Numbered from the stretch's first letter, positions 1 through 64,000 are shown. The stretch is 64,000 nucleotides of DNA from a virus (IMGVR_UViG_3300025039_000014:40760-104759), one strand, 5' to 3'. Notes: generated by a model from the letters alone, not told the origin. A program made the numbers and translations.

Positions 1-642
1 CAAGAGTCCGACGACGAGCCGGAAATCGACGACACGATCGAGGCTGAGATCAAGGCAGCGGAGCGCGAGCGCAAGCTGAAAGAAGCGACCATGAGCGAGG
101 ACGAGGTCGAAGCCGCCCAGGCCAAGTCTGCCAAGACCGGCAAGGCCGGCAAGAAGTCGCGTGCTCCAGTAACCGCTGCCCCCCGCGAGCCGAGCGAAGC
201 CATCGATGTCGCTGCGCTGATCGCGTCCAAAGTGCAGCCGACGATGAGTCACTGGAAGATGATACCGGGCATGGACGAGGAAACGGCCGAACTCTTCAAG
301 GCGGAACTCGAGGCACAGTTCGAGGCACTGCCCAAGAAGACTCGCGAGAAAGCCGTGAACCTGATGGATTGGTTCGTCCGCGGCCGCTCGCTCTCCGTCT
401 TCGTCGGTATCGCCTTCGACGTGCTATCCAGCCAGGGCGAGATCACGCCGGCGGACCTGCGCAATCGCTATCAGTCGAATCCGGGCAAGTCGTATACCCA
501 GGGCACGGCCAATGCGCAGACCGGCCAGGTGATGCAGATTCTGCGCACCTTCCAGATCATCGACAGCGACGGCAAGATCAACGAAAAGCACGCCATGATC
601 AGCGCGTTCAAGGAGCGCGAGGTGGAAGACAAGGTCGCATGA
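1..642 (+). CDS. Phage protein, 5'-truncated by the window edge; acidic N-terminus, basic linker, possible winged-helix C-terminus
   Basis: Frame is open from base 1 (QESDDEPEIDD...) into the ORF 91..642; phage-like codon usage. Confidence 0.7.
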   Translation, partial: QESDDEPEIDDTIEAEIKAAERERKLKEATMSEDEVEAAQAKSAKTGKAGKKSRAPVTAAPREPSEAIDVAALIASKVQPTMSHWKMIPGMDEETAELFKAELEAQFEALPKKTREKAVNLMDWFVRGRSLSVFVGIAFDVLSSQGEITPADLRNRYQSNPGKSYTQGTANAQTGQVMQILRTFQIIDSDGKINEKHAMISAFKEREVEDKVA

Positions 643-737
643 CCCAGTCATCAATAGGTCGCGGGGTCGCGTGCCCCGCTTCCTTCTAGGTCTTCGATGA
701 GGGTCTAGCGGGAAGAGAGAGGTAGCTGTGTGTGCGC

Positions 738-764
738 GGGGCTCCAAGTGAGCCCCATTTTTTT
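738..764 (+). terminator. Rho-independent terminator
   Basis: GGGGCTC-caagt-GAGCCCC followed by ATTTTTTT. Confidence 0.75.
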
Positions 765-902
765 GGCCTGCAAAATTAAACCAAGGTGTTGATTCAAAAC
801 GGTTCGCTGAGACCAACGTGTTGAGATTAACCATCTGATAATTAGGGTCTTTTATTATGCAGGCTATCTCGATATGGTCCCGGTTAACAGGAGATCATTG
901 CC

Positions 903-1202
903 ATGCAATACACGCTGACCTATCACTTCGTGGACAAGGAAGGCCGGGTCTATGACACCTGGTTCGAAAGCAGCACCCGGACACAGCCGTGGGAATGTAT
1001 CGACCTCTCATGGCGTGGCGAGATACCCGTAGCCGGAGACGAAATTAGCTTCTGGAAACACAGCGGGGAACAACAGCGCCATCGCGTCACGGCGATCATT
1101 CAAGATCGTCAATTCTGCTACGGATACCAGGACACCGAGGACGTCCAGCATGCATCCACCTGCGATGTGATGCTACGTGCGCGAGTGATCGACATCGACT
1201 AG
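903..1202 (+). CDS. Hypothetical protein
   Basis: 99-aa ORF with AGGAG RBS. Confidence 0.65.
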   Translation: MQYTLTYHFVDKEGRVYDTWFESSTRTQPWECIDLSWRGEIPVAGDEISFWKHSGEQQRHRVTAIIQDRQFCYGYQDTEDVQHASTCDVMLRARVIDID

Positions 1203-1374
1203 CGTCGGGAAGCGCTCAATCTGCGCGTCTGAGAGCGTTACCTGCTCGACAGTTATCTCGTTACACGTCAGAGACTCCCAGCGACTCCAGCGCGTCTCTG
1301 GAGCAATCCCAGTAATCGCAACACCCCTCCCAAAAAGACGTTGTCGACCCCGGAAGAAAATGCAACTATAAGCA

Positions 1375-1394
1375 GTAAGTCAATACTTACTTAC
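1375..1394. promoter_or_regulatory. Palindromic operator-like motif, copy 1
   Basis: GTAAGTCAATACTTACTTAC just downstream of TATAAG and upstream of ORF 1407. Confidence 0.8.
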
Positions 1395-1406
1395 GGCTAA
1401 TAGAAA

Positions 1407-1793
1407 ATGTTCAACCTGGATCAGCTGTTCGTTCGCCGGCCACGAGCCGTCCACATCGAACCCTTCACCGTAAACAAGGCCGACGAGGTCATTCGTGACA
1501 GCGCTGGCCACCCGATCATTTTCTACATCAAGACCCGCGAAGGTCGTCGGCTGATCAACCCCGGAATGATGATTGCGACCAAAACTGACGACTATCGCCA
1601 TCCGATGGACGCCGACGTGTTCAATCGCGATTACGTCGCGCTGCTGGGCTACGAGAGCGCACTGGTCGAAGAGTTCAAGCGTCAGATCGCCGCTCAGCTC
1701 AGCACGGCTCTCGCTAGCGAGGCACCGATCGCAGCGATTACCAACCTGGTGGCCATGATCGAGCCGCCGAAATCACTCGAAGTCACGGAGTAA
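1407..1793 (+). CDS. Hypothetical phage protein
   Basis: 128-aa ORF after the motif; phage codon usage. Confidence 0.7.
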   Translation: MFNLDQLFVRRPRAVHIEPFTVNKADEVIRDSAGHPIIFYIKTREGRRLINPGMMIATKTDDYRHPMDADVFNRDYVALLGYESALVEEFKRQIAAQLSTALASEAPIAAITNLVAMIEPPKSLEVTE

Positions 1794-1797
1794 CCGC

Positions 1798-2244
1798 ATG
1801 TCCGAACAGACGACCAATATCGTGCAGGGCCAGTTCATCGAGCTTTCACCCGAAGAGCGAGTTCGATTCATGGCTCACCTGACACTCGGCTTTGGTATCC
1901 AGCCCCAGATGTCGTTCCAGATGCTCGGCACGGTCATGCTGCTGCGTAACGCCCGCCGGATGCCGGATCACGATGAGAGCCAGATGATCCAGATGATGGT
2001 TGATCAGGCAAACAACGAGCTGAGCGTCCCGGCGGAGAATCTGCGAGCGGTCATCGAGCGCACACTGGCACATGCCGAGAGCGTTGTCGTTGCCTATGAG
2101 TCAGCGGTGATCGACGCACGCCAATCCGACACCCCGGTGGATTGGACGCAAGTGGACGATCTGATGAGTGAGCGTGGGGAAGTCATCGGCAGCGACTTCG
2201 TGACCCAGTCAGCGAACGATGAGCAAGCCGAGTTCAAGGCTTGA
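1798..2244 (+). CDS. Hypothetical phage protein
   Basis: 148-aa ORF with GGAG RBS, operonic with the previous gene. Confidence 0.7.
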   Translation: MSEQTTNIVQGQFIELSPEERVRFMAHLTLGFGIQPQMSFQMLGTVMLLRNARRMPDHDESQMIQMMVDQANNELSVPAENLRAVIERTLAHAESVVVAYESAVIDARQSDTPVDWTQVDDLMSERGEVIGSDFVTQSANDEQAEFKA

Positions 2245-2345
2245 CCCCCGAGCGCTCGCTTCTAGCCCTGACGCGACGTGATATGATTGTCTTGTTGCAG
2301 AGATGCGATCTACCTTTTTGTGAGAGAGAAGGTTAGTTCTTGAAG

Positions 2346-2370
2346 CCGCCCCACTAGGGCGGTTTTTTTT
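2346..2370 (+). terminator. Rho-independent terminator
   Basis: CCGCCC-acta-GGGCGG followed by T9. Confidence 0.85.
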
Positions 2371-2917
2371 GTCTGCTGTCACAGTCGTCACGCCGATGAT
2401 CACGCTTGTGACTCGTAGAATCACCTCAAGGTTAAAATTTTCTTGGCCATTTTGGTCCGTTTCAAAACCTCTGTTGCGAAACATTCTTATCTTGAAAAGA
2501 CCATATCGCTCTTTCCTACCGCATATCAGTGACTTAACCAAAACCCGTCACAACATGAGAAACATTCTCAATAGAGGTTTCGTGAAGGAACCTGGCGGGA
2601 CCAGGTCACTCGCGCCTCCCACCCCGAAACCCATGTGACGTCTGTGACGTTTGAGGTCAAAACATAAGGATCGAGGTGACAACACGAATCACGACCCGGT
2701 CACGCGATAAACCCTACGGATCAAGCGGTTCCGCGCACACCCCGCCCTAGCGTCACGACTCCTACCCCGGCATCACGACAACGTCACGCGAATCAGATAT
2801 CGGGATTCGCTCCACAAAGCGCTCTAAAGCGTTCCCGAGCATGAAGCGCTACGTCGACTCAAGTTGATCAGGGAACGCGCTCAAAACGAAGCGCTGACGT
2901 CTTCCCGAGCATGATGG

Positions 2918-2944
2918 ATCGCTCGAATCGCTCGAATCGCTCGA
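2918..2944 (+). repeat. 9-bp tandem repeat x3
   Basis: (ATCGCTCGA)3. Confidence 0.8.
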
Positions 2945-3065
2945 CAGCACGAAATCGACAGGGATCGACTCCAGAGACACAGATCACGGACCCCGATCCG
3001 AGTGAGACGGTCTCTCGAGCACCAGGCTAGCCGCGCCCGACACCATGATCAGCCAGATCCCATGC

Positions 3066-3152
3066 GGCAGACCTATATCTCTGTTGTCTGTGTTTTCAGA
3101 GAGTGATGGATTTATAGATGGAGACAGGCACCCGAGCTAAAAACAAAACCTC
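3066..3152 (+). repeat. Dispersed ~85-bp element, copy A
   Basis: GGCAGACCTATA...TTTATAGATGG...CAGGCACCCGAGCTAAAAACAAAACCTC, matching 49191-49275. Confidence 0.85.
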
Positions 3153-4845
3153 ACTCGGGAGAGACGAAATCCCTGGAAACCTGGAATGGGAAACACCTCG
3201 GAACCGGGGTTTCTCCCAACTCACAAAGCCTGATCACCAGGAGTCCGGGGCTGCGCCGCGTCTAGGCTTCCCGGATCACCATGAAAAAGGGTCTCGCTCT
3301 GACCAGGCTCAGGCAACGGGTCTTTCCCAACCAGGCTCCCGAACACCACGGAATCAGGAAACCAAGTGCCAGGACTCAGCCAGCCGGATTCCGGGAACAC
3401 CAAGAAAATGGGTGAAATGTTTCCAGGGCTCAGGCTCGGGGGAAAGAGAAACCAGAGTGAGGAAACCGAATCGACCAGGAGAAAGACAATCCGGGAGAGA
3501 AAGCGAACCTGAACCTCAAGGGAACAGAGAGAGCCTGATGAGCATGGGAGAGAATGAATCCAAGGAGATCATGAGTGTGGGAGTGATAGAGCTGTGGAAA
3601 AGGCAGAGAGACGGGAGAGGACGGATAGACGGGAAGAGGTATGGAAACGGGGAAAGCGGAGAGAATAGAGGTAGAGAAAAACGGGAGAGAGATGGTGACG
3701 GGGAAACGGGGACATAAGGGGCCGGGGCATTGCCGCCTCTGCCAATCACTCGCCTGGCCGCCTAACCTTGGTCACAGCCTCCACAGCCATCCCGAGCGCC
3801 CATCTCCCTTTCTCTCCCAGGCATCGCCGATTCGCACCATACTCGGGAAAGGGAAGCTATCCACATAGACACCGACACCAAGGGAGAATCGGGAAAGGCG
3901 AGCGATGCACCTATAGAGCGACGCCAAGGGATTGAGCCCGTGGTCGATCGCAAAGTGAAGGCACCGGGAGAGACCTTGCTAATGCCGGTCATGGGGATTT
4001 TTCGCCTCCCGAATCGGTGACGCTCGCGAGGGTCATGGTGCTCGAGGAACGACCTCGGTGGACACGCCGCGACACCACTCGGCGAGGCGAATGTAACCGT
4101 CGGTTACCTTGTCTGAATAGCCGCTGAAAACAGGGTTATTTCACGGCTTAAAATTGGTGAGTGCAAATAGGCCAGAGGGCAGTGCGTTTTTTCGAGACGG
4201 ATTTACAGACATAACACCGCGCCGGACCAGAGCTCATTTTTTCGAGCAGCATCGCAAGTATAAGACCGCAGGTGCGACCTGGCCGTCAAGGGCTTCCTCG
4301 GAGCCCAGCATCCACGGGGGTTCGTTCCTCTACCTCACCTGACGACTCGATTCGCTTCCCCATTAAAAATCGGAGTTATTATAATAAGAAAAAAACTATC
4401 GTTCTTCAGCGTAGAAATTAGTTTCACTCGGTTACAGCTTTAAATTGCAGGGTTTTGCCCCTGCTGTGCTCGCCCTTTAAATTCTTTACTTAAATATTAA
4501 TCCAAACTTTAAAATAATATCGCGGTTACACATTCTGAGGTGCTTCTCTGCAAGCTCATCCTTCCCCTCACCCCGCGTGGCTGGGCGCTTGTAGCCACAA
4601 ATGCACACGCAAGAGGTGGTAGTAGATCGGATGACAACACATGGCAATACATGATCAGGAACCCGAGAGTCGGTCATCGCTCAAAAATGAGCGATATGAA
4701 AAAAAGTGGCTCCGAAAGCAAATAAGGGCTTGCCTGCATCGCAAGGGCAATATAAGTTTTAAATCGTCGACGTTACGCGTTGGCAATGAAACCCACACGC
4801 AACAACACACGCCCACTACACGGCGTGACGAGAGAGGTATGCCTG

Positions 4846-5337
4846 ATGGAAACGCAGAGACTGGAAGCGGTAACGAGAATGACAGAGGGAGAGATCGAGA
4901 TCGTCAAGTGCGGCGATGAAACGATTGTCTGCCACTACGATGCGCCGTCCGTGACGCTCTATGGTGATGTGCAGCACCTGGCGGTGTTCAACGTGACGCT
5001 GACCGATCCGGATCGCTTCCCTGACCACCTGCTCTACCGTAGCTATGTGGTGACGCTGTGGCAGGAACCTGGAAATGATCCGTTCTACCAGACGTCTATC
5101 AAAGCCGTGGTGTGTCCGGTGAAGAGTCAGCGAAGGATCGAGGCGCCGAAGATGTGGTGGTCTATGCCCCTCATGTCGAAGATGAATTTGCTGCCCGATA
5201 ACTCGACGGCCGAGCTGAGCGAAGACATGCTGGAAGCCATTGCGAATCGAGCGGCGAAGGAAATGGTATTGGGAGCTTGTGCGCCTGTGCATCCGGTAAC
5301 GACTGCATGGTCTTCGGCGCATTCTTCGCTGGTATGA
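4846..5337 (+). CDS. Hypothetical protein
   Basis: ORF 4780..5337; ATG at 4846 follows GAGAGG. Confidence 0.65.
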   Translation: METQRLEAVTRMTEGEIEIVKCGDETIVCHYDAPSVTLYGDVQHLAVFNVTLTDPDRFPDHLLYRSYVVTLWQEPGNDPFYQTSIKAVVCPVKSQRRIEAPKMWWSMPLMSKMNLLPDNSTAELSEDMLEAIANRAAKEMVLGACAPVHPVTTAWSSAHSSLV

Positions 5338-5465
5338 AACGAACCCTCTCCAGTGCGACCTAGTTTGCAGACCGGAGAGCACACGGGAAAGGGTTTGAGC
5401 AGGACTATACCGCTAAGGGAGGGTCAGGGGGAAACCCTGACTCTCTCGTAGTCTAGGAGAACACC

Positions 5466-5696
5466 ATGGCAAAGAAATCACTGAATGGCTGGATGCGGCT
5501 GTGGATCGGTATCTCGAGCTTGTGGATCGGCCTATGGGTCGCCTTGGGCATTACCGTCAGCATGACAGCCACAAACCCAAATTTTGACTACACCGACATG
5601 ACACCCACGCTTCTGGTAACCCTCGCTCCACCCGCCGTTCTCTTCGGCCTCGGTCATTTCGTGGCCTGGATTCGCCGCGGCTTCTCTCACGACTGA
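5466..5696 (+). CDS. Small two-TM membrane protein
   Basis: AGGAG RBS; two hydrophobic segments. Confidence 0.7.
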   Translation: MAKKSLNGWMRLWIGISSLWIGLWVALGITVSMTATNPNFDYTDMTPTLLVTLAPPAVLFGLGHFVAWIRRGFSHD

Positions 5697-5893
5697 GATT
5701 CCGCCCACTCTTTTGCCGACAGCCAGGCGTCTTGCGGACGGGACTCTTCGGCGATCTGCTGAGCGTTCGGTAACACCACGGCGTAGAGCGTGCGGCCGTA
5801 TCTCGAGGTCTTGATGCACTTGGTGCCGGCAGGCAACAGCGCCATGGCTTGGTCTTTGTGCGAGGGGGTCGGTTTCTTGTCGAAGGTAATCAT
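5687..5893 (-). CDS. Hypothetical protein
   Basis: 68-aa ORF with AGGA RBS. Confidence 0.6.
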   Translation of the reverse strand: MITFDKKPTPSHKDQAMALLPAGTKCIKTSRYGRTLYAVVLPNAQQIAEESRPQDAWLSAKEWAESQS

Positions 5894-5909
5894 GGCTATT
5901 TCCTAACGC

Positions 5910-6290
5910 TCATCTACAAGATAGCTCTGGGCGACTTTGAACGAACAACATGAAGGCGCTTGGGGCATTGGTAACCGGGCTGATCTGCTCCGATGTCTGG
6001 AGATACTCCCAGAACTGATCAAAGATTCCCTCTATATTGGCGGTAGAACTCATACAGACGGGTAAATCTAGACCTGCGTTGACGTTGTAGAACGAAAAGG
6101 CCTTTTGCATATCCAGCATGCCGCGCACATAGGCTTGGTAGACAATGGGGGACTGAGCATGGAATTGGATTAACCTCCCCACCGTCTGTCCATTCAAATT
6201 TTGAGAATCCGCTGACGCGTCATCTGCCTGAGAAACCGGAGCCATGCATAAGGCTAAGCTGACCAGAACCAATCTTGCAAAAATTCTCAT
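5910..6290 (-). CDS. Secreted protein resembling the Rap1a/Tai immunity family
   Basis: Signal peptide MRIFARLVLVSLALCMAPVSQA; Y-V-x-G-x-x-D, internal Cys and C-terminal Cys pattern. Confidence 0.5.
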   Translation of the reverse strand: MRIFARLVLVSLALCMAPVSQADDASADSQNLNGQTVGRLIQFHAQSPIVYQAYVRGMLDMQKAFSFYNVNAGLDLPVCMSSTANIEGIFDQFWEYLQTSEQISPVTNAPSAFMLFVQSRPELSCR

Positions 6291-6348
6291 CGAAAATCTC
6301 TCCGTGGTTATCATACAAATATCGGCCATCATGACGGTCTCATTAAGC

Positions 6349-6389
6349 AAAAAAATGGCCCTGGCGTCGTAGGGGAGACGGCCAGGGCC
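6349..6389 (-). terminator. Rho-independent terminator (minus strand)
   Basis: TGGCCCTGG...CCAGGGCCA stem followed by T7 on the minus strand. Confidence 0.7.
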
Positions 6390-6491
6390 ACAACCGAGAG
6401 GGTGGGACTCTCGGGTGTTACGCAGGGAACAAGACGAACGAGTGGTGAACTCAAATCCGCCTTGAGAACCGATACTCGCCGAGAGCTAACC

Positions 6492-6511
6492 ATAAGTCAA
6501 TGGTTACTTAC
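6492..6511. promoter_or_regulatory. Palindromic operator-like motif, copy 2
   Basis: ATAAGTCAATGGTTACTTAC. Confidence 0.7.
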
Positions 6512-6872
6512 CCATAAGAATAAAAAACCAGAAACGACAACGCCCGAGGGGTAGTCACGATCTCGTCGGGAAGACCGTTCTATGCCCACGGGCGCTTTGC
6601 AGTATTGGCGTCCTGGCAGAGACGACAAACATGATGGGGATCGGCTTATCGACGAGCACCCCGCCAGGACGCTCCCAGTATAAGCACGCTTTCGAGAGCA
6701 CGCCAAGCGGCGGTGTGACGGGCTTGGACTGATTTTCCTGGTCATGAATCGTCAATCGCTTACAGACCGTGTTAGAGCGGCTCGATCGAGAATCCAGAGA
6801 GAACAGTCGATCGCCGTCGAGGCACGCGAGACACTGTCTCTCGCAGCGCATGAGTCTCTTCGGCTCAGGCTA

Positions 6873-6892
6873 GTAAGTCATTGGTTACTGAC
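6873..6892. promoter_or_regulatory. Palindromic operator-like motif, copy 3 (degenerate)
   Basis: GTAAGTCATTGGTTACTGAC, near TTGACA (6901) and TATAAG. Confidence 0.65.
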
Positions 6893-7023
6893 TAAAGTCA
6901 TTGACAGACAGGCCGTTCTATAAGAACACTAGGAGTTAGAGGCAGTCAGTAAACGCTGATACCGGCCTTCCAATAACGAGTGATTTTCTCTCTCCCGCAG
7001 TCGCAACAATTCGAAGGTGATGT

Positions 7024-7380
7024 ATGGCACTCTCCGCACTGTCGTTCGTTCCCGCCCACAATCGCGACCAGATCGACATGGAATACGTCGAGACCATGGC
7101 GCAGTTCATGGGTATCGATCTCTCCCAGATACGCCAGGACATGAAAGACCGTGCCGAACGTAACCAGGAGCTCCACGAGATCGCCTGGCGGGAACGCGAA
7201 AACCCCAATTGGGAAACGTCGAAAGCCTTTCACCGCTACGAGCAGGTCTTCTCTCATGGCTCGGCACAGGTCTTTTACAACGACTGGTTCGATCGCTATG
7301 CGGTCTATGGGCTCAAGAAAGGCACCCAGGAGCCGAAATCTTTGGAAGAGGCGATACGGCTCGTCTACGAGAACAATTAA
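7024..7380 (+). CDS. Hypothetical protein
   Basis: 118-aa ORF with AAGGTG RBS. Confidence 0.7.
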   Translation: MALSALSFVPAHNRDQIDMEYVETMAQFMGIDLSQIRQDMKDRAERNQELHEIAWRERENPNWETSKAFHRYEQVFSHGSAQVFYNDWFDRYAVYGLKKGTQEPKSLEEAIRLVYENN

Positions 7381-7398
7381 CCCATAGAGGCGAAACTG

Positions 7399-7749
7399 AT
7401 GGCGGTTGGCATGCTGACCATAGAAGACAGCTACGTAGACCATGAGAACGGTGAGGTCTTCCTGTTACTGGTCAGGAAGGATTATCAAGGCGAAATAATT
7501 TCGGTGGACATTGGCGTGGTGGAGAGCGATCGCGATGTTCTGCCGAGAGACCTGGACTTTCTCAAGCCCGATTTGATCTCTCGCTCCGCAAAGCATGGCA
7601 AGAACTGCGTAATGAACCAGTTCTCTGCCATCAAACGGGGCATCCCCTCGCATGAAGCCCTCAAACTCCACGCTCCAAAGAAAATCAGACCATCATGGGC
7701 TCCCAATCTGTCGGATGCTTTGTGGCTACCGAAAAAGCCGGATAGCTGA
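7399..7749 (+). CDS. Hypothetical protein
   Basis: 116-aa ORF with GAGG RBS. Confidence 0.6.
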   Translation: MAVGMLTIEDSYVDHENGEVFLLLVRKDYQGEIISVDIGVVESDRDVLPRDLDFLKPDLISRSAKHGKNCVMNQFSAIKRGIPSHEALKLHAPKKIRPSWAPNLSDALWLPKKPDS

Positions 7750-7810
7750 TTTCGTGAAAGGTTAGCTATCAACACGTAGAGCGCATCGCCGAGATAATGA
7801 CCATAGCCAA

Positions 7811-7879
7811 GGGTCTCTCCCGCTCAGGCTAAGGGTCTCTCTTCGCCAGGCTACCGAGGGGTCTTTTTCTCGCAGGCTA
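7811..7879 (+). repeat. Three 21-bp direct repeats GGGTCT-N8-CAGGCTA (iteron-like)
   Basis: 7811-7831, 7833-7853 and 7859-7879; further copies at about 3009, 3289, 3318 and 6852. Confidence 0.8.
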
Positions 7880-8304
7880 CCAGCACTCACCAAAACGACT
7901 CACCGTGGTGGAAATCTCCCATAAAGCGCCATCTGACGGGTCGACCAGGATCTCACTGTGGTCCTCTCACCGGGGGTGACGTGTCGAACTCGCCCTGCCG
8001 CTCACTGACCTTGAGAGCGTGATTCCCGCCCTACCACTGCCAGTGTCACCCGCTCGCCTGCACACCACGGTCACAGCCACCCAGAATCGCCCCAGGAGCC
8101 ATTCTCCACTCGGAACCGGGCTTGGTGCTGTCTTGCCATGGGGAAAGGGAGACGGGGCTGTCTGGGGCTCGTCTGACCGAGGGTAACGCTGACCAGCACC
8201 AGGATTGACTGCCGGGATGACGAATTGACGGTGATCGCCACGCAACCGACTCACCATGGGGAAAGGGAAACGGGTCCGGTGAGAATCCGGGTGCCACGGT
8301 CACA

Positions 8305-8427
8305 GGGAAAGGCTGGCGATCCACTGCTCTCGGTGAGAACCAAGGTCACTGGGAACGGGAAAGGCTGGCGATCCAACCGGGAACGGGAAAGGCTGGCTTT
8401 GCATTTTTGGGAAAGGCTGGCGATCCA
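8305..8427 (+). repeat. Four direct repeats GGGAAAGGCTGGC(GATCCA)
   Basis: Copies at 8305, 8357, 8385 (partial) and 8409. Confidence 0.85.
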
Positions 8428-8757
8428 TAGACCGTGGTGGATAGCCGTGGTGCGGGGTGCTGCCAGCCGCGATTTTTGGCGGCGGCGACGTTGCCACGAC
8501 GGGTTTTTGCCGCTGGTTACTTTGCCACCCAACGATTTTGTGGCTAACGACTTGGTGATGTTTTCGCCAGCCTGCTAATGATTAGCCACCCAATCGTTTC
8601 TTTGCTGGTCAATCCTCCGGTTCGTTCGCGTCATATCCATTAGCAGCATACGCGTTAATTCTAAGCGTGATTTGCTCGGGGAAATCAATCTTTTTTTGGT
8701 CAAATTCCCTCATAGCGGGAATTTATAGGGTGTTTACGCGTCATAGTTTTATTTGTG

Positions 8758-8786
8758 TTTACGCGTTAACAGTAAATCGATAATCT
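8758..8786 (+). promoter_or_regulatory. Putative sigma70 promoter of the island genes
   Basis: TTTACG-17 bp-TAATCT with an AT-rich upstream tract. Confidence 0.5.
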
Positions 8787-8846
8787 GGATACGTGCTCAA
8801 GACGAAGCACACAAAAAAAAGTCTCTCTCTCATTAAGGAAATCATC

Positions 8847-9479
8847 ATGAAAATCACAGCTAACGATCGCACTATTGCTACTAACTCCAACGAAAAGAAA
8901 GTTTCGTTGTCTGAAAAATTCAATCTTGTCAAGACGCACGTTTCTTCTCTTGCTATCACGTCTAAGCAAACGAAGATTAAGGAGACGCAAAGCGCAATTA
9001 TCGACGCATCCAAAAAGCGCGTCGAGAACTACGAAGCGAAAGCGCAGCGCAACGAAACAGACTATCGCGAATTAACAGTCGAAGTGACTCACGCAAAATA
9101 TAACGCGTCGTTGCTCGACTTGGACGCAAAAGCGATGAAATACACTATCGACAAGAACATCAATCTCGCATCCGCTGTTAATGAGTCGCGCGAATATAAG
9201 AAACGTCTCAAGTCGTTTTTGGAAGCGTGCGCGAACAACGACGCATCCAAACTCGACAAAGCGCTAGCGAAGCTACAAGCGCACATGAAAGCGTCCAGCG
9301 CATCCGCTATCACTGTCGCGCAAGTCGCGACAATCATGGAACACAGCACGACGACGCAAGCGAGCTACTTTAAGAAATTCGCGACAATCCTCGGAGTTGT
9401 ATCGTCCGAACGCTCTAATCAGTCTCCTATGACAATCAATAAAGAAAGCGATGTTTATAAAGACTTCGTTTCACTCTAA
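8847..9479 (+). CDS. Hypothetical protein inside the motif-free island (one Gly, one Pro, no Trp); possible C-terminal winged helix
   Basis: AAGGA RBS then ATG 8847 within ORF 8793..9479. Confidence 0.8.
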   Translation: MKITANDRTIATNSNEKKVSLSEKFNLVKTHVSSLAITSKQTKIKETQSAIIDASKKRVENYEAKAQRNETDYRELTVEVTHAKYNASLLDLDAKAMKYTIDKNINLASAVNESREYKKRLKSFLEACANNDASKLDKALAKLQAHMKASSASAITVAQVATIMEHSTTTQASYFKKFATILGVVSSERSNQSPMTINKESDVYKDFVSL

Positions 9480-9492
9480 TTGATCGACACAT

Positions 9493-9520
9493 AAGCGCAC
9501 TCCTTAGAGTGCGCTTTCTC
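9493..9520 (+). terminator. Hairpin / possible terminator between the island genes
   Basis: AAGCGCACTC-ctta-GAGTGCGCTT-TCTC. Confidence 0.55.
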
Positions 9521-9544
9521 ACTGGATTCCGAGGACAATTCGAC

Positions 9545-9850
9545 ATGATTAAATTCATTATCCGCAATAACACAAAGCGCTTTTACAATGCGCACGCTGT
9601 CGCGCAAGTCGACGCGCAGATGATAAACACTCGCATCGTCTACTTCGTTCGCGCTGGATATATCATCGACACGAAAGCGCATCCATCATGCGCAGACTTT
9701 GAGCGTCAGCACGTCGCAACATATGCGACACGACAGGATGCGGAACACGCAGCGTATGACGCAATTGACGGAATCGCTAACGAAGTCGACTTCGACGTGA
9801 TCGAAGCGTATTTTTATCGCTATCATGTCCAGCAATTCAAAGCAGCGTAG
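9545..9850 (+). CDS. Hypothetical protein inside the motif-free island
   Basis: GAGGA RBS, ATG 9545; both Gly codons are GGA. Confidence 0.7.
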   Translation: MIKFIIRNNTKRFYNAHAVAQVDAQMINTRIVYFVRAGYIIDTKAHPSCADFERQHVATYATRQDAEHAAYDAIDGIANEVDFDVIEAYFYRYHVQQFKAA

Positions 9851-10069
9851 CGCGTCCAGCAGCGCGCAGAGAGCGCGTTAACGTCAATCCGCTGTCATGA
9901 TATGGATTCGATGTTAGCGCGTCTCTGAGGACGAAATAGAGCGATTGAGGATTAGCTAATGAAAGCGAGGACGATGGAGACATTAGGACGACATGAATTA
10001 GCAAAGTCTTAGAAATTCCCGACTTAGTGGCTGGGCATAGCCGCCTCAATTTCCCATTCCCGGCACTCC

Positions 10070-10231
10070 CCTTATACCACCAGGCCCCAGCCCCAGAGCC
10101 CCGCCCTTATACCACCGGCTACGAGTTCCCCGCGTCCCAAGCGTCCCCGCATCCCGAGTCCGACCGCCTGCCGTGAATCACCGAGCCCCATCGCCACCCC
10201 TGACCGACGTGAACCCGTGCCTTATACGACC
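10070..10231 (+). repeat. Three CCTTATAC(C/G)ACC direct repeats in the C-rich right flank of the island
   Basis: 10070-10081, 10105-10116 and 10220-10231. Confidence 0.75.
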
Positions 10232-10304
10232 GCGACCACCCGGCGTTGCCGGCAGTCTCAGCCCGCTCACAAGCCCTGGGCGTTGCCAGGGCTCCAAGTC
10301 GACC

Positions 10305-10751
10305 CTAGCTCCCTTCTCTAACGATCTTTTGAGGCGTAATTCCGCACCAGGTGTTCAAGCCCACCAAGTCTGCAAGCTCTTCTGCCGTCGACTCGCAGGC
10401 TTTCACAGAGGTCGTGGACTTGATCGAAACGTAGCTACCCATGAAGGTGATCGACGTCGGGGTAGCTTTGCTCAAATCTTCGTTCATATCTGGCAGCACG
10501 ACAGCCTCTGTCTTGACGCAGCGAAACTCTGCGTCCGCGTTAGGCCCTTTCACATCGCCAACTACCTCGGAAAGCTTGGTCGCAATCTCGACGCAATAAT
10601 CCTCGTCATCCGCGATTTTATCGCCCTGCAAAACCACGTTGATAGGTGGCGTATCGTCAAAAGCGTGGTGCCCTACTATTGTCCATCGAAAATCGGCAAG
10701 CGCCGTCGATGAAAAGAGCAAGGTGCTCGCGGCGATTAAAAACAACTTCAT
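10305..10751 (-). CDS. Secreted/periplasmic hypothetical protein
   Basis: Signal peptide MKLFLIAASTLLFSSTALA; four Cys. Confidence 0.7.
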   Translation of the reverse strand: MKLFLIAASTLLFSSTALADFRWTIVGHHAFDDTPPINVVLQGDKIADDEDYCVEIATKLSEVVGDVKGPNADAEFRCVKTEAVVLPDMNEDLSKATPTSITFMGSYVSIKSTTSVKACESTAEELADLVGLNTWCGITPQKIVREGS

Positions 10752-10851
10752 GATTTCCCCTTTGTCATGACTCGGCTAATCGGCCGGCACTTCTGTGTTA
10801 TCGGCTGAAACCTAGAATTCTGCTGTTTGCTCGATAGTCCCCCCACGCTGA

Positions 10852-12174
<1,323 letters not shown>

Positions 12175-12185
12175 TTTGGTCTGTG

Positions 12186-12209
12186 CGCCTGAGTGATCGG
12201 GCGCTTTTC
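12186..12209 (+). terminator. Terminator after serS
   Basis: GCGCCTGA-gtga-TCGGGCGC-TTTT. Confidence 0.6.
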
Positions 12210-12240
12210 ACGTTGCGACGTGTAAGGGTTTCGCCCTATA

Positions 12241-12260
12241 GTAAGTAAATACTTACTTAC
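12241..12260. promoter_or_regulatory. Palindromic operator-like motif, copy 4
   Basis: GTAAGTAAATACTTACTTAC, overlapping -10 TATAGT (TTGCGA 18 bp upstream). Confidence 0.85.
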
Positions 12261-12277
12261 TGCAAGGTAATCTGCGC

Positions 12278-12667
12278 ATGGCCACTCTCTTCTCGAAATC
12301 CCCGGTTGCTGATCAGCACGCCAAGACCGCTTTTGATCATGCCGACAAGGCTATTGCCTCGCTCACCAACGCTCACACAAGCGCCGTGGAGGAAATGGCA
12401 ACGATCGAAAGTCAGATCGCCGCCCTCGAGGATCGCCGCGCAGAGTTGACCGTGCGTCGTGACAATATCGGTCGAGTCATCGAGTCGCTGGATAACAGCC
12501 TGTTCTTCCAGATGATTCAGGGCGAGGTTTACTCCACGACCAAGACGCCGTTCGATTTTGTGCCTCCGACGAAACCGGTCAAGCCTATCGACCCGTCCGC
12601 AGACCCGATTGGACCGACGCCAGAAGTTCGTCTCTACACCGACGCCACGATGACCAAGGAGCTCTGA
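12278..12667 (+). CDS. Hypothetical coiled-coil protein
   Basis: 129-aa ORF with AAGGT RBS. Confidence 0.7.
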   Translation: MATLFSKSPVADQHAKTAFDHADKAIASLTNAHTSAVEEMATIESQIAALEDRRAELTVRRDNIGRVIESLDNSLFFQMIQGEVYSTTKTPFDFVPPTKPVKPIDPSADPIGPTPEVRLYTDATMTKEL

Positions 12668-12669
12668 TC

Positions 12670-12867
12670 ATGCGCACCCTGCTCCAAGCCATCGGCCTGT
12701 TCTTCCTGTGCCTTAACGCCGTCGTGTTGATTGGAGGCTACTTCCTGATCATGCATTTCGGATGGGGCTTGTCTGTCCAGAACTGGAACTGGATCGTGAT
12801 GGGTCCGATCTCGATCATGATCCTGTCCCTGATCTTCAAGACAATCGGGAAAGCCCTGTCGAGATAA
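12670..12867 (+). CDS. Small membrane protein
   Basis: AAGGAG RBS; two hydrophobic helices. Confidence 0.7.
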   Translation: MRTLLQAIGLFFLCLNAVVLIGGYFLIMHFGWGLSVQNWNWIVMGPISIMILSLIFKTIGKALSR

Positions 12868-12911
12868 TATCGAGACAAAGAATCCCCAGCAGAGTTATTA
12901 ACCTGCTAAAG

Positions 12912-12936
12912 AAAAAGGCGCCTTGTGCGCCTTTTT
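12912..12936. terminator. Bidirectional terminator
   Basis: AAAAAGGCGC-cttgt-GCGCCTTTTT between convergent genes. Confidence 0.75.
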
Positions 12937-13304
12937 CATTCCTTGGCGTTGTCGCTGCCTGGATCGTTTTCTTTACTCTCTGACTCGCCGTTTTGGGCGC
13001 GGGTGATCTCGCTAAGCAGCTGGCGCACGCGGTCAACCGTCAAGTTTCGCTCGGGCACGACGGTCGACGTATTCATTCGACGAGTCTGGCTCTGCCGGCG
13101 CTTCTCTGCCAGCAACCGCTTCTTCTCAAGCATCTTCTCATTGAGCATTTTGAGCGCGGTATCGTGACTAATGTGGCGGAGTAGTTCGGACACCACCACC
13201 TCGTTGGTCAGCCCGGTGGCCACTGCCAGCTTGCGCAGGTTCTCATGCGCCTTGGGCTCAAGTTTCAGATTGACGGCAATCTGTTTCGAATCGTTGGTGA
13301 TCAT
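12936..13304 (-). CDS. Small DNA-binding-like protein (ribbon-helix-helix-like N-terminus)
   Basis: QIAVNLKLEPKAHENLRKLAVATGLTNEVVVSELL. Confidence 0.55.
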   Translation of the reverse strand: MITNDSKQIAVNLKLEPKAHENLRKLAVATGLTNEVVVSELLRHISHDTALKMLNEKMLEKKRLLAEKRRQSQTRRMNTSTVVPERNLTVDRVRQLLSEITRAQNGESESKENDPGSDNAKE

Positions 13305-13318
13305 TCCTACGTCTCTAA

Positions 13319-14917
13319 CTAGCCGGTTGTTATACCCATCGTCCCGAGATCGAAATCCCGAGGACCATAGACGATATTCTCGTTGAATCCCGGTGTGTTC
13401 TGGACGATCGCTAACCGCTCAAGCGAGTGTTGCCGCAAGTGGTTGTTCGACTGATCAATAAAGTCGATGATCAGCGCCACGTTGGCACCCTGCTTCTTCG
13501 CCCGCAGTCCGCGACCGATACGTTGTCTCAGTGCTACTTCTGCCTTCCCACCACCGGCCAGGATCACGCACCCTACCGCTGGCACGTCCACACCGACATC
13601 CATGATCGTCGAGCCAATCAGCACTTGGGTATTGCCGTCACGGAGATCGTTGAGCGCATCTTGCCGAGTCTGCTTCGATGATTCGCCGAAGACGAAATTA
13701 ACCCGAAGGCCGGCTTCGGACATACGTTTTTCGAGCAGTCGCCCGTGCGCCTTCTGGAGCACCAAGAGCATGACGGGTAAACCGAGCTCGGCAGCACGCA
13801 AAGCCTCCTTCACAATTAAGGCATTGCGCGTAGCGTTATATATGATGCCGAGCTTATACGCTCGCTGCCATCCGGTGCCATTCCCCAGCACCGTGCTTTT
13901 CACACCAGTCTCATTCATCTGTTTCAGGCCGAGCCTGTCGGGACTATAACCGACGGTGTGATATCGAAAATAGGGGCGCGCCAAAACACCGCGCTCGATG
14001 AGCTCTTTTTCGGTAACGCGAGCCATGACCGGACCCGTGCAAGCCAGCAGTCGCATGTTGGCTTCCTGGTCGTCCTTCATGAACGGTGTCGCTGTCAGCG
14101 CGAGTCTGAAATGCGCGTTGCGACAGGCATCCATGATGGCGTAATACGAGTTGCCCGAGACCTCGTGCGCTTCTTCCAAGATCACGAATTCGACCATCTC
14201 CAGATATTTGAGCGTTGCTGCTCTGACCTTCGCCTGGCGTTCCTGTTCCGCTTTCGGCTTCGAACGATCCGGCTCCTTGAGCCGCTGCACCAGCGTCTGA
14301 ACCATTGCCACCGTGACGGCACGACGCGGCGCGAACTCGCCGTCTCCAATGACGCCGACCTGCTTGCCCTTGAAGAACGTATCGCCGTTGTCCAACTGGA
14401 ACGTGAACGATTCTTCGAAGGCTCTCTGCATCTGATACATCAGCACAAATCGGGTGGTGATGAACAGCGTCGGCCGGCGAATCCTCGAGACCGCCATGTT
14501 GGCCACCCGACTCTTGCCGCCACCCGTCGCGATCTGCGCGATCCCCGCCCCTTCCCGCACTAGCGTGCGCACGACCTTCGGCTGGTAGTCGTATTGAGCG
14601 GTGTAGCCGAAACCGTCGATTCGAGGCATGTCCGGGCCGAGTGCTTCCGGCAGAGGCTTCTGGATCACCTGGGGCACAAAACCGCGTTTCTTGAGCTCTG
14701 CGCACAGCGGCTTGGTGAATCCCGCCGGGAACGTCGCATTACCCCATTCGAAAAACGTCGAGACGCCATCCCAGTCGTCGTTCCTGGCAGCGTATGAGTA
14801 TTCCGATCCGGCTGACTTATACGAGGTCAAGGATTGGACAATTTCTTTCACCTTGACGCTGTCGTCGACCAGCTTGGCGACCCTGGCATTACGGGCGATT
14901 CGAATGATCTGCCCCAT
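13319..14917 (-). CDS. Superfamily II (DEAD/DEAH-like, XPB/UvsW-type) helicase
   Basis: Walker A ATGGGKS, motif II LEEAH, motif III LTATP, DVGVDVP, QRIGRGLR. Confidence 0.92.
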   Translation of the reverse strand: MGQIIRIARNARVAKLVDDSVKVKEIVQSLTSYKSAGSEYSYAARNDDWDGVSTFFEWGNATFPAGFTKPLCAELKKRGFVPQVIQKPLPEALGPDMPRIDGFGYTAQYDYQPKVVRTLVREGAGIAQIATGGGKSRVANMAVSRIRRPTLFITTRFVLMYQMQRAFEESFTFQLDNGDTFFKGKQVGVIGDGEFAPRRAVTVAMVQTLVQRLKEPDRSKPKAEQERQAKVRAATLKYLEMVEFVILEEAHEVSGNSYYAIMDACRNAHFRLALTATPFMKDDQEANMRLLACTGPVMARVTEKELIERGVLARPYFRYHTVGYSPDRLGLKQMNETGVKSTVLGNGTGWQRAYKLGIIYNATRNALIVKEALRAAELGLPVMLLVLQKAHGRLLEKRMSEAGLRVNFVFGESSKQTRQDALNDLRDGNTQVLIGSTIMDVGVDVPAVGCVILAGGGKAEVALRQRIGRGLRAKKQGANVALIIDFIDQSNNHLRQHSLERLAIVQNTPGFNENIVYGPRDFDLGTMGITTG

Positions 14918-14955
14918 GTGATTGCTCTCCGTGTGGCGATTGCCTTACACTGCCT

Positions 14956-14975
14956 GTAAGTAAGTGCTTACTTAC
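14956..14975. promoter_or_regulatory. Palindromic operator-like motif, copy 5 (divergent promoter region)
   Basis: GTAAGTAAGTGCTTACTTAC. Confidence 0.85.
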
Positions 14976-15027
14976 CTTTAATGCGGGAAAAAATGTCCAC
15001 GCGTAAGTATAAGTGAAGACTAACACG

Positions 15028-15693
15028 ATGAGCGAAATCCAGAAAGTAGACCCTCGGGAACTCCGCAAAAATTCTTGGAATACCAACAAGATGACGGCGG
15101 AAAACGAGGAAAAGCTGAGAACCAGCGTCCGGCGCAATGGCTTGCTCGGCGTGGTGCTGGTTCGAGAGCTGAAAGACGGCTCTATGGAGATCGTCGGCGG
15201 CGAACACCGCGTCGATATCGCTATCGAGGACGGTCAGTCAACGGTCAACGTCCAAAACCTGGGCAAGATCAGCGATGCTCGCGCCAAGGAAATGATGCTG
15301 CTGGACAACGGCCGCTACGGACAGGATGACCCATTCGAACTGGCCGGCATTCTGGACGAGCTCGCCGCCGGCGGCGACGTGGATCTCTCCACCTTCATGC
15401 CCTTCGCCAGCGAGGACATGGACAAGCTGCTAAGCACCACCGACATCGACCTCGACAGTCTCGATTACCTCGACGAGCCGGACTACACCGGCGTCGAAGT
15501 CACCACCGAGAAGCGTGAGTCGAAAGTCCAGTCGCATCAGGTGCTGCGCTTCAAGGTCACGATGGACGACGCCGCGGCCGTGAAGCGCGTGATCGACAAG
15601 ATCATGGAGTCACGGGGCTTCACCGAAGAGGACTCGCTGACCAACGCCGGTGATGCCCTGGTCTACCTGGCGGGGGAATACGCCAATGAGTAA
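15028..15693 (+). CDS. ParB/Srx N-terminal domain protein
   Basis: NSWNTN...L..SVRRNG...EIVGGEHR. Confidence 0.85.
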   Translation: MSEIQKVDPRELRKNSWNTNKMTAENEEKLRTSVRRNGLLGVVLVRELKDGSMEIVGGEHRVDIAIEDGQSTVNVQNLGKISDARAKEMMLLDNGRYGQDDPFELAGILDELAAGGDVDLSTFMPFASEDMDKLLSTTDIDLDSLDYLDEPDYTGVEVTTEKRESKVQSHQVLRFKVTMDDAAAVKRVIDKIMESRGFTEEDSLTNAGDALVYLAGEYANE

Positions 15694-16360
15694 CGACCGC
15701 GGCGGCCAGGAGATCGTCTACCTCGATCCCAAGACCCTTATTCCCTACGAGAACAACGTCAAGCGCCACCCGCGCAAGCACATCGAGGCGCTGAAAGCTC
15801 TGATGCTGCGTCACGGCTTCTCGAAGGGAAACCCCATCCAGGTCGACCGCAACATGGTCATCATCGCTGGACACGGCCGCACGGAAGCCGCGTGCGAGCT
15901 TGAGATGCCGGTGGTGCCGGTTGTCATCCGTTCGGACCTGTCCGACGACGAGGTGAAGCGCTGGCGTCTGGAAGAGAACAAGTCGGTCTCCAACGACTAC
16001 GACGTGGTCGGCATGAAGGCCGAGATTGCCGATCTACTGGATCTCGATGGGCCGTTGGTCGGCTTCGACGAGAAAGAGTGGGCGGTGCTGACCGAAGACC
16101 TCACGGCTGACTTCGATGCCGACTCGATGATCGCCGATCTCGAGGCCGAGATGGAATCCGCCGCGAAGCATCACGACGAGACCACCGAGAAGGCTCGCAC
16201 CGAACAGGTGGCGATCACCGATCTTCTGGGATTCCGGCATGTGCCGGCGGCGCAGCAGCGCAAGATCGTCAAGTTCGTGGCGCGCCTCGAAGCTGAAACC
16301 GGCAAGACCGGCGCTGATGCCTTCCTGGCTCACATCGATCAGAGCGAGGGCGCGGCATGA
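15686..16360 (+). CDS. Second ParB/Srx domain protein
   Basis: LIPYENNVKRH...GF..PIQVD...IIAGHGR..A. Confidence 0.88.
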   Translation: MSNDRGGQEIVYLDPKTLIPYENNVKRHPRKHIEALKALMLRHGFSKGNPIQVDRNMVIIAGHGRTEAACELEMPVVPVVIRSDLSDDEVKRWRLEENKSVSNDYDVVGMKAEIADLLDLDGPLVGFDEKEWAVLTEDLTADFDADSMIADLEAEMESAAKHHDETTEKARTEQVAITDLLGFRHVPAAQQRKIVKFVARLEAETGKTGADAFLAHIDQSEGAA

Positions 16361-16995
16361 GCGACATCGTCATCGACAAGCGATTCAGCTCCCGCGTGAC
16401 GCGCACCGATCGTGTGCTCGAAGTGGCCGAAGCCTTCGGGCTGGGCCTTGAGGATCGCGAGTTCGTGATCTACGACCAGCTGTCCGTCCAGGTCGAGCGT
16501 GGTGATGTCGTCTACATCAACGGGCAGTCCGGTTCCGGCAAGTCGTTGGCGCTGCGCGAGATCGCTCGCCAGTTGGCCGACCAGGGCATGCGCGTCGCCA
16601 ACATCGACGAGATCGCCCTGGAAGACGTCCCGTTGATCGATCAGATCGGCACCGACACCAACGACGCGGTTCGCCTGCTGTCGCTGGCTGGGCTCAACGA
16701 TGCCTATCTGCTGGTGCGATCCCCTGCCGAGCTTTCCGATGGTCAGAAATATCGCTTCCGGCTGGCCAAGGTCATCGAGTCCGGCGCCGACGTGTGGGTC
16801 GCCGACGAGTTCTGCGCGGTCTTGGATCGCGAAACCGCAAAGGTCGTCTCGTTCAACGTCCAGCGCACGGCACGCAAGGCTGGCGCCACGGTGATCGTGG
16901 CCACCACCCATACCGACTTGGTAGAAGACCTCAAGCCAAGTCTGGTGATCGAGAAGTATTACAAGGCCAAAGTCAGCATGGAGAGACCCGCATGA
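16357..16995 (+). CDS. ABC-type ATPase (stand-alone, phage type associated with GNAT/Mom-like enzymes)
   Basis: GQSGSGKS, signature LSDGQ, Walker B VADEF, H-loop ATTH; no permease nearby. Confidence 0.88.
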   Translation: MSDIVIDKRFSSRVTRTDRVLEVAEAFGLGLEDREFVIYDQLSVQVERGDVVYINGQSGSGKSLALREIARQLADQGMRVANIDEIALEDVPLIDQIGTDTNDAVRLLSLAGLNDAYLLVRSPAELSDGQKYRFRLAKVIESGADVWVADEFCAVLDRETAKVVSFNVQRTARKAGATVIVATTHTDLVEDLKPSLVIEKYYKAKVSMERPA

Positions 16996-17471
16996 GTGAT
17001 GCTTCGACAACAGACGGACCCGCTACCGATACCTCTACGGTCGACCATGCGAAGACCATTCAGATCGTCGAGAAGCGCTGCAAGAAGCACGGTGTGGCGA
17101 TCGTCACGATCCAGCCGTTCAGTGCGCGCCTGTTCGTGTTCAGAGGTCTCGATACCTACAGCGACAAGCTCAAGGCGATCTTCGGCGTCGAGACGCAGAT
17201 GGGCTGCATCCTGCAAGACCTGAACGTCGGTGGTTTCTTCGGCTCCGAGTTGGACGTCAACGGCTGCCCGATTCTGGTGCTGGCGATCGATGGCACGACG
17301 AAATACCCGGAAGAAGCCATCTGGCACGAAGCGCTGCACGCGACCTTCGTCATCCTGGACCTCTACGGGGTCGAGTTCGACGTCGATAACCACGAAATCT
17401 ACACCTACACCCAGGGCTACATCGTCAGTCAGATTCGCCAGCAACTCTACGGGCGAGAGTCGTTTCGATGA
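16992..17471 (+). CDS. Hypothetical protein with a zincin-like HExxH motif
   Basis: IWHEALHA...NHEIYTY. Confidence 0.6.
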   Translation: MSDASTTDGPATDTSTVDHAKTIQIVEKRCKKHGVAIVTIQPFSARLFVFRGLDTYSDKLKAIFGVETQMGCILQDLNVGGFFGSELDVNGCPILVLAIDGTTKYPEEAIWHEALHATFVILDLYGVEFDVDNHEIYTYTQGYIVSQIRQQLYGRESFR

Positions 17472-18373
17472 TCCCGAATGACGTCGCGATCCGCCGGCCG
17501 GCCGCCTCTGAGTGGTCGGAGGGCTTCTCGTTGCTGTCGCGAATGGTCCTCGAGCGCGGCACCCGCGAAGACTGGCTGGCGCTGCACGATCTTCACTACA
17601 AGACCGAGACTGACTCCTTCGGCCAGACCTACTACCGCTGCACGCTCGACGGCACGCTGATCGGCGTGGTCGTCACGGCCTACCCGAAGCTGTTGCTGGA
17701 ACCGCGTCATCGCATGTTCCCGAAGATCAAGCCGACCGGCGGCTCCAAGCTCACCAATACGGCGCGGGCGAAGTTCGTGAATGACCTGTTCGCGATCGTC
17801 AACCGCTCGGTCGTTGACACGCTCTACCGCGGTGTCGGCGTCTCCTATCGGATGCTCAACCTGGCCGCCCGGATGCATCCACGCCAGGTGGTGGAGATCC
17901 AATCGGCCATGTCGAAATTCTCGCCCTTCGCCATGAAGGCAGGGTTCCTCTTCGCCAAGCCGATCCCGAACAAGAACTACGCCAAAGGCGTAGCGATGGT
18001 CACTCGTTTCTTCGATAGCCATCCGATGGACACCGTCGGCCTGCTCGAAGAGATCGACGCCATGCCGGACTCGCTCAAGCTCAAGACCCTGCGTGAGCTC
18101 ACGGCGTTCTATTACAAGTGCTCGGCGCTTGAGAAGACCGGTCGCAACCTGGGTCGCGGCCTGGCTGACCTGGATTACGAGCCTGCCGAGCTGATCGCCA
18201 AGATTCAGGGACTGATCTTCGCCTCCCCGCTCTATGGCGCCTATCGCAATCCTGACTTTGGCCGTGCGCTGCCCGACCGGCTACCGCTGGCCGCGTTCGA
18301 TCTCCAAAGTCCCAACGAACCGCTGAACCTCGCTGCCCTGGAAACCCTGATTGGAAGCGTCCCCGATGAGTGA
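17468..18373 (+). CDS. GNAT-fold (Mom-like) acyltransferase, putative DNA-modifying
   Basis: L.DLHYK, GTLIGVVV, acyl-CoA-binding R.VVDTLYRGVGV, PFAMKAGF. Confidence 0.7.
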   Translation: MIPNDVAIRRPAASEWSEGFSLLSRMVLERGTREDWLALHDLHYKTETDSFGQTYYRCTLDGTLIGVVVTAYPKLLLEPRHRMFPKIKPTGGSKLTNTARAKFVNDLFAIVNRSVVDTLYRGVGVSYRMLNLAARMHPRQVVEIQSAMSKFSPFAMKAGFLFAKPIPNKNYAKGVAMVTRFFDSHPMDTVGLLEEIDAMPDSLKLKTLRELTAFYYKCSALEKTGRNLGRGLADLDYEPAELIAKIQGLIFASPLYGAYRNPDFGRALPDRLPLAAFDLQSPNEPLNLAALETLIGSVPDE

Positions 18374-18659
18374 ATACCGCATGACCCAGAAGCAGCTCCA
18401 GATCATCACCGCGATCCACGAGCACCAGAAGAACCACAAGCAGGACATCGACCTGGATCAGCTGCTGGGCTCTCTGCCCTACGAGACGACCAAGGAATCG
18501 ATGCAGTTCAGCCTGCGAGCCCTGATCAAGAAGGGTCTGCTGGCGAAGGTAGGCGACGCCGTGATTCGTCGTGGACGGGCTCGTCGGACCTATCGGCTGA
18601 CGCTGATGGCCAAGGAAATGTTCCGGCTGGGGTCAGAAAAATCACACACACCAGCTTAA
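18366..18659 (+). CDS. Winged-helix DNA-binding protein
   Basis: MTQKQLQII...TTKESMQFSLRALIKKGLL...R.YRLT. Confidence 0.75.
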   Translation: MSEYRMTQKQLQIITAIHEHQKNHKQDIDLDQLLGSLPYETTKESMQFSLRALIKKGLLAKVGDAVIRRGRARRTYRLTLMAKEMFRLGSEKSHTPA

Positions 18660-19349
18660 AGTATTGATACAATCGGCAGAAGCTGTGCCAAGCAAATATC
18701 ACTGATACCACCGATAAAACTCATACCACCGAACGCCCACTCGACACCGATATCACCGACTCCCCGCGACTCACACCTGCCGACATGACCGCTATCACCT
18801 GGCTTCACCTCCGCTAAGACCGACTGCACGCGATACCCAGGTTCAAGACCGAGACCACCGAGACAACCGATCGCTGACAGACCGCGCTGAAAGCGCAACG
18901 ACGACGCACTGAACGAACCGACAGTCACCCGGCGCCACGATCACCGATATCACCGCCCTATTCCGACGGCCAAGAGATCCGACCATCCCCAGAATGGTCC
19001 CAGGTGGGAAGCGAGTCCGGTATGTGTCCGCATCATGTTCTGGAAATTCAGGTCGGTCCCGTCCGACAAGGTCAATATCTATCGGCCTCATTGGCACAAA
19101 CTCTCCAGACATAGAGCGCAGTTGGCGCGAAAAATCGTCGTCTGGGAGACGGGGAAGTTGCGCCTTCTCCCTTTGTGCGTTTCTGGCGAAAAATTCTGAG
19201 AGCACAGGATAACGCGAAATAATGCTTTCTAATCAATGCTTTACAGAGAAAACGCAACCCCGCTCATCCGAGGATATTGGGATCAAAAACACCCCTTCAT
19301 CCGAGGCATCCAAATTCTCTCTAAAGTATTGTTTTGAAACGAGAAAAGA

Positions 19350-19387
19350 GTTTTTAGCTCCGATGCCTCAGTCCCTCTATAAATACA
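19350..19387 (-). repeat. Dispersed element core, copy B (inverted)
   Basis: Reverse complement GTATTTATAGAGGGACTGAGGCATCGGAGCTAAAAAC matches the core of the 3066 and 49191 elements. Confidence 0.7.
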
Positions 19388-19700
19388 CTCTCAAAACAAG
19401 AACCCCTAAAAACAGAATATTCAGTTTACGCAAAGTTAACGCGTAAACGTAAACGAAAAACCATCTGATATACGCGTAAAAATTCGGCCAGCGCGGGCCG
19501 CCGACCCTGACGACGGGAAACCTCGGAACGGATCGGAACCTGGCGGCGACCACCCGCCCAATGACTCTCTGAAAATCTGATCTTCGTGCCCCTGCTCAAA
19601 TTTGCGTTCTAAGCGACGATATCGCTCCGATCCACCCCGACATACAGGGTAGCTTCGGAAAATCGCTGAGAACGCATCCCTGATCGATTGGGAGCGATTT

Positions 19701-20345
19701 ATGAGCGACACGAAGACTGCACGAAAGCGAATGTCTCCGAGCCAGTGGGCAGAAGCGCGTGCGATGTGGGCGTCGGGCGAGTTCACGCTGGAACAGATCG
19801 CCGAGAAATACGGCGTCGCCCGCGAAACCCTGTCGCGCCGGTTCGCCAAGGACGGGGTCAAGAAGGGTCAGAGCCAGATCGATCGCAAGGTCGAGCAGGA
19901 GCTGATCGAGAAAGCCGTCCAGGCTGCCGACAAGTGGGCGGAGCGCGGCGAACAAGCCCGCGAATCGTTCTTCAAGATGAACAAGATGGTCGTCGCGCTG
20001 ACCGGCAAGGTCTTGCAAGACGCGATCGCCGGGGGCAAGGGGCTCTACACCGCCCAGGCCGACCTCAAGGCACTCCAGATGACATCGATCATTCTGGAGA
20101 AGACTCGGGCGAATCAGTGGGCCGTCGTGGGTCTCGACAAGGAAACCGACAACGACGACGAAATCCCCCAGCTGCTGGTGCGCACGCTGACCCCGGATCA
20201 GGTCGTCGAACTCCAGCGCATGCAGCATCAGGTAACGCCGGAAGACGAGATCGAGGTCGGCGACGCCGAACCCTACCTCGAAGACATCGATGTTCTCGAT
20301 GACGAAGACGACGATGCGGTTATCGTCGAAGAGGCCGACGACTAA
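19701..20345 (+). CDS. terS: Terminase small subunit (N-terminal HTH)
   Basis: FTLEQIAEKYGVARETLSRR HTH; directly upstream of the large terminase. Confidence 0.75.
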   Translation: MSDTKTARKRMSPSQWAEARAMWASGEFTLEQIAEKYGVARETLSRRFAKDGVKKGQSQIDRKVEQELIEKAVQAADKWAERGEQARESFFKMNKMVVALTGKVLQDAIAGGKGLYTAQADLKALQMTSIILEKTRANQWAVVGLDKETDNDDEIPQLLVRTLTPDQVVELQRMQHQVTPEDEIEVGDAEPYLEDIDVLDDEDDDAVIVEEADD

Positions 20346-21580
20346 TGGCCGCCGTCATCGATCTCAGCCTTCACGACAAGCAGATGGAAGTCTTCTCCGA
20401 CCCGGCGCGATTCAAGGTCGTCGTGGCCGGCCGGCGCTGGGGCAAGTCTCGTCTGTCGCTGACCTCGATGCTGCGCGCCGCCCGGATGCCCCGCTCTCGG
20501 GTCTGGTATATCGCGCCGACCTTCCGCATGGCCAAGCAGATCATGTGGGACGAGCTGCTGGAGATGATCCCCAAGCAGTGGGTCAGGAAGACCAACCACT
20601 CGACCCTTACGGTGGTGCTCAAGAACAAGACCGAAATCTCGCTCAAGGGTGCCGACCGCCCCGATACCCTGCGCGGTGTCGCGCTGAACTACGTGGTCCT
20701 CGACGAATTTCAGGACATGAAGGCCGACGTCTGGGTCAAGGTGCTTCGCCCGACGCTGTCGTCAACCGGCGGACACGCACTGATCATCGGCACCCCGAAG
20801 GCGTTCAACTACCTCTACGAGCTGTGGAAGCTCGGTCAGGATGGCCGCTCGAAGCAGTGGAAGTCCTGGCAGTTCGAAACCGCCTCATCGCCCTTCATCC
20901 CGGCATCCGAAATCGAAGCAGCCCGCGAGGACATGGACCCCAAGTCGTTCGCACAGGAATACCTGGCGAGCTTCGCCACCATGTCGGGCCGAGTCTACTA
21001 CCCGTTCGATCGCATGGAGCATGTCGGCACCTATGCGTTCAACCCCGCCCTGCCGATCTGGGTGGGCCAGGATTTCAACATCGACCCGATGTCCTCGGTG
21101 GTCATGCAGCCGCAGAGCAACGGCGATATCTGGATCGTCGACGAGATGATTTTGCCATCCTCGAATACGGCCGAAGTGTGTGACGAGCTGGAGCGCAAGT
21201 TCTGGCGCTGGCAGTCCAATTTGACGGTTTACCCCGATCCAGCCGGAGGCCAGCGCCAACACGCCCGCGGCGAAACCGATATGGACATCTTTCGGGAACG
21301 CGGCTTCAAGCGGCTCAAATACAAGCGCCGGCACCCGGCGATCGCCGACCGCGTCAACGCGGTCAACTCGATGCTGATGAGTGCATCCGGCCAGGTTCGC
21401 CTGCGCGTGGACGCGAGCTGCCGTCAAACGATCTCGGCCTTCGAACAGACGCTTTACAAGCCAGGCAGTCGGGACATCGACAAGGCCGCCGGTGTGGAGC
21501 ACCCGGCCGATGCGCTGGGCTACTGCATCGACCTCGAACGTCCGGTGCGGAAATTCAAGCCGATGGGCGCTTCTTTCTGA
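20345..21580 (+). CDS. terL: Terminase large subunit
   Basis: AGRRWGKS, YIAPT, LRG, VVLDE, GTP, GQDFN nuclease, HPADAL. Confidence 0.95.
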   Translation: MAAVIDLSLHDKQMEVFSDPARFKVVVAGRRWGKSRLSLTSMLRAARMPRSRVWYIAPTFRMAKQIMWDELLEMIPKQWVRKTNHSTLTVVLKNKTEISLKGADRPDTLRGVALNYVVLDEFQDMKADVWVKVLRPTLSSTGGHALIIGTPKAFNYLYELWKLGQDGRSKQWKSWQFETASSPFIPASEIEAAREDMDPKSFAQEYLASFATMSGRVYYPFDRMEHVGTYAFNPALPIWVGQDFNIDPMSSVVMQPQSNGDIWIVDEMILPSSNTAEVCDELERKFWRWQSNLTVYPDPAGGQRQHARGETDMDIFRERGFKRLKYKRRHPAIADRVNAVNSMLMSASGQVRLRVDASCRQTISAFEQTLYKPGSRDIDKAAGVEHPADALGYCIDLERPVRKFKPMGASF

Positions 21581-21588
21581 CCTATGGA

Positions 21589-21608
21589 GTAAGTAAGTAT
21601 TTACTTAC
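21589..21608. promoter_or_regulatory. Palindromic operator-like motif, copy 6
   Basis: GTAAGTAAGTATTTACTTAC between terL and portal. Confidence 0.85.
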
Positions 21609-21646
21609 TCTCTAATTTATGGTTACATTCCACACTAGGCAAAAGA

Positions 21647-23179
21647 GTGAACCGCATGGATCTCAAGAAACTCGTCAAGCGTCGCCATCCCGAGTTCGCG
21701 GGAAAGCTGACTCACTGGCAGTTCCTCCATGCCACTTATCAGGGTGGACGGGATTGGTTTGACCAACACATCTTCCGCTATCTGAAAGAAGGCGATTGCG
21801 AGTTCAAGGATCGCAAGTCACGCGCCTACCGTTTCAACCACACCCGAGAAATCGTCAACCTGGTCAACAAATACGTCTTTCGCGGTGACATCACCCGCAA
21901 GAAGGACGCTGACAAGGCGATTCTCGACTTCTGGAAACGAACCACTCGCGACGGCATCTGCATCGACGAATTCATGCGTCAGGCAGATATCGAATCCTCG
22001 ATCTACGGTCGCGTCTGGATCGTCGTCGACTCCACCCACAAAGGCGAAGCGGTATCCAAGGCCGACGAGCGTTTGAACGGCTCGAAGACCTACGCCTACG
22101 TGGTGCCACCGACCCACATGCTCGATATGGGCACTGACGATGACGGCCAACTGCTGTGGATGTTGTTCTACGAACCGACCCGAGACGACGATGACCCGTT
22201 TACGTCCTCCGGTGCGATCGAGGACCGCTGGCGTCTCTGGACCCGAACGAGCTGGTCTCTGTATGCCCTGAGTGAAGAGAAAGGGCCGGACGGCGAGCCC
22301 CTGGTCATCGAGATGGATAAGGGCGACAACCACCTGGGCGAAGTGCCGGTGGTGCCGCTCGACGCGATGGTCTGTCATGAGTCGCGCTACTCGTCACCGG
22401 CGCTGATCAATGACATCGCCTACCTGGATCGAGCGGTCGCCAACTACCTCTCGAACCTCGACGCGATCATCCAGGACCAGACGTTTTCGCAGCTGGCGAT
22501 TCCGGCGCAGAACATGATGCCGGGCGACAAGGAATACAACCAGATGGTCGCGATGGGCACCAACCGGGTGTTCGTCTTCGACGGTGGCGAAGGTGGTTCA
22601 GGCCCCTTCTTCCTCTCGCCTGACGTCAAGCAGGCGCATCTGATCCTCGAAGTGGTCAGCAAGATCATCAACGAAATCTACCACTCGGTAGGTGTCGCCG
22701 GTGAGCGGACCAAAGAGGACAACTCGAAGGGTATCGACAACAGCTCTGGCGTCGCCAAAGCCTACGACTTCGAGCGGGTCAACAGCCTGCTTGCATCGAA
22801 GTCGAGCGCCCTGCAACGCGCGGAGAACCGAATTTCCCGACTGGCGGCGATGTATGCCGGAGTCGAGATGGACGCGGATGACCGCGTCGTGGATTACCCG
22901 AAGTCGTATGACGTTCGGGGTCTGACGGATGAATTCGCTGTGGCCGAGCAACTGAGCCTCATCGACGCGCCGGAAACCGTCAGACGCGAGCAGATGCGCT
23001 CGCTGGTCGACAAGCTCTTCCCGAACCTCACGGACGATGTGCGTGCGGCGATCGAGAAGGAACTGGAGAAGTTCCCCGCGTCACCCGAAGCCTTGCCTGG
23101 CATGCCGCCACTTCCGCAGCAGCCGGCACAGCAAGAGGATGACGCCCCTACCCAGCAGGACCAGTGGACCGCCGAGTGA
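21647..23179 (+). CDS. Portal protein
   Basis: 510 aa after terL; GEVPVV, SGVAKAYDF. Confidence 0.85.
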   Translation: MNRMDLKKLVKRRHPEFAGKLTHWQFLHATYQGGRDWFDQHIFRYLKEGDCEFKDRKSRAYRFNHTREIVNLVNKYVFRGDITRKKDADKAILDFWKRTTRDGICIDEFMRQADIESSIYGRVWIVVDSTHKGEAVSKADERLNGSKTYAYVVPPTHMLDMGTDDDGQLLWMLFYEPTRDDDDPFTSSGAIEDRWRLWTRTSWSLYALSEEKGPDGEPLVIEMDKGDNHLGEVPVVPLDAMVCHESRYSSPALINDIAYLDRAVANYLSNLDAIIQDQTFSQLAIPAQNMMPGDKEYNQMVAMGTNRVFVFDGGEGGSGPFFLSPDVKQAHLILEVVSKIINEIYHSVGVAGERTKEDNSKGIDNSSGVAKAYDFERVNSLLASKSSALQRAENRISRLAAMYAGVEMDADDRVVDYPKSYDVRGLTDEFAVAEQLSLIDAPETVRREQMRSLVDKLFPNLTDDVRAAIEKELEKFPASPEALPGMPPLPQQPAQQEDDAPTQQDQWTAE

Positions 23180-23230
23180 CCGGCGCCCACACCACCCGAT
23201 AGGCCAAGAGACCGGCCATAGGAGCTTGAG

Positions 23231-24142
23231 ATGAAGAAGTCGAAGTCGAAGTCGCGATTCTGGTTTGCGCGCTTCAACCAACTGAGCGTTCCCCTGATGG
23301 CCGAAGCCGATGACGGCAGTAACGGCGGTGACGGTGGCGGCGCAGCCGGTGGTAGCGGTGAAAGCAAGCCGAACGAAAAGCCCGATGGCGAAGGCGCTGG
23401 TGATACCGGTGGCGACGACAAAGGCGCTGGAGACGGTGACAAAGGCGGTGACGACAAGGGTGGCGAAGGTAAGCCCTCCGAGTCCGAGGCGAAGCTGCTC
23501 AAAGAGGTCATGACGCGCAAACAGGCGCAGAAAGACTTGGAGAACAAGCTGAAAGCCTTCGGGGAAGTGACCCCGGAACAGGTCAAGGCGCTGCTGGATG
23601 CCGAAGCAACCCGCAAGGCTGCCGAAGCGGATGCGCAGAAGTCCGACCTGGAGAAGCGTGGCGAGTTCGATCGGCTCAAGCAGGTAATGCTCGATGAGCA
23701 CGAGAAGACGGTCGGCACGAAAGATACGCGGATTGGCGAGCTGGAAACGACCAATCAGTCCCTGATCAAGCAGATCGAGGACATGACGGTCGGTGCGAGC
23801 TTCGCGAGTTCGAAGTTTATCGGCGAAGAGATGCTGCTGACCCCGAGCAAGGCTCGTGTGGTTTACGGCACTCACTTCGACGTGAAGGACGGCAAGGTTG
23901 TCGGTTACGACAAACCTGCCGGCGCCCCGGAGCGGACCACGCTGGTGAATGGTCGCGGCGAGCCGCTGAGCTTCGAGGACGCCATGAAGAAACTGGTCGA
24001 GATAGACCCGGAACGCGACAGTCTGCTTCGCAGCAAGTCAAAGCCCGGCTCTGGATCGAATCAGCCCGCGGGCGGGCCAAAGGATGAGAAGGTGTCGAAA
24101 GGCATCGGTCGAATTTCCGCTGGTCTTGCCTCTGAACTGTAG
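23231..24142 (+). CDS. Capsid scaffolding protein
   Basis: Gly/Asp-rich N-terminus, coiled coil, position before the capsid gene. Confidence 0.75.
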   Translation: MKKSKSKSRFWFARFNQLSVPLMAEADDGSNGGDGGGAAGGSGESKPNEKPDGEGAGDTGGDDKGAGDGDKGGDDKGGEGKPSESEAKLLKEVMTRKQAQKDLENKLKAFGEVTPEQVKALLDAEATRKAAEADAQKSDLEKRGEFDRLKQVMLDEHEKTVGTKDTRIGELETTNQSLIKQIEDMTVGASFASSKFIGEEMLLTPSKARVVYGTHFDVKDGKVVGYDKPAGAPERTTLVNGRGEPLSFEDAMKKLVEIDPERDSLLRSKSKPGSGSNQPAGGPKDEKVSKGIGRISAGLASEL

Positions 24143-24165
24143 GGTTTTTCAGAGAGGTCATTGCC

Positions 24166-25056
24166 ATGCCTTTGCTAGTTGAAGAGGCCGCCAAACTGTC
24201 CGAAGCGGACGTCAAACGCGGCATCATCGAAGAGATTATCGACAAGGAAGACCTGCTCGCCGTTCTGCCGTTCGTGCAGACCGCCGGCAAGTCTTACGAC
24301 TACAACCGCGAGAAGACGCTGAGCGAAGCCGAGTTCCTCGATCCGTATGACGCAGTGCCGGAAGGCGGCGCCACGTTCGAAGAAGTCACGACCAAGCTGC
24401 GCATCCTCGCTGGCGACGTCGACATCGACAACTTCCTCGCCGAAACCCAGTCCGATCTGAACGACCAGGTGGCCATTCAGGTTCAGGCAAAGGCCAAGGC
24501 AATCACCCGCAAGTTCCGTCGTCATCTGGTCCAGGGCGACAGCGTTACCGAAGCCAAAGGCTTCGACGGCGTGTTCAAGCTGGTGAACGCCGATCAGCGT
24601 ATCGCCGGTGGCGAGAACGCCATGTCGTTCACGCTGCTCGACGAGCTGCTGGACGCTGTGCCGAACGGTGCCGACGTGCTGTTCATGCACTCCAGCCACA
24701 TTCGTGCCCTGCGTGCGCTTCTGCGTGCGACCGGCGGCCTGGAGCCGGCCCACGTCATGATGCAGAACTTCGGTCGCCCGATGCTGACGCACAACGGCGT
24801 GCCGATCCTGGTCAACGACTTCATGCCGGTGACTGATAACGCTGGCGTCAAGTCCGCGTCCATCATCGCCACCCGCCTGAACGAGTCTGACGGCCTGCAC
24901 GGTCTGTTCGGTGGCACGTCTGCCGGTGTCCGCTTCGAGAAAGTCGGCACCGTCCAGAACAAGGATGCGACTCGCTACCGCGTCAAGTGGTATGCCGGTC
25001 TCGCCCTCAAGTCCACTAAGTCGCTCGCGACTGCGGACGCTGTGAAGCTGAGCTGA
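24166..25056 (+). CDS. Major capsid protein
   Basis: 296 aa; LPF, GDVDIDNF, GFDG; highly biased codon usage. Confidence 0.88.
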   Translation: MPLLVEEAAKLSEADVKRGIIEEIIDKEDLLAVLPFVQTAGKSYDYNREKTLSEAEFLDPYDAVPEGGATFEEVTTKLRILAGDVDIDNFLAETQSDLNDQVAIQVQAKAKAITRKFRRHLVQGDSVTEAKGFDGVFKLVNADQRIAGGENAMSFTLLDELLDAVPNGADVLFMHSSHIRALRALLRATGGLEPAHVMMQNFGRPMLTHNGVPILVNDFMPVTDNAGVKSASIIATRLNESDGLHGLFGGTSAGVRFEKVGTVQNKDATRYRVKWYAGLALKSTKSLATADAVKLS

Positions 25057-25075
25057 TTTTTTTCGGCGACAGCTG

Positions 25076-25095
25076 GTAAGTCATAACTTACTTAC
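25076..25095. promoter_or_regulatory. Palindromic operator-like motif, copy 7
   Basis: GTAAGTCATAACTTACTTAC. Confidence 0.85.
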
Positions 25096-25097
25096 CG

Positions 25098-25131
25098 AAG
25101 GGGCGGATGGGGAAACTCACCGCCCCTTTTT
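25098..25131 (+). terminator. Terminator after the capsid gene
   Basis: AAGGGGCGG...CCGCCCCTTTTT. Confidence 0.7.
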
Positions 25132-25148
25132 ACCATCAGGAGACTGCC

Positions 25149-25679
25149 ATGAAAGTTCGTATCGTCGATAAAGTCCTCGCCGGCTACACCGGCATGCTCT
25201 ATCAGTTCGAATTCCTCGATGGCGTCAACCTCACCGACCTGACAGATGCTCAGGCGGCGATGATCGGCGCTGTCATGCGTGTCGAGAACGTGGAATCCGG
25301 CCAACAGGTCGGTGCAGGCGTCGACGCGATCAATGCTCGGAACGTGACCCTGTCCGACGCCCAGGCCAAGGAGCAGATCACCGCGGATCAGACCGCAGTG
25401 GATAACGCCTCAGTCATCAAATCCCCCAGTGAGATCGACGACGATGCGACCCATGACAGCGTTGTCGTGATCAACGAAGACACACTCGCGGCAACTACTC
25501 CGGTGGTGACGCTGAGCGAACCGACGGCTGCCGAAGTCTGGACGGCCGATTCTCTGGCCGCTGTCGCAGATGCCAAAGGGATTGCCGGTCTTCGCGCCAT
25601 CGCTGAGCCGAAAGGCATCAAGGGTCGCTCGATCAACGAGCTGATCCGCGAAATCCTCGCGGCCCAAGCGGAGAAGTAA
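25149..25679 (+). CDS. Virion-associated hypothetical protein
   Basis: AGGAG RBS, ATG 25149; C-terminal GIAGLRAIA helical motif. Confidence 0.7.
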   Translation: MKVRIVDKVLAGYTGMLYQFEFLDGVNLTDLTDAQAAMIGAVMRVENVESGQQVGAGVDAINARNVTLSDAQAKEQITADQTAVDNASVIKSPSEIDDDATHDSVVVINEDTLAATTPVVTLSEPTAAEVWTADSLAAVADAKGIAGLRAIAEPKGIKGRSINELIREILAAQAEK

Positions 25680-25682
25680 GCC

Positions 25683-26489
25683 ATGATCATCCGTGACGCC
25701 GGCGATGCTATCACCCTGTCCTTGAGCACAGCCGACTTCGGCACCGTCTCCGAGGTCAACTACCGCATCATCAACGCCTCCGGCGTCACGGTGCAGGAAT
25801 CCGTGGCTGCAACTCTCGATGCCCTGTCCCAGATGGCCGTCGTCGAGATTCCGCAGTCTCTGACCGCCCTGCCCGATGACATGGACCGGATGCTGCTGAT
25901 CGTTCGTTTGGACGTCCTGGGTAGCCAGGGCTCGTTCGTTGACGAACACCTGGTCATGGTCCGTCAGCGCAAGACCCTGGTGATTCCGGCCGAGTCCTTT
26001 CAGACGGTCAACGACGCCATCCTGCGCTCGATGGACATCATCGACATCGACAACTGGCATACAGCCGACGCGGACGCCCGCCGTCTCGCGCTGATCGAAG
26101 CCGGTGCCCGCCTCAAGCGGATTCGCTACCTGGTCTTTGGCGATCGCACCTACGTGCCGATGAACCGGATCACGATCTATCCCGACCTGACCGATGACGA
26201 TGATGACTTCGGCGCACATCTGTTCGAATACATGAATCGAGACCAGTTCCTCGCCCTGCCCCGTTCGTTCCTGCGCGATCTCTACCGCGCCCAGATCATG
26301 GAAGCCGACGTGATCCTGGGACCGGAGACCGCCGAGCAGAAACGTCTGTCCGGGATCATGTCCGATACCGTCGGCGAGACCTCGCAGATGTTCCGCACTG
26401 GTCGCCCGGTCGAGCTGCCGGTTTCCAAGCGGGCATTCCGTGAGATCTGCCGCTGGATCGACAACGTCTGGAGAATTGGTCGTGGATGA
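25683..26489 (+). CDS. Head-tail connector/adaptor-like protein
   Basis: Position; C-terminal GIMSDTVGETS. Confidence 0.65.
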   Translation: MIIRDAGDAITLSLSTADFGTVSEVNYRIINASGVTVQESVAATLDALSQMAVVEIPQSLTALPDDMDRMLLIVRLDVLGSQGSFVDEHLVMVRQRKTLVIPAESFQTVNDAILRSMDIIDIDNWHTADADARRLALIEAGARLKRIRYLVFGDRTYVPMNRITIYPDLTDDDDDFGAHLFEYMNRDQFLALPRSFLRDLYRAQIMEADVILGPETAEQKRLSGIMSDTVGETSQMFRTGRPVELPVSKRAFREICRWIDNVWRIGRG

Positions 26490-27189
26490 TCGCCTGGCGC
26501 TGCACGACAGCTATGCCGAGCAGGCGCGGCAGTTGGAGCAGCACTTCGCGTTCACCGTCACCGGCGTCAAGGAGACGGCTGTGCAACGGGCTCGCCTCAT
26601 GGGTGGGCTCGCTCGCATGATCGACGACGTGCAAAGCGGCCTGAACCTGGCGGCGGACATGCGTCGCAAGGGCTATCGCCAGCTGGTCGACGAGATCACG
26701 TCCAGCTCTCCACGGACAGGCGCCTATTTTGCAGGCAGCTCCTATTCACACGACTTCGACGGGTATTTCAGCTTCGCGGCTGAACTGGCCACGACCCGGC
26801 TTGAGCAGGACGTGAGCAACCGGATCGCGCAAGTCATGCGTGACATTCGTCAAATCGCGCTGATGTCTCGCTCCATGCGCGACAACAGACGCTGGGATCA
26901 ATCCGCAGCGCTCCTACGAGCGCGTGAGAGCGTCGAAAATCGTCTTTCCATATCAGCGGATAGACGCGGACGCGAACAGCGCACAGAGCGCTTTTCTGCG
27001 CTGCTGGTGCGAGGTCTGTCCGTGGGAATGATGGTTGACTCGACAGTGCTGCACGGGGCGACCGATCGCTACAAGCTGTTCAGCTACGACGCCGATGACC
27101 TGGGTGAACTGACTGCCGCCGAGTTCCAGGAGCGCCGGGAAGAGATTTTCCATCCACAGAGCCGTCGATTTCTTGTGCCCATATCGTAA
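26482..27189 (+). CDS. Head morphogenesis-like hypothetical protein
   Basis: ORF 26440..27189, probable GTG start; C-terminal IFHPQSR. Confidence 0.55.
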   Translation: MDDRLALHDSYAEQARQLEQHFAFTVTGVKETAVQRARLMGGLARMIDDVQSGLNLAADMRRKGYRQLVDEITSSSPRTGAYFAGSSYSHDFDGYFSFAAELATTRLEQDVSNRIAQVMRDIRQIALMSRSMRDNRRWDQSAALLRARESVENRLSISADRRGREQRTERFSALLVRGLSVGMMVDSTVLHGATDRYKLFSYDADDLGELTAAEFQERREEIFHPQSRRFLVPIS

Positions 27190-27205
27190 GTAAGTGCTTA
27201 CTTAC
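27186..27205. promoter_or_regulatory. Palindromic operator-like motif, copy 8
   Basis: GTAAGTAAGTGCTTACTTAC followed by TAGAAT at 27220. Confidence 0.85.
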
Positions 27206-27223
27206 AAGGTCTCAGAGGGTAGA

Positions 27224-27586
27224 ATGACCATGTTTCGAGCCAACACGATGTGTCAGTTGCAGGCGAGAGCGGGTTTCGACGAATACGGCGATCCGCAGTT
27301 TGGTCCGTCAAAACGAATCAAGTGCTCCGTGGTTCGTCTGGCTAGATCGAGCGCTCCCTCTTCGGTTCGAGCGGACAGCTCAGGGTCACGCGGCAAGGCG
27401 GATCAGATGGAGTCCGACGCCGTTATCCTGATGCCGCCTTCCTGGGAGCCCTCGATGGGGGCAAAGGTCGCGATCCTCGGGATGACCCTCGAGATCGTCG
27501 GTATGCATCCGCGGCTCAACATCATGGGGCGCCTGGATCACTACGAGGTGAGTCTGAACGCATGGCCATCAGCGTCAAGGGCATAG
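27224..27586 (+). CDS. Head-tail joining (stopper-like) protein
   Basis: DEYGDP motif; position. Confidence 0.65.
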   Translation: MTMFRANTMCQLQARAGFDEYGDPQFGPSKRIKCSVVRLARSSAPSSVRADSSGSRGKADQMESDAVILMPPSWEPSMGAKVAILGMTLEIVGMHPRLNIMGRLDHYEVSLNAWPSASRA

Positions 27587-28044
27587 GCACTCTCAATCGG
27601 CGTCTGGAGACAATCTCCGAGCGCACCGATCGCGAACTATCCCTGCTGCTCAAGAAGGCGGCCATGGAGATGAAGCACCGCGTCGAGCAACAGACGCACC
27701 GCGACACCGGCGCGCTGGAGTCGGCGATTCGTCTCAAGGAGACGCGAACTGGCATCAACGGTCGGCGTGCCTACGAGGTTTTCGTCGATCCCGAAAAGCG
27801 CCGTAGGGTAAAGCGCAAGGGTTCCTGGTCTCGCCAGCGTGTCGCGACCTACGCCCGGCGTCTCGAGAATGGAGACTGGGGCGATAAGCTCGGGCCTCGC
27901 TCTCGCGCCAAGAACAATGAGATCGCTGGCAGTGGCATGCGAGTGGGACCAGGGTTTTTCTCGCGTAGCGCAGCCTACGTCTACGACCGGTATATCGGCC
28001 AGATGCGCCGAGCTGTGAAGCGCATAACGCGCAGGAGGCGGTGA
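27562..28044 (+). CDS. HK97 gp10-like neck / tail-completion protein
   Basis: DTGALESAI, YARRLE, PGFFSR. Confidence 0.7.
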   Translation: MAISVKGIGTLNRRLETISERTDRELSLLLKKAAMEMKHRVEQQTHRDTGALESAIRLKETRTGINGRRAYEVFVDPEKRRRVKRKGSWSRQRVATYARRLENGDWGDKLGPRSRAKNNEIAGSGMRVGPGFFSRSAAYVYDRYIGQMRRAVKRITRRRR

Positions 28045-28418
28045 TGATCGCGATGGCAATTGCCAACCGGCTGCGCGGCGTGATCGACGACGCCCCGGTC
28101 CACTTCAACTTCATTCCGGCGGATGAGCAGATCGCCATCATGGTCGATTCGCCAATCCCCGGATTCGAGCTCGATCCCGAACTACCGGGCTACTTCAACG
28201 ATATGTTCGAGGTCGTGATTCGGCACACCACAGCGCGTCATGGGCTGGAACTGTGCCGACAGGCCGTCGACAAGCTGGTCATCACAAACCAGCGGTTCGG
28301 CGATTATCACTTCAACTTCATCCGTGCGATCACCGAGCCCGCGGTATACCCAACGGCCAAAAGTGGACTCCGAGAGTTCGCGGTTCGCTTCGAGTTCAGT
28401 TGTTACCAAGCCATCTGA
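28041..28418 (+). CDS. Tail terminator-like protein
   Basis: Size and position before the tail tube gene. Confidence 0.6.
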   Translation: MMIAMAIANRLRGVIDDAPVHFNFIPADEQIAIMVDSPIPGFELDPELPGYFNDMFEVVIRHTTARHGLELCRQAVDKLVITNQRFGDYHFNFIRAITEPAVYPTAKSGLREFAVRFEFSCYQAI

Positions 28419-28433
28419 CACAGGAGAGACACA

Positions 28434-28913
28434 ATGGCTCGCGAAAACATCAAACTGGGTGCGTGCAATGTCACGTTCAAAGACACTGCGTTGGGTCTGA
28501 CCAAGGGTGGCGTCGAGGTCGCAGTCGAAACCACCACTTACGAAGTCAACGTCGATCAGCACGGTGATGCGGCCGTTGACGAGTGGATCACCAAGCGTGC
28601 ATTCACCGTCACAGTGCCGCTGGCCGAAACCACACTGGAACTACTCGGCCTGGCCCTGCCCGGCTCAACCGTCATTGCCGGGCAACTGGTCGTCAAGAAT
28701 GCGGTCGGTCTGTCTCTCATCGACGGCGCCGGCGAGCTTTCGCTGATGCCGCAGAACGGCACCGCCGATGACAAGGTGGTCTTTCCGAAGGCGAACACCG
28801 CCGGCAACTTCTCGTTCGCGTATCGCCACAACGAAGAGCGCGTCTACTCGGTGGAATTCAAGGTCTACCCGGATGACGAGCAGGTGTTGGCCATGTTCGG
28901 CACTGCTGTATGA
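28434..28913 (+). CDS. Major tail (tube) protein
   Basis: IKLGAC...LGLTKGGVEV...VDQHG...VPLAETT. Confidence 0.8.
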   Translation: MARENIKLGACNVTFKDTALGLTKGGVEVAVETTTYEVNVDQHGDAAVDEWITKRAFTVTVPLAETTLELLGLALPGSTVIAGQLVVKNAVGLSLIDGAGELSLMPQNGTADDKVVFPKANTAGNFSFAYRHNEERVYSVEFKVYPDDEQVLAMFGTAV

Positions 28914-28927
28914 TTTGAGGCTAGACA

Positions 28928-28947
28928 GTAAGTCAGCACTTACTTAC
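28928..28947. promoter_or_regulatory. Palindromic operator-like motif, copy 9
   Basis: GTAAGTCAGCACTTACTTAC. Confidence 0.85.
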
Positions 28948-28951
28948 TATT

Positions 28952-28975
28952 AGGGGCCTGAGATGGCCCCTTTTT
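28952..28975 (+). terminator. Terminator after the tail tube gene
   Basis: AGGGGCC-tgagat-GGCCCCTTTTT. Confidence 0.7.
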
Positions 28976-28995
28976 CGTTCCCCGGAGCAACACCC

Positions 28996-29337
28996 ATGGA
29001 AATCCTCAACCTCGACGAAATGAGCAATGTGGTGAAGCAGTTCACCTACAAAGGCGAGACCTACGACATCTGCGAGATCAGCCTGGACGGCTTCATCGAG
29101 ATGACGACAGCTCAGAAAGACGCAGAGGCGAAGGAAGCCGCCGGGGAGATGACCCAGAAAGACCTGATCGTGTCCTACCGCGACATGATCAAACGGATGA
29201 TTCCGGCGATCACCAACGAGACGCTGGGCTCGATGTCGATGCGTCAGCTCAAGACCCTGATGGATTTCATCAACACCGGCGAGATCGACCAGGACATCAT
29301 CGAGCAGGCCAAAGCCGAAGCTGACGCAAAAAAGTAA
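28996..29337 (+). CDS. Tail assembly chaperone (gpG-like)
   Basis: Between the tail tube and tape measure genes; ends GCA AAA AAG TAA. Confidence 0.8.
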   Translation: MEILNLDEMSNVVKQFTYKGETYDICEISLDGFIEMTTAQKDAEAKEAAGEMTQKDLIVSYRDMIKRMIPAITNETLGSMSMRQLKTLMDFINTGEIDQDIIEQAKAEADAKK

Positions 29338-29669
29338 GCGGGTCAGATGAGCCGGAAATCGAGGCGATAGACCTCGGTTTTTACCTGTCCCGCGTGATGC
29401 GGTTCTACGCCATGAACTACAGGGAAGTCCTCGCGCTTCCCTTGCACACGTTCTGGATGCTGAACCGAAATGTTTCCCGAATCCAAGCCGAAGAAGACCT
29501 TCGCGCATTCCGCCTCCTGGTAGCTGCACAGCATGGGGAAGGTGCCGCCGAGACGTTCCGTGATCTCCAGACAGAGATCGGCACGCCGGTCGTCACTGTT
29601 GCCCGCATGCAAACCGGTGCGATCCAGCGCCTAAAGCAGTTGGCGGGAGCAGGGAATGAACGACGATGA
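29328..29669 (+). CDS. Tail assembly chaperone extension (gpT-like) reached by -1 frameshift
   Basis: Slippery A AAA AAG at 29328-29334; the -1 frame is open (KVSGSDEPEIEAIDLGFYLSRVMRFY...) to 29669. Confidence 0.8.
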   Translation, partial: KKVSGSDEPEIEAIDLGFYLSRVMRFYAMNYREVLALPLHTFWMLNRNVSRIQAEEDLRAFRLLVAAQHGEGAAETFRDLQTEIGTPVVTVARMQTGAIQRLKQLAGAGNERR

Positions 29670-32600
29670 CATTCAGGTAGTCCTGACCCTCGAGGACCAG
29701 GAATTCACTCTCGGCATCAAGAATGCCAAGCGGCTCATCAACGAATTTCGAGGCAGCGTCCACTCAGCCGCTTCATCGAACAAGAAGCTCGATACCTCCT
29801 TCGAGCACCTGGTCAGTCGAACCCGCGATTTCACCGTCATTCTAGCCGGCGCCCAAGCCGCCCTTCGCACGATCTGGGATACCACTGTCGGTTGGCAGAT
29901 GCAGATCATGCGCGCAGCCGGCGACATCGAAAAATTCCAGGTGATGATGAAGGGTATGTCGCAGGAGACCAGCAACGCCTCCCGCGAGCTGGAAGCTCTC
30001 AGCAATACCAAGTTCATTACCACGTTCGCTCAAAACGCTCCCTTCAAGATGGACGCGCTGATCGACACCTTCGTCAAACTCAAGACGGTCGGCATCGATC
30101 CCACCAACGGCAGCATGAAGTCGCTCACCGACTCGGTGGCGGCCTTCGGCGGCAACTCCGACATCCTTCACCGCGCCTCGATCGCTATCCAGCAGATGGT
30201 CGGTAAAGGCGTCATCTCGATGGAAGAACTTCGCCAGCAATTGGGTGAAGCCGTCCCGCGTGCCATGGAAATCATGGCTCGATCGATGGACCTGTCGATG
30301 GGCGAACTGGTCGGAAAGATCCAGACCGGCACCGTGGAGTCGCGTTCAGCCATCTCCAAGATGCTGTCAGAGATGACATTGGTCTTTGGCGGTGCCGGCG
30401 ATCGCATGATGACGACCTGGGACGGCGTGCTCCAGTCACTTGAGGTGAAGTGGAAGCTGTTCCTCAAGGAAGTCGCTGGTGATGGTGACGATGCCAGCAG
30501 CTATTTCAGCACGATCAAGGAAATGGGCCGAGACCTGTCTGACTGGCTCTCTTCTCCCGAAGGATTGCAGTTCGCCAAGGACATGAGCGCTGCCCTCGCC
30601 GACATGGCTATCAAAGCGCAGGAGCTCTTCACCTGGGTCTATCAGAACCGCGACGCCATCATTCAGCTCGGCAAGGCAATGCTGACCTATTTCGTTGCCT
30701 CGCGCATCACGATGGGTATCGCCAACATCATCGGTGCGCTGCGCAACATGAGCGTATCGACTGGCATGGTGGCGACAGGCATGCGGGACTTCTCTTCGCA
30801 GATCGGGAAAGTCCGGGCGGCAAATAGCGCTATGCAGGCATCGCTTGCCACCTCGAACAGCGCGATGATGAACCTCAGCACCCGCGCCACGACACTGGTC
30901 GGCAACGTCGGTCGCATCGGCCTGGCTTTTGCGGGCCTCGCGGGGCCGATCGGTATTGCTGTGTCGATTATCGGCACCGCAGCGATGGCATTCATCAACA
31001 TGCGCCGGGAGAGTAACGAGCTCGCGGCCAGCATCATTCGAACGCGAGGTGTTGCAGCCACCGACAAGACGCTTGATGAGCTGGCCGAGCAGCGCGAGGA
31101 ACTGGATCGTCAGTTGGCCAACCAGCAGAAGACTCTCCAGAACATCGAGGGCGGAAGCGGTCAAAATCTTCTCGCGAGACTACTCGGCTCTGACAATGAG
31201 AGCAGCAGCGAGATCGTTAAGGGTCAGCTTGAGAAGACCCAGAATGAAATTCAGAAAAACCTCGAGGCCACCCGGCTATCGACAGAGGCCATGACGCAGC
31301 GTCAGGTCGATTTGGCGGTGTCTGCGACGCAGCGAATCGTCAGTGACGGCATGTCACCACTACAGGCAGCTTTCGATAAACGAAGTGTCGAGCTGTCGAA
31401 GCAGCTCAATGACGCCAAGGGCGACGCCAAAGTCGTGAAGCAGATTCACGACGATCGCCTGTCGGCCGCAGAGAATCTGCGCGACGGTCAGGTAGAAATC
31501 CTTGATCAGCAGATTGTGGCTGAGCGTGGTCGCCTGGCGAAATTGCAGGAGCTCAATGGCGCGATCACGGATGAAGAACAGGCGTCCAGCAACGCTGTCG
31601 TCAACTACCTGAACGATCGCAAGACTCAGGTAGCCCAAGCATTCGAGAATTTCCGGCAGACCTACAACGCGGCGAACCAGTTCGTCGTCAAGCCGACGAA
31701 GCCGACGAAGCTATCCAAGGCAGACGACCCCGCTTATATCGCCAAGCAGCAATCGGATGCGGCGATCAATTCCGCCGAACGTCTTTTCAAGTCGCTGGAT
31801 GTTCAGGCAGCGAAGGCGCAGGGTCAGCTGGCAGAGACTAACCCCATTCTCGAACAAACCAACGAGAAACTTCGACAGCTCTGGTCACAGGTCAGAGTCG
31901 AGGACATGCCAGCGTTCGAAGCGTTCAGCGAAAGCGCCCGCGAAGCCGCCGAAAACCTCTATCAGTTGCAGCAGCAGAAGAAGGCAACCGATGAGAGCGA
32001 TCGCGCCTACATGAAGATGTTGGGCGACACTGCCGGCGCTCTGGACGACACCGAAGAGGGACGACTGCTTCGCGCTAAGGTGCAAACCCTCGAGATCGCC
32101 GAGCAGGTCAAAGAATACGACAAGCTGATCGCCCGGATGCGCGAGTTCAACGTCGCGCCGGAAGAGATTCAGAAACTCGAGGCTGCCAAAGCCGCCTATC
32201 AGTCATCGGCCATGGACAAGGTCTCTCGCGATGCCGAATCGTCCTGGCAGTCGATGCTGCGCAGCATGCGCGAGTTCAAGACCGACTGGGCGGGCATGTG
32301 GCAGGACTCGTCCAACATGGCGATCGACGAGATGGTCCGGTTCGCCAAGTCGGGCAAGCTCTCCATGACCGGACTCATCGACCACGTCCTCGAGCAGCTT
32401 CTTCGCATCCAGTTGCAGAAGAGCATGGTTACGCCTCTGAGCAATCTGCTCGATGCCGGCGTCAACGCGGCGGTGGGTTACTACACCGGCGGCATGGGCG
32501 GTGCGCAATCCTATACCGGATCATTCGGCGCCAACCTCGGCACCGGCTCTCAGACCCAATCCTACGGCGGCAACTTCGGCTCCTACCTCAAGACCACCGC

Positions 32601-32949
32601 AAGCGCGATGGGCAACATCATGACCGAGTGGGGGCCGGCCAAGCTCAACAAATACGCCAAGGGTGGCATCGCCAAGTCACCACAGATTTCCGTATTCGGC
32701 GAGGGCGCCACGCCGGAAGCCTACGTCCCCCTGCCCGACGGCCGCTCGATCCCGGTGACGATGTCCGGCGGCGGCCAGGGCACACCGAATGTCCAGTTCA
32801 ACCTGATCAACCAGTCCGGCCAAGAAGTCTCCGCAGAGCAGCAGGGAGGCGGCCGATTCGATGGCGAAACCTTCGTGCTCGATGTGGTCCTCAAGGCGGT
32901 CAATCGACCCGGCGATTTCCGTGATGGCATGAAAGGAGCAATGCGCTAA
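29656..32949 (+). CDS. Tail tape measure protein
   Basis: 1097 aa, helical; QMVGKGVISMEELRQQLGE tape-measure domain; YAKGGI...GEG..PEA. Confidence 0.93.
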   Translation: MNDDDIQVVLTLEDQEFTLGIKNAKRLINEFRGSVHSAASSNKKLDTSFEHLVSRTRDFTVILAGAQAALRTIWDTTVGWQMQIMRAAGDIEKFQVMMKGMSQETSNASRELEALSNTKFITTFAQNAPFKMDALIDTFVKLKTVGIDPTNGSMKSLTDSVAAFGGNSDILHRASIAIQQMVGKGVISMEELRQQLGEAVPRAMEIMARSMDLSMGELVGKIQTGTVESRSAISKMLSEMTLVFGGAGDRMMTTWDGVLQSLEVKWKLFLKEVAGDGDDASSYFSTIKEMGRDLSDWLSSPEGLQFAKDMSAALADMAIKAQELFTWVYQNRDAIIQLGKAMLTYFVASRITMGIANIIGALRNMSVSTGMVATGMRDFSSQIGKVRAANSAMQASLATSNSAMMNLSTRATTLVGNVGRIGLAFAGLAGPIGIAVSIIGTAAMAFINMRRESNELAASIIRTRGVAATDKTLDELAEQREELDRQLANQQKTLQNIEGGSGQNLLARLLGSDNESSSEIVKGQLEKTQNEIQKNLEATRLSTEAMTQRQVDLAVSATQRIVSDGMSPLQAAFDKRSVELSKQLNDAKGDAKVVKQIHDDRLSAAENLRDGQVEILDQQIVAERGRLAKLQELNGAITDEEQASSNAVVNYLNDRKTQVAQAFENFRQTYNAANQFVVKPTKPTKLSKADDPAYIAKQQSDAAINSAERLFKSLDVQAAKAQGQLAETNPILEQTNEKLRQLWSQVRVEDMPAFEAFSESAREAAENLYQLQQQKKATDESDRAYMKMLGDTAGALDDTEEGRLLRAKVQTLEIAEQVKEYDKLIARMREFNVAPEEIQKLEAAKAAYQSSAMDKVSRDAESSWQSMLRSMREFKTDWAGMWQDSSNMAIDEMVRFAKSGKLSMTGLIDHVLEQLLRIQLQKSMVTPLSNLLDAGVNAAVGYYTGGMGGAQSYTGSFGANLGTGSQTQSYGGNFGSYLKTTASAMGNIMTEWGPAKLNKYAKGGIAKSPQISVFGEGATPEAYVPLPDGRSIPVTMSGGGQGTPNVQFNLINQSGQEVSAEQQGGGRFDGETFVLDVVLKAVNRPGDFRDGMKGAMR

Positions 32950-33326
32950 TGGCCTACGAAACGATGCCTAACTTCGGGGCGATGCCGGGCACCACCCAGG
33001 AGGACTCGGAGAAGTTCGCAACCTCTCGCGAAGACAACGCCGTCGGTCAGAACACCGAAGGCGGCTACACCATTTCACGCCCGAAGAATGGTCAGCCGGC
33101 GCGCCGCCTGTTCGAGACGGGCTTCGGCCCGCTCAACAACGTCCAGAAGGAACAGCTTGAAGAGTTCGACAACCGCGTCGGCACCATCAAGCCCTTCTAC
33201 TACCAGCATCCACGCAACGGCGAGCTGATCCTTTGCCAACTTCAGGAGCGCTTGAAGTTCTCCTATATCGGCAAAGGCACCACGGCACGGTGGAACGTCA
33301 CCCTCATCAAGCTGCGAGAAGTCTAA
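32949..33326 (+). CDS. Distal tail protein (gpM-like)
   Basis: Position after the tape measure gene; PFYY, ends LREV. Confidence 0.65.
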   Translation: MAYETMPNFGAMPGTTQEDSEKFATSREDNAVGQNTEGGYTISRPKNGQPARRLFETGFGPLNNVQKEQLEEFDNRVGTIKPFYYQHPRNGELILCQLQERLKFSYIGKGTTARWNVTLIKLREV

Positions 33327-33952
33327 TGGCCAACCACCACTCCATCGCTACCGTGATCGACAAGAACCGCGTCGCCTCCCTGGAGGCGTTTGTGCCGATG
33401 ATGGTGATCGAGGTCATCAACGACAAGACCGGCGCTCATGTCGATACCCTGCGAGTCTGCAAAAACGGCAACGCTGACCTGACCTATCGGGGTGACCTCT
33501 ACGTGTCGACGGACTTCAAGATGTCGTTCACGACCGAAGCCGACCGCCCTTCCGAATGCAACATCAATTTCTTCGATCGCACCAGTGTCGTCACCCGCTA
33601 CATGGAGACCTATCGCGGCGGCATCGGCTTCAAGATCGATCTGTTCTTCGTCAACACCGGTGACATGAGCCAGCCGCCCGAGTTCAAGGAAACCTTCTCG
33701 GTGCGCAGCGCATCAGCGGACACCGGCACCTACATGATCACCTTCACCCTGGGCATGGAAAACCCTTTGTCACTGCGCGTGCCGCGCCGGACTCAGCGTC
33801 GAGACCGGTGTCAGTGGCGCTACAAGGGCGACGAGTGTCGCTACTCCGGGAGTCTGAAATCGTGCGACTACACTTTGCAGGGCGATAACGGCTGCGCCGC
33901 CCACAACAACGTGAAGTATTTCGGTGGATTCCCTGGCATTAACCCCGCATAA
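33326..33952 (+). CDS. Minor tail protein L-like
   Basis: CQWRYKGDECRY...C......C...FGGFPG Cys motif. Confidence 0.85.
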   Translation: MANHHSIATVIDKNRVASLEAFVPMMVIEVINDKTGAHVDTLRVCKNGNADLTYRGDLYVSTDFKMSFTTEADRPSECNINFFDRTSVVTRYMETYRGGIGFKIDLFFVNTGDMSQPPEFKETFSVRSASADTGTYMITFTLGMENPLSLRVPRRTQRRDRCQWRYKGDECRYSGSLKSCDYTLQGDNGCAAHNNVKYFGGFPGINPA

Positions 33953-33955
33953 TGA

Positions 33956-33975
33956 GTAAGTAAATGCTTACTTAC
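33956..33975. promoter_or_regulatory. Palindromic operator-like motif, copy 10 (overlaps a start codon)
   Basis: GTAAGTAAATGCTTACTTAC. Confidence 0.85.
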
Positions 33976-34428
33976 TCTGATCTCCTAACTGCGACTTTCC
34001 GCTACAACGCACGCGGCCCCAGCCATTTCGATTGCTATGGCCTTTGCATGGAGGTGTCCCGCCGACTCGGCAGGACGCTACCCGAAATTCTGACCCCCAA
34101 CGGACTGCTGAACATGCAGGAGTTGCTGCGCGAAGAGACCGAAAACGGCATTCGCTGGCGTCCTGTCCCGGCAACCGAAGGCGAATGGGGTGTCATGACG
34201 GGCCATCCACGCATCGGTCCACCCATCGAATACGGGATCAAGTCGGGCGCGATCGCCTACTTCCGAGTCAAGGGCTTGCTGGCGCACGTCGGAATCATCA
34301 TCGGCCCTGACAGGTTTCTACACGCCTGGGAAAGGGCCGGTGGGGTTTGTTGCGAAAGGCTGTCCGCCTGGGAACCTCGCTTGGTAGGAATCTATGAGCA
34401 CAAGTCTGATCCCCGTTGTCCAGATTGA
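33964..34428 (+). CDS. NlpC/P60 tail assembly protein (gpK-like)
   Basis: FDCYGL, HVGI, FLHA. Confidence 0.85.
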   Translation: MLTYSDLLTATFRYNARGPSHFDCYGLCMEVSRRLGRTLPEILTPNGLLNMQELLREETENGIRWRPVPATEGEWGVMTGHPRIGPPIEYGIKSGAIAYFRVKGLLAHVGIIIGPDRFLHAWERAGGVCCERLSAWEPRLVGIYEHKSDPRCPD

Positions 34429-37400
34429 GCCGCAGCACGTCAACCTGATCGTGGTTTACAACGCGCTGGACCTGCGCGACCGCGAGACCGCCAAGCTCAA
34501 CTTCGATCCCTCCAAAACCCTCGCCGATTACATGCAGGGTCTCGAAGACGTCGATCAGTGGTCGGTATCGATCAACGGCGAGTCCTACTCTCCCGATGAC
34601 TGGGTATTGATCAATCCCGCGCCTGACGACTACATCACGGTCGTTCCGATCCCCTATGGCGGCGGCGGCGGCAGCAAGAACATCATGCGCATGGTTGCCC
34701 TGGTAGCCATCGCCGTCGTGGCGCCCTACGCCGCGGCCTACATGCTCGGCACCACCGTCGCGGCGATGGGTATTGCCGGCGCAGCACTGACCGGCGTGAT
34801 CACCATGGCCGGCGGCATGCTGGTCAACGCCCTGCTGCCGCCATCAGTGCCCTCAGCCAACAACTCGGTCAGTCAGAGCGAGTCGCCCACCTACGGCATC
34901 GACGGTTCGAAGAACACCCAGACCGAAGACACGATCATTCCGCTGATCTACGGCTCATACCGTTACGCCGGCAACATCGTCAATCTCTCGACCGATAACG
35001 AGGGCAAGACACAGATCGTGAAAGCGATGATGGTCGTCTCGGAGGGTGAGATCGACGGTATCTCCGACTTCCAGGTCAACGATCAGCCTTTCGACAACTA
35101 CGAAGACGTCGAAACCGACTGGCGCCCAGGCGCTGCCAACCAGACCGCTTATGGCTGGTTCCAGGACACCAAGCGGATGGTCAACAAGGCCATCACGCTG
35201 TCGACCGAAGAGTGGGCGCAACACACCACCGAAGGTGAGATCGATCGTTTCCGTCTCGACTACCTCTGGCCGCAGGGTCTGGTCAGTATCAACGACAAGG
35301 GCAAGCGGACGGTCTATCAGGCCGAGATGAAAGCTCAGTATCGCAAGGCAGGCACGACAGCCTGGATCGATCTGCCACAGCGAATCTACACCGAAGCCGC
35401 GACCAGTCAGCCCTACCGTGTGTCTTTCGAGTCGCCGAAGCTCGCTGAAGGCATCTACGAGATTCGCACCCGTCGCCTGAACAACAAGGCCACCGAGGTC
35501 AACGTCTCTGACACGGTGCAGCTGGCCGATATCGTCGAGATCATCGACGACCGGGTGCCCTACAACCACACGGCCTCCTTCGCCATCCGAGTTCGCCTGA
35601 CCGATCAGCTCGGCAGCCTGCCGAAGATGACCGCGAAAATCCGCGGTATCAAGGTCGCCAAATACACCTACAACGGCGAACTCATCACTCGCGAGTGGTC
35701 AAACAACCCGGCCTGGATCGCAGTCGACCTGCTGACCAACAAGCGCTATGGCGCCGGCCTGGTGCTGTCTCGCATCGACTGGCGAGCATTCAACGACTGG
35801 GCGCAGTTCTGCCTCGACAATGAGCTGACCTTCAACGGCGTGTTCGACACATTCAGCAACGCCTGGGATGCCGCTCAGGTTGTGCTGCGCGTGGGCCACG
35901 CTCGATTCACCACTATCGGCACAACGCTCTCCCTCGCGATCTACCGCGCCAGCGAACCGGTGATGATGTTCGGCAACGGCAACATCATAGAGGGCTCGCT
36001 GAAACTCAACTGGTCGAGCATCGAAGATCGCTCCAACGAATTCGAGATCGAGTTCTACGACAAGGAGCTGGACAACAAGCAGAACACCGTCCGCCTGATC
36101 AACGAAGACTCAATCGCTCGCGGCGACATGCAACGCATCTCGACGACCCGCATGGTGGGTATCGACAACGAGAAGCAGGCATACAACGAGGCACTGTTCC
36201 AGAAGGCGATGAACGAAGGGCTGGTGATGTCCGGTCAGCTCGAAGCGCCAATCGAAGCGATGGTGTGTGGTGTGGGCGACGTGGTGCTGGTGCAGCACGA
36301 CATGCCGCAGTGGGGCGAGTCCGGCCGCATACGTCCGGGTTCGACAGCGAAGATCATCAAGATAGACCGCACGCTCGAGATCGGCGCATCACCGGTGAAT
36401 ATGTCGATGATGGTTCACCACTCGGTTGTGAAGCGCGCCAGCCCGACAGTGGCAATTGTCAACCACAACTCGGGCAGCGTGTTCATCCAGGGAGTGCCGG
36501 CGTCTGTCGCGGCCACACGCCTGGTCTTCGGCGACCAGGATCGCCGGATTCTCTCGATCCGCTCGGCCAACGGCTACACCGAGATCCAATTGGCGGACAC
36601 CGATGGCTTGGCTGTCGGCACCGGATTCGAGCTCTGGGATACCGATGTCATCGAAGCGCGTCAGATCGCGTCCTACGATGCGGAAACCTCGCAGATCACG
36701 CTGGTCAGCGCGCTCGGCCAAGTGCCGGCTGATCTGAGCAATTACATGATCGGTGTCACCGACAAGGCCGCGAAGCCATTCACGGTCGTTGGCGTATCGG
36801 GCGACGGCGATTATTCCCGCGTGCTCAAGCTGATCGAATACAACGAGACCATCTTCGATCCGGCCAACTTCCAGCCGACGCCGATCTATTCACGTCCGGT
36901 CCAGACAGTTCAGCATGTCCGCGATCTGACGGTGATCGAAGACAGTATCATCAAGTCCGCCTCGCTGATCAGCAGCCTTATCGTGAGCTGGAGCCTGCCG
37001 GAAGATGGCAACTACGCCGGCGCCAAGGTCTATATCGCTCGCAACGGCGGAGAGATGGAGATCCACGGTATCGCCGGCGCGGGCGTGACCTCCTACCACC
37101 TGCAAGCCAAGTTCGGCGAAGAGCTAGTGATCCGCGTGGTGGCATACGACGGCGGTGGACGCACGGCGAACTACAACACCGCCCCGCAGGTCACCTACAA
37201 CGTCACGGGCAGTCTCGATGTGCCAGCCAACGTCACCGGCTTCACGGCGCGCCTGGATCGTGACGGTGTCGAGCTGAACTGGATCAAGCTCGCTGATCCT
37301 GATGTCGTTGGCTACGAGATTCGCGAAGGCGAGGATTGGGAGACCGGCACCCTGATCGTCGAGGATCACGCCGGCACCCGTTTCTTCACCACCCTGAAAG

Positions 37401-40400
37401 AGAACGGCGTCTACTCCTACTGGATCAAGGCCATCGATCTCCGCGGCGCCATGTCTCGCGTCGCGACAACCGCCTCCGTGCGCGAGCTGATTACCCCGCC
37501 CGTGCCGGATGGCGTGTCCATCACGGTGACGGCGTTCACGGCGACCATCGTCATCGCTGCCGCCCCGTTCGGTATCACCTGGGAAGTCTGGCGTTCCAAC
37601 GCGCCGCTGCTAAACGGTCAAATTCTGTCGAATGCTGTCCTGGCCGGCACCGGCGACACCGTGCAGATCGTGGGTCTGGACTACGACACGACCTACTACC
37701 TGTATATTCGCGGCCGTTCGGCGTTCGGTGTCAGCGCCTGGTATCCGACACAGTTCCAGACCAGCGCCGATCCTGCCGAGATTATGGAGTTCATCGCTGG
37801 TCAGATCGATGAGTCGGCACTGGCCCAGGAGCTGGCTAAAGAGATCGAGAAAATCTCTGCGCCCGAGGGAATCGTTGGCTCCGTCAATGAGCGCCTTGCC
37901 GGCGTCCGTGATGACCTAGCCGATGAGGCTGTGCGCGTCGACGGTTTGATCAACGAGGCGAACGAGTCGACCAACAAGGTGCAGCAGAACCTGTTGGACG
38001 AAACCGTCAGACTCGACGGCCGTGTAGACGGTATTTCACTGTCGATTGATGCCACCCAACTGACTCTCTCTCAACGAGACGATGAGCTGGCACAACGCCT
38101 TCTCGAAGCCGAGACTTCCATCGTCGACGAGGCCAGGGCCAGTAAGGATCGCGATTCTGCGCTGACCGAGACTGTCCAGGGCATCACGGCCACCTTCGAA
38201 GATAATAACGCCTACCTGGGCGAGCTCCGTCGGGTCGAGGCTGAGCGTGACGCGATTCAGGCTATCCAGTTCGAAGCTCTTGCCGTCACCGCAGCCAACC
38301 GAACCGCATCGATCCGCACCGAGAAGCAGATTCGTATCGATGGCGACACGGCAGAGGCTAGTGAGCGCTCCGCCCTCGAGGTTCGGGTTAACGACAACGA
38401 AGGCGCCATCGTCACCGAGTCTTTGACTCGCGCCGACGAGCTATCTGTCATCTCATCCCGGATCGGTGAGCTGTCTGCGAAGCTGGATGCCGTTCCGCAG
38501 TTCGGCTCAGGGTTCGAGCCCGGCACTGATTTGACGCAGTGGCAAGTGCCGACGACTGACACCCTGACGGTCCAGTCAGTCGACATTTACCAGGGCACGC
38601 AATCAGCCCTGCTGACGTCATCCTCGGCTACCCCGACGCCTGGCACCGACGGTATCGGTGTAACGCGTGCGTTGATCCCCTCCGGGGCGGCGGAAGCGTT
38701 CGAGGGCTACGAGATCGTGGTTCAGATCGCGGCCAAGCAGCCGGCGGACAATCCCACTGCCGAGTTCGCAATTGCCTTCGCTACCAACGGTGTCGGCAGC
38801 AGCACCTGGCGCATGTTCACGCCGACGCCGTCCTGGGACGTCTACCAGTTCACTTGGCAGGTGCCGGAAGGCTCGACGGTTGGTGTCAACAACATCGCGA
38901 TCTGGGCGGACACCTCCGGCTCAGGAAAGGGGCTTCTGGTGGATGGCGTCACGGTTCGCCGTGCGAATGCCGAGATCAGCGAGATCACCGCCGCGATCAC
39001 CACCGAGCAGGAAGCTCGCGTCAGCGCCGATGAAGCGCTGTCCACGGATATCCAAGCGACCACTGCGCGTCTGGGACTCGCCGAAGCCGCCATTCTCGAA
39101 GAGATCACCGCTCGCGCGACCGCCGAGGAAGCGACCACCGGTCAGATCACCGCCATCACGACGCGGGTGGGTGACAACGAGACTCGGATCGCCGAAGAGA
39201 CGCAAGCACGAACCACCCAGACCGACGCCCTGGCCACCCGCACGACCGCCATGGAGACGCGGATGGGTGAAGCCGAAGGCGCCATCACCTCAGAGACCGA
39301 AACACGGGCCACGGCGGATGAAGCACTCGGTCTCCAGATCGAAGAGATCAAGGCTGAGATGGGTGGCGATACCGCCGCAGTGGTCGAGGAACGTCAGGCG
39401 CGTGTCACGGCCGACAGCGCCCTCGCCTACCAAATCTCGAGCGTATCGGCACGCGTCGACGACGCAGCGGCACAGCTTCTCAACGAGCAGCGAGTTCAGA
39501 TCGAGCAGGCAAGCCTCGACGCGGTGCAATTCGAGGCGATCGAAGCCTCACGCGCCGGAAGCACGGCATCCATTCGCACCGAGCAAAACATTCGCCTGGA
39601 AGATGACCTGGCCGAAGCCTCCCGACGCGAGTCGATCGAGACACAAGTCGGCGATCTGGAGTCGACGATTACCGAGGAAGCGGTAGCCCGAAGCACCGCC
39701 GATATGACCCTGGCCGACCAGATCAGCCAGGTTTCAAGCAAGGTCGATCAGAACCAGGCCAGCGTCTCCGAACAGATCAAGACCTCGATCACCGGTAATT
39801 CGTTGATTCGTGATGGTTCGTTTGAGCTGGGTGATCTGGCCCTCTGGGGCGGCAGCGCCGTCAGTATTTCGAATATCAGAGAACGCCGTGACAGCACCTC
39901 GCCACTGAACCAAAACGCGCCGGCACGTTACTTCGTGGAGCTTGATGACGTAAACCACGACACCACAGCCTACCTGCATAACCAAGGTATGGTTCCTGTC
40001 ACGCCAGGTGCGCAATACACCTTCGATGCTTCCTATGCAGTCAGAGGCGAAGGCGACATCAGTATCGAGTTCTCGGTGCGATTTTTCGACCAAGATGGCA
40101 ATCAGGTTTCTTGGCCGTCGATCAAGCGTGTCAACCATGCAGAGACCGTTGCGTGGCTGAAACTCGGGCCGGTAACGCTCACCGCTCCGGCAGATGGCGT
40201 CCAAGCGATGATTATCATCGGTCGGATCTCGGGTGGCTCCGGCAGCCTGCTCGTGACCAACATCCGCGGCTATCGGGTGGATGAGGCGCTGGCTTCCAAG
40301 ATCGATCAGGTCCAGGCATCGATCGGCCCCAACATCGCCACCGCGATGACAGCCTACGAAACCAAAATCGATGCTAATTCGTCACGTTCGTCGCTTTCCA

Positions 40401-41974
40401 CGAACCTGACCAGCCAGTATCAGAGCTTCGTCGCGAGTCAGCTCACCAAATACGAAACCACGTCCACCGCCAACCTGGCGCGATCCACCCTACAGACCGA
40501 CGTTCAGGCGTATACCGACAACAAGTTTTCGGCGGTTCAGCTCACCGCGTCGGCGACCGCCTCGGGCACCAGTCTCGTTACCAACGGACTGTTCGCCAAC
40601 GGTTCGATCGAGGGCTGGGGCGATTCCACGCTGGTCAGGATTCTCAACAAATCAGACAGCGCGTCGGTCATCTACAAGAACTGCCCCACCAATTACTTCG
40701 CCGAGTTCGGTGACGATCAGCACGACCTCGACCGCTACTTCGTCGGCGAGTGGAAAGACTGCGCCGCCCACGAAGAGTTTGCCGGCAAGTTCAGTTGTTG
40801 TCGGGGTAGTAGTTCCGGCGGCCGGCTGGATATCGCGATTCAGTGGCGAGACGTCGATGGCGTGCTTTTCTTAGGCGAAACCATGCAAACGGTGACGTTG
40901 ACCGATGAGGCTGCCGGCTCCTGGCAAACCTCGGAGGTCAGCTCGACCATCTCCCCCGGTGGAGCGGTGAGAGCCCGCGTTCTCATTACCCGCAAGGCCG
41001 GGAGTTTCGGAAAGCTCTATTTCACCAACGTGGTGATGGTGCGCAACGACCCGGCACTGAACGCCTTCTACACCGCCAAGGTCAGCTCGAATGGCCTTAT
41101 CGGAGGCTTTGGCATCTACAACAACGGTCTGACTGTTGACGCCGGATTCGAGGTCGACAAGTTCTGGATCGGCCGCACGGAGGGCAAGGTCAAACCCTTC
41201 GTCGTGATGAACGGCAGCGTCTACATGGACGACGCCATGATCAACACCGTGACGATCGGCAAGCTGCGCTCGGCGACAGGCGGCGTCATCATTTCCGGCG
41301 GCAAGATCAAGGCGGAATTTATCGACGCTGACAATCTGGTCGTGAAATCAGCTGCGACGTTCACCGGTCAGGGCTCGCTATCCAAGAAAAACTCGCTGGG
41401 CTATTCGGAGGTTACAGGCACCAAGCCGCCGACCGATGCTGACCGCACGGCTTCGAACATCTCGTATGACACCAAGCGCGCCGGCGGTCGAAATATCGGC
41501 GACGTGCTCGAGGACGTGGCTGTCACTCGAAACCGGACGAACTACTGGATTCGTCCAGGCGAGACGACGATCAATGGCAACGCCATCTACACCGGGGACG
41601 CATACGTCGACACCCTTCAGATCAAGGGCGGAGCCATCATCGTGCCGCGTCAGGCGTTCGGTGTGGGTCAGGCTTCGGCTTCGCTCAGCATCGGCTCAGG
41701 CGTCTTCCCAGGCCCGATGGTGACGCTGATCTGCATGGCGTCGTTCACCAAACTCGGCGATGGCGACCAGCGGGTGATCATCGAGTATCGCAATCGCGAG
41801 CAGTTGAACGAGTGGATCAAGCTGGTGACGGAATGGCCGGACACCTACACGATCTCAACCATCATGGGCTTTCGTCAGATCGGCAACACCGGCGTTCACG
41901 ATGTCCGTGCGCGCTTCACCGACTCGAACAGTGACGGTCGAGTGTCACTGGTCTTCTTCCTGGGGCAACGCTAA
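34394..41974 (+). CDS. Central tail fibre / host-specificity protein (gpI+gpJ-like), 2526 aa
   Basis: IPLIYG, VSEGEI, SNNPAW, FN3-like domains, coiled coils with inserted beta domains. Confidence 0.9.
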   Translation: MSTSLIPVVQIEPQHVNLIVVYNALDLRDRETAKLNFDPSKTLADYMQGLEDVDQWSVSINGESYSPDDWVLINPAPDDYITVVPIPYGGGGGSKNIMRMVALVAIAVVAPYAAAYMLGTTVAAMGIAGAALTGVITMAGGMLVNALLPPSVPSANNSVSQSESPTYGIDGSKNTQTEDTIIPLIYGSYRYAGNIVNLSTDNEGKTQIVKAMMVVSEGEIDGISDFQVNDQPFDNYEDVETDWRPGAANQTAYGWFQDTKRMVNKAITLSTEEWAQHTTEGEIDRFRLDYLWPQGLVSINDKGKRTVYQAEMKAQYRKAGTTAWIDLPQRIYTEAATSQPYRVSFESPKLAEGIYEIRTRRLNNKATEVNVSDTVQLADIVEIIDDRVPYNHTASFAIRVRLTDQLGSLPKMTAKIRGIKVAKYTYNGELITREWSNNPAWIAVDLLTNKRYGAGLVLSRIDWRAFNDWAQFCLDNELTFNGVFDTFSNAWDAAQVVLRVGHARFTTIGTTLSLAIYRASEPVMMFGNGNIIEGSLKLNWSSIEDRSNEFEIEFYDKELDNKQNTVRLINEDSIARGDMQRISTTRMVGIDNEKQAYNEALFQKAMNEGLVMSGQLEAPIEAMVCGVGDVVLVQHDMPQWGESGRIRPGSTAKIIKIDRTLEIGASPVNMSMMVHHSVVKRASPTVAIVNHNSGSVFIQGVPASVAATRLVFGDQDRRILSIRSANGYTEIQLADTDGLAVGTGFELWDTDVIEARQIASYDAETSQITLVSALGQVPADLSNYMIGVTDKAAKPFTVVGVSGDGDYSRVLKLIEYNETIFDPANFQPTPIYSRPVQTVQHVRDLTVIEDSIIKSASLISSLIVSWSLPEDGNYAGAKVYIARNGGEMEIHGIAGAGVTSYHLQAKFGEELVIRVVAYDGGGRTANYNTAPQVTYNVTGSLDVPANVTGFTARLDRDGVELNWIKLADPDVVGYEIREGEDWETGTLIVEDHAGTRFFTTLKENGVYSYWIKAIDLRGAMSRVATTASVRELITPPVPDGVSITVTAFTATIVIAAAPFGITWEVWRSNAPLLNGQILSNAVLAGTGDTVQIVGLDYDTTYYLYIRGRSAFGVSAWYPTQFQTSADPAEIMEFIAGQIDESALAQELAKEIEKISAPEGIVGSVNERLAGVRDDLADEAVRVDGLINEANESTNKVQQNLLDETVRLDGRVDGISLSIDATQLTLSQRDDELAQRLLEAETSIVDEARASKDRDSALTETVQGITATFEDNNAYLGELRRVEAERDAIQAIQFEALAVTAANRTASIRTEKQIRIDGDTAEASERSALEVRVNDNEGAIVTESLTRADELSVISSRIGELSAKLDAVPQFGSGFEPGTDLTQWQVPTTDTLTVQSVDIYQGTQSALLTSSSATPTPGTDGIGVTRALIPSGAAEAFEGYEIVVQIAAKQPADNPTAEFAIAFATNGVGSSTWRMFTPTPSWDVYQFTWQVPEGSTVGVNNIAIWADTSGSGKGLLVDGVTVRRANAEISEITAAITTEQEARVSADEALSTDIQATTARLGLAEAAILEEITARATAEEATTGQITAITTRVGDNETRIAEETQARTTQTDALATRTTAMETRMGEAEGAITSETETRATADEALGLQIEEIKAEMGGDTAAVVEERQARVTADSALAYQISSVSARVDDAAAQLLNEQRVQIEQASLDAVQFEAIEASRAGSTASIRTEQNIRLEDDLAEASRRESIETQVGDLESTITEEAVARSTADMTLADQISQVSSKVDQNQASVSEQIKTSITGNSLIRDGSFELGDLALWGGSAVSISNIRERRDSTSPLNQNAPARYFVELDDVNHDTTAYLHNQGMVPVTPGAQYTFDASYAVRGEGDISIEFSVRFFDQDGNQVSWPSIKRVNHAETVAWLKLGPVTLTAPADGVQAMIIIGRISGGSGSLLVTNIRGYRVDEALASKIDQVQASIGPNIATAMTAYETKIDANSSRSSLSTNLTSQYQSFVASQLTKYETTSTANLARSTLQTDVQAYTDNKFSAVQLTASATASGTSLVTNGLFANGSIEGWGDSTLVRILNKSDSASVIYKNCPTNYFAEFGDDQHDLDRYFVGEWKDCAAHEEFAGKFSCCRGSSSGGRLDIAIQWRDVDGVLFLGETMQTVTLTDEAAGSWQTSEVSSTISPGGAVRARVLITRKAGSFGKLYFTNVVMVRNDPALNAFYTAKVSSNGLIGGFGIYNNGLTVDAGFEVDKFWIGRTEGKVKPFVVMNGSVYMDDAMINTVTIGKLRSATGGVIISGGKIKAEFIDADNLVVKSAATFTGQGSLSKKNSLGYSEVTGTKPPTDADRTASNISYDTKRAGGRNIGDVLEDVAVTRNRTNYWIRPGETTINGNAIYTGDAYVDTLQIKGGAIIVPRQAFGVGQASASLSIGSGVFPGPMVTLICMASFTKLGDGDQRVIIEYRNREQLNEWIKLVTEWPDTYTISTIMGFRQIGNTGVHDVRARFTDSNSDGRVSLVFFLGQR

Positions 41975-42510
41975 TGGCAGATGAAACGACGGCAACGACC
42001 GAGATCGAAGCCGATGACGAGGAATACGGGGTGGTGTCGTCAAAGGACGACCTGCCCTTCGTGATGCCGATGGAAGAGTTCCCCGAACTCCCGGAAGGCG
42101 GTATTCAGGAGCCAGTGCCGCTGGTGAAGTTCACGGTCTACAACAACGAGACCGGTCGAGTCACCCAGTTTGGGGAATGCGCTGCCGATGAGCTGGAATT
42201 TCAGGACCAGGACGAACCTCACCTGACCGTCATCGAGGGCGTTTACCATTTCGACGACTACTACGTCGACCTGGCCACCCATGAACCTCGCGAGAAGCAA
42301 AACTACCTCTACCGGCTCGAGACCACGCCGCTGACGCTGACGATCATTGGCCTGCCCGCCGGAACGAAACTGGCAGTTGCCGGTATGGCTCTTGTGACCG
42401 ACGAAGAGGCAACGGAGATCGACTTCGACGTGCCCGGCACGCACGAAATCAGCCTGTCGGGACTGGTCTCTCATCACAACACCAGCTTCGAGGTGACGAT
42501 CGATGGCTAA
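41974..42510 (+). CDS. Tail-associated hypothetical protein
   Basis: Coupled to the J-like gene; YNNETGRV, YYVD. Confidence 0.65.
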   Translation: MADETTATTEIEADDEEYGVVSSKDDLPFVMPMEEFPELPEGGIQEPVPLVKFTVYNNETGRVTQFGECAADELEFQDQDEPHLTVIEGVYHFDDYYVDLATHEPREKQNYLYRLETTPLTLTIIGLPAGTKLAVAGMALVTDEEATEIDFDVPGTHEISLSGLVSHHNTSFEVTIDG

Positions 42511-42904
42511 ACTGTCCGTCCGCAAATTCGAGTGCCAGGATGCGGCGATCGCCGATCACTGTCTCAAGGTCGATCAGGCTGCCGAAGAGGCACGCTCGCG
42601 GTTTCTGACCTCCGGCACCGGCCAAGCCATGGCCTATCAGTCGAAGTTCGAGGATGCCTCGCGCTTTCTCGCCAATGAGGCTGGCGCCTTCCCATGGCTC
42701 GGGGCGGAAGCCGAGATTCGGGACAAGACGATGCGCGAGGTGGCGACAGTCATCGTAGAGACCCGCAAAAAGTGGGACATGATCGGTTCCACTATAGAGA
42801 TCCATCGTCTCCAGGCGAAACAGGCAATTCGCGATGCCAAGACACCGGCAATCATGCATGCGATCGCCGAAAGCACCGTCAAAGCTCTCTCAGAACTCGC
42901 GTGA
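42503..42904 (+). CDS. Tail fibre assembly-like protein
   Basis: VDQAAEEARSRFLT...GQAMAY..K..A. Confidence 0.6.
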   Translation: MAKLSVRKFECQDAAIADHCLKVDQAAEEARSRFLTSGTGQAMAYQSKFEDASRFLANEAGAFPWLGAEAEIRDKTMREVATVIVETRKKWDMIGSTIEIHRLQAKQAIRDAKTPAIMHAIAESTVKALSELA

Positions 42905-42919
42905 GGGCTTGACAAAATA

Positions 42920-42939
42920 GTAAGTAAGCGCTTACTTAC
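42920..42939. promoter_or_regulatory. Palindromic operator-like motif, copy 11 (perfect palindrome)
   Basis: GTAAGTAAGCGCTTACTTAC just after TTGACA; upstream of the lysis genes. Confidence 0.9.
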
Positions 42940-42986
42940 CATGATATGATTGCCCGGTCATTAACCTTTGGCGGGGAGATTGCGAC

Positions 42987-43343
42987 GTGAAGGATACGAT
43001 CACTGAGGAAGTGGTTTCGACCCTTGCCTCTCAACCTATTGGCGATGCGATCCCCGAACCGGTGCTGAACTGGGCCGACAAAAGTCTCTGGATCGTCATG
43101 GGCTTCATTCTGTTGGGTCATGTCGCACGCAATCTCGTCTCCGACGAGCCATTCAATATCCGCAAGTTCATCGGGGAAATGATCCTCGCCGCCATCGGGG
43201 CTGTCTCGATCTACGTGATGGGACTGCTACAGGGGCTGCCCGAGCCACAGATCATCTTCATCGGCCTACTGACTAGCCTGGGCGGTCTGCGAGCTCTCGA
43301 ATGGGCCGCGAAGATCACTCGTGCGGTCAAGAAAATCTCGTAA
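42987..43343 (+). CDS. Holin
   Basis: Three hydrophobic helices, basic C-terminus, precedes the endolysin. Confidence 0.7.
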   Translation: MKDTITEEVVSTLASQPIGDAIPEPVLNWADKSLWIVMGFILLGHVARNLVSDEPFNIRKFIGEMILAAIGAVSIYVMGLLQGLPEPQIIFIGLLTSLGGLRALEWAAKITRAVKKIS

Positions 43344-43355
43344 GGAGATAGACCC

Positions 43356-43841
43356 ATGCAATTCGCACTCAACTTCCCCCGTCGTGAGTTCGAGCTTTCC
43401 CAGACTGCCGTTCGCAAGGGTATCGATAACACGGTCCCCGACGAGCTCGTGCCGAATGCCGCTCGCCTTTCCTGGTGGCTGCAAGAGCTTCGCAACAAGA
43501 TCAACCGGCTTCACCGCCAAGAGTCTCGCTCGCGTGAGCTGCCGATCGTCATCACCTCCGGTTATCGCTGCCCGGCGCTGAACGAAGCCATCGGCGGCGC
43601 CGAGAATTCGCAGCACTCCAAGGCAGAAGCCGTCGACATTCACGTCCCTGGCATGACCTCGCGTCAGCTCGTCGACTTCATCGTGGCCAACCAACCCGGC
43701 TACGACCAGATGATCGAAGAGTTCGGCCAGTGGGTGCATGTCAGCGTGACCACTCGCCCGCGTGGGGAAGTGCTCGTTGCCAAGCGCAACTCTCGGGGCA
43801 AGGTCAGCTACGCCCCTCTCGTGACGCAAGAAGAAGCCTAA
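43356..43841 (+). CDS. Endolysin, peptidase M15A (D-Ala-D-Ala carboxypeptidase family)
   Basis: TSGYRC..LN.AIGGA.NSQH...AVD...WVHVS. Confidence 0.9.
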   Translation: MQFALNFPRREFELSQTAVRKGIDNTVPDELVPNAARLSWWLQELRNKINRLHRQESRSRELPIVITSGYRCPALNEAIGGAENSQHSKAEAVDIHVPGMTSRQLVDFIVANQPGYDQMIEEFGQWVHVSVTTRPRGEVLVAKRNSRGKVSYAPLVTQEEA

Positions 43842-43878
43842 TCCTGGGCCGGCTCCGGCCGGCTTTTCGAGGTGAATC

Positions 43879-44088
43879 ATGACCGACACCGATGCAATCG
43901 CCACGATCTCTGGCTTGACCACGGAGGCCAATAACGAGACCACCGCGATCCAGACCGCTTATTCGAATTTCGACGCGTCCAAAGCGGCATTGACCCAGGC
44001 CGAAGCGGAAGTTTCTGCGCGACTAACGCTCATGGACAAGCGGGTTCGCTACGTCATCAATCGATATGGGGAAGGCAATGGCGCTTGA
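43879..44088 (+). CDS. Small coiled-coil protein
   Basis: GAGGTG RBS; 69 aa. Confidence 0.6.
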   Translation: MTDTDAIATISGLTTEANNETTAIQTAYSNFDASKAALTQAEAEVSARLTLMDKRVRYVINRYGEGNGA

Positions 44089-45523
44089 TCCGAATCTACA
44101 GGTCTCGATCGACAGTCTCCAGACCGCTCATACCAGCGTGATCGAAGCCGTTCGGGGCTACACCGGTGGCAGTATCGCCAAGAGCACCAATGATCTGCTG
44201 CTGAAACACGCCAGCGCCAATCGCGGAATCGATGAAGCCGAGTCCGGGTTAATCAATCAGATTCTGGCTCTCGACAATGCCCCGGTGCCTTCTTTCCTAG
44301 CTGGTTTCATCCGTCGCTCGTTCATGAAAGGCGAAGCCTCCATCGATCATGGCTATACGGCCAATCAACTCCTTGGATTCAAACGAGCCTCGGTGAAATG
44401 GGCGTTTGGTCCCGGCGGCAATATCACTCAGGTGCCGGTCGACACCCTGGCCTATGCCTATGACCCCCTGACCGGTTATCCGATTGGCGCGCTTTTGGAA
44501 GGCGCAGCGACGAACATTCGCCCCTACTCACATGAGTTCAGCCGCTGGCCCGTTGCCAATGGCTCGACCTTCTCAACCTCATCTGAATCGACCGTCATCG
44601 ACGGCATTGGCCCGTGGAAATTCAACGAGGGCACACAGACTGACGTTCAGCACTACTTCCTCCACGGCGCAAGGCTGACTGCTGGATTCTGGACCGACTC
44701 GATCATCGTCAAAGCCGGTGAGCGTTCCAAGATCGAGATCAGAGTCACCGACTATGGACCCTCAAGCCAAGCCGGGTTTGATCTCGAGAATGGTCAGATT
44801 TTCAACCAGCCATCGCCGTCGCAATCCTCAGCCAAGATGACCAAGTTGCCCAATGGCTACTGGCTCTGCGAGGTGACTTTCTACGTCGATGCCGAGGCCG
44901 ACGGCAACGTGCTCTACATGCTGAGCAAGGACGGTGGCGTCAACGAAGCGTATGCCGGTGAGGGAGACAAGGGCGTCTACATGCTTCATGCCCAGCTTGA
45001 GGCCAACTCATGCTCTACATCTCGAATTCTTTGCGCCGGAACGCCAACCTCTCGCGCTGCCGATGATCCGACCTGGGAGTTGGATGATTCTCACAACAAG
45101 GAAGGGTTCTCGTTCTATCTGGAGGGCGTCCAGGGTTCCCGTCAGGGAACCGCGTTGTTCTATTCGAATGTCGGAGGTCTCGATAGTCATCTTCGCGTCG
45201 GCTTCCCGGACAACAACAGCGCGGCGGTGTGGTTCAACCAGAACAACGCCGGTGCCCGCAGCATTCCGCTTTCCGATTTCCCCTCCTACGTCCCAGGCAC
45301 TCCATTCAAATTGGCAGTCAGCGTAGGGCCGACCAAGATCGCAGTCGCCCTCAACGGTGAGCTGTCGAGGATGGATATCAGCAGCCGCGGCGTCCCCGCC
45401 GTCAATCGTGCGCGGCTCGGCGCCATTTCGGATACCAACAATGGCATCAATGGGCAAATCGTCGAGTTTCGCGAGTTCCCCATGGTGCTCAGTGAAGAGC
45501 AGGTTTTGGAGATGACCACATGA
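44078..45523 (+). CDS. Fibre/spike protein 1 (ConA/LamG-like C-terminus)
   Basis: F.RAS...G.LLEG..TN; AQLE...TRAAD-type motifs; paralogous to the next gene. Confidence 0.7.
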   Translation: MALDPNLQVSIDSLQTAHTSVIEAVRGYTGGSIAKSTNDLLLKHASANRGIDEAESGLINQILALDNAPVPSFLAGFIRRSFMKGEASIDHGYTANQLLGFKRASVKWAFGPGGNITQVPVDTLAYAYDPLTGYPIGALLEGAATNIRPYSHEFSRWPVANGSTFSTSSESTVIDGIGPWKFNEGTQTDVQHYFLHGARLTAGFWTDSIIVKAGERSKIEIRVTDYGPSSQAGFDLENGQIFNQPSPSQSSAKMTKLPNGYWLCEVTFYVDAEADGNVLYMLSKDGGVNEAYAGEGDKGVYMLHAQLEANSCSTSRILCAGTPTSRAADDPTWELDDSHNKEGFSFYLEGVQGSRQGTALFYSNVGGLDSHLRVGFPDNNSAAVWFNQNNAGARSIPLSDFPSYVPGTPFKLAVSVGPTKIAVALNGELSRMDISSRGVPAVNRARLGAISDTNNGINGQIVEFREFPMVLSEEQVLEMTT

Positions 45524-46950
45524 CGCAGACGCTCGATACCGCCCATGCCGCGTCAATCACCGAGCTACAGACGCGTCACGCCAAACTGATGACCTCGGTG
45601 CGCAACTATACCGACACCAGCGTCACGGCATCGACAGCCGAGCTCACCGCCGCCCGCTCTGCCCTGATGGATAACATCGACGCCAAGGAGCAATCGCTGC
45701 TGGGCCTGGCACAGAGAAAGGCGACGAAGCCACTCCCCTCGATGATTCTGGACTTCCGAGAGCAGGTGTTTCTCCAAGGCAATCGTATCATCGAGCGCGG
45801 CCGTGACGTTGCCGATCTGCTCCAGGTGCTGCGTGGCTCGTCGAAGTGGTGCTTTGGCCCTACCGGCAATGTCCGTGAATTCCCGGCGAACACCGTTGCC
45901 TACGCCTACGATCCGACGACCGGAGAGGCAAAAGGTATTTCCCTGGAAGGTGCCGGCACCAACCTGCACCCCTACAGCACGGACATGACCAACGCGAATG
46001 TAACTCGCCTGAGATGCGATGTTGCGGTCTCAAGCGAAACCTCTCCTATTACGGGTCAAAAAGCTTTCAAGCTGACCTGCCTTGAGAACAACACGACAGG
46101 CTTAGATCCCGGCACGTTCAGCGTCACCAATGGAACGAAATACACCACCACCGTCATCGCCAAAGCGGGATCGGCAAACGGCATTACGCTGGTCTTCAAG
46201 TCATTTCAGTCGGGCTGGCAAGCGGGTGAGATTCGATTCGATGGGTCTGTCGATTCCTCGACGGGATCGGGTTGGAAACTCGAAGAGCAATGCGATCTGC
46301 GCGATGGATGGGTAATGGCGCGCGTGTCCTGCACGGCAAGTCAGGATTCGACCGCAGCCTCGGTTGAGTATCGCATCACCCACAATGACGCGAACCCAGC
46401 CGTTGGACAGACTATCCATCTCGCCCACTGGCAGATCGAGACCGGCAACGGATCGACGATCATTCCGACAGCCGCAACGGCCGTTACCCGTGCAGCCGAC
46501 AACATGCTGCGCGACCTGTCGTTCGAGCATAACCCCAACGGCTTCACCTTCTATGTCGAAGGTGTGCAGACCTCCGACACCGGATCGCTGGTGTTCTATT
46601 CCCTGAACAACAGCACAAGCAAGAGTATCCGAGTGGGTGTGCCGTCCAACAATAACGCGATCTTCTGGGTGAATTACGATCGCCTGGCCAATATCTCTAC
46701 GACCAACTTCCCGGTAGTGAAAGGCGGCAGCAACAAGATTGCGGTGTCCGTGAATGCCACGCGCTTCGCGGTCGCCTGCAATGGTTCTGTCAGCTATACC
46801 AGCACGCCTCCCCAGGGTATCCCGATCTTCAACCGCGCCAAGCTTGGTGCTATCTCCGACACCAACAACGCCATCAACGGCACCATCGCTGAGTTCCGCG
46901 CCTACCCGATGGCGATGGAAGCGGCCGATCTGATCGTTCTTACTACCTGA
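45520..46950 (+). CDS. Fibre/spike protein 2 (paralogue of the previous gene)
   Basis: Shared KW.FGP.GN, AYAYDP.TG, LGAISDTNN.ING. Confidence 0.7.
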   Translation: MTQTLDTAHAASITELQTRHAKLMTSVRNYTDTSVTASTAELTAARSALMDNIDAKEQSLLGLAQRKATKPLPSMILDFREQVFLQGNRIIERGRDVADLLQVLRGSSKWCFGPTGNVREFPANTVAYAYDPTTGEAKGISLEGAGTNLHPYSTDMTNANVTRLRCDVAVSSETSPITGQKAFKLTCLENNTTGLDPGTFSVTNGTKYTTTVIAKAGSANGITLVFKSFQSGWQAGEIRFDGSVDSSTGSGWKLEEQCDLRDGWVMARVSCTASQDSTAASVEYRITHNDANPAVGQTIHLAHWQIETGNGSTIIPTAATAVTRAADNMLRDLSFEHNPNGFTFYVEGVQTSDTGSLVFYSLNNSTSKSIRVGVPSNNNAIFWVNYDRLANISTTNFPVVKGGSNKIAVSVNATRFAVACNGSVSYTSTPPQGIPIFNRAKLGAISDTNNAINGTIAEFRAYPMAMEAADLIVLTT

Positions 46951-46965
46951 TACGAGACCCTGCCC

Positions 46966-47550
46966 ATGCGTGATGCTCTGCTCTATGTCGCCACTTTCAA
47001 AACTCTGGTTAATCACCTGGCGATCCACTATCCCAACATGCTCGAGCGTGATGGGAACGGCGCGATCGTTACTCCCCCGGTGGTCACAGGATTCGCTCGC
47101 ACCCCGGCGATCACCGATGGCACCGCCGTGATGGTCTACGTCCGTCTCCAGGATGAAGAGGTCGAGGATTGGCGCGGTATGCCGGGCGTCGAGATCATGG
47201 CCGAGACCGTATTCACCGGCCCCGGCACGGCTCAGCGCATCTATGACCAGGTGTTTGCCGACGAAGTGAAGTATGCACGCTACAAAGCGCTCTATCCGCA
47301 CGACCCATACGCGATCGAGACAGGGCTTCTCGCCTACACCCTGACTGCCGAATTCAGCGAGCCGACCGAAGTCGTGGTTCAGCTCGACGACGAGCCGCAA
47401 ACACTGATCATGACCGACGTCTACAAGCTGTCCGTGACGCCGGACGTCAGTGTAAGCGTGGACCACGAGGGTGTCGTGCTGAGCGAACCCGTCGTGGAGA
47501 CCCGCACCATCACGCCCTCGGCGTGGATCGGTGTTCTTGCTGGAGCCTGA
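46966..47550 (+). CDS. Hypothetical protein (possible fibre chaperone)
   Basis: 194-aa ORF downstream of the fibre genes. Confidence 0.6.
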   Translation: MRDALLYVATFKTLVNHLAIHYPNMLERDGNGAIVTPPVVTGFARTPAITDGTAVMVYVRLQDEEVEDWRGMPGVEIMAETVFTGPGTAQRIYDQVFADEVKYARYKALYPHDPYAIETGLLAYTLTAEFSEPTEVVVQLDDEPQTLIMTDVYKLSVTPDVSVSVDHEGVVLSEPVVETRTITPSAWIGVLAGA

Positions 47551-47553
47551 CAC

Positions 47554-47961
47554 ATGGGACTCTTTGCCAGGTTGTTCGGTAGTGACAACGTCATCCAGAA
47601 AGCCGCGGATGGCATCTACAATGGCGTCGACAAGGCGATCTACACCCAGGAAGAGAAAGCGATTGGCTTCCTCAACCTGCTGAAAGCCTACGAGCCGTTC
47701 AAATTGGCCCAGCGACTGCTCGCGCTGACCGTCACGGTGCCCTATGTGACCGTGTGGCTCTGTTGCGCGCTGATGCTGGTGATCGCGGGCTTCGTTGAGC
47801 CGGCTTATGGCAAACAGCTCGATGAGGCGGCGCGCACGCTCGGGGAGTTGAATAACGACACGCTGGGCATGCCAGTCGCCTTAGTGCTGTCGTTTTACTT
47901 CGCCGGCGGTGCGCTCGAGGGAGTCGTCGACAAGATTCGCTCCAAGCAGGTGAAATCCTAG
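47554..47961 (+). CDS. Membrane protein (3TM holin-like)
   Basis: VDKAIYTQEEKA, two TM helices, FYF. Confidence 0.55.
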   Translation: MGLFARLFGSDNVIQKAADGIYNGVDKAIYTQEEKAIGFLNLLKAYEPFKLAQRLLALTVTVPYVTVWLCCALMLVIAGFVEPAYGKQLDEAARTLGELNNDTLGMPVALVLSFYFAGGALEGVVDKIRSKQVKS

Positions 47962-48009
47962 AGAAAAGGCGGACAAAGCATATGGTTTTGCCTTCGTCCG
48001 CCTGATAGA

Positions 48010-48029
48010 GTAAGTAATCGCTTACTTAC
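48010..48029. promoter_or_regulatory. Palindromic operator-like motif, copy 12
   Basis: GTAAGTAATCGCTTACTTAC. Confidence 0.85.
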
Positions 48030-48177
48030 TGGATTTTAGGCCGATGCTGTCATGCCAACGACCCTACGATCTGGATCGACCGCCCTGTCTCGCGACAGGT
48101 GCGTGGCGTGAACGGGTGTCTCTGACTGTGTGATTGAAGGCGGGCTTCGGCTCGCCTTTCCTTTTAAGGGTCGACCG

Positions 48178-48987
48178 ATGTCTCGAAGCTATAACGGCAA
48201 GCAGCAGAAGCGTCAGGAACGACGGTCCAGCAAGCGTAGGGATCGAGCCGATGTCGTGGCCCTGTTCGACAACCATCGCGAACAGGCAGGCGCCGAGATC
48301 CAGCGCGATCTGATGCGTTTCATGTCCACGGCCAACGCCAAACGCTCCAGCGAGCCCGTCCAGGCACGCAACGAGACTCAGGGTCACTACATCATCTCGA
48401 TCCAGGGGAACGATGTCACCGTCGGCACTGGCCCTGCGGGGGCCGGCAAGACCTGGGTAGCTACCGCACTGGCCTGTGAGGCGCTGATGGCCAAGGACGT
48501 CGAGAAGATCATCGTCACCCGCCCGGTGGTCGAGGCGGAAGAATCACTCGGGTTCCTTCCTGGCGAGATCATGGATAAGTTCGCGCCCTACTTCGTCCCG
48601 ATCCGTGAGGTCATGGACGAGCGCCTGGGTAAGGGCTTCGTCGACTATCTGATCGGGACCGGCAAGATCGAGATCGCCCCTCTGGCCTACATGCGGGGCC
48701 GAACGCACAAGAACGCTTTCGTGATTCTCGACGAAGCGCAGAACACCACGCCTAAGCAGATGAAGTTGTTCCTCACCCGTCTCGGCGAGAACACGCGTGT
48801 CGTCATCAATGGTGACGCCTCGCAGCAGGACATTCGCGCAAAGCTCAACGGCTTGGATGATGTCGTTCAACGGTTCAGCCGGACCCCTGGCTTTGGGGTG
48901 ATCGCGTTCGACCGGGCAGACGTTGTCCGCTCGGCGTTGGCGCAGATCATTGTGTCGAACTACGAAGACAATCCAGTCGCAGCTTAG
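48178..48987 (+). CDS. phoH: PhoH-family ATPase
   Basis: GPAGAGKT, LGFLPG, YMRGRT, DEAQN, GDASQQD, VVRS. Confidence 0.95.
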   Translation: MSRSYNGKQQKRQERRSSKRRDRADVVALFDNHREQAGAEIQRDLMRFMSTANAKRSSEPVQARNETQGHYIISIQGNDVTVGTGPAGAGKTWVATALACEALMAKDVEKIIVTRPVVEAEESLGFLPGEIMDKFAPYFVPIREVMDERLGKGFVDYLIGTGKIEIAPLAYMRGRTHKNAFVILDEAQNTTPKQMKLFLTRLGENTRVVINGDASQQDIRAKLNGLDDVVQRFSRTPGFGVIAFDRADVVRSALAQIIVSNYEDNPVAA

Positions 48988-49127
48988 CGCAGTGTAGCGA
49001 TGCTATCCCTGATAGCGTCAGAATCGACCCAGAAAGCGTCCCTGAGCGCGTTCGAGCTTCACGACACAAGATGACGCTTGGAAACTCGGAACGGAGCGCA
49101 CACGCAAACAGGGAGCGATTCACCCCC

Positions 49128-49157
49128 AGCCCTCGATCAGACGATCGGGGGCTTTTC
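49128..49157 (+). terminator. Terminator after phoH
   Basis: AGCCCTCGATC-agac-GATCGGGGGCT-TTT. Confidence 0.65.
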
Positions 49158-49190
49158 ATTGCGCGGTTCGCCGGGTCCGAGCAGCTGTGA

Positions 49191-49275
49191 GGCAGACCTA
49201 TAACTCTATTATCTGTGTTTATCTGGAAATGTATTTATAGATGGAAGCAGGCACCCGAGCTAAAAACAAAACCTC
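49191..49275 (+). repeat. Dispersed ~85-bp element, copy C
   Basis: Near-identical to 3066-3152. Confidence 0.85.
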
Positions 49276-49501
49276 TCCGGTCCCGACAAGGTTTCCGACA
49301 CCCTGGAGCTGAGGAAAGGCAGGAAAGGGAGTGATCCCGGCCCTGGGGTTTCCCCGTCAGCAGTTCCAGATGGTCAACGTAGTGAAGCCGGGCGTGTTGC
49401 GCATGCCGCCGCCGCGCCAGGAGCCGGCCCTCTCGAACATACCCCTCCCCCAACGCGAAGATTTGATTGCTGCCCCGGATCAGAGAGTGCTAACTTATGC
49501 A

Positions 49502-49521
49502 GTCACTAAGCACTTACTTAC
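49502..49521. promoter_or_regulatory. Palindromic operator-like motif, copy 13 (degenerate)
   Basis: GTCACTAAGCACTTACTTAC. Confidence 0.7.
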
Positions 49522-49535
49522 TGTTAGAGAAAACA

Positions 49536-50360
49536 ATGAACTCTCCCGCGAAACGCGTCGTGCATACCAGCACGAGCAAGCCGCCTAAAAGCGTGCCAAT
49601 GGCGAAGCTCCCAGACAATTTGGTCGAGCGCTATCGGGCACGTCGTGACGGCAGTTTCGAGTTCTATGATCAATTCTCTTCCGTCGAGCTCGACGCGGTC
49701 ATGTCCGATGGTATCCCGCGAGACCTGCTGGAGAAGGAAGCAGACCTGCTGCTCTCCAAATGGTTCGATTATCGCCCGTATCACCTGTGGCGCGCCGCCG
49801 CGATCTTCCTCGAAGCCTACCGCTCCGAACACGCCTGGGTGATGCGCAAGCGCGAGGACATCTCCAGCCACTGGTTTCACAAGGGTATCAAGGCGAAGAC
49901 GCTCCACACCCTCGGATCACAACAGCTGATCGCCCTTTGGAAGTCGCGTCAGGCTGCCGACTCGATCGGCGCCCCCTACGACTTCTACTGCCGCGAGCTC
50001 TTGAATTGGGCTGAGCATCGCAACTGGACTCACCTGCCGCGGATCAATCAGCTCTACACAGAGGATCACGTCGAGGTCGTCAAGGACTTGCTGGCCAAGG
50101 ATCGCGTCGCTCGGCTGCGCTACGCCACCGAGCCTTGCTTCGGCAACGAGCAGTTCGCCGGCGAGCTTCACCAGAACGATTACCACCGCTATCTGATCGC
50201 ACAGATCAAGCAGAGAGCACATCCCGTTTTCTCACTAGGTGGCGCGGTCTTTCGCCGTTGCCATCTACCCGAAGCCGTTGCCAGAGATCACTTTGGCGAT
50301 GCGCTAGTGGATGAAGCTCTACGTCTCGCCGACCAGCTCTATCCGAACGACACCCTGTGA
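49536..50360 (+). CDS. Hypothetical phage protein heading the replication operon
   Basis: SKWFDYR...LWK.RQ.AD..G..YD...LPR.NQLY. Confidence 0.7.
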   Translation: MNSPAKRVVHTSTSKPPKSVPMAKLPDNLVERYRARRDGSFEFYDQFSSVELDAVMSDGIPRDLLEKEADLLLSKWFDYRPYHLWRAAAIFLEAYRSEHAWVMRKREDISSHWFHKGIKAKTLHTLGSQQLIALWKSRQAADSIGAPYDFYCRELLNWAEHRNWTHLPRINQLYTEDHVEVVKDLLAKDRVARLRYATEPCFGNEQFAGELHQNDYHRYLIAQIKQRAHPVFSLGGAVFRRCHLPEAVARDHFGDALVDEALRLADQLYPNDTL

Positions 50361-50411
50361 TCGTCAGCACACACTGACATCGCATTCAAAGCACACACGG
50401 AGCAATCAACC

Positions 50412-50738
50412 ATGAAACCAGTTACAACCATCACCTCAGTCGAATCCCGCTCTCGTCGTGTGGACGCTGCCACCGGTCACAAGCCGTCTTTTAGCAGCAA
50501 GCCGGGGACCGAGAAGCGTCCGCCGACACGTCGCAACCTGGAGCAGCACGAAGCCGCCCTGATTCCCTCGATCCGCTCGCGATCGCCGATCAGACTGGTG
50601 CTGATTGACGGCACCTGCATGGAAGGCGTGATCGCCATCGGCTTTGACCGCTATTCCATCGGCATCGAATATCAGGGCAATCGCGAAAGCGTGTTCAAGT
50701 CCTCGATCGCCCGCATCATTACGCCGATCGGAGCCTGA
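50412..50738 (+). CDS. Hfq/Sm-like RNA-binding protein
   Basis: IRLVLIDG..MEG.I..FDRYSI.......VFKSSIARI resembles Hfq Sm1/Sm2 (L.NG..L.G.I..FD.F...VYKHAI). Confidence 0.6.
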   Translation: MKPVTTITSVESRSRRVDAATGHKPSFSSKPGTEKRPPTRRNLEQHEAALIPSIRSRSPIRLVLIDGTCMEGVIAIGFDRYSIGIEYQGNRESVFKSSIARIITPIGA

Positions 50739-50741
50739 TGC

Positions 50742-52127
50742 ATGACTGCTGCCGCCGTTATCGCAGGTATCGGTGGCGCAGCCGGCTCAGCCAGTGCAGC
50801 GCCGCCCTCTCCGTTCGACCCTGACTATGAGGTCAAGGTGGTCGCGCATATCCTGCGCGACACCCATTTCATGCGTCAGTGTGATGATCTAGTCGACCGA
50901 GAGTATTTCGAATCGGCCTCGACCCGCTTCCTGGTCGGTGTGGCAAAGAACCACTTCAAGAAATACGGCTCCGCGCCCGATATTCGAACGCTCGCGATCT
51001 ACATCAAGAAGGCCAGCGCAACCGGCCGACTCAAGTCGGGTATGATCGATGACATCAAGGAAACACTCGGTCAGGCGTTTCGGGAGTCACTGGGCGACGT
51101 CAATTACGTCGTCGAGCAGGTGTCATCTTTCGCACGTCACAAAGCGCTGCAATCGTCGATCATGCGGGTCATCGACGACATGGAGAAAGCCGAAAAGCTG
51201 GGCCAAGATTTCGATTTCAGCCAGGCAGAGAAGGAATTCTCCAAGGCGCTGATGATCGGCACCAACGACGCGAACAACGGCTATGACTACTTCGAGTCGA
51301 TCAGCTCCCGCACCGAAGCCCGAGAAGAACGCAAAGCTGGTGTGGCGCCGGATCAGGGTATTACCTCCGGCTATCCAGCGATCGACACCCTGCTCTATCA
51401 CAAGGGCTGGGGTCGCGGCGAAATGGTGCTGTTCATGGGTCCACCCAAGAGCGGAAAATCGACAGCGCTGGGGCAGTTCGGAATCAATGCGGCACTGGCG
51501 GGCTTCGATGTCCTCTACGTGACCCTAGAGGTCGCCGATCTGATCATGGCCGATCGTATCGATGCCACCCTGGCGGATACTAAGGTGCATGAGTTGACCG
51601 ATAAGTCGGGCTCGGTGAAAGATGAGATCGAGAAGCTGGCTTCATCGTCCGGCAAATTCATCATCCATCAGTATCCGACGGGGAGTTTTACCCCCAAGCA
51701 GCTGTGTCGTCTCATAGAGCACTACAAAGCTCGCGGAATCGTCTTCGACCAAGTGGTCGTCGACTACGGAGACATCATGGCGCCAGACTTTCGCTCAACG
51801 GACCCGATCGAGAACAGCAAGAGCATCTACGTGGGTTTGCGCGCCGCTGCCATGACGTATGACGTCGCCCTTTTGTCAGCGACTCAGACCAACCGCGACG
51901 GAGCCAGAAATGCGACCGCCGGCATGACCGACGTCGCCGAGGATTTCAACAAAATTCGAATTGCCGATCTGGTGATCTCGATCAACAAAACAGAAGAAGA
52001 AAAGGCCGCCGGGGAAGCCCGCCTGTATTTCGCTGCGTCGCGAAACCAGCGCAGCGACATCACGGTGCGGATCGGCCAAGACCTGGAAAAGATGAAGTTC
52101 CTAACCAAAATTCTGGACATTACCTGA
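50742..52127 (+). CDS. dnaB: DnaB-like replicative helicase
   Basis: GPPKSGKS, YVTLE, VVDYGD, SATQTNR, ADLVISIN. Confidence 0.9.
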   Translation: MTAAAVIAGIGGAAGSASAAPPSPFDPDYEVKVVAHILRDTHFMRQCDDLVDREYFESASTRFLVGVAKNHFKKYGSAPDIRTLAIYIKKASATGRLKSGMIDDIKETLGQAFRESLGDVNYVVEQVSSFARHKALQSSIMRVIDDMEKAEKLGQDFDFSQAEKEFSKALMIGTNDANNGYDYFESISSRTEAREERKAGVAPDQGITSGYPAIDTLLYHKGWGRGEMVLFMGPPKSGKSTALGQFGINAALAGFDVLYVTLEVADLIMADRIDATLADTKVHELTDKSGSVKDEIEKLASSSGKFIIHQYPTGSFTPKQLCRLIEHYKARGIVFDQVVVDYGDIMAPDFRSTDPIENSKSIYVGLRAAAMTYDVALLSATQTNRDGARNATAGMTDVAEDFNKIRIADLVISINKTEEEKAAGEARLYFAASRNQRSDITVRIGQDLEKMKFLTKILDIT

Positions 52128-52369
52128 TGAGCAACGAAAAGCCCCCGAAGAACCGCACGGACTATCAGCGGGACTACCAGCGCGACATGCGAGCCAAGAA
52201 GGTGACGGTGAGCTTTCTGACCGACCCGGATATCAAGGATGACATGAAGCAGATGGCCTCCGATCACGGGTTCAGCTCCATCAAGGCGTTCATGGAAGAC
52301 CTGACCCGGAAATACAACGTGATCAGGGCGGAAGAAGTTGGTAAGAGCGACGATGAAAGCAAGGAGTGA
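52127..52369 (+). CDS. Small RHH-like DNA-binding protein
   Basis: VTVSFLTDPDIKDDMKQMASDHGFSSIKAFM. Confidence 0.5.
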   Translation: MSNEKPPKNRTDYQRDYQRDMRAKKVTVSFLTDPDIKDDMKQMASDHGFSSIKAFMEDLTRKYNVIRAEEVGKSDDESKE

Positions 52370-52372
52370 GCG

Positions 52373-52894
52373 ATGGAAGGCACCAACCCGTTTCGATTGA
52401 AGAAACCCTGTGCCAACTGTCCGTTCCGATCCGACGCAGGGGCTATTGATTTAGCCCCTGGTCGTTTGGAAGAGATCGCACGGGACATCACCGAAGGCGA
52501 AGGCAAGACCTTCTTCTGCCACAAGACCCTCTCAGGCAGTCATACCGAAGACGATGAAGGCAACGAGCTCAGCTATGAGCGCGGCGATAAAGACTCCCTC
52601 TGCATCGGCTCTGTCATCTTCCAGCTCAAATACGGACGGCTCCCCATCGGCGCCAGACTCGGATTCATGAGTAAGGATTACGACTACGAGAAACTAATGG
52701 CTCAGTTCGACAGCGTCGTCGACCCCGAAGATGTCTTTACCCCTCGTGCGCATGGCAGATATTGGCTCAAGGACAACGGGGAGTGGATCATCGGGTCTTG
52801 GGATGGTCACTGCTGGGAGACCGATCAACACTTAGGGCTCACCGATAGCGATTACGATGAGATCGGGTCTGCCCTGGTGAACCCGCATGAGTGA
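52373..52894 (+). CDS. Cys-rich hypothetical protein
   Basis: KPCANCPFR...F.CHK...C. Confidence 0.65.
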   Translation: MEGTNPFRLKKPCANCPFRSDAGAIDLAPGRLEEIARDITEGEGKTFFCHKTLSGSHTEDDEGNELSYERGDKDSLCIGSVIFQLKYGRLPIGARLGFMSKDYDYEKLMAQFDSVVDPEDVFTPRAHGRYWLKDNGEWIIGSWDGHCWETDQHLGLTDSDYDEIGSALVNPHE

Positions 52895-53975
52895 TCTCAA
52901 GACCATGCTCGATGACCTGGATATTCGGGACTATCTCGACACCCAGGGGATCGAATACAAGACCAGCCGCTCGCGCAAAGGAACCCAGCTGATCCTCAAG
53001 GATTGTCCGGTCTGTGGCGGCGACGGCTGGAAGGTCTATCTCAACGAAGAAACGGGGCTGGGAAATTGTTTCCAAGGCGACCATCCTCCCGGCGAGAACT
53101 TCAACAAGTGGTCGTTCATCCGCGCCCATCTCGACAATCCCGCCCCGCGGATGGTGATCGAGCACATCGAGGGATATCTGGACTCGGTCGGCTTCACCAT
53201 CGAGCGTGAGCGCAAGGTGGCCACCTACGAGGCGCTGAGCGAGCTTCCCGAAGATGCCGTTGCATTGCCCACCCCGAGTGGACAGATCGTCTCCTACCTC
53301 CACGATAGAGGCGTCACGGCCAAGCAGTGCGAATACTTTCGCCTGCATTTCTGCGAAAGGGGTGTTTTTCGCTTCAAGACCGACAGCCGCGAACATAGCC
53401 AGGATTTTACCGGTCGCGTGATCATTCCGGTGTTCGACCTGGCTGGCGATTTCAAGACGTTCCAGGGTCGAGACATCACCGGCACTGCCGACGACAAATA
53501 CCGATTCGCCACCGGGCTGCCGGCAGCCGGCGCCTTCCTTTACAACGGCAATAACGCCGTCGGCAAAAGGCATGTCGTCGTAGGCGAAGGCGCCTTCGAT
53601 GTCTGGGCGATTCAGAAGACGCTATGGAGCCGCGAACTCGATGAGATTGAAGCGGTGGGCACCTTCGGCAAGCACCTATCTCACCTGAGCGCCGGTGACG
53701 ACGACCAACTGGGGGCGTTTCTGAACCTCAAGGCTGCCGGTCTCGAGACCATCACCATGCTGTGGGATTCCGAGACCGCCGCGATTCGAGATGCGCTCGG
53801 GGCCTGCGATCTGCTCCAGCAGCACGGCTTCAAGACCCGTCTGGCCACCCTGCCGCCGGGACAAGACCCAGGTGAGTCCACGGAAATTCAGATAAATCAG
53901 GCGATTATCAAAGCGCAGCCCTATTCACGCTCGCTTGCAACAAAAATGCGTTTGCAAATGCTTCACTCCCGATAA
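52887..53975 (+). CDS. DNA primase (Zn finger + TOPRIM)
   Basis: CPVC...C, RVIIP, FQGR, VGEGAFD, LWD. Confidence 0.88.
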   Translation: MSDLKTMLDDLDIRDYLDTQGIEYKTSRSRKGTQLILKDCPVCGGDGWKVYLNEETGLGNCFQGDHPPGENFNKWSFIRAHLDNPAPRMVIEHIEGYLDSVGFTIERERKVATYEALSELPEDAVALPTPSGQIVSYLHDRGVTAKQCEYFRLHFCERGVFRFKTDSREHSQDFTGRVIIPVFDLAGDFKTFQGRDITGTADDKYRFATGLPAAGAFLYNGNNAVGKRHVVVGEGAFDVWAIQKTLWSRELDEIEAVGTFGKHLSHLSAGDDDQLGAFLNLKAAGLETITMLWDSETAAIRDALGACDLLQQHGFKTRLATLPPGQDPGESTEIQINQAIIKAQPYSRSLATKMRLQMLHSR

Positions 53976-53993
53976 TCTTATAGCTACACTATA

Positions 53994-54013
53994 GTAAGTA
54001 AGTGCTTAGTTAC
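53994..54013. promoter_or_regulatory. Palindromic operator-like motif, copy 14
   Basis: GTAAGTAAGTGCTTAGTTAC overlapping TATAGT. Confidence 0.8.
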
Positions 54014-54027
54014 CCTAAGAGGAAATC

Positions 54028-54777
54028 ATGAACGCTTCCCAAATCGACGCCGAGATGGACAATGAAGAATCCCACGTCGTGCCCTACGTCTCCGGCAGCA
54101 TCAAGCTTGCCAACATCGACAGTATCGGCAAACTGGGGTTTTTCTCGCTGAACAACAACATCGGCACCAACCGCTCGGTTGCCATTCCGTTCATCGACAT
54201 CCCCAGCGAGAGCACCCTGCGCTGCATCGCCGAGATCGACAGACTTCCACGAGACTTCGCCGAAGCCTTTGGTGTGGGTCTGACCATCGGGGGGGTTCGT
54301 GACGTCAATTCGGCTTTCTCCAAAGCCTTCCCGGATAGCGACGATATCAGCTGTTCGGTCAGCGACTACCAGGTCAATATTCTGGTCCCTAAGAAGAGCG
54401 AAGTGGGCTCCCAGATCGACAACCGCATCAGAACCTACCACTACGAAATCCTGACGGGTGCAGCGAAGACCGATATCGCGACCTTCCGAAGCTGCATCAA
54501 AGCCGGCGGGTTTCTCCAGAACGGACACATCGTCGAAGCCATTCTCTCCAACACGGTCTTTTCTGTCTGGAACACCAAGGAATTCGACATGCCCAACGGC
54601 ATCGTCAATCAGGTGAAGTGGCTGGGTGCGAGCTATCTGACGAAGAACACCCGCGGAAACTTGTTCCCGCAGCTATCCCCTCTCGTTGCCGAGCTCCAAC
54701 GTAGCCACGCCAACAAGGGCATGCGTGACTCCAACCCCAATTGGGGTGCGCTGGCTGGCCTGGGCAGCCTGTCATGA
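54028..54777 (+). CDS. Hypothetical protein
   Basis: 249 aa, GAGGA RBS. Confidence 0.7.
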   Translation: MNASQIDAEMDNEESHVVPYVSGSIKLANIDSIGKLGFFSLNNNIGTNRSVAIPFIDIPSESTLRCIAEIDRLPRDFAEAFGVGLTIGGVRDVNSAFSKAFPDSDDISCSVSDYQVNILVPKKSEVGSQIDNRIRTYHYEILTGAAKTDIATFRSCIKAGGFLQNGHIVEAILSNTVFSVWNTKEFDMPNGIVNQVKWLGASYLTKNTRGNLFPQLSPLVAELQRSHANKGMRDSNPNWGALAGLGSLS

Positions 54778-55277
54778 AATCCCCCTCCATGAGCGGCGAC
54801 AACATGCACGCCGTGGAGTGTGCTCAGACGAGCCGCTGCGCCTCCTACGCCGTGTGTCAGCACACGGTGTGGGCCTACAAGCAGAGTCGCCTCAAGGGCT
54901 TCGATGACTGCCGTGCGGCGATCAATTCGCGAACCTGCCCCGCCATCAAAATGATGCTGGAGGAAAAGAAGGCAGGGGGACCGATCTACTTCGAATCCTA
55001 CGCCGAGAGTGTGGTGGCAAGGCAGGCCCGAGAAGAGGCAGCGGCGGCAGAACGTGTCGCGCTGACCCGCCGGCCACGCAAGGCAATGGTGACGTCGAGA
55101 ACGGTCGATCCTGGCCGTGACGCGCAGATTGCCGCCGGCTGGAATGAGGCTGACGACACAGTCGCCAAGCGGCTGGCTAAGCAGCGAAAGTCCAAGCCTG
55201 AACTGCCGCCGGTCAGTGACAACCTGTTTGAAGCGGTGGTCAACGAGTTGGCCGCTCAGGAGGCATCCTCCGGCTGA
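54774..55277 (+). CDS. Cys-rich hypothetical phage protein
   Basis: SMSGDN...C...YAVC...C..AI..TCPA. Confidence 0.65.
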   Translation: MKSPSMSGDNMHAVECAQTSRCASYAVCQHTVWAYKQSRLKGFDDCRAAINSRTCPAIKMMLEEKKAGGPIYFESYAESVVARQAREEAAAAERVALTRRPRKAMVTSRTVDPGRDAQIAAGWNEADDTVAKRLAKQRKSKPELPPVSDNLFEAVVNELAAQEASSG

Positions 55278-55345
55278 GAAAAAGCATATTTCAGCCCTAG
55301 CGTGTTCGCTCGACACTAGAGAATCACGCAACGAGAGAGCGAACG

Positions 55346-55483
55346 ATGGTCAAGTTTCTGGACGGACTGATGACGCTGTTTCAGGTGGGGGAAAAGCTGA
55401 TCTTGCTGGTGCTGGTGATGCTGCCGGTTTTACCGATGTTGTTCGTGCTGTTTTGGCTGATCAAAGGACTCTGGTCCCTCTAA
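55346..55483 (+). CDS. 45-aa membrane peptide
   Basis: MVKFLDGLMTLFQVGEKLILLVLVMLPVLPMLFVLFWLIKGLWSL (below the ORF-track cutoff). Confidence 0.5.
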   Translation: MVKFLDGLMTLFQVGEKLILLVLVMLPVLPMLFVLFWLIKGLWSL

Positions 55484-55497
55484 CCGAGAAGAAAGAC

Positions 55498-55767
55498 ATG
55501 ACCCAATCCAACAAAGGCATCATCCACAGCATCAAGCTGATGCACTACCGCCGCAAAGCGCGAGTCTTGATTGCCTCGATCTATGCCCGGCTGGATAAAT
55601 CACCCGGCGGCACTCATATCACGGTTCAGACGAGCCCAAGTCTCCAGCGCGACATCATCCGCGCCGACAAGTATCTGGAAGCCTTGCGCGAACTCGACCC
55701 GGACAATGCCCCGGATACCAATCTGAGCGTATTGATGGGCTTGGAAACCGTCAGGGCGACCGCATGA
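55498..55767 (+). CDS. Hypothetical protein
   Basis: ATG 55498 within ORF 55117..55767. Confidence 0.55.
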   Translation: MTQSNKGIIHSIKLMHYRRKARVLIASIYARLDKSPGGTHITVQTSPSLQRDIIRADKYLEALRELDPDNAPDTNLSVLMGLETVRATA

Positions 55768-55919
55768 ACCGTTCGATACTGATGCGCGCTGATCGCGCCG
55801 TGCGCATGGGTCAGTTTCAGAAGGTATTCCTCATCTGCCTTCTGGTCCTGGCGCTGATGGCAACAGTGGTCCTGGCGCTGATTGCGTGCGCCGTCGTCAT
55901 CGTTCTTCGCACGTTTTGA
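55764..55919 (+). CDS. 51-aa membrane peptide
   Basis: ATGA overlap; long hydrophobic helix. Confidence 0.5.
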   Translation: MNRSILMRADRAVRMGQFQKVFLICLLVLALMATVVLALIACAVVIVLRTF

Positions 55920-55965
55920 ACGCTATTACCCCATAGCGAAACGCACTATTTTTGTGTCTGTAGTA

Positions 55966-55985
55966 GTAAGTAAATAGTTACTTAT
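55966..55985. promoter_or_regulatory. Palindromic operator-like motif, copy 15
   Basis: GTAAGTAAATAGTTACTTAT. Confidence 0.8.
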
Positions 55986-56006
55986 CCCTAATCATGAGGA
56001 AGCACT

Positions 56007-56708
56007 ATGGCTAAGCAATCAATCCCCTCCGTCCGACTGAACGCCAACATTCGCAAGCTGATCACAGCCAGCGTCATCGAAAAGACCATCTGGCCTTTGA
56101 TGGTCAAGCTCGAAAGCCAACTCGATGCCGTCATCGAGAAAATACGCCTGGAATCAGTAGGGGGTGAAGCAAACGAGAAAATCATTCAGGAGGCGATTAA
56201 TCAAGTCACCCGATTGAACAAGAAGGTCGGCGCGCTTGGTGGTCACGAGATGACGATCAAATGCCACAATCTCACCGACTATCGTATGCAGGTGAATGTT
56301 CGCGGCATGCATATGAGCCTCTATTTCTATGGCAAACAGGGAGAGTTCCCAGGGATTAATTGGGACCGGCTGGCCATTTATGAAGGCGCACGTTACACCC
56401 AGAAAATCTGTTACGCGACAGACTACGCCACGCGCTACGTCATCAAGGACGAGGCGTTGATCGACAGCTACCTCAGCCTTCGCGGACAGATCGAAAAGCT
56501 CGAAGAAGAGGTCAAGTCAGTCTGTCTGACCGTTCGAGGAACACTCGACTCGGTCACGACACTCAACAAGCTCCGCGAAGCCTGGCCCGAGTGCGAAGAA
56601 TACCTGCCCGCCAACATCGAGAACCCGTCGACGCAGATGAAGTTGAACCTGCCGGTCTCGATCGACGCCCTTAACAAGAAACTCACTTCGTTCAAGAAGG
56701 CCGCTTAA
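56007..56708 (+). CDS. Nmad5-like (nucleotide-modification-associated domain 5) protein
   Basis: N-terminal RLN..IR..I and C-terminal L.SVTTLNKL.EAWPE....LP. Confidence 0.7.
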   Translation: MAKQSIPSVRLNANIRKLITASVIEKTIWPLMVKLESQLDAVIEKIRLESVGGEANEKIIQEAINQVTRLNKKVGALGGHEMTIKCHNLTDYRMQVNVRGMHMSLYFYGKQGEFPGINWDRLAIYEGARYTQKICYATDYATRYVIKDEALIDSYLSLRGQIEKLEEEVKSVCLTVRGTLDSVTTLNKLREAWPECEEYLPANIENPSTQMKLNLPVSIDALNKKLTSFKKAA

Positions 56709-56744
56709 AGCGACCGTCTCGATGCGGAGAGCCATGGAATTTCT

Positions 56745-56930
56745 ATGAGTCGGCTCAAGAAATACGCGGTAATTGCAGGAATTGTTCTGGTCGCATTCAT
56801 CACGCTAATCGTGATGTTTGCGGCCTGGATCAAGAAGGTGTTGTTCATATTGACGGTCATTATGATCGTGACCGTCGCGATCCGCTACCTGGCAAAGAAA
56901 GTCAGAATGCTACCGAGGAAGAAAGTATGA
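56745..56930 (+). CDS. Small membrane protein
   Basis: Two hydrophobic helices. Confidence 0.6.
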   Translation: MSRLKKYAVIAGIVLVAFITLIVMFAAWIKKVLFILTVIMIVTVAIRYLAKKVRMLPRKKV

Positions 56931-57775
56931 AACGAACCATCAGTCGCGGCCTTATGTTGGCCTCCCTCATCGTCTTCGGACTGGGGTTATCCGCATCAGT
57001 CATGGCGGACAACTTGCGCATCTCTACCGGCGCGTCGGGCGGCACCTATCACAACGTCTTCGGGGTGAATCTCGCCGACATCATGCGCGAGCAAGGATTC
57101 CAGCCGCAAACCCTGACGTCCAAAGGTAGCGCGGAGAATCTGGATCGCATTGCCAGTGGCGAGACAGACGTGGGCTTCACTCAGGCCGACGCACTCGCAC
57201 TATGGCTGACCAAGAACCCCGGTGCCGGCGTCGAAATCCTGGGAAAGCTCGGGCAGGAATGCGTCTACCTCGCCGTGTCCGATAGTGGCGACGTGCAGGA
57301 TGAATCGGATCTCGATAACGCCGGAGCCAGCATCGCCGTCGGTGATCAGGGATCGGGCTCGGCCATGACCTGGGACTACCTGCGAACGCTCAACGAGGAC
57401 TACCAGAGCGCGTCGACCTACTACCAGGGCGGTATTCGTGCGCTGGCAAAGGTCAAGACTGGCGAACTGGATGCGTTCCTGTGGGTGACGTCACCCGAGA
57501 ACCTGAATCACAAGTTCCTCCAGGCAGTGCGCACCAGCGGGTCCGGCATGCATCTGGTCGATGTGGACGACTACGGGCTCAACAACAAGCTGCCCAACGG
57601 CGAGCAGGTCTACGAGTTCCGTGATGTCGAGCTTGAAGACGCTATGTTCGCCGACACGGTCGAAGTCCCCTGCACCTCCGTGCTGGTCGTTGCCAGTCGC
57701 GATCTCAATGACAACGCCCTCGAGACCGTCGCCACCGCCGTGATGATGAACGGCAACCGCATCAAGGGTCAGTAA
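56927..57775 (+). CDS. TAXI-family TRAP solute-binding protein
   Basis: Signal peptide; ISTGASGGTY, SKGSAENL, GFTQADA, G..GSGS. Confidence 0.8.
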   Translation: MKRTISRGLMLASLIVFGLGLSASVMADNLRISTGASGGTYHNVFGVNLADIMREQGFQPQTLTSKGSAENLDRIASGETDVGFTQADALALWLTKNPGAGVEILGKLGQECVYLAVSDSGDVQDESDLDNAGASIAVGDQGSGSAMTWDYLRTLNEDYQSASTYYQGGIRALAKVKTGELDAFLWVTSPENLNHKFLQAVRTSGSGMHLVDVDDYGLNNKLPNGEQVYEFRDVELEDAMFADTVEVPCTSVLVVASRDLNDNALETVATAVMMNGNRIKGQ

Positions 57776-57895
57776 CGACCCAACCCGGAGCCGCTGTCCG
57801 GCGGCTCTACCAAACATCTTTCTACCAATCCCGACGCCTCCCCGATGGCGTCACAACCAAGTTACGTCCTGAAATCGACAACTGAGGGTATCCCC

Positions 57896-58204
57896 ATGAG
57901 ACACGAAATCGGTGATCGCGTCGGCGCCATCCAGAGCGCCAACAAAGAGGAAGTCCGACTGCTCGGCTACGGCACCTTCGGTGGCTACAAAGTGCCGCCT
58001 CTCGAGAGCGGTGGTATGGGCGCCGGACTGCATCACGCCGGCTATGCCAACCCTTTCATCAAGCTCGACAGCGGTGAGGAAGTCTTCGGCTGTGAGTGCT
58101 GGTGGGGGCCGGAAGACAAGGTCAAGGAGATGATCGGCGAGCGTCCGGTGATCAACGTAACTGTCGCGGAAATGCGCCAGTCGGAAGAGGTCTCCGAGGA
58201 ATGA
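57896..58204 (+). CDS. Hypothetical phage protein
   Basis: NP.IKLD.GE.VFGCECWWG. Confidence 0.65.
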   Translation: MRHEIGDRVGAIQSANKEEVRLLGYGTFGGYKVPPLESGGMGAGLHHAGYANPFIKLDSGEEVFGCECWWGPEDKVKEMIGERPVINVTVAEMRQSEEVSEE

Positions 58205-58428
58205 ATCTGATTGAAAACCACCCGATGCTCGGCGTGACGGTGGACTACGAGCATGACGGTTCCACGATCACGGGCGTCGTCACCGGCGTCCGTAAAGGCA
58301 ATCCCATTCTCAACGTCCGCACCGGGAGCGAGAACAGCGATGCCTATCGCCTGAGAATCAAGCCGGATGACGGTAGCCGTGCGATCTGGACCGAAAGTCT
58401 CGCGGCAGGCGGAGATATCACGGCATGA
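58201..58428 (+). CDS. Hypothetical protein
   Basis: ATGA-coupled; GAGG RBS. Confidence 0.55.
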   Translation: MNLIENHPMLGVTVDYEHDGSTITGVVTGVRKGNPILNVRTGSENSDAYRLRIKPDDGSRAIWTESLAAGGDITA

Positions 58429-58646
58429 GCGTCGTCGCCCTCTTCCTGATCGGGAATCTCGTCTCCGTGTCCTGTGTGATTGCCGCTCTGCTAATCGCGC
58501 TTCGCCAACTTCCCGGCTGGGGCTGGTTCCTGTTCATCGCCGTCATCTGTCATGCATCGATCAAAACTGACGATCTGGACCCCGCGAAATCGCTGTCGAG
58601 TGCCAGCGTCATCGGATCGACACTGGACGAAGAGAACAAAGAGTAA
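58425..58646 (+). CDS. Small membrane protein
   Basis: GWGWFLF. Confidence 0.6.
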   Translation: MSVVALFLIGNLVSVSCVIAALLIALRQLPGWGWFLFIAVICHASIKTDDLDPAKSLSSASVIGSTLDEENKE

Positions 58647-58651
58647 TCGCC

Positions 58652-59104
58652 ATGAACGATGCACACACCCCCAACAAGCCTCACGACGCCGACAAGCTCG
58701 TCTCGATGATGAAAGACCTGGAGCTGATCCTTCGCATCGTCAGCACCATGCAGGAGCGCGCCTACACCGCCAACAAAGCGAAGCGCGAGGCTCAGGAAAA
58801 AACACTCAGCGAGGAACGCGGCAGGATCGCGCTCGACATCATCTGTCACTGGCTCAATCACGGCGACGTGCGTCAGTTCCAGATGGCCAATGCCCGGCTG
58901 ACGATGATGCTCCACATTCACCCGTCGCGGGTTGAGAAGACCGTCGAAGAGCTGGCCAACGTCTACGAGCGCCATCTCACCCGATTGCTGTCCGGCGCCA
59001 TCAAGCGCGAGCAGACAGCTCATAACCAGCACGTCGAGCAATTCGCTCAACGCCTCAAGAAATTGCCATTCACAGGAGCCGCGCCATGTGGATTGTTGCG
59101 CTGA
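58652..59104 (+). CDS. Hypothetical protein
   Basis: 150-aa ORF within the operon. Confidence 0.6.
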   Translation: MNDAHTPNKPHDADKLVSMMKDLELILRIVSTMQERAYTANKAKREAQEKTLSEERGRIALDIICHWLNHGDVRQFQMANARLTMMLHIHPSRVEKTVEELANVYERHLTRLLSGAIKREQTAHNQHVEQFAQRLKKLPFTGAAPCGLLR

Positions 59105-59400
59105 TCTTCGGGGCCATCCCAGCAATGATTTTCTTCGACTGGACCGACTACGAAGACCCGATCTCGCTCGCTCTCACCCTGACCTACTGGACCTTCCTGA
59201 TGATGTCGGTCTTCTACCTGTTCTGGGCGACGTTGATCGGCTATCGCCGGCACCACAAGGCAGGACGAGATAACCCGCTTCGCTATCGCATCAACTACGC
59301 CATCATCATCGGCTCCGTAATGGGCGCCGGTATCGGTCCCATCTTTGGCTCAGCCGGGACGATGATGGCCATTCTCCCCACCATCGCTTTCAACCTCTAA
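59086..59400 (+). CDS. Membrane protein
   Basis: AGGAG RBS; three hydrophobic segments. Confidence 0.6.
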   Translation: MWIVALIFGAIPAMIFFDWTDYEDPISLALTLTYWTFLMMSVFYLFWATLIGYRRHHKAGRDNPLRYRINYAIIIGSVMGAGIGPIFGSAGTMMAILPTIAFNL

Positions 59401-59409
59401 GGGAAACTC

Positions 59410-60720
59410 ATGACTGCTATGCCCGCCATCGAACGTTGCCCCGGCGACACCGTTTACGAACTGATCATCAAAGCCAAGCTGGCCAACCTGGTCACACGAA
59501 AGGCGCTGATCGCCGAACTACTTAACGTCGAGGGGGATGCCTTTGCTCGACGCCAGGAGGTGATGCATTTTCTCTACTCGCCTCTTGTGCGCTTCAACGT
59601 GAAGCCGAAGAAAGACTGGATCGTCGGCACTGATGTGCCAACCGCTACATGGCCACAAGCCCGAGAACTGCTGCTTCAACTGTCGAAGCGCGAGATCACC
59701 GGCAACGCTGCCAAGGAAGCGGCGGAGAACATGATGGCTACACTCAGCCCAGTCTACGCCGACCTGTTCAAGCGATGCCTCGAGAAACGGCCAGACGCGG
59801 GTATGGGGGCCACGATCGTCAACAAAGAGCTGCCGCGCTATATCCCCCAGTTTAAATGCTCTCTGGCGGCCCCGTTCGAACTTCAACGCTGCAAATGGCC
59901 AATGATCGTTCAGCCCAAACTGGATGGCGTTCGAACCCTGGCACACGTCGACATGACTCAGGGCACCGTGAAGCACTACAGCCGCGAGGGACTGGAGTTC
60001 ACCTCCAACGCTCACCTGAACGAAGACCTGATTCGCCTGGCTCACGCCATCGGCCAGATCATCGGTGAGACGAACGGTATCGTGCTGGACGGCGAGGTCT
60101 ATGGGGAGAACTTCAAGGAGACCATCAGCGCGACACGCAAGAAGGATGGCTCCTGCGCCACGACCAAGTTCCACATCTACGATTTCATCCCGGCAGCCGA
60201 CTTCTTCGATCAAGCGTCACACACCATCCAGCAGGAGCGCTCGAAGACCATTCTTGCCGCCTGCGACACGATCAAGATGGAAACGGTCCACTGGGTAGCC
60301 AGCCGGGTAGCGCGTAGCCTGGAGGACGCCATGACCGCCTACGAGACATTCAAGGCTGCTGGCTATGAAGGTGCGGTGCTCAAAGACCCGAGTGTTACCT
60401 ATCGGTTCAAGCGCGGCTTCCACTGGATCAAGATGAAGCCGGAAGAGACGGTCGATCTGCTCATCACTGGCTGGGAAGAAGGAACCGGCAAGTATGTCGG
60501 TCAGATTGGCGCGCTGATCGTCGATTACAGCGGGGTGAGTGTTCGGGTAGGCTCCGGGCTTACCGACGCGCTACGCGTCTCCCTGTGGGCTGAGCGCGAT
60601 GATCTGGAAGGTCGTATGATCGAGGTTAGCTACATGGAAGAAACGCCGGACAAGTCCCTGCGCCACCCGGTCTTCGTCTGCTTCCGCGACCTCCCGGAAG
60701 CCCCTGGCAGCAAGGTCTGA
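59410..60720 (+). CDS. ATP-dependent DNA ligase
   Basis: KLDGVR, LDGE, YD, EGAVLK, WIKMK, VGSG, SLRHPVF. Confidence 0.95.
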   Translation: MTAMPAIERCPGDTVYELIIKAKLANLVTRKALIAELLNVEGDAFARRQEVMHFLYSPLVRFNVKPKKDWIVGTDVPTATWPQARELLLQLSKREITGNAAKEAAENMMATLSPVYADLFKRCLEKRPDAGMGATIVNKELPRYIPQFKCSLAAPFELQRCKWPMIVQPKLDGVRTLAHVDMTQGTVKHYSREGLEFTSNAHLNEDLIRLAHAIGQIIGETNGIVLDGEVYGENFKETISATRKKDGSCATTKFHIYDFIPAADFFDQASHTIQQERSKTILAACDTIKMETVHWVASRVARSLEDAMTAYETFKAAGYEGAVLKDPSVTYRFKRGFHWIKMKPEETVDLLITGWEEGTGKYVGQIGALIVDYSGVSVRVGSGLTDALRVSLWAERDDLEGRMIEVSYMEETPDKSLRHPVFVCFRDLPEAPGSKV

Positions 60721-60723
60721 ACG

Positions 60724-60743
60724 GTAAGTAAGCATTTGCTTAC
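60724..60743. promoter_or_regulatory. Palindromic operator-like motif, copy 16, covering the -35 of a sigma70 promoter
   Basis: GTAAGTAAGCATTTGCTTAC; TTGCTT(60736)-17 bp-TATAAT(60759). Confidence 0.8.
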
Positions 60744-60810
60744 TATGCTGGACAACGGTATAATTGACATTGCACCAGCAGGCGCAGTGCGTTGGTTGTG
60801 ATTTGGGAGA

Positions 60811-60842
60811 AAGGGACACCCTAAGCGTGTCCCTATTTTTTT
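60811..60842 (+). terminator. Rho-independent terminator
   Basis: AGGGACAC-cctaagc-GTGTCCCT-ATTTTTTT. Confidence 0.75.
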
Positions 60843-60931
60843 GTGTAAAAATTCATGTCTGCCCATTAAAGAAAATGTGACATTATTCGCGCATAAAATG
60901 ATAGTCACAGAATTTTTTACAGGGGTCGGAA

Positions 60932-62062
60932 ATGAGCGTTTCGCTAATCTTATCGATAGCGTTATTCATCTGTATCTTTTATTTCGCCTATTCACTGTAT
61001 TCGACTATTAAGCCAAACCGTTTTCTGGACACACGAAAGCGTGCGTTCAAAAACGTGTTGGTGGCTGCCTTTTCGATATATGTGGCGGTGTTGGTCAACC
61101 AGCGATATGTCGATTGGGTTAGTGAAAATACTCAACAGGTCGCCGGGAAGCAGAACACCTCACAAGTTGAAGCCGCCGATCAGCAGAAGCCAGTCGATAC
61201 CGAAAGCGAAAAATCAGAATCAGCCATGAAGGTGTCGACTCAGGATTCCCCGGCACCACAGACCTGCGGAACGGAAGGGATCGTCTTCAATGACGTCGTT
61301 GCGGTCAGTGGATCGAATGACATTCACGAGTCACCTGGGAAAGACACCCCTCGCCTCGTGAATGAGAAAGCCACGAAGGCATTAGGTAAGACCTTCTATC
61401 AGAGCGTCGATTCATCAACCTCTGTGCGCCGACTCTGCGTGCAGTCTGACTGGACCGAGATTCAAATCGTTTCGCCAGACTGGCTGACGCACGTCCACGG
61501 CTGGGTTCCCTCGACAGCTCTGCGACAGATCGAGACCGATCAGAGCGGCAAGCGCCAATACGTCGAAGAGGATATCTACTGGGATAAGGACACATCGAAG
61601 TTCAAACCTCAAATCATCGCCGCAGTAAATCGCATCTCGCGGGAAAATGCGCAATGCGTGAAGCCTGAGCCGAGCCTGGTTGCCAAATCACCGAGCAAAA
61701 GCAAGGCTGGCGATCCGGTCTTCTTCCTGACCTGTGAGAATGCCAAAGGGCAGATGTTCAACGTGTGGTTCCGGCCCGATGAAGTGAAAGATCAAACCCA
61801 TTCTTTCGCGGCGATCAAACCGCTCGACCGGACAGTCGCTGTCAATTCCTGCGAGGCGGCAGCCAAGAACGCAGCCACCCACCCCTCGACCGTCGACTTC
61901 TCTCGCATCATGGAACTGGGCTATGCCACACAGCCGTCCGGGCGTTCAGAAGTTATCTCGTCCTTCACGGCCAAGAACTCCTTCAATCTGGAACTGAAAT
62001 ACCAGATTCGCTGCCTGTTCGATGGGAATCAGATGATCGAGACGAGCATCTGGGAAATTTGA
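60932..62062 (+). CDS. Membrane-anchored periplasmic protein (SH3-like domain; moron-like)
   Basis: Two N-terminal TM helices; W..I....HGWV; C-terminal FTAKNSF. Confidence 0.7.
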   Translation: MSVSLILSIALFICIFYFAYSLYSTIKPNRFLDTRKRAFKNVLVAAFSIYVAVLVNQRYVDWVSENTQQVAGKQNTSQVEAADQQKPVDTESEKSESAMKVSTQDSPAPQTCGTEGIVFNDVVAVSGSNDIHESPGKDTPRLVNEKATKALGKTFYQSVDSSTSVRRLCVQSDWTEIQIVSPDWLTHVHGWVPSTALRQIETDQSGKRQYVEEDIYWDKDTSKFKPQIIAAVNRISRENAQCVKPEPSLVAKSPSKSKAGDPVFFLTCENAKGQMFNVWFRPDEVKDQTHSFAAIKPLDRTVAVNSCEAAAKNAATHPSTVDFSRIMELGYATQPSGRSEVISSFTAKNSFNLELKYQIRCLFDGNQMIETSIWEI

Positions 62063-62091
62063 TAGGCAAAGGGCGCCTCGGCGCCCCGGTA

Positions 62092-62496
62092 TTATTTTTT
62101 AGCCAAATCTGCCTCCTCAAACAGTTTAGCGAGGTGTGCTTGAACTTTGCGGAGTTCGGGCGTGTCCATAACCGTAACGCCCTCGTTCTCTGCGGTCTCG
62201 CACGTATCTGGTGAACCTCCTGCTGCCACTTCTCGAACATGAAGCGTGTTCTGAAAGTCCTGTTCTAGATGAGCGGTAGAGAAAGGATGGTTTGGATCAG
62301 CAGCGCGATCTGCTACCCCTCTCCAAGAATGGATTTCCTTGTTTGCCCTTCTCCAAGTCATATCGGGCTCAGACTTGACCAAATTTAGAGCCGCCTGCTC
62401 TCTAGCTTTATCTTCACCGTATCTTGCCTTGCAATTCTGAAAACCGCGTTCATGGGGAATAGAAGCACCTACGCACTTAGTGACATCGTCTGACAT
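62092..62496 (-). CDS. Hypothetical protein downstream of the integrase
   Basis: GGAGGTG RBS before MSDDVTK; lower GC than the phage core. Confidence 0.6.
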   Translation of the reverse strand: MSDDVTKCVGASIPHERGFQNCKARYGEDKAREQAALNLVKSEPDMTWRRANKEIHSWRGVADRAADPNHPFSTAHLEQDFQNTLHVREVAAGGSPDTCETAENEGVTVMDTPELRKVQAHLAKLFEEADLAKK

Positions 62497-62626
62497 AAAT
62501 TGCACCTCCGATGCGTTGTGTTGGGTTTGTTGAGGTCGTCCCCGACGGACACGATGACTTTTTAACAATAGGGTCACGTAATCGATATTCAAGTCAGAAT
62601 GTAAGATATTTCCTACAAAGATTAAA

Positions 62627-64000
62627 TCAGAGTTTACTGATATTAGGTGGCCTAGTGATATTTGGCCCACCTTGAGTGTCGGCGATCGCGTTTAGAGTGT
62701 TGCTCAAATGCTGCTGCCGGATATGGCCATAGTTCTTGATCGTAGTCTCGATGTCCGAATGCCCCATGAGCTTGCTCACCGACAGGAAGTCGGCACCAGC
62801 CATGATGAGCTGACTCGCGAAGTTGTGCCGTAGCGTGTAAAGGTCCATGTCATCGGGCAGGTCACACAACGACTTGATCCGCGTCCAGGGCTTCCTGAGA
62901 CCACCTTTCGACAGTCGCTTCCCGGTTCGCGGCGAGGGAAACACCGGCCCCTTCCTCGGATCACCCTGCTGGTCTCTCCACGTCGTGAGCACCTGAGATA
63001 GTTGACCGGCCAGGGGGAAACTCATCCGCCCCATATCGTGGTGAGCAATCTTCTCGATCACCTTGTTGACGATGGTCACGTCGCGATCCAAGTGAGTCCA
63101 CTCAAGACCCAGCACATCTCCGGGGCGAAACCCTCCATAGTAGATGCAGAGGATGGCCGGCACGACGTGGTCGACATAGGTAAGATTGGAGAGATCAGCT
63201 CGGTGCGAATTCGACTTCTTTTGCAGCGAGCGTGCGCGGGCCTCCCGCTTTGATTCATTGTAGCGTTCGAGCCCTTTATGCAGCTCGGTGATCTCCCAAG
63301 GCTCCAGCGCCCTCCTTTCACCCACCGAGTGATTCTCAGCCTCGGTTGCAGGCGGCCTTTTCAGCTTCACCCCTTTCAGTGGATTCGCCGACAGGAACTC
63401 TTCCTCGACCGCATGATTGAGCATCGCCTGGATAACGGCATAGGAGCGCTTGATGGTGACGTGCGCCAATCCCGATCCCTCGAGTCGCATCTGCCAGCGT
63501 TTGACCAGGTGCTTGTCGAGCTCGGTCATGTTCTTGCCACGCCAGCCGGTAAAGTGCCGCTGGAATCGCTGAACGTCGTCCTTGCCGCCTTTGTTGCGTA
63601 GTAGATGGGCCTCGTAATGCCGATCGAAATACCCGCCAACGGAGCGTGAGAGCTCCAACTCCCGCTCACGGGTGGCAGCCGCCTCGTTACGCCTGGCTTC
63701 CTCTAGCCTGGCAATACGATCTGACTTGGGGTCGATACCAAGCGCCAGCTGCCTCGCATAGTCGGCAGCGATGAGTCGCGCATCGCTTGGGGAGATCGCC
63801 GGATAGGTGCCGATCTTGAGCTTCGGCCGGGTGTCATTGACCAGGGAGCGATAGCGGAAATAATAGGTCGGCTTTCCCCGCGTCCCGATCTGAACCAGAA
63901 AACCACTGATCTTGGTGTCGTTTAGGAGGGTTAGCTTGTCGCGAAGCGCAGTTTTGAGGGTCGTTTCGTTGATCATGACCCGTTTAGAACGATCAGCCAT
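62627..64000 (-). CDS. int: Tyrosine recombinase/integrase with arm-binding domain
   Basis: D....GF...G..TYYFRY...IG.YPAIS arm domain; G.R.G, YTLRHNFAS, MGHSDI.TT..NY. Confidence 0.93.
   Translation of the reverse strand: MADRSKRVMINETTLKTALRDKLTLLNDTKISGFLVQIGTRGKPTYYFRYRSLVNDTRPKLKIGTYPAISPSDARLIAADYARQLALGIDPKSDRIARLEEARRNEAAATRERELELSRSVGGYFDRHYEAHLLRNKGGKDDVQRFQRHFTGWRGKNMTELDKHLVKRWQMRLEGSGLAHVTIKRSYAVIQAMLNHAVEEEFLSANPLKGVKLKRPPATEAENHSVGERRALEPWEITELHKGLERYNESKREARARSLQKKSNSHRADLSNLTYVDHVVPAILCIYYGGFRPGDVLGLEWTHLDRDVTIVNKVIEKIAHHDMGRMSFPLAGQLSQVLTTWRDQQGDPRKGPVFPSPRTGKRLSKGGLRKPWTRIKSLCDLPDDMDLYTLRHNFASQLIMAGADFLSVSKLMGHSDIETTIKNYGHIRQQHLSNTLNAIADTQGGPNITRPPNISKL

Follow-up and report, generated by a model that had tools for sequence, protein, structure and literature searches.

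A two-gene island cleared of GGB/VCC words at the probable genome end of an SSU5-type phage-plasmid

A 1.3-kb island in the DNA of a probable phage-plasmid is completely free of the trinucleotides GGC, GGG, GGT, GCC, CCC and ACC (GGB/VCC), and it owes this neither to chance nor to hypermutation but to selection. The island (8730-10017, assigned to neither strand) lies in a window of 64,000 nt, the whole stretch analysed here (IMGVR_UViG_3300025039_000014:40760-104759). Trinucleotide counts give zero for all six words, and 19 for GGA and 16 for TCC. An earlier note on this DNA had described a site-free island at 8732-10017 with about 35 GGA/TCC, and had put the number of sites expected by chance at roughly 100. 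The counts agree with this description, and the expectation computed from the island's own base composition is 97.6-100, or 138 at the genome rate of 107 per kb. Do similar deserts occur elsewhere by chance, which the note had named as a possible refutation? The GGB/VCC-free gap is 1289 nt long, and the runner-up across the full 104,759-bp genome (G000) is only 112 nt. What is new here is the strictness of the third-base rule, in that GGA/TCC is tolerated at its full expected frequency (35 observed versus 36.2 expected, O/E 0.97) while GGC, GGG and GGT are absent. Every one of the 35 GG/CC left in the island is GGA/TCC, for which the chance is about 5e-17 given 19 GG and 16 CC. No other word was found to be comparably missing from the island.

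The ban is symmetric between the strands and covers coding and non-coding DNA alike, as the note had maintained. The island's 349 nt of non-coding DNA contain no GGB/VCC where 25.4 are expected, and the words are also missing across codon junctions. When the two genes were resampled with synonymous codons (500 trials, genome codon usage), ORF1 acquired 48±5 sites, with a minimum of 33, and ORF2 acquired 25±4, with a minimum of 13; the observed number is 0 for both. The codons GCC, ACC, GGC and CCG, which are commonest elsewhere in the genome, are unused in the island, where GCG, ACG, GCA and similar codons are substituted for them, and CGC/GCG is enriched 3.4-fold. The note's statements about the unused GCC and ACC codons and about plentiful CG and GC steps (131 and 105, respectively) are thus borne out. 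Since GCC and ACC are replaced by GCG and ACG, a C-to-G change at the third position, and not by deamination products, selection and not mutation is indicated. GGB has VCC as its reverse complement, and the tolerated GGA likewise has the tolerated TCC; the rule must therefore act on the DNA duplex, or on each of its strands singly, and a rule at the level of one RNA is ruled out. Two further ideas were discarded, namely general restriction-site avoidance, as GCGC, ACGCGT, TCGCGA and similar words are abundant, and a synthetic or foreign origin of the DNA, as the cassette is syntenic with natural relatives. The borders are abrupt, as had been claimed, and both flanks are among the window's densest GGB/VCC stretches; counted on the + strand, the left one has 11-14 GGB and the right one 14-22 VCC in 100 nt. 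The note had postulated strong selection against a three-nucleotide duplex word, and this view holds, given the symmetry, the presence of the ban in non-coding DNA and at codon junctions, and its recurrence in distant orthologous cassettes.

What kind of element carries the island? The window comes from an IMG/VR virus record of 104,759 bp and 95% completeness, G000. Its terminase-capsid block (terL/MCP) shares 66-67% DNA identity with Salmonella phage SSU5, Yersinia pMT1 and Pseudomonas phage nickie, and TerL, compared as protein, is 57-66% identical. The genome encodes CobST-like genes, Pol III alpha, RecA, SbcCD, RNR, ThyA, DnaB/DnaG and ligase, which is the SSU5 gene set, and a ThyA-like gene adjoins a MazG-like gene. 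Upstream of terS there is a helicase gene and then a divergent ParB-ParB-ABC ATPase operon, an arrangement common to SSU5. The conserved terminase-portal-capsid block, the size class of about 100-120 kb (here 104.8 kb) and the shared gene set indicate that the element is, as judged from its sequence, an SSU5-type phage-plasmid of the Halomonas type. No RepA/ParA plasmid maintenance genes were recognised among about 50 larger ORFs of G000, a 95%-complete fragment that is cut inside a gene. The GC skew of the genome gave no origin or terminus signal, and a blastn search with the island DNA against phage and plasmid collections gave no match.

Read from left to right, the island has the organisation of a small transcription unit set between repeat arrays. 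The left flank (8100-8560, + strand) is made of G-rich repeats, four copies of GGGAAAGGCTGGCGATCCA (8305-8427) and two of CCATGGGGAAAGGGA, and the GGGAAAGGCT core of these repeats is kept at the corresponding locus, L002, of a sister genome, G001. Motif counting identified a palindrome, AAATTCCC-N7-GGGAATTT, at the left border (8702-8725, no strand). AAATTCCC occurs three times in the whole genome, each time at an island border, and this box is also found to the left of the islands of nickie and RHph_Y2_11. The island itself comprises a putative promoter, two ORFs, a putative terminator and 3' untranslated DNA. The promoter-like region, read from the sequence, spans 8733-8786 on the + strand and contains two copies of TTTACGCGT, at 8733 and 8758. 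A candidate promoter, again by reading, has a -35 element TTTACG (8758-8763), a 17-nt spacer and a -10 element TAATCT (8781-8786); a generic sigma-70 scan did not list it. A second region built alike is found at 19420-19490 (- strand). ORF1 (8847-9479, + strand) encodes 210 residues and is followed by a terminator-like hairpin, GCGCACTC/GAGTGCGC and then TTTCT (9495-9519, + strand), likewise read from the sequence and not listed by a generic terminator scan; a matching hairpin lies at the equivalent place in G001. ORF2 (9545-9850, + strand; 101 residues) is an orphan, its sole match being itself, and it has no homology to the second ORFs of L002 and L003 or of nickie and ZY21. The untranslated tail (9920-9995, + strand) is rich in GGA, with six in 100 nt and no TCC, and there is GGA enrichment at the matching place in the metagenome relative L003. 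A conserved border box, GCAAAGTCTTAGAA, overlaps AAATTCCC at 10001-10020 (+ strand) and is predicted, from homology, to mark the terminal-repeat boundary or a genome terminus. The right flank (10018-10300, + strand) is a C-rich array of three CCCTTATAC(C/G)ACC (CCCTTATACCACC) repeats, at 10071, 10106 and 10221, and the CCCTTATACCACC repeat is kept in G001, nickie and ZY21. An Rfam scan of 7500-11000 gave no match.

ORF1 belongs to a family without an assigned function. The composition of its product, one Gly, one Pro and no Trp in 210 residues, is as the note had given it. Homologue and structure searches were made with this protein. There are 22 homologues, the named ones being from Halomonas/Vreelandella, with the closest 79-86% identical, and homologues in Nickievirus phages of P. 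syringae show 28-35% identity. The structure model (pLDDT 88.6) predicts a helical bundle and a winged-helix-like C-terminal part. Structural matches of ORF1 were weak and of winged-helix or three-helix-bundle type: Foldseek searches of PDB and BFVD gave MarR, MotA, RepL and ArsR-type domains, all with E > 0.1, and a VIA wide search with residues 7-109 returned helical bundles only, with no convincing fold relative. Pfam and PHROGs gave no match for ORF1 or ORF2, and a protein atlas search with ORF1 returned only clusters without names. A PADLOC assignment of ORF1 as REase_II (15.9 bits) was judged to be due to chance, the matched part being an all-helical bundle. Is there a normally encoded paralogue of ORF1? 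When six-frame ORFs from G000, G001, nickie, RHph and SSU5 were searched with an HMM of the ORF1 family, the island gene was the only match. Neither the protein of the Rhizobium island nor SSU5_120 has sequence or profile homology to ORF1.

The ban is conserved in relatives, and in a stricter form. The orthologous stretch of nickie has a 1276-nt gap without GGB/VCC, of which 1137 nt lack any GG/CC. The island of Pseudomonas phage ZY21 shows gaps of 1155 and 1108 nt, and GG/CC-free islands are present in Rhizobium phages that belong to the same superfamily, RHph_Y2_11 (888+164 nt), RHph_N1_15 (1150+154 nt) and B1VFA (851 nt). Each of these five genomes has one island, and the proteins of these strict islands contain no Gly, Pro or Trp at all. 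The metagenome relatives L003 and L004 (ORF1 identity 52-53%) have the GGA/TCC-tolerant form, as in the window. GGB/VCC is therefore a clade-specific version of a GG/CC ban in the wider family, as the islands of the relatives exclude GG/CC altogether, and the ban persists across lineages with just 28-35% protein identity. The orthologous regions, to which the note had looked for a possible refutation, thus keep the depletion in nickie, ZY21, RHph_Y2_11, RHph_N1_15, B1VFA, L003 and L004, and it is relaxed in G001. This 106-kb sister has an intact ORF1 (53% identical) and yet about 53 GGB/VCC in its cassette, and so the pressure is graded across the family and not universal. Even so, the O/E of the G001 cassette, 0.43-0.48, is the lowest of any window in that genome. 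A Klebsiella relative has an O/E of 0.59 and a Stenotrophomonas relative one of 0.85; SSU5 is undepleted. In H. sulfidaeris there is a decayed copy on the chromosome.

A box, TCRAAGTCTTAGA, adjoins the island in every genome that has an island, in constant orientation and 8-12 kb upstream of terL. The box is kept in Pseudomonas, Rhizobium, Stenotrophomonas and Klebsiella relatives, including genomes without an island. The orientation of the genes relative to the box varies among clades. The island genes of the Rhizobium phages occupy the opposite strand and have their promoter beside the box, and the roughly 150 nt from promoter to box carry a few GG, the transcription unit itself being GG-free. 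It follows from the placement of these few GG that the ban tracks the transcription unit.

For two of the Rhizobium phages the genome ends have been studied. B1VFA has fixed termini and, by PhageTerm, a direct terminal repeat of 3,605 bp (Gunathilake et al., PMC12509600), and its 95%-identical sister V1VFA-S has one of 3,939 bp (PMC12509600). We placed the repeat boundary, for this one Rhizobium pair, by a genome-wide map of B1VFA coordinates on V1VFA-S together with the published repeat lengths. A V1VFA-S counterpart of 3,939±3 nt exists only for those 3,605-nt stretches of B1VFA whose end falls at -12 to +166 nt relative to the box, and an indel of 332 nt at the left edge of the island explains the 334-nt difference in repeat length. 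This mapping and the published lengths make the B1VFA box the right boundary of the terminal repeat, and the B1VFA island is then the last 0.85 kb of the repeat, at the physical end of the genome. A search for a second copy of the box, at the opposite boundary of the B1VFA repeat, was negative. A Nickievirus terminase, on the other hand, has been grouped with those of 3'-cos phages (PMC8537276). By homology of box and flanks, the island of the window probably occupies the same terminal position.

What might impose such a ban? Our best explanation, offered tentatively though it could well be correct, is that an early transcription unit at the genome terminus is kept free of a short word that is read by a DNA-acting factor. 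On this view the SSU5-type phage-plasmid has a long terminal repeat, and the island, running from promoter through 3' tail, would be a self-contained early unit within it, at the inner edge of the genome terminus. Purifying selection would clear the word from the duplex of the unit because a sequence-reading factor is active while the unit must work, the word being GGB/VCC for the Halomonas-type clade and any GG/CC for the Pseudomonas and Rhizobium relatives. The likeliest factor would be a DNA-cutting or transcription-blocking activity directed at host and other resident DNA in the first minutes of infection, comparable to the pre-early stage of T5. The word-rich rest of the phage genome would at that time be not yet in the cell, or would be protected otherwise. 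The early timing and the nature of the reader are what we infer. One clade takes account of the third base and others disregard it, so the reader is better imagined as a protein with evolving specificity than as a physical property of DNA. The remainder of the presumed terminal repeat is rich in the GGB/VCC word, so the early-unit reading fits only if the unit alone needs protection. Also against this reading stand the relaxed cassette of G001, the gene orientation that varies among clades with respect to the box, and the grouping of a Nickievirus terminase with those of 3'-cos phages. One of two options in the note, that the island is first-injected or otherwise unprotected DNA, gains indirect support as to the terminal position, since the island adjoins the box that maps to the B1VFA terminal-repeat boundary (PMC12509600), the position in the window being assigned by homology. 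We favour this option over that of DNA modification.

A bolder version, which we put forward with more reserve, is that SSU5-type phages or their hosts deploy an undescribed reader of 2-3 nt of DNA, with the core GG/CC, that, as infection begins, cuts, marks or blocks nearly all the DNA present in the cell. A reduced alphabet would let the terminal early unit escape, and the third-base specificity would evolve, so that in the Halomonas clade GGA would be invisible and GGC, GGG and GGT fatal. Among the genes of G000 we found no candidate reader, nuclease or writer. Phyletic profiling of genomes with islands (G000, nickie, RHph) and without (G001, SSU5) found no gene that tracks with the islands, and a literature search for this phenomenon found no description.

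Other explanations must be weighed against a protected early unit, and the position of the island suggests one of them. GG/CC might have to be excluded from the last kilobase by the terminus for a cis-acting reason, for example because packaging has to terminate there, the repeat to be duplicated, the DNA to be ejected or the genome to be circularised by way of RecBCD; the G-rich arrays would then serve as Chi-like sites. The island does always adjoin the conserved box or terminus, and both flanks of the islands in the window, nickie and ZY21 have their G-rich strand running 5' to 3' towards the island, which is the orientation needed by Chi for an enzyme entering at a break there. This flank polarity, however, is not kept in the Rhizobium phages, and the Stenotrophomonas and Klebsiella relatives have the box but no island. 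The ban, moreover, follows the transcription unit and not distance from the box, RHph_Y2_11 having GG between promoter and box, and the tolerance of GGA is better explained by a sequence reader than by a physical property. We regard a cis-acting role as rather unlikely. The other option of the note was that the phage marks its own DNA at GGB/VCC, and that the cassette must stay readable by host RNA polymerase or terminase; more broadly, it would have to remain unmarked for some protein that reads it. GG words occupy about 10% of positions, a level comparable with known partial base replacements, and the neighbouring ThyA-like and MazG-like genes would suit such a system. Marks at short words do exist, as in phage iggy, where dPreQ0 is placed at a strict GA motif (PMC10484667). 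Yet G000 lacks matches to TGT/DpdA (PF01702), C5-methylase (PF00145) and N4/N6-methylase (PF01555) profiles, all of which gave matches in control genomes, the ParB-ParB-ABC cluster, a candidate writer, is equally present in the island-less SSU5 and G001, and the five genomes profiled offer no co-varying partner gene. The modification option thus finds no support here and is in our opinion unlikely.

Could ORF1 itself be the reader? A winged-helix protein that shut off the host by binding at GG words and coating or silencing the DNA would require its own unit to lack sites. The predicted helical structure of ORF1, with a winged-helix-like C-terminal part, would agree with this, the tolerated word changes along with the ORF1 clade, and the flanks are arrays of GG-rich repeats. 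Against it, the sister G001 has an intact ORF1 in a relaxed cassette, the structural matches of ORF1 are weak, and the window's ORF2 has no relative in other islands, so that the ban is independent of one fixed gene set; self-avoidance by ORF1 is distinctly improbable. It might also be asked whether the island is a shield against CRISPR. CC is the PAM of type I-F systems, and free phage ends bounded by Chi reportedly proved to be hot spots of spacer uptake in work by Levy in 2015 and by Modell in 2017. A first-entering end without CC/GG PAMs and with Chi-like bounds would give no usable spacers and make early targeting impossible, and the mapping in B1VFA and V1VFA-S supports the terminal position. 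But TCC contains the CC PAM and is nevertheless tolerated in its expected number, the phage would still be killed if other parts of its genome were targeted, and the trait is also present in phages of Rhizobium and P. syringae, hosts that to our knowledge are not noted for type I-F systems. We consider such a shield very improbable. There is finally the thought that a context-specific deaminase, or other hypermutation, erased GG/CC, as the total loss of one dinucleotide context resembles editing footprints, for example that of APOBEC3G (GG to AG). This is barely credible, as both ORFs are intact, the replacements are mostly synonymous, deamination products are not enriched, and the trait is stable across lineages whose proteins have diverged as far as those of the Nickievirus phages.

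If the early-unit explanation is true, the islands record the action of a DNA reader whose specificity is the shortest yet found to have shaped a genome, under a pressure strong enough for whole proteins to be built without Gly, Pro and Trp. There would then be a concrete answer to an old question raised by T5, namely how the DNA that is first in a cell outlasts the destruction of other DNA. As the word allowed in this clade, GGA provides a genetic handle, in that an added GGC should hurt and an added GGA should not; this contrast makes the hypothesis directly testable and should aid in finding the reader. The islands also represent natural functional proteins written in an amino-acid alphabet of 17-18 letters.

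How does the island compare with known systems? The chlorovirus nickase Nt.CviPII reads CCD. The DpdA of phage iggy has a strict GA motif (PMC10484667). Viral DNA enzymes with words of 2-3 nt thus exist, including one with a degenerate third base. The words differ, however, CCD sites (TCCA, TCCG, TCCT) being present in the island, and neither enzyme has a homologue that could be found here, the result for DpdA being that of the TGT/DpdA profile. There is also a likeness to the avoidance of restriction sites and CRISPR PAMs, where selection removes a short duplex word from both strands. The known cases, however, are genome-wide and statistical, and concern sites of 4-8 nt or the PAMs of an identified system, whereas here the avoidance is local and complete.

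The leading end of T7 is a second point of reference. About 850 bp of T7 DNA enters first, and Ocr is made before the type I sites enter. Here too a promoter-bearing unit would lie at the entering end and its product would act before the remaining genome is exposed. The unit of the Rhizobium relatives is oriented inward, away from the end as in T7; that of the window and of nickie is oriented towards the end, unlike T7, and an Ocr-like protein is absent here. We know of no transcription-driven DNA entry in the SSU5-type group.

The closest parallel may be T5. The first-step-transfer (pre-early) DNA of T5 and BF23 is said, in work of 1979 by Davison and Brunel, to lie in a long terminal repeat without EcoRI sites. 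Here also an early gene block, as we propose it to be, would lie inside a long direct terminal repeat, and the avoidance of the motif is limited to the block, the motif being present in the rest of the genome; in our case the parallel holds at the level of the motif, with a hypothetical nuclease. The repeat-rich DNA beside the island recalls the injection stop signal of T5. Two-step DNA transfer, a feature of T5, is not known for the SSU5-type phages. The repeat is 3.6-3.9 kb in B1VFA and V1VFA-S versus about 10 kb in T5, and is word-free in its last third only. The avoided word has 2-3 nt here versus 6 nt in T5, and the ban here is absolute and has reshaped the proteins, which contain no or almost no Gly, Pro and Trp.

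The putative promoter of the GGB/VCC-free cassette has a twin on the minus strand of the window at 19420-19490, where two copies of TTTACGCGT are followed by GTTTACGCGTTAAC and then by TAAACT. This twin, directly upstream of terS, is directed leftwards, to the ORF at 18843-19205, and one shared regulator may control both the island unit and the twin-promoter unit. A motif count over the whole genome placed a palindrome, GTAAGT-N8-ACTTAC, at about 15 gene boundaries (in the window, for example, at 1375, 12241, 14956, 21589, 25076, 27186, 28928, 33956, 42920 and 48010). There is none in the window's island; in G001, the 106-kb sister element, the palindrome is also found on the flanks of the cassette. 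A global repressor probably uses GTAAGT-N8-ACTTAC as its operator.

Near the conserved border box, comparison of the Rhizobium phages B1VFA and V1VFA-S (locus L053) revealed large indels to either side of the terminal repeat: relative to V1VFA-S, B1VFA is longer by 1386 nt at about 5-6 kb to the left of the box, and by 806 nt from 166 nt to its right. The borders of the terminal repeat may be hot spots of gene gain and loss. In the window, a full-length seryl-tRNA synthetase gene (10891-12174, plus strand) lies immediately rightward of the predicted terminus, and in a gene-content comparison G001, nickie, RHph_Y2_11 and SSU5 all lacked a counterpart; seryl-tRNA synthetase is an unusual cargo for a phage-plasmid. 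A copy of the cassette itself resides on the chromosome of Halomonas sulfidaeris (AP019514.1, L001:7600-9000), with a fragmented ORF1 and numerous GGB/VCC sites, and is probably a decaying remnant that illustrates the fate of the cassette after selection ends.

Elsewhere, the genome (the whole record, G000) encodes a DNA polymerase III alpha subunit of 1109 aa (G000 5454-8783, L010:5454-8783) with a uracil-DNA-glycosylase-superfamily domain at its C-terminal end, residues 958-1055. A MazG-like pyrophosphohydrolase gene adjoins that of a thymidylate-synthase-family protein (G000 25478-27548, L011:5478-7548), a pair also present in SSU5; the latter protein is unusually long at 384 aa, with two matched stretches.

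The strict GG/CC-free islands of nickie (L013:6998-7429) and ZY21 (L014:4824-5255) both hold, on the minus strand opposite ORF1, a long antisense ORF of 143 aa that is 65% identical between the two phages, and that may result from nothing more than the reduced alphabet.

At its 3' end, the window's island has a tail (9920-9995) with GAGGAC/GAGGAT repeats, six GGA in 100 nt and no TCC, and the same GGA enrichment without TCC recurs in the tail of L003, a metagenome relative. An Rfam scan of window 7500-11000 gave no match to the tail; in sequence, it resembles the GGA clusters bound by CsrA/RsmA.
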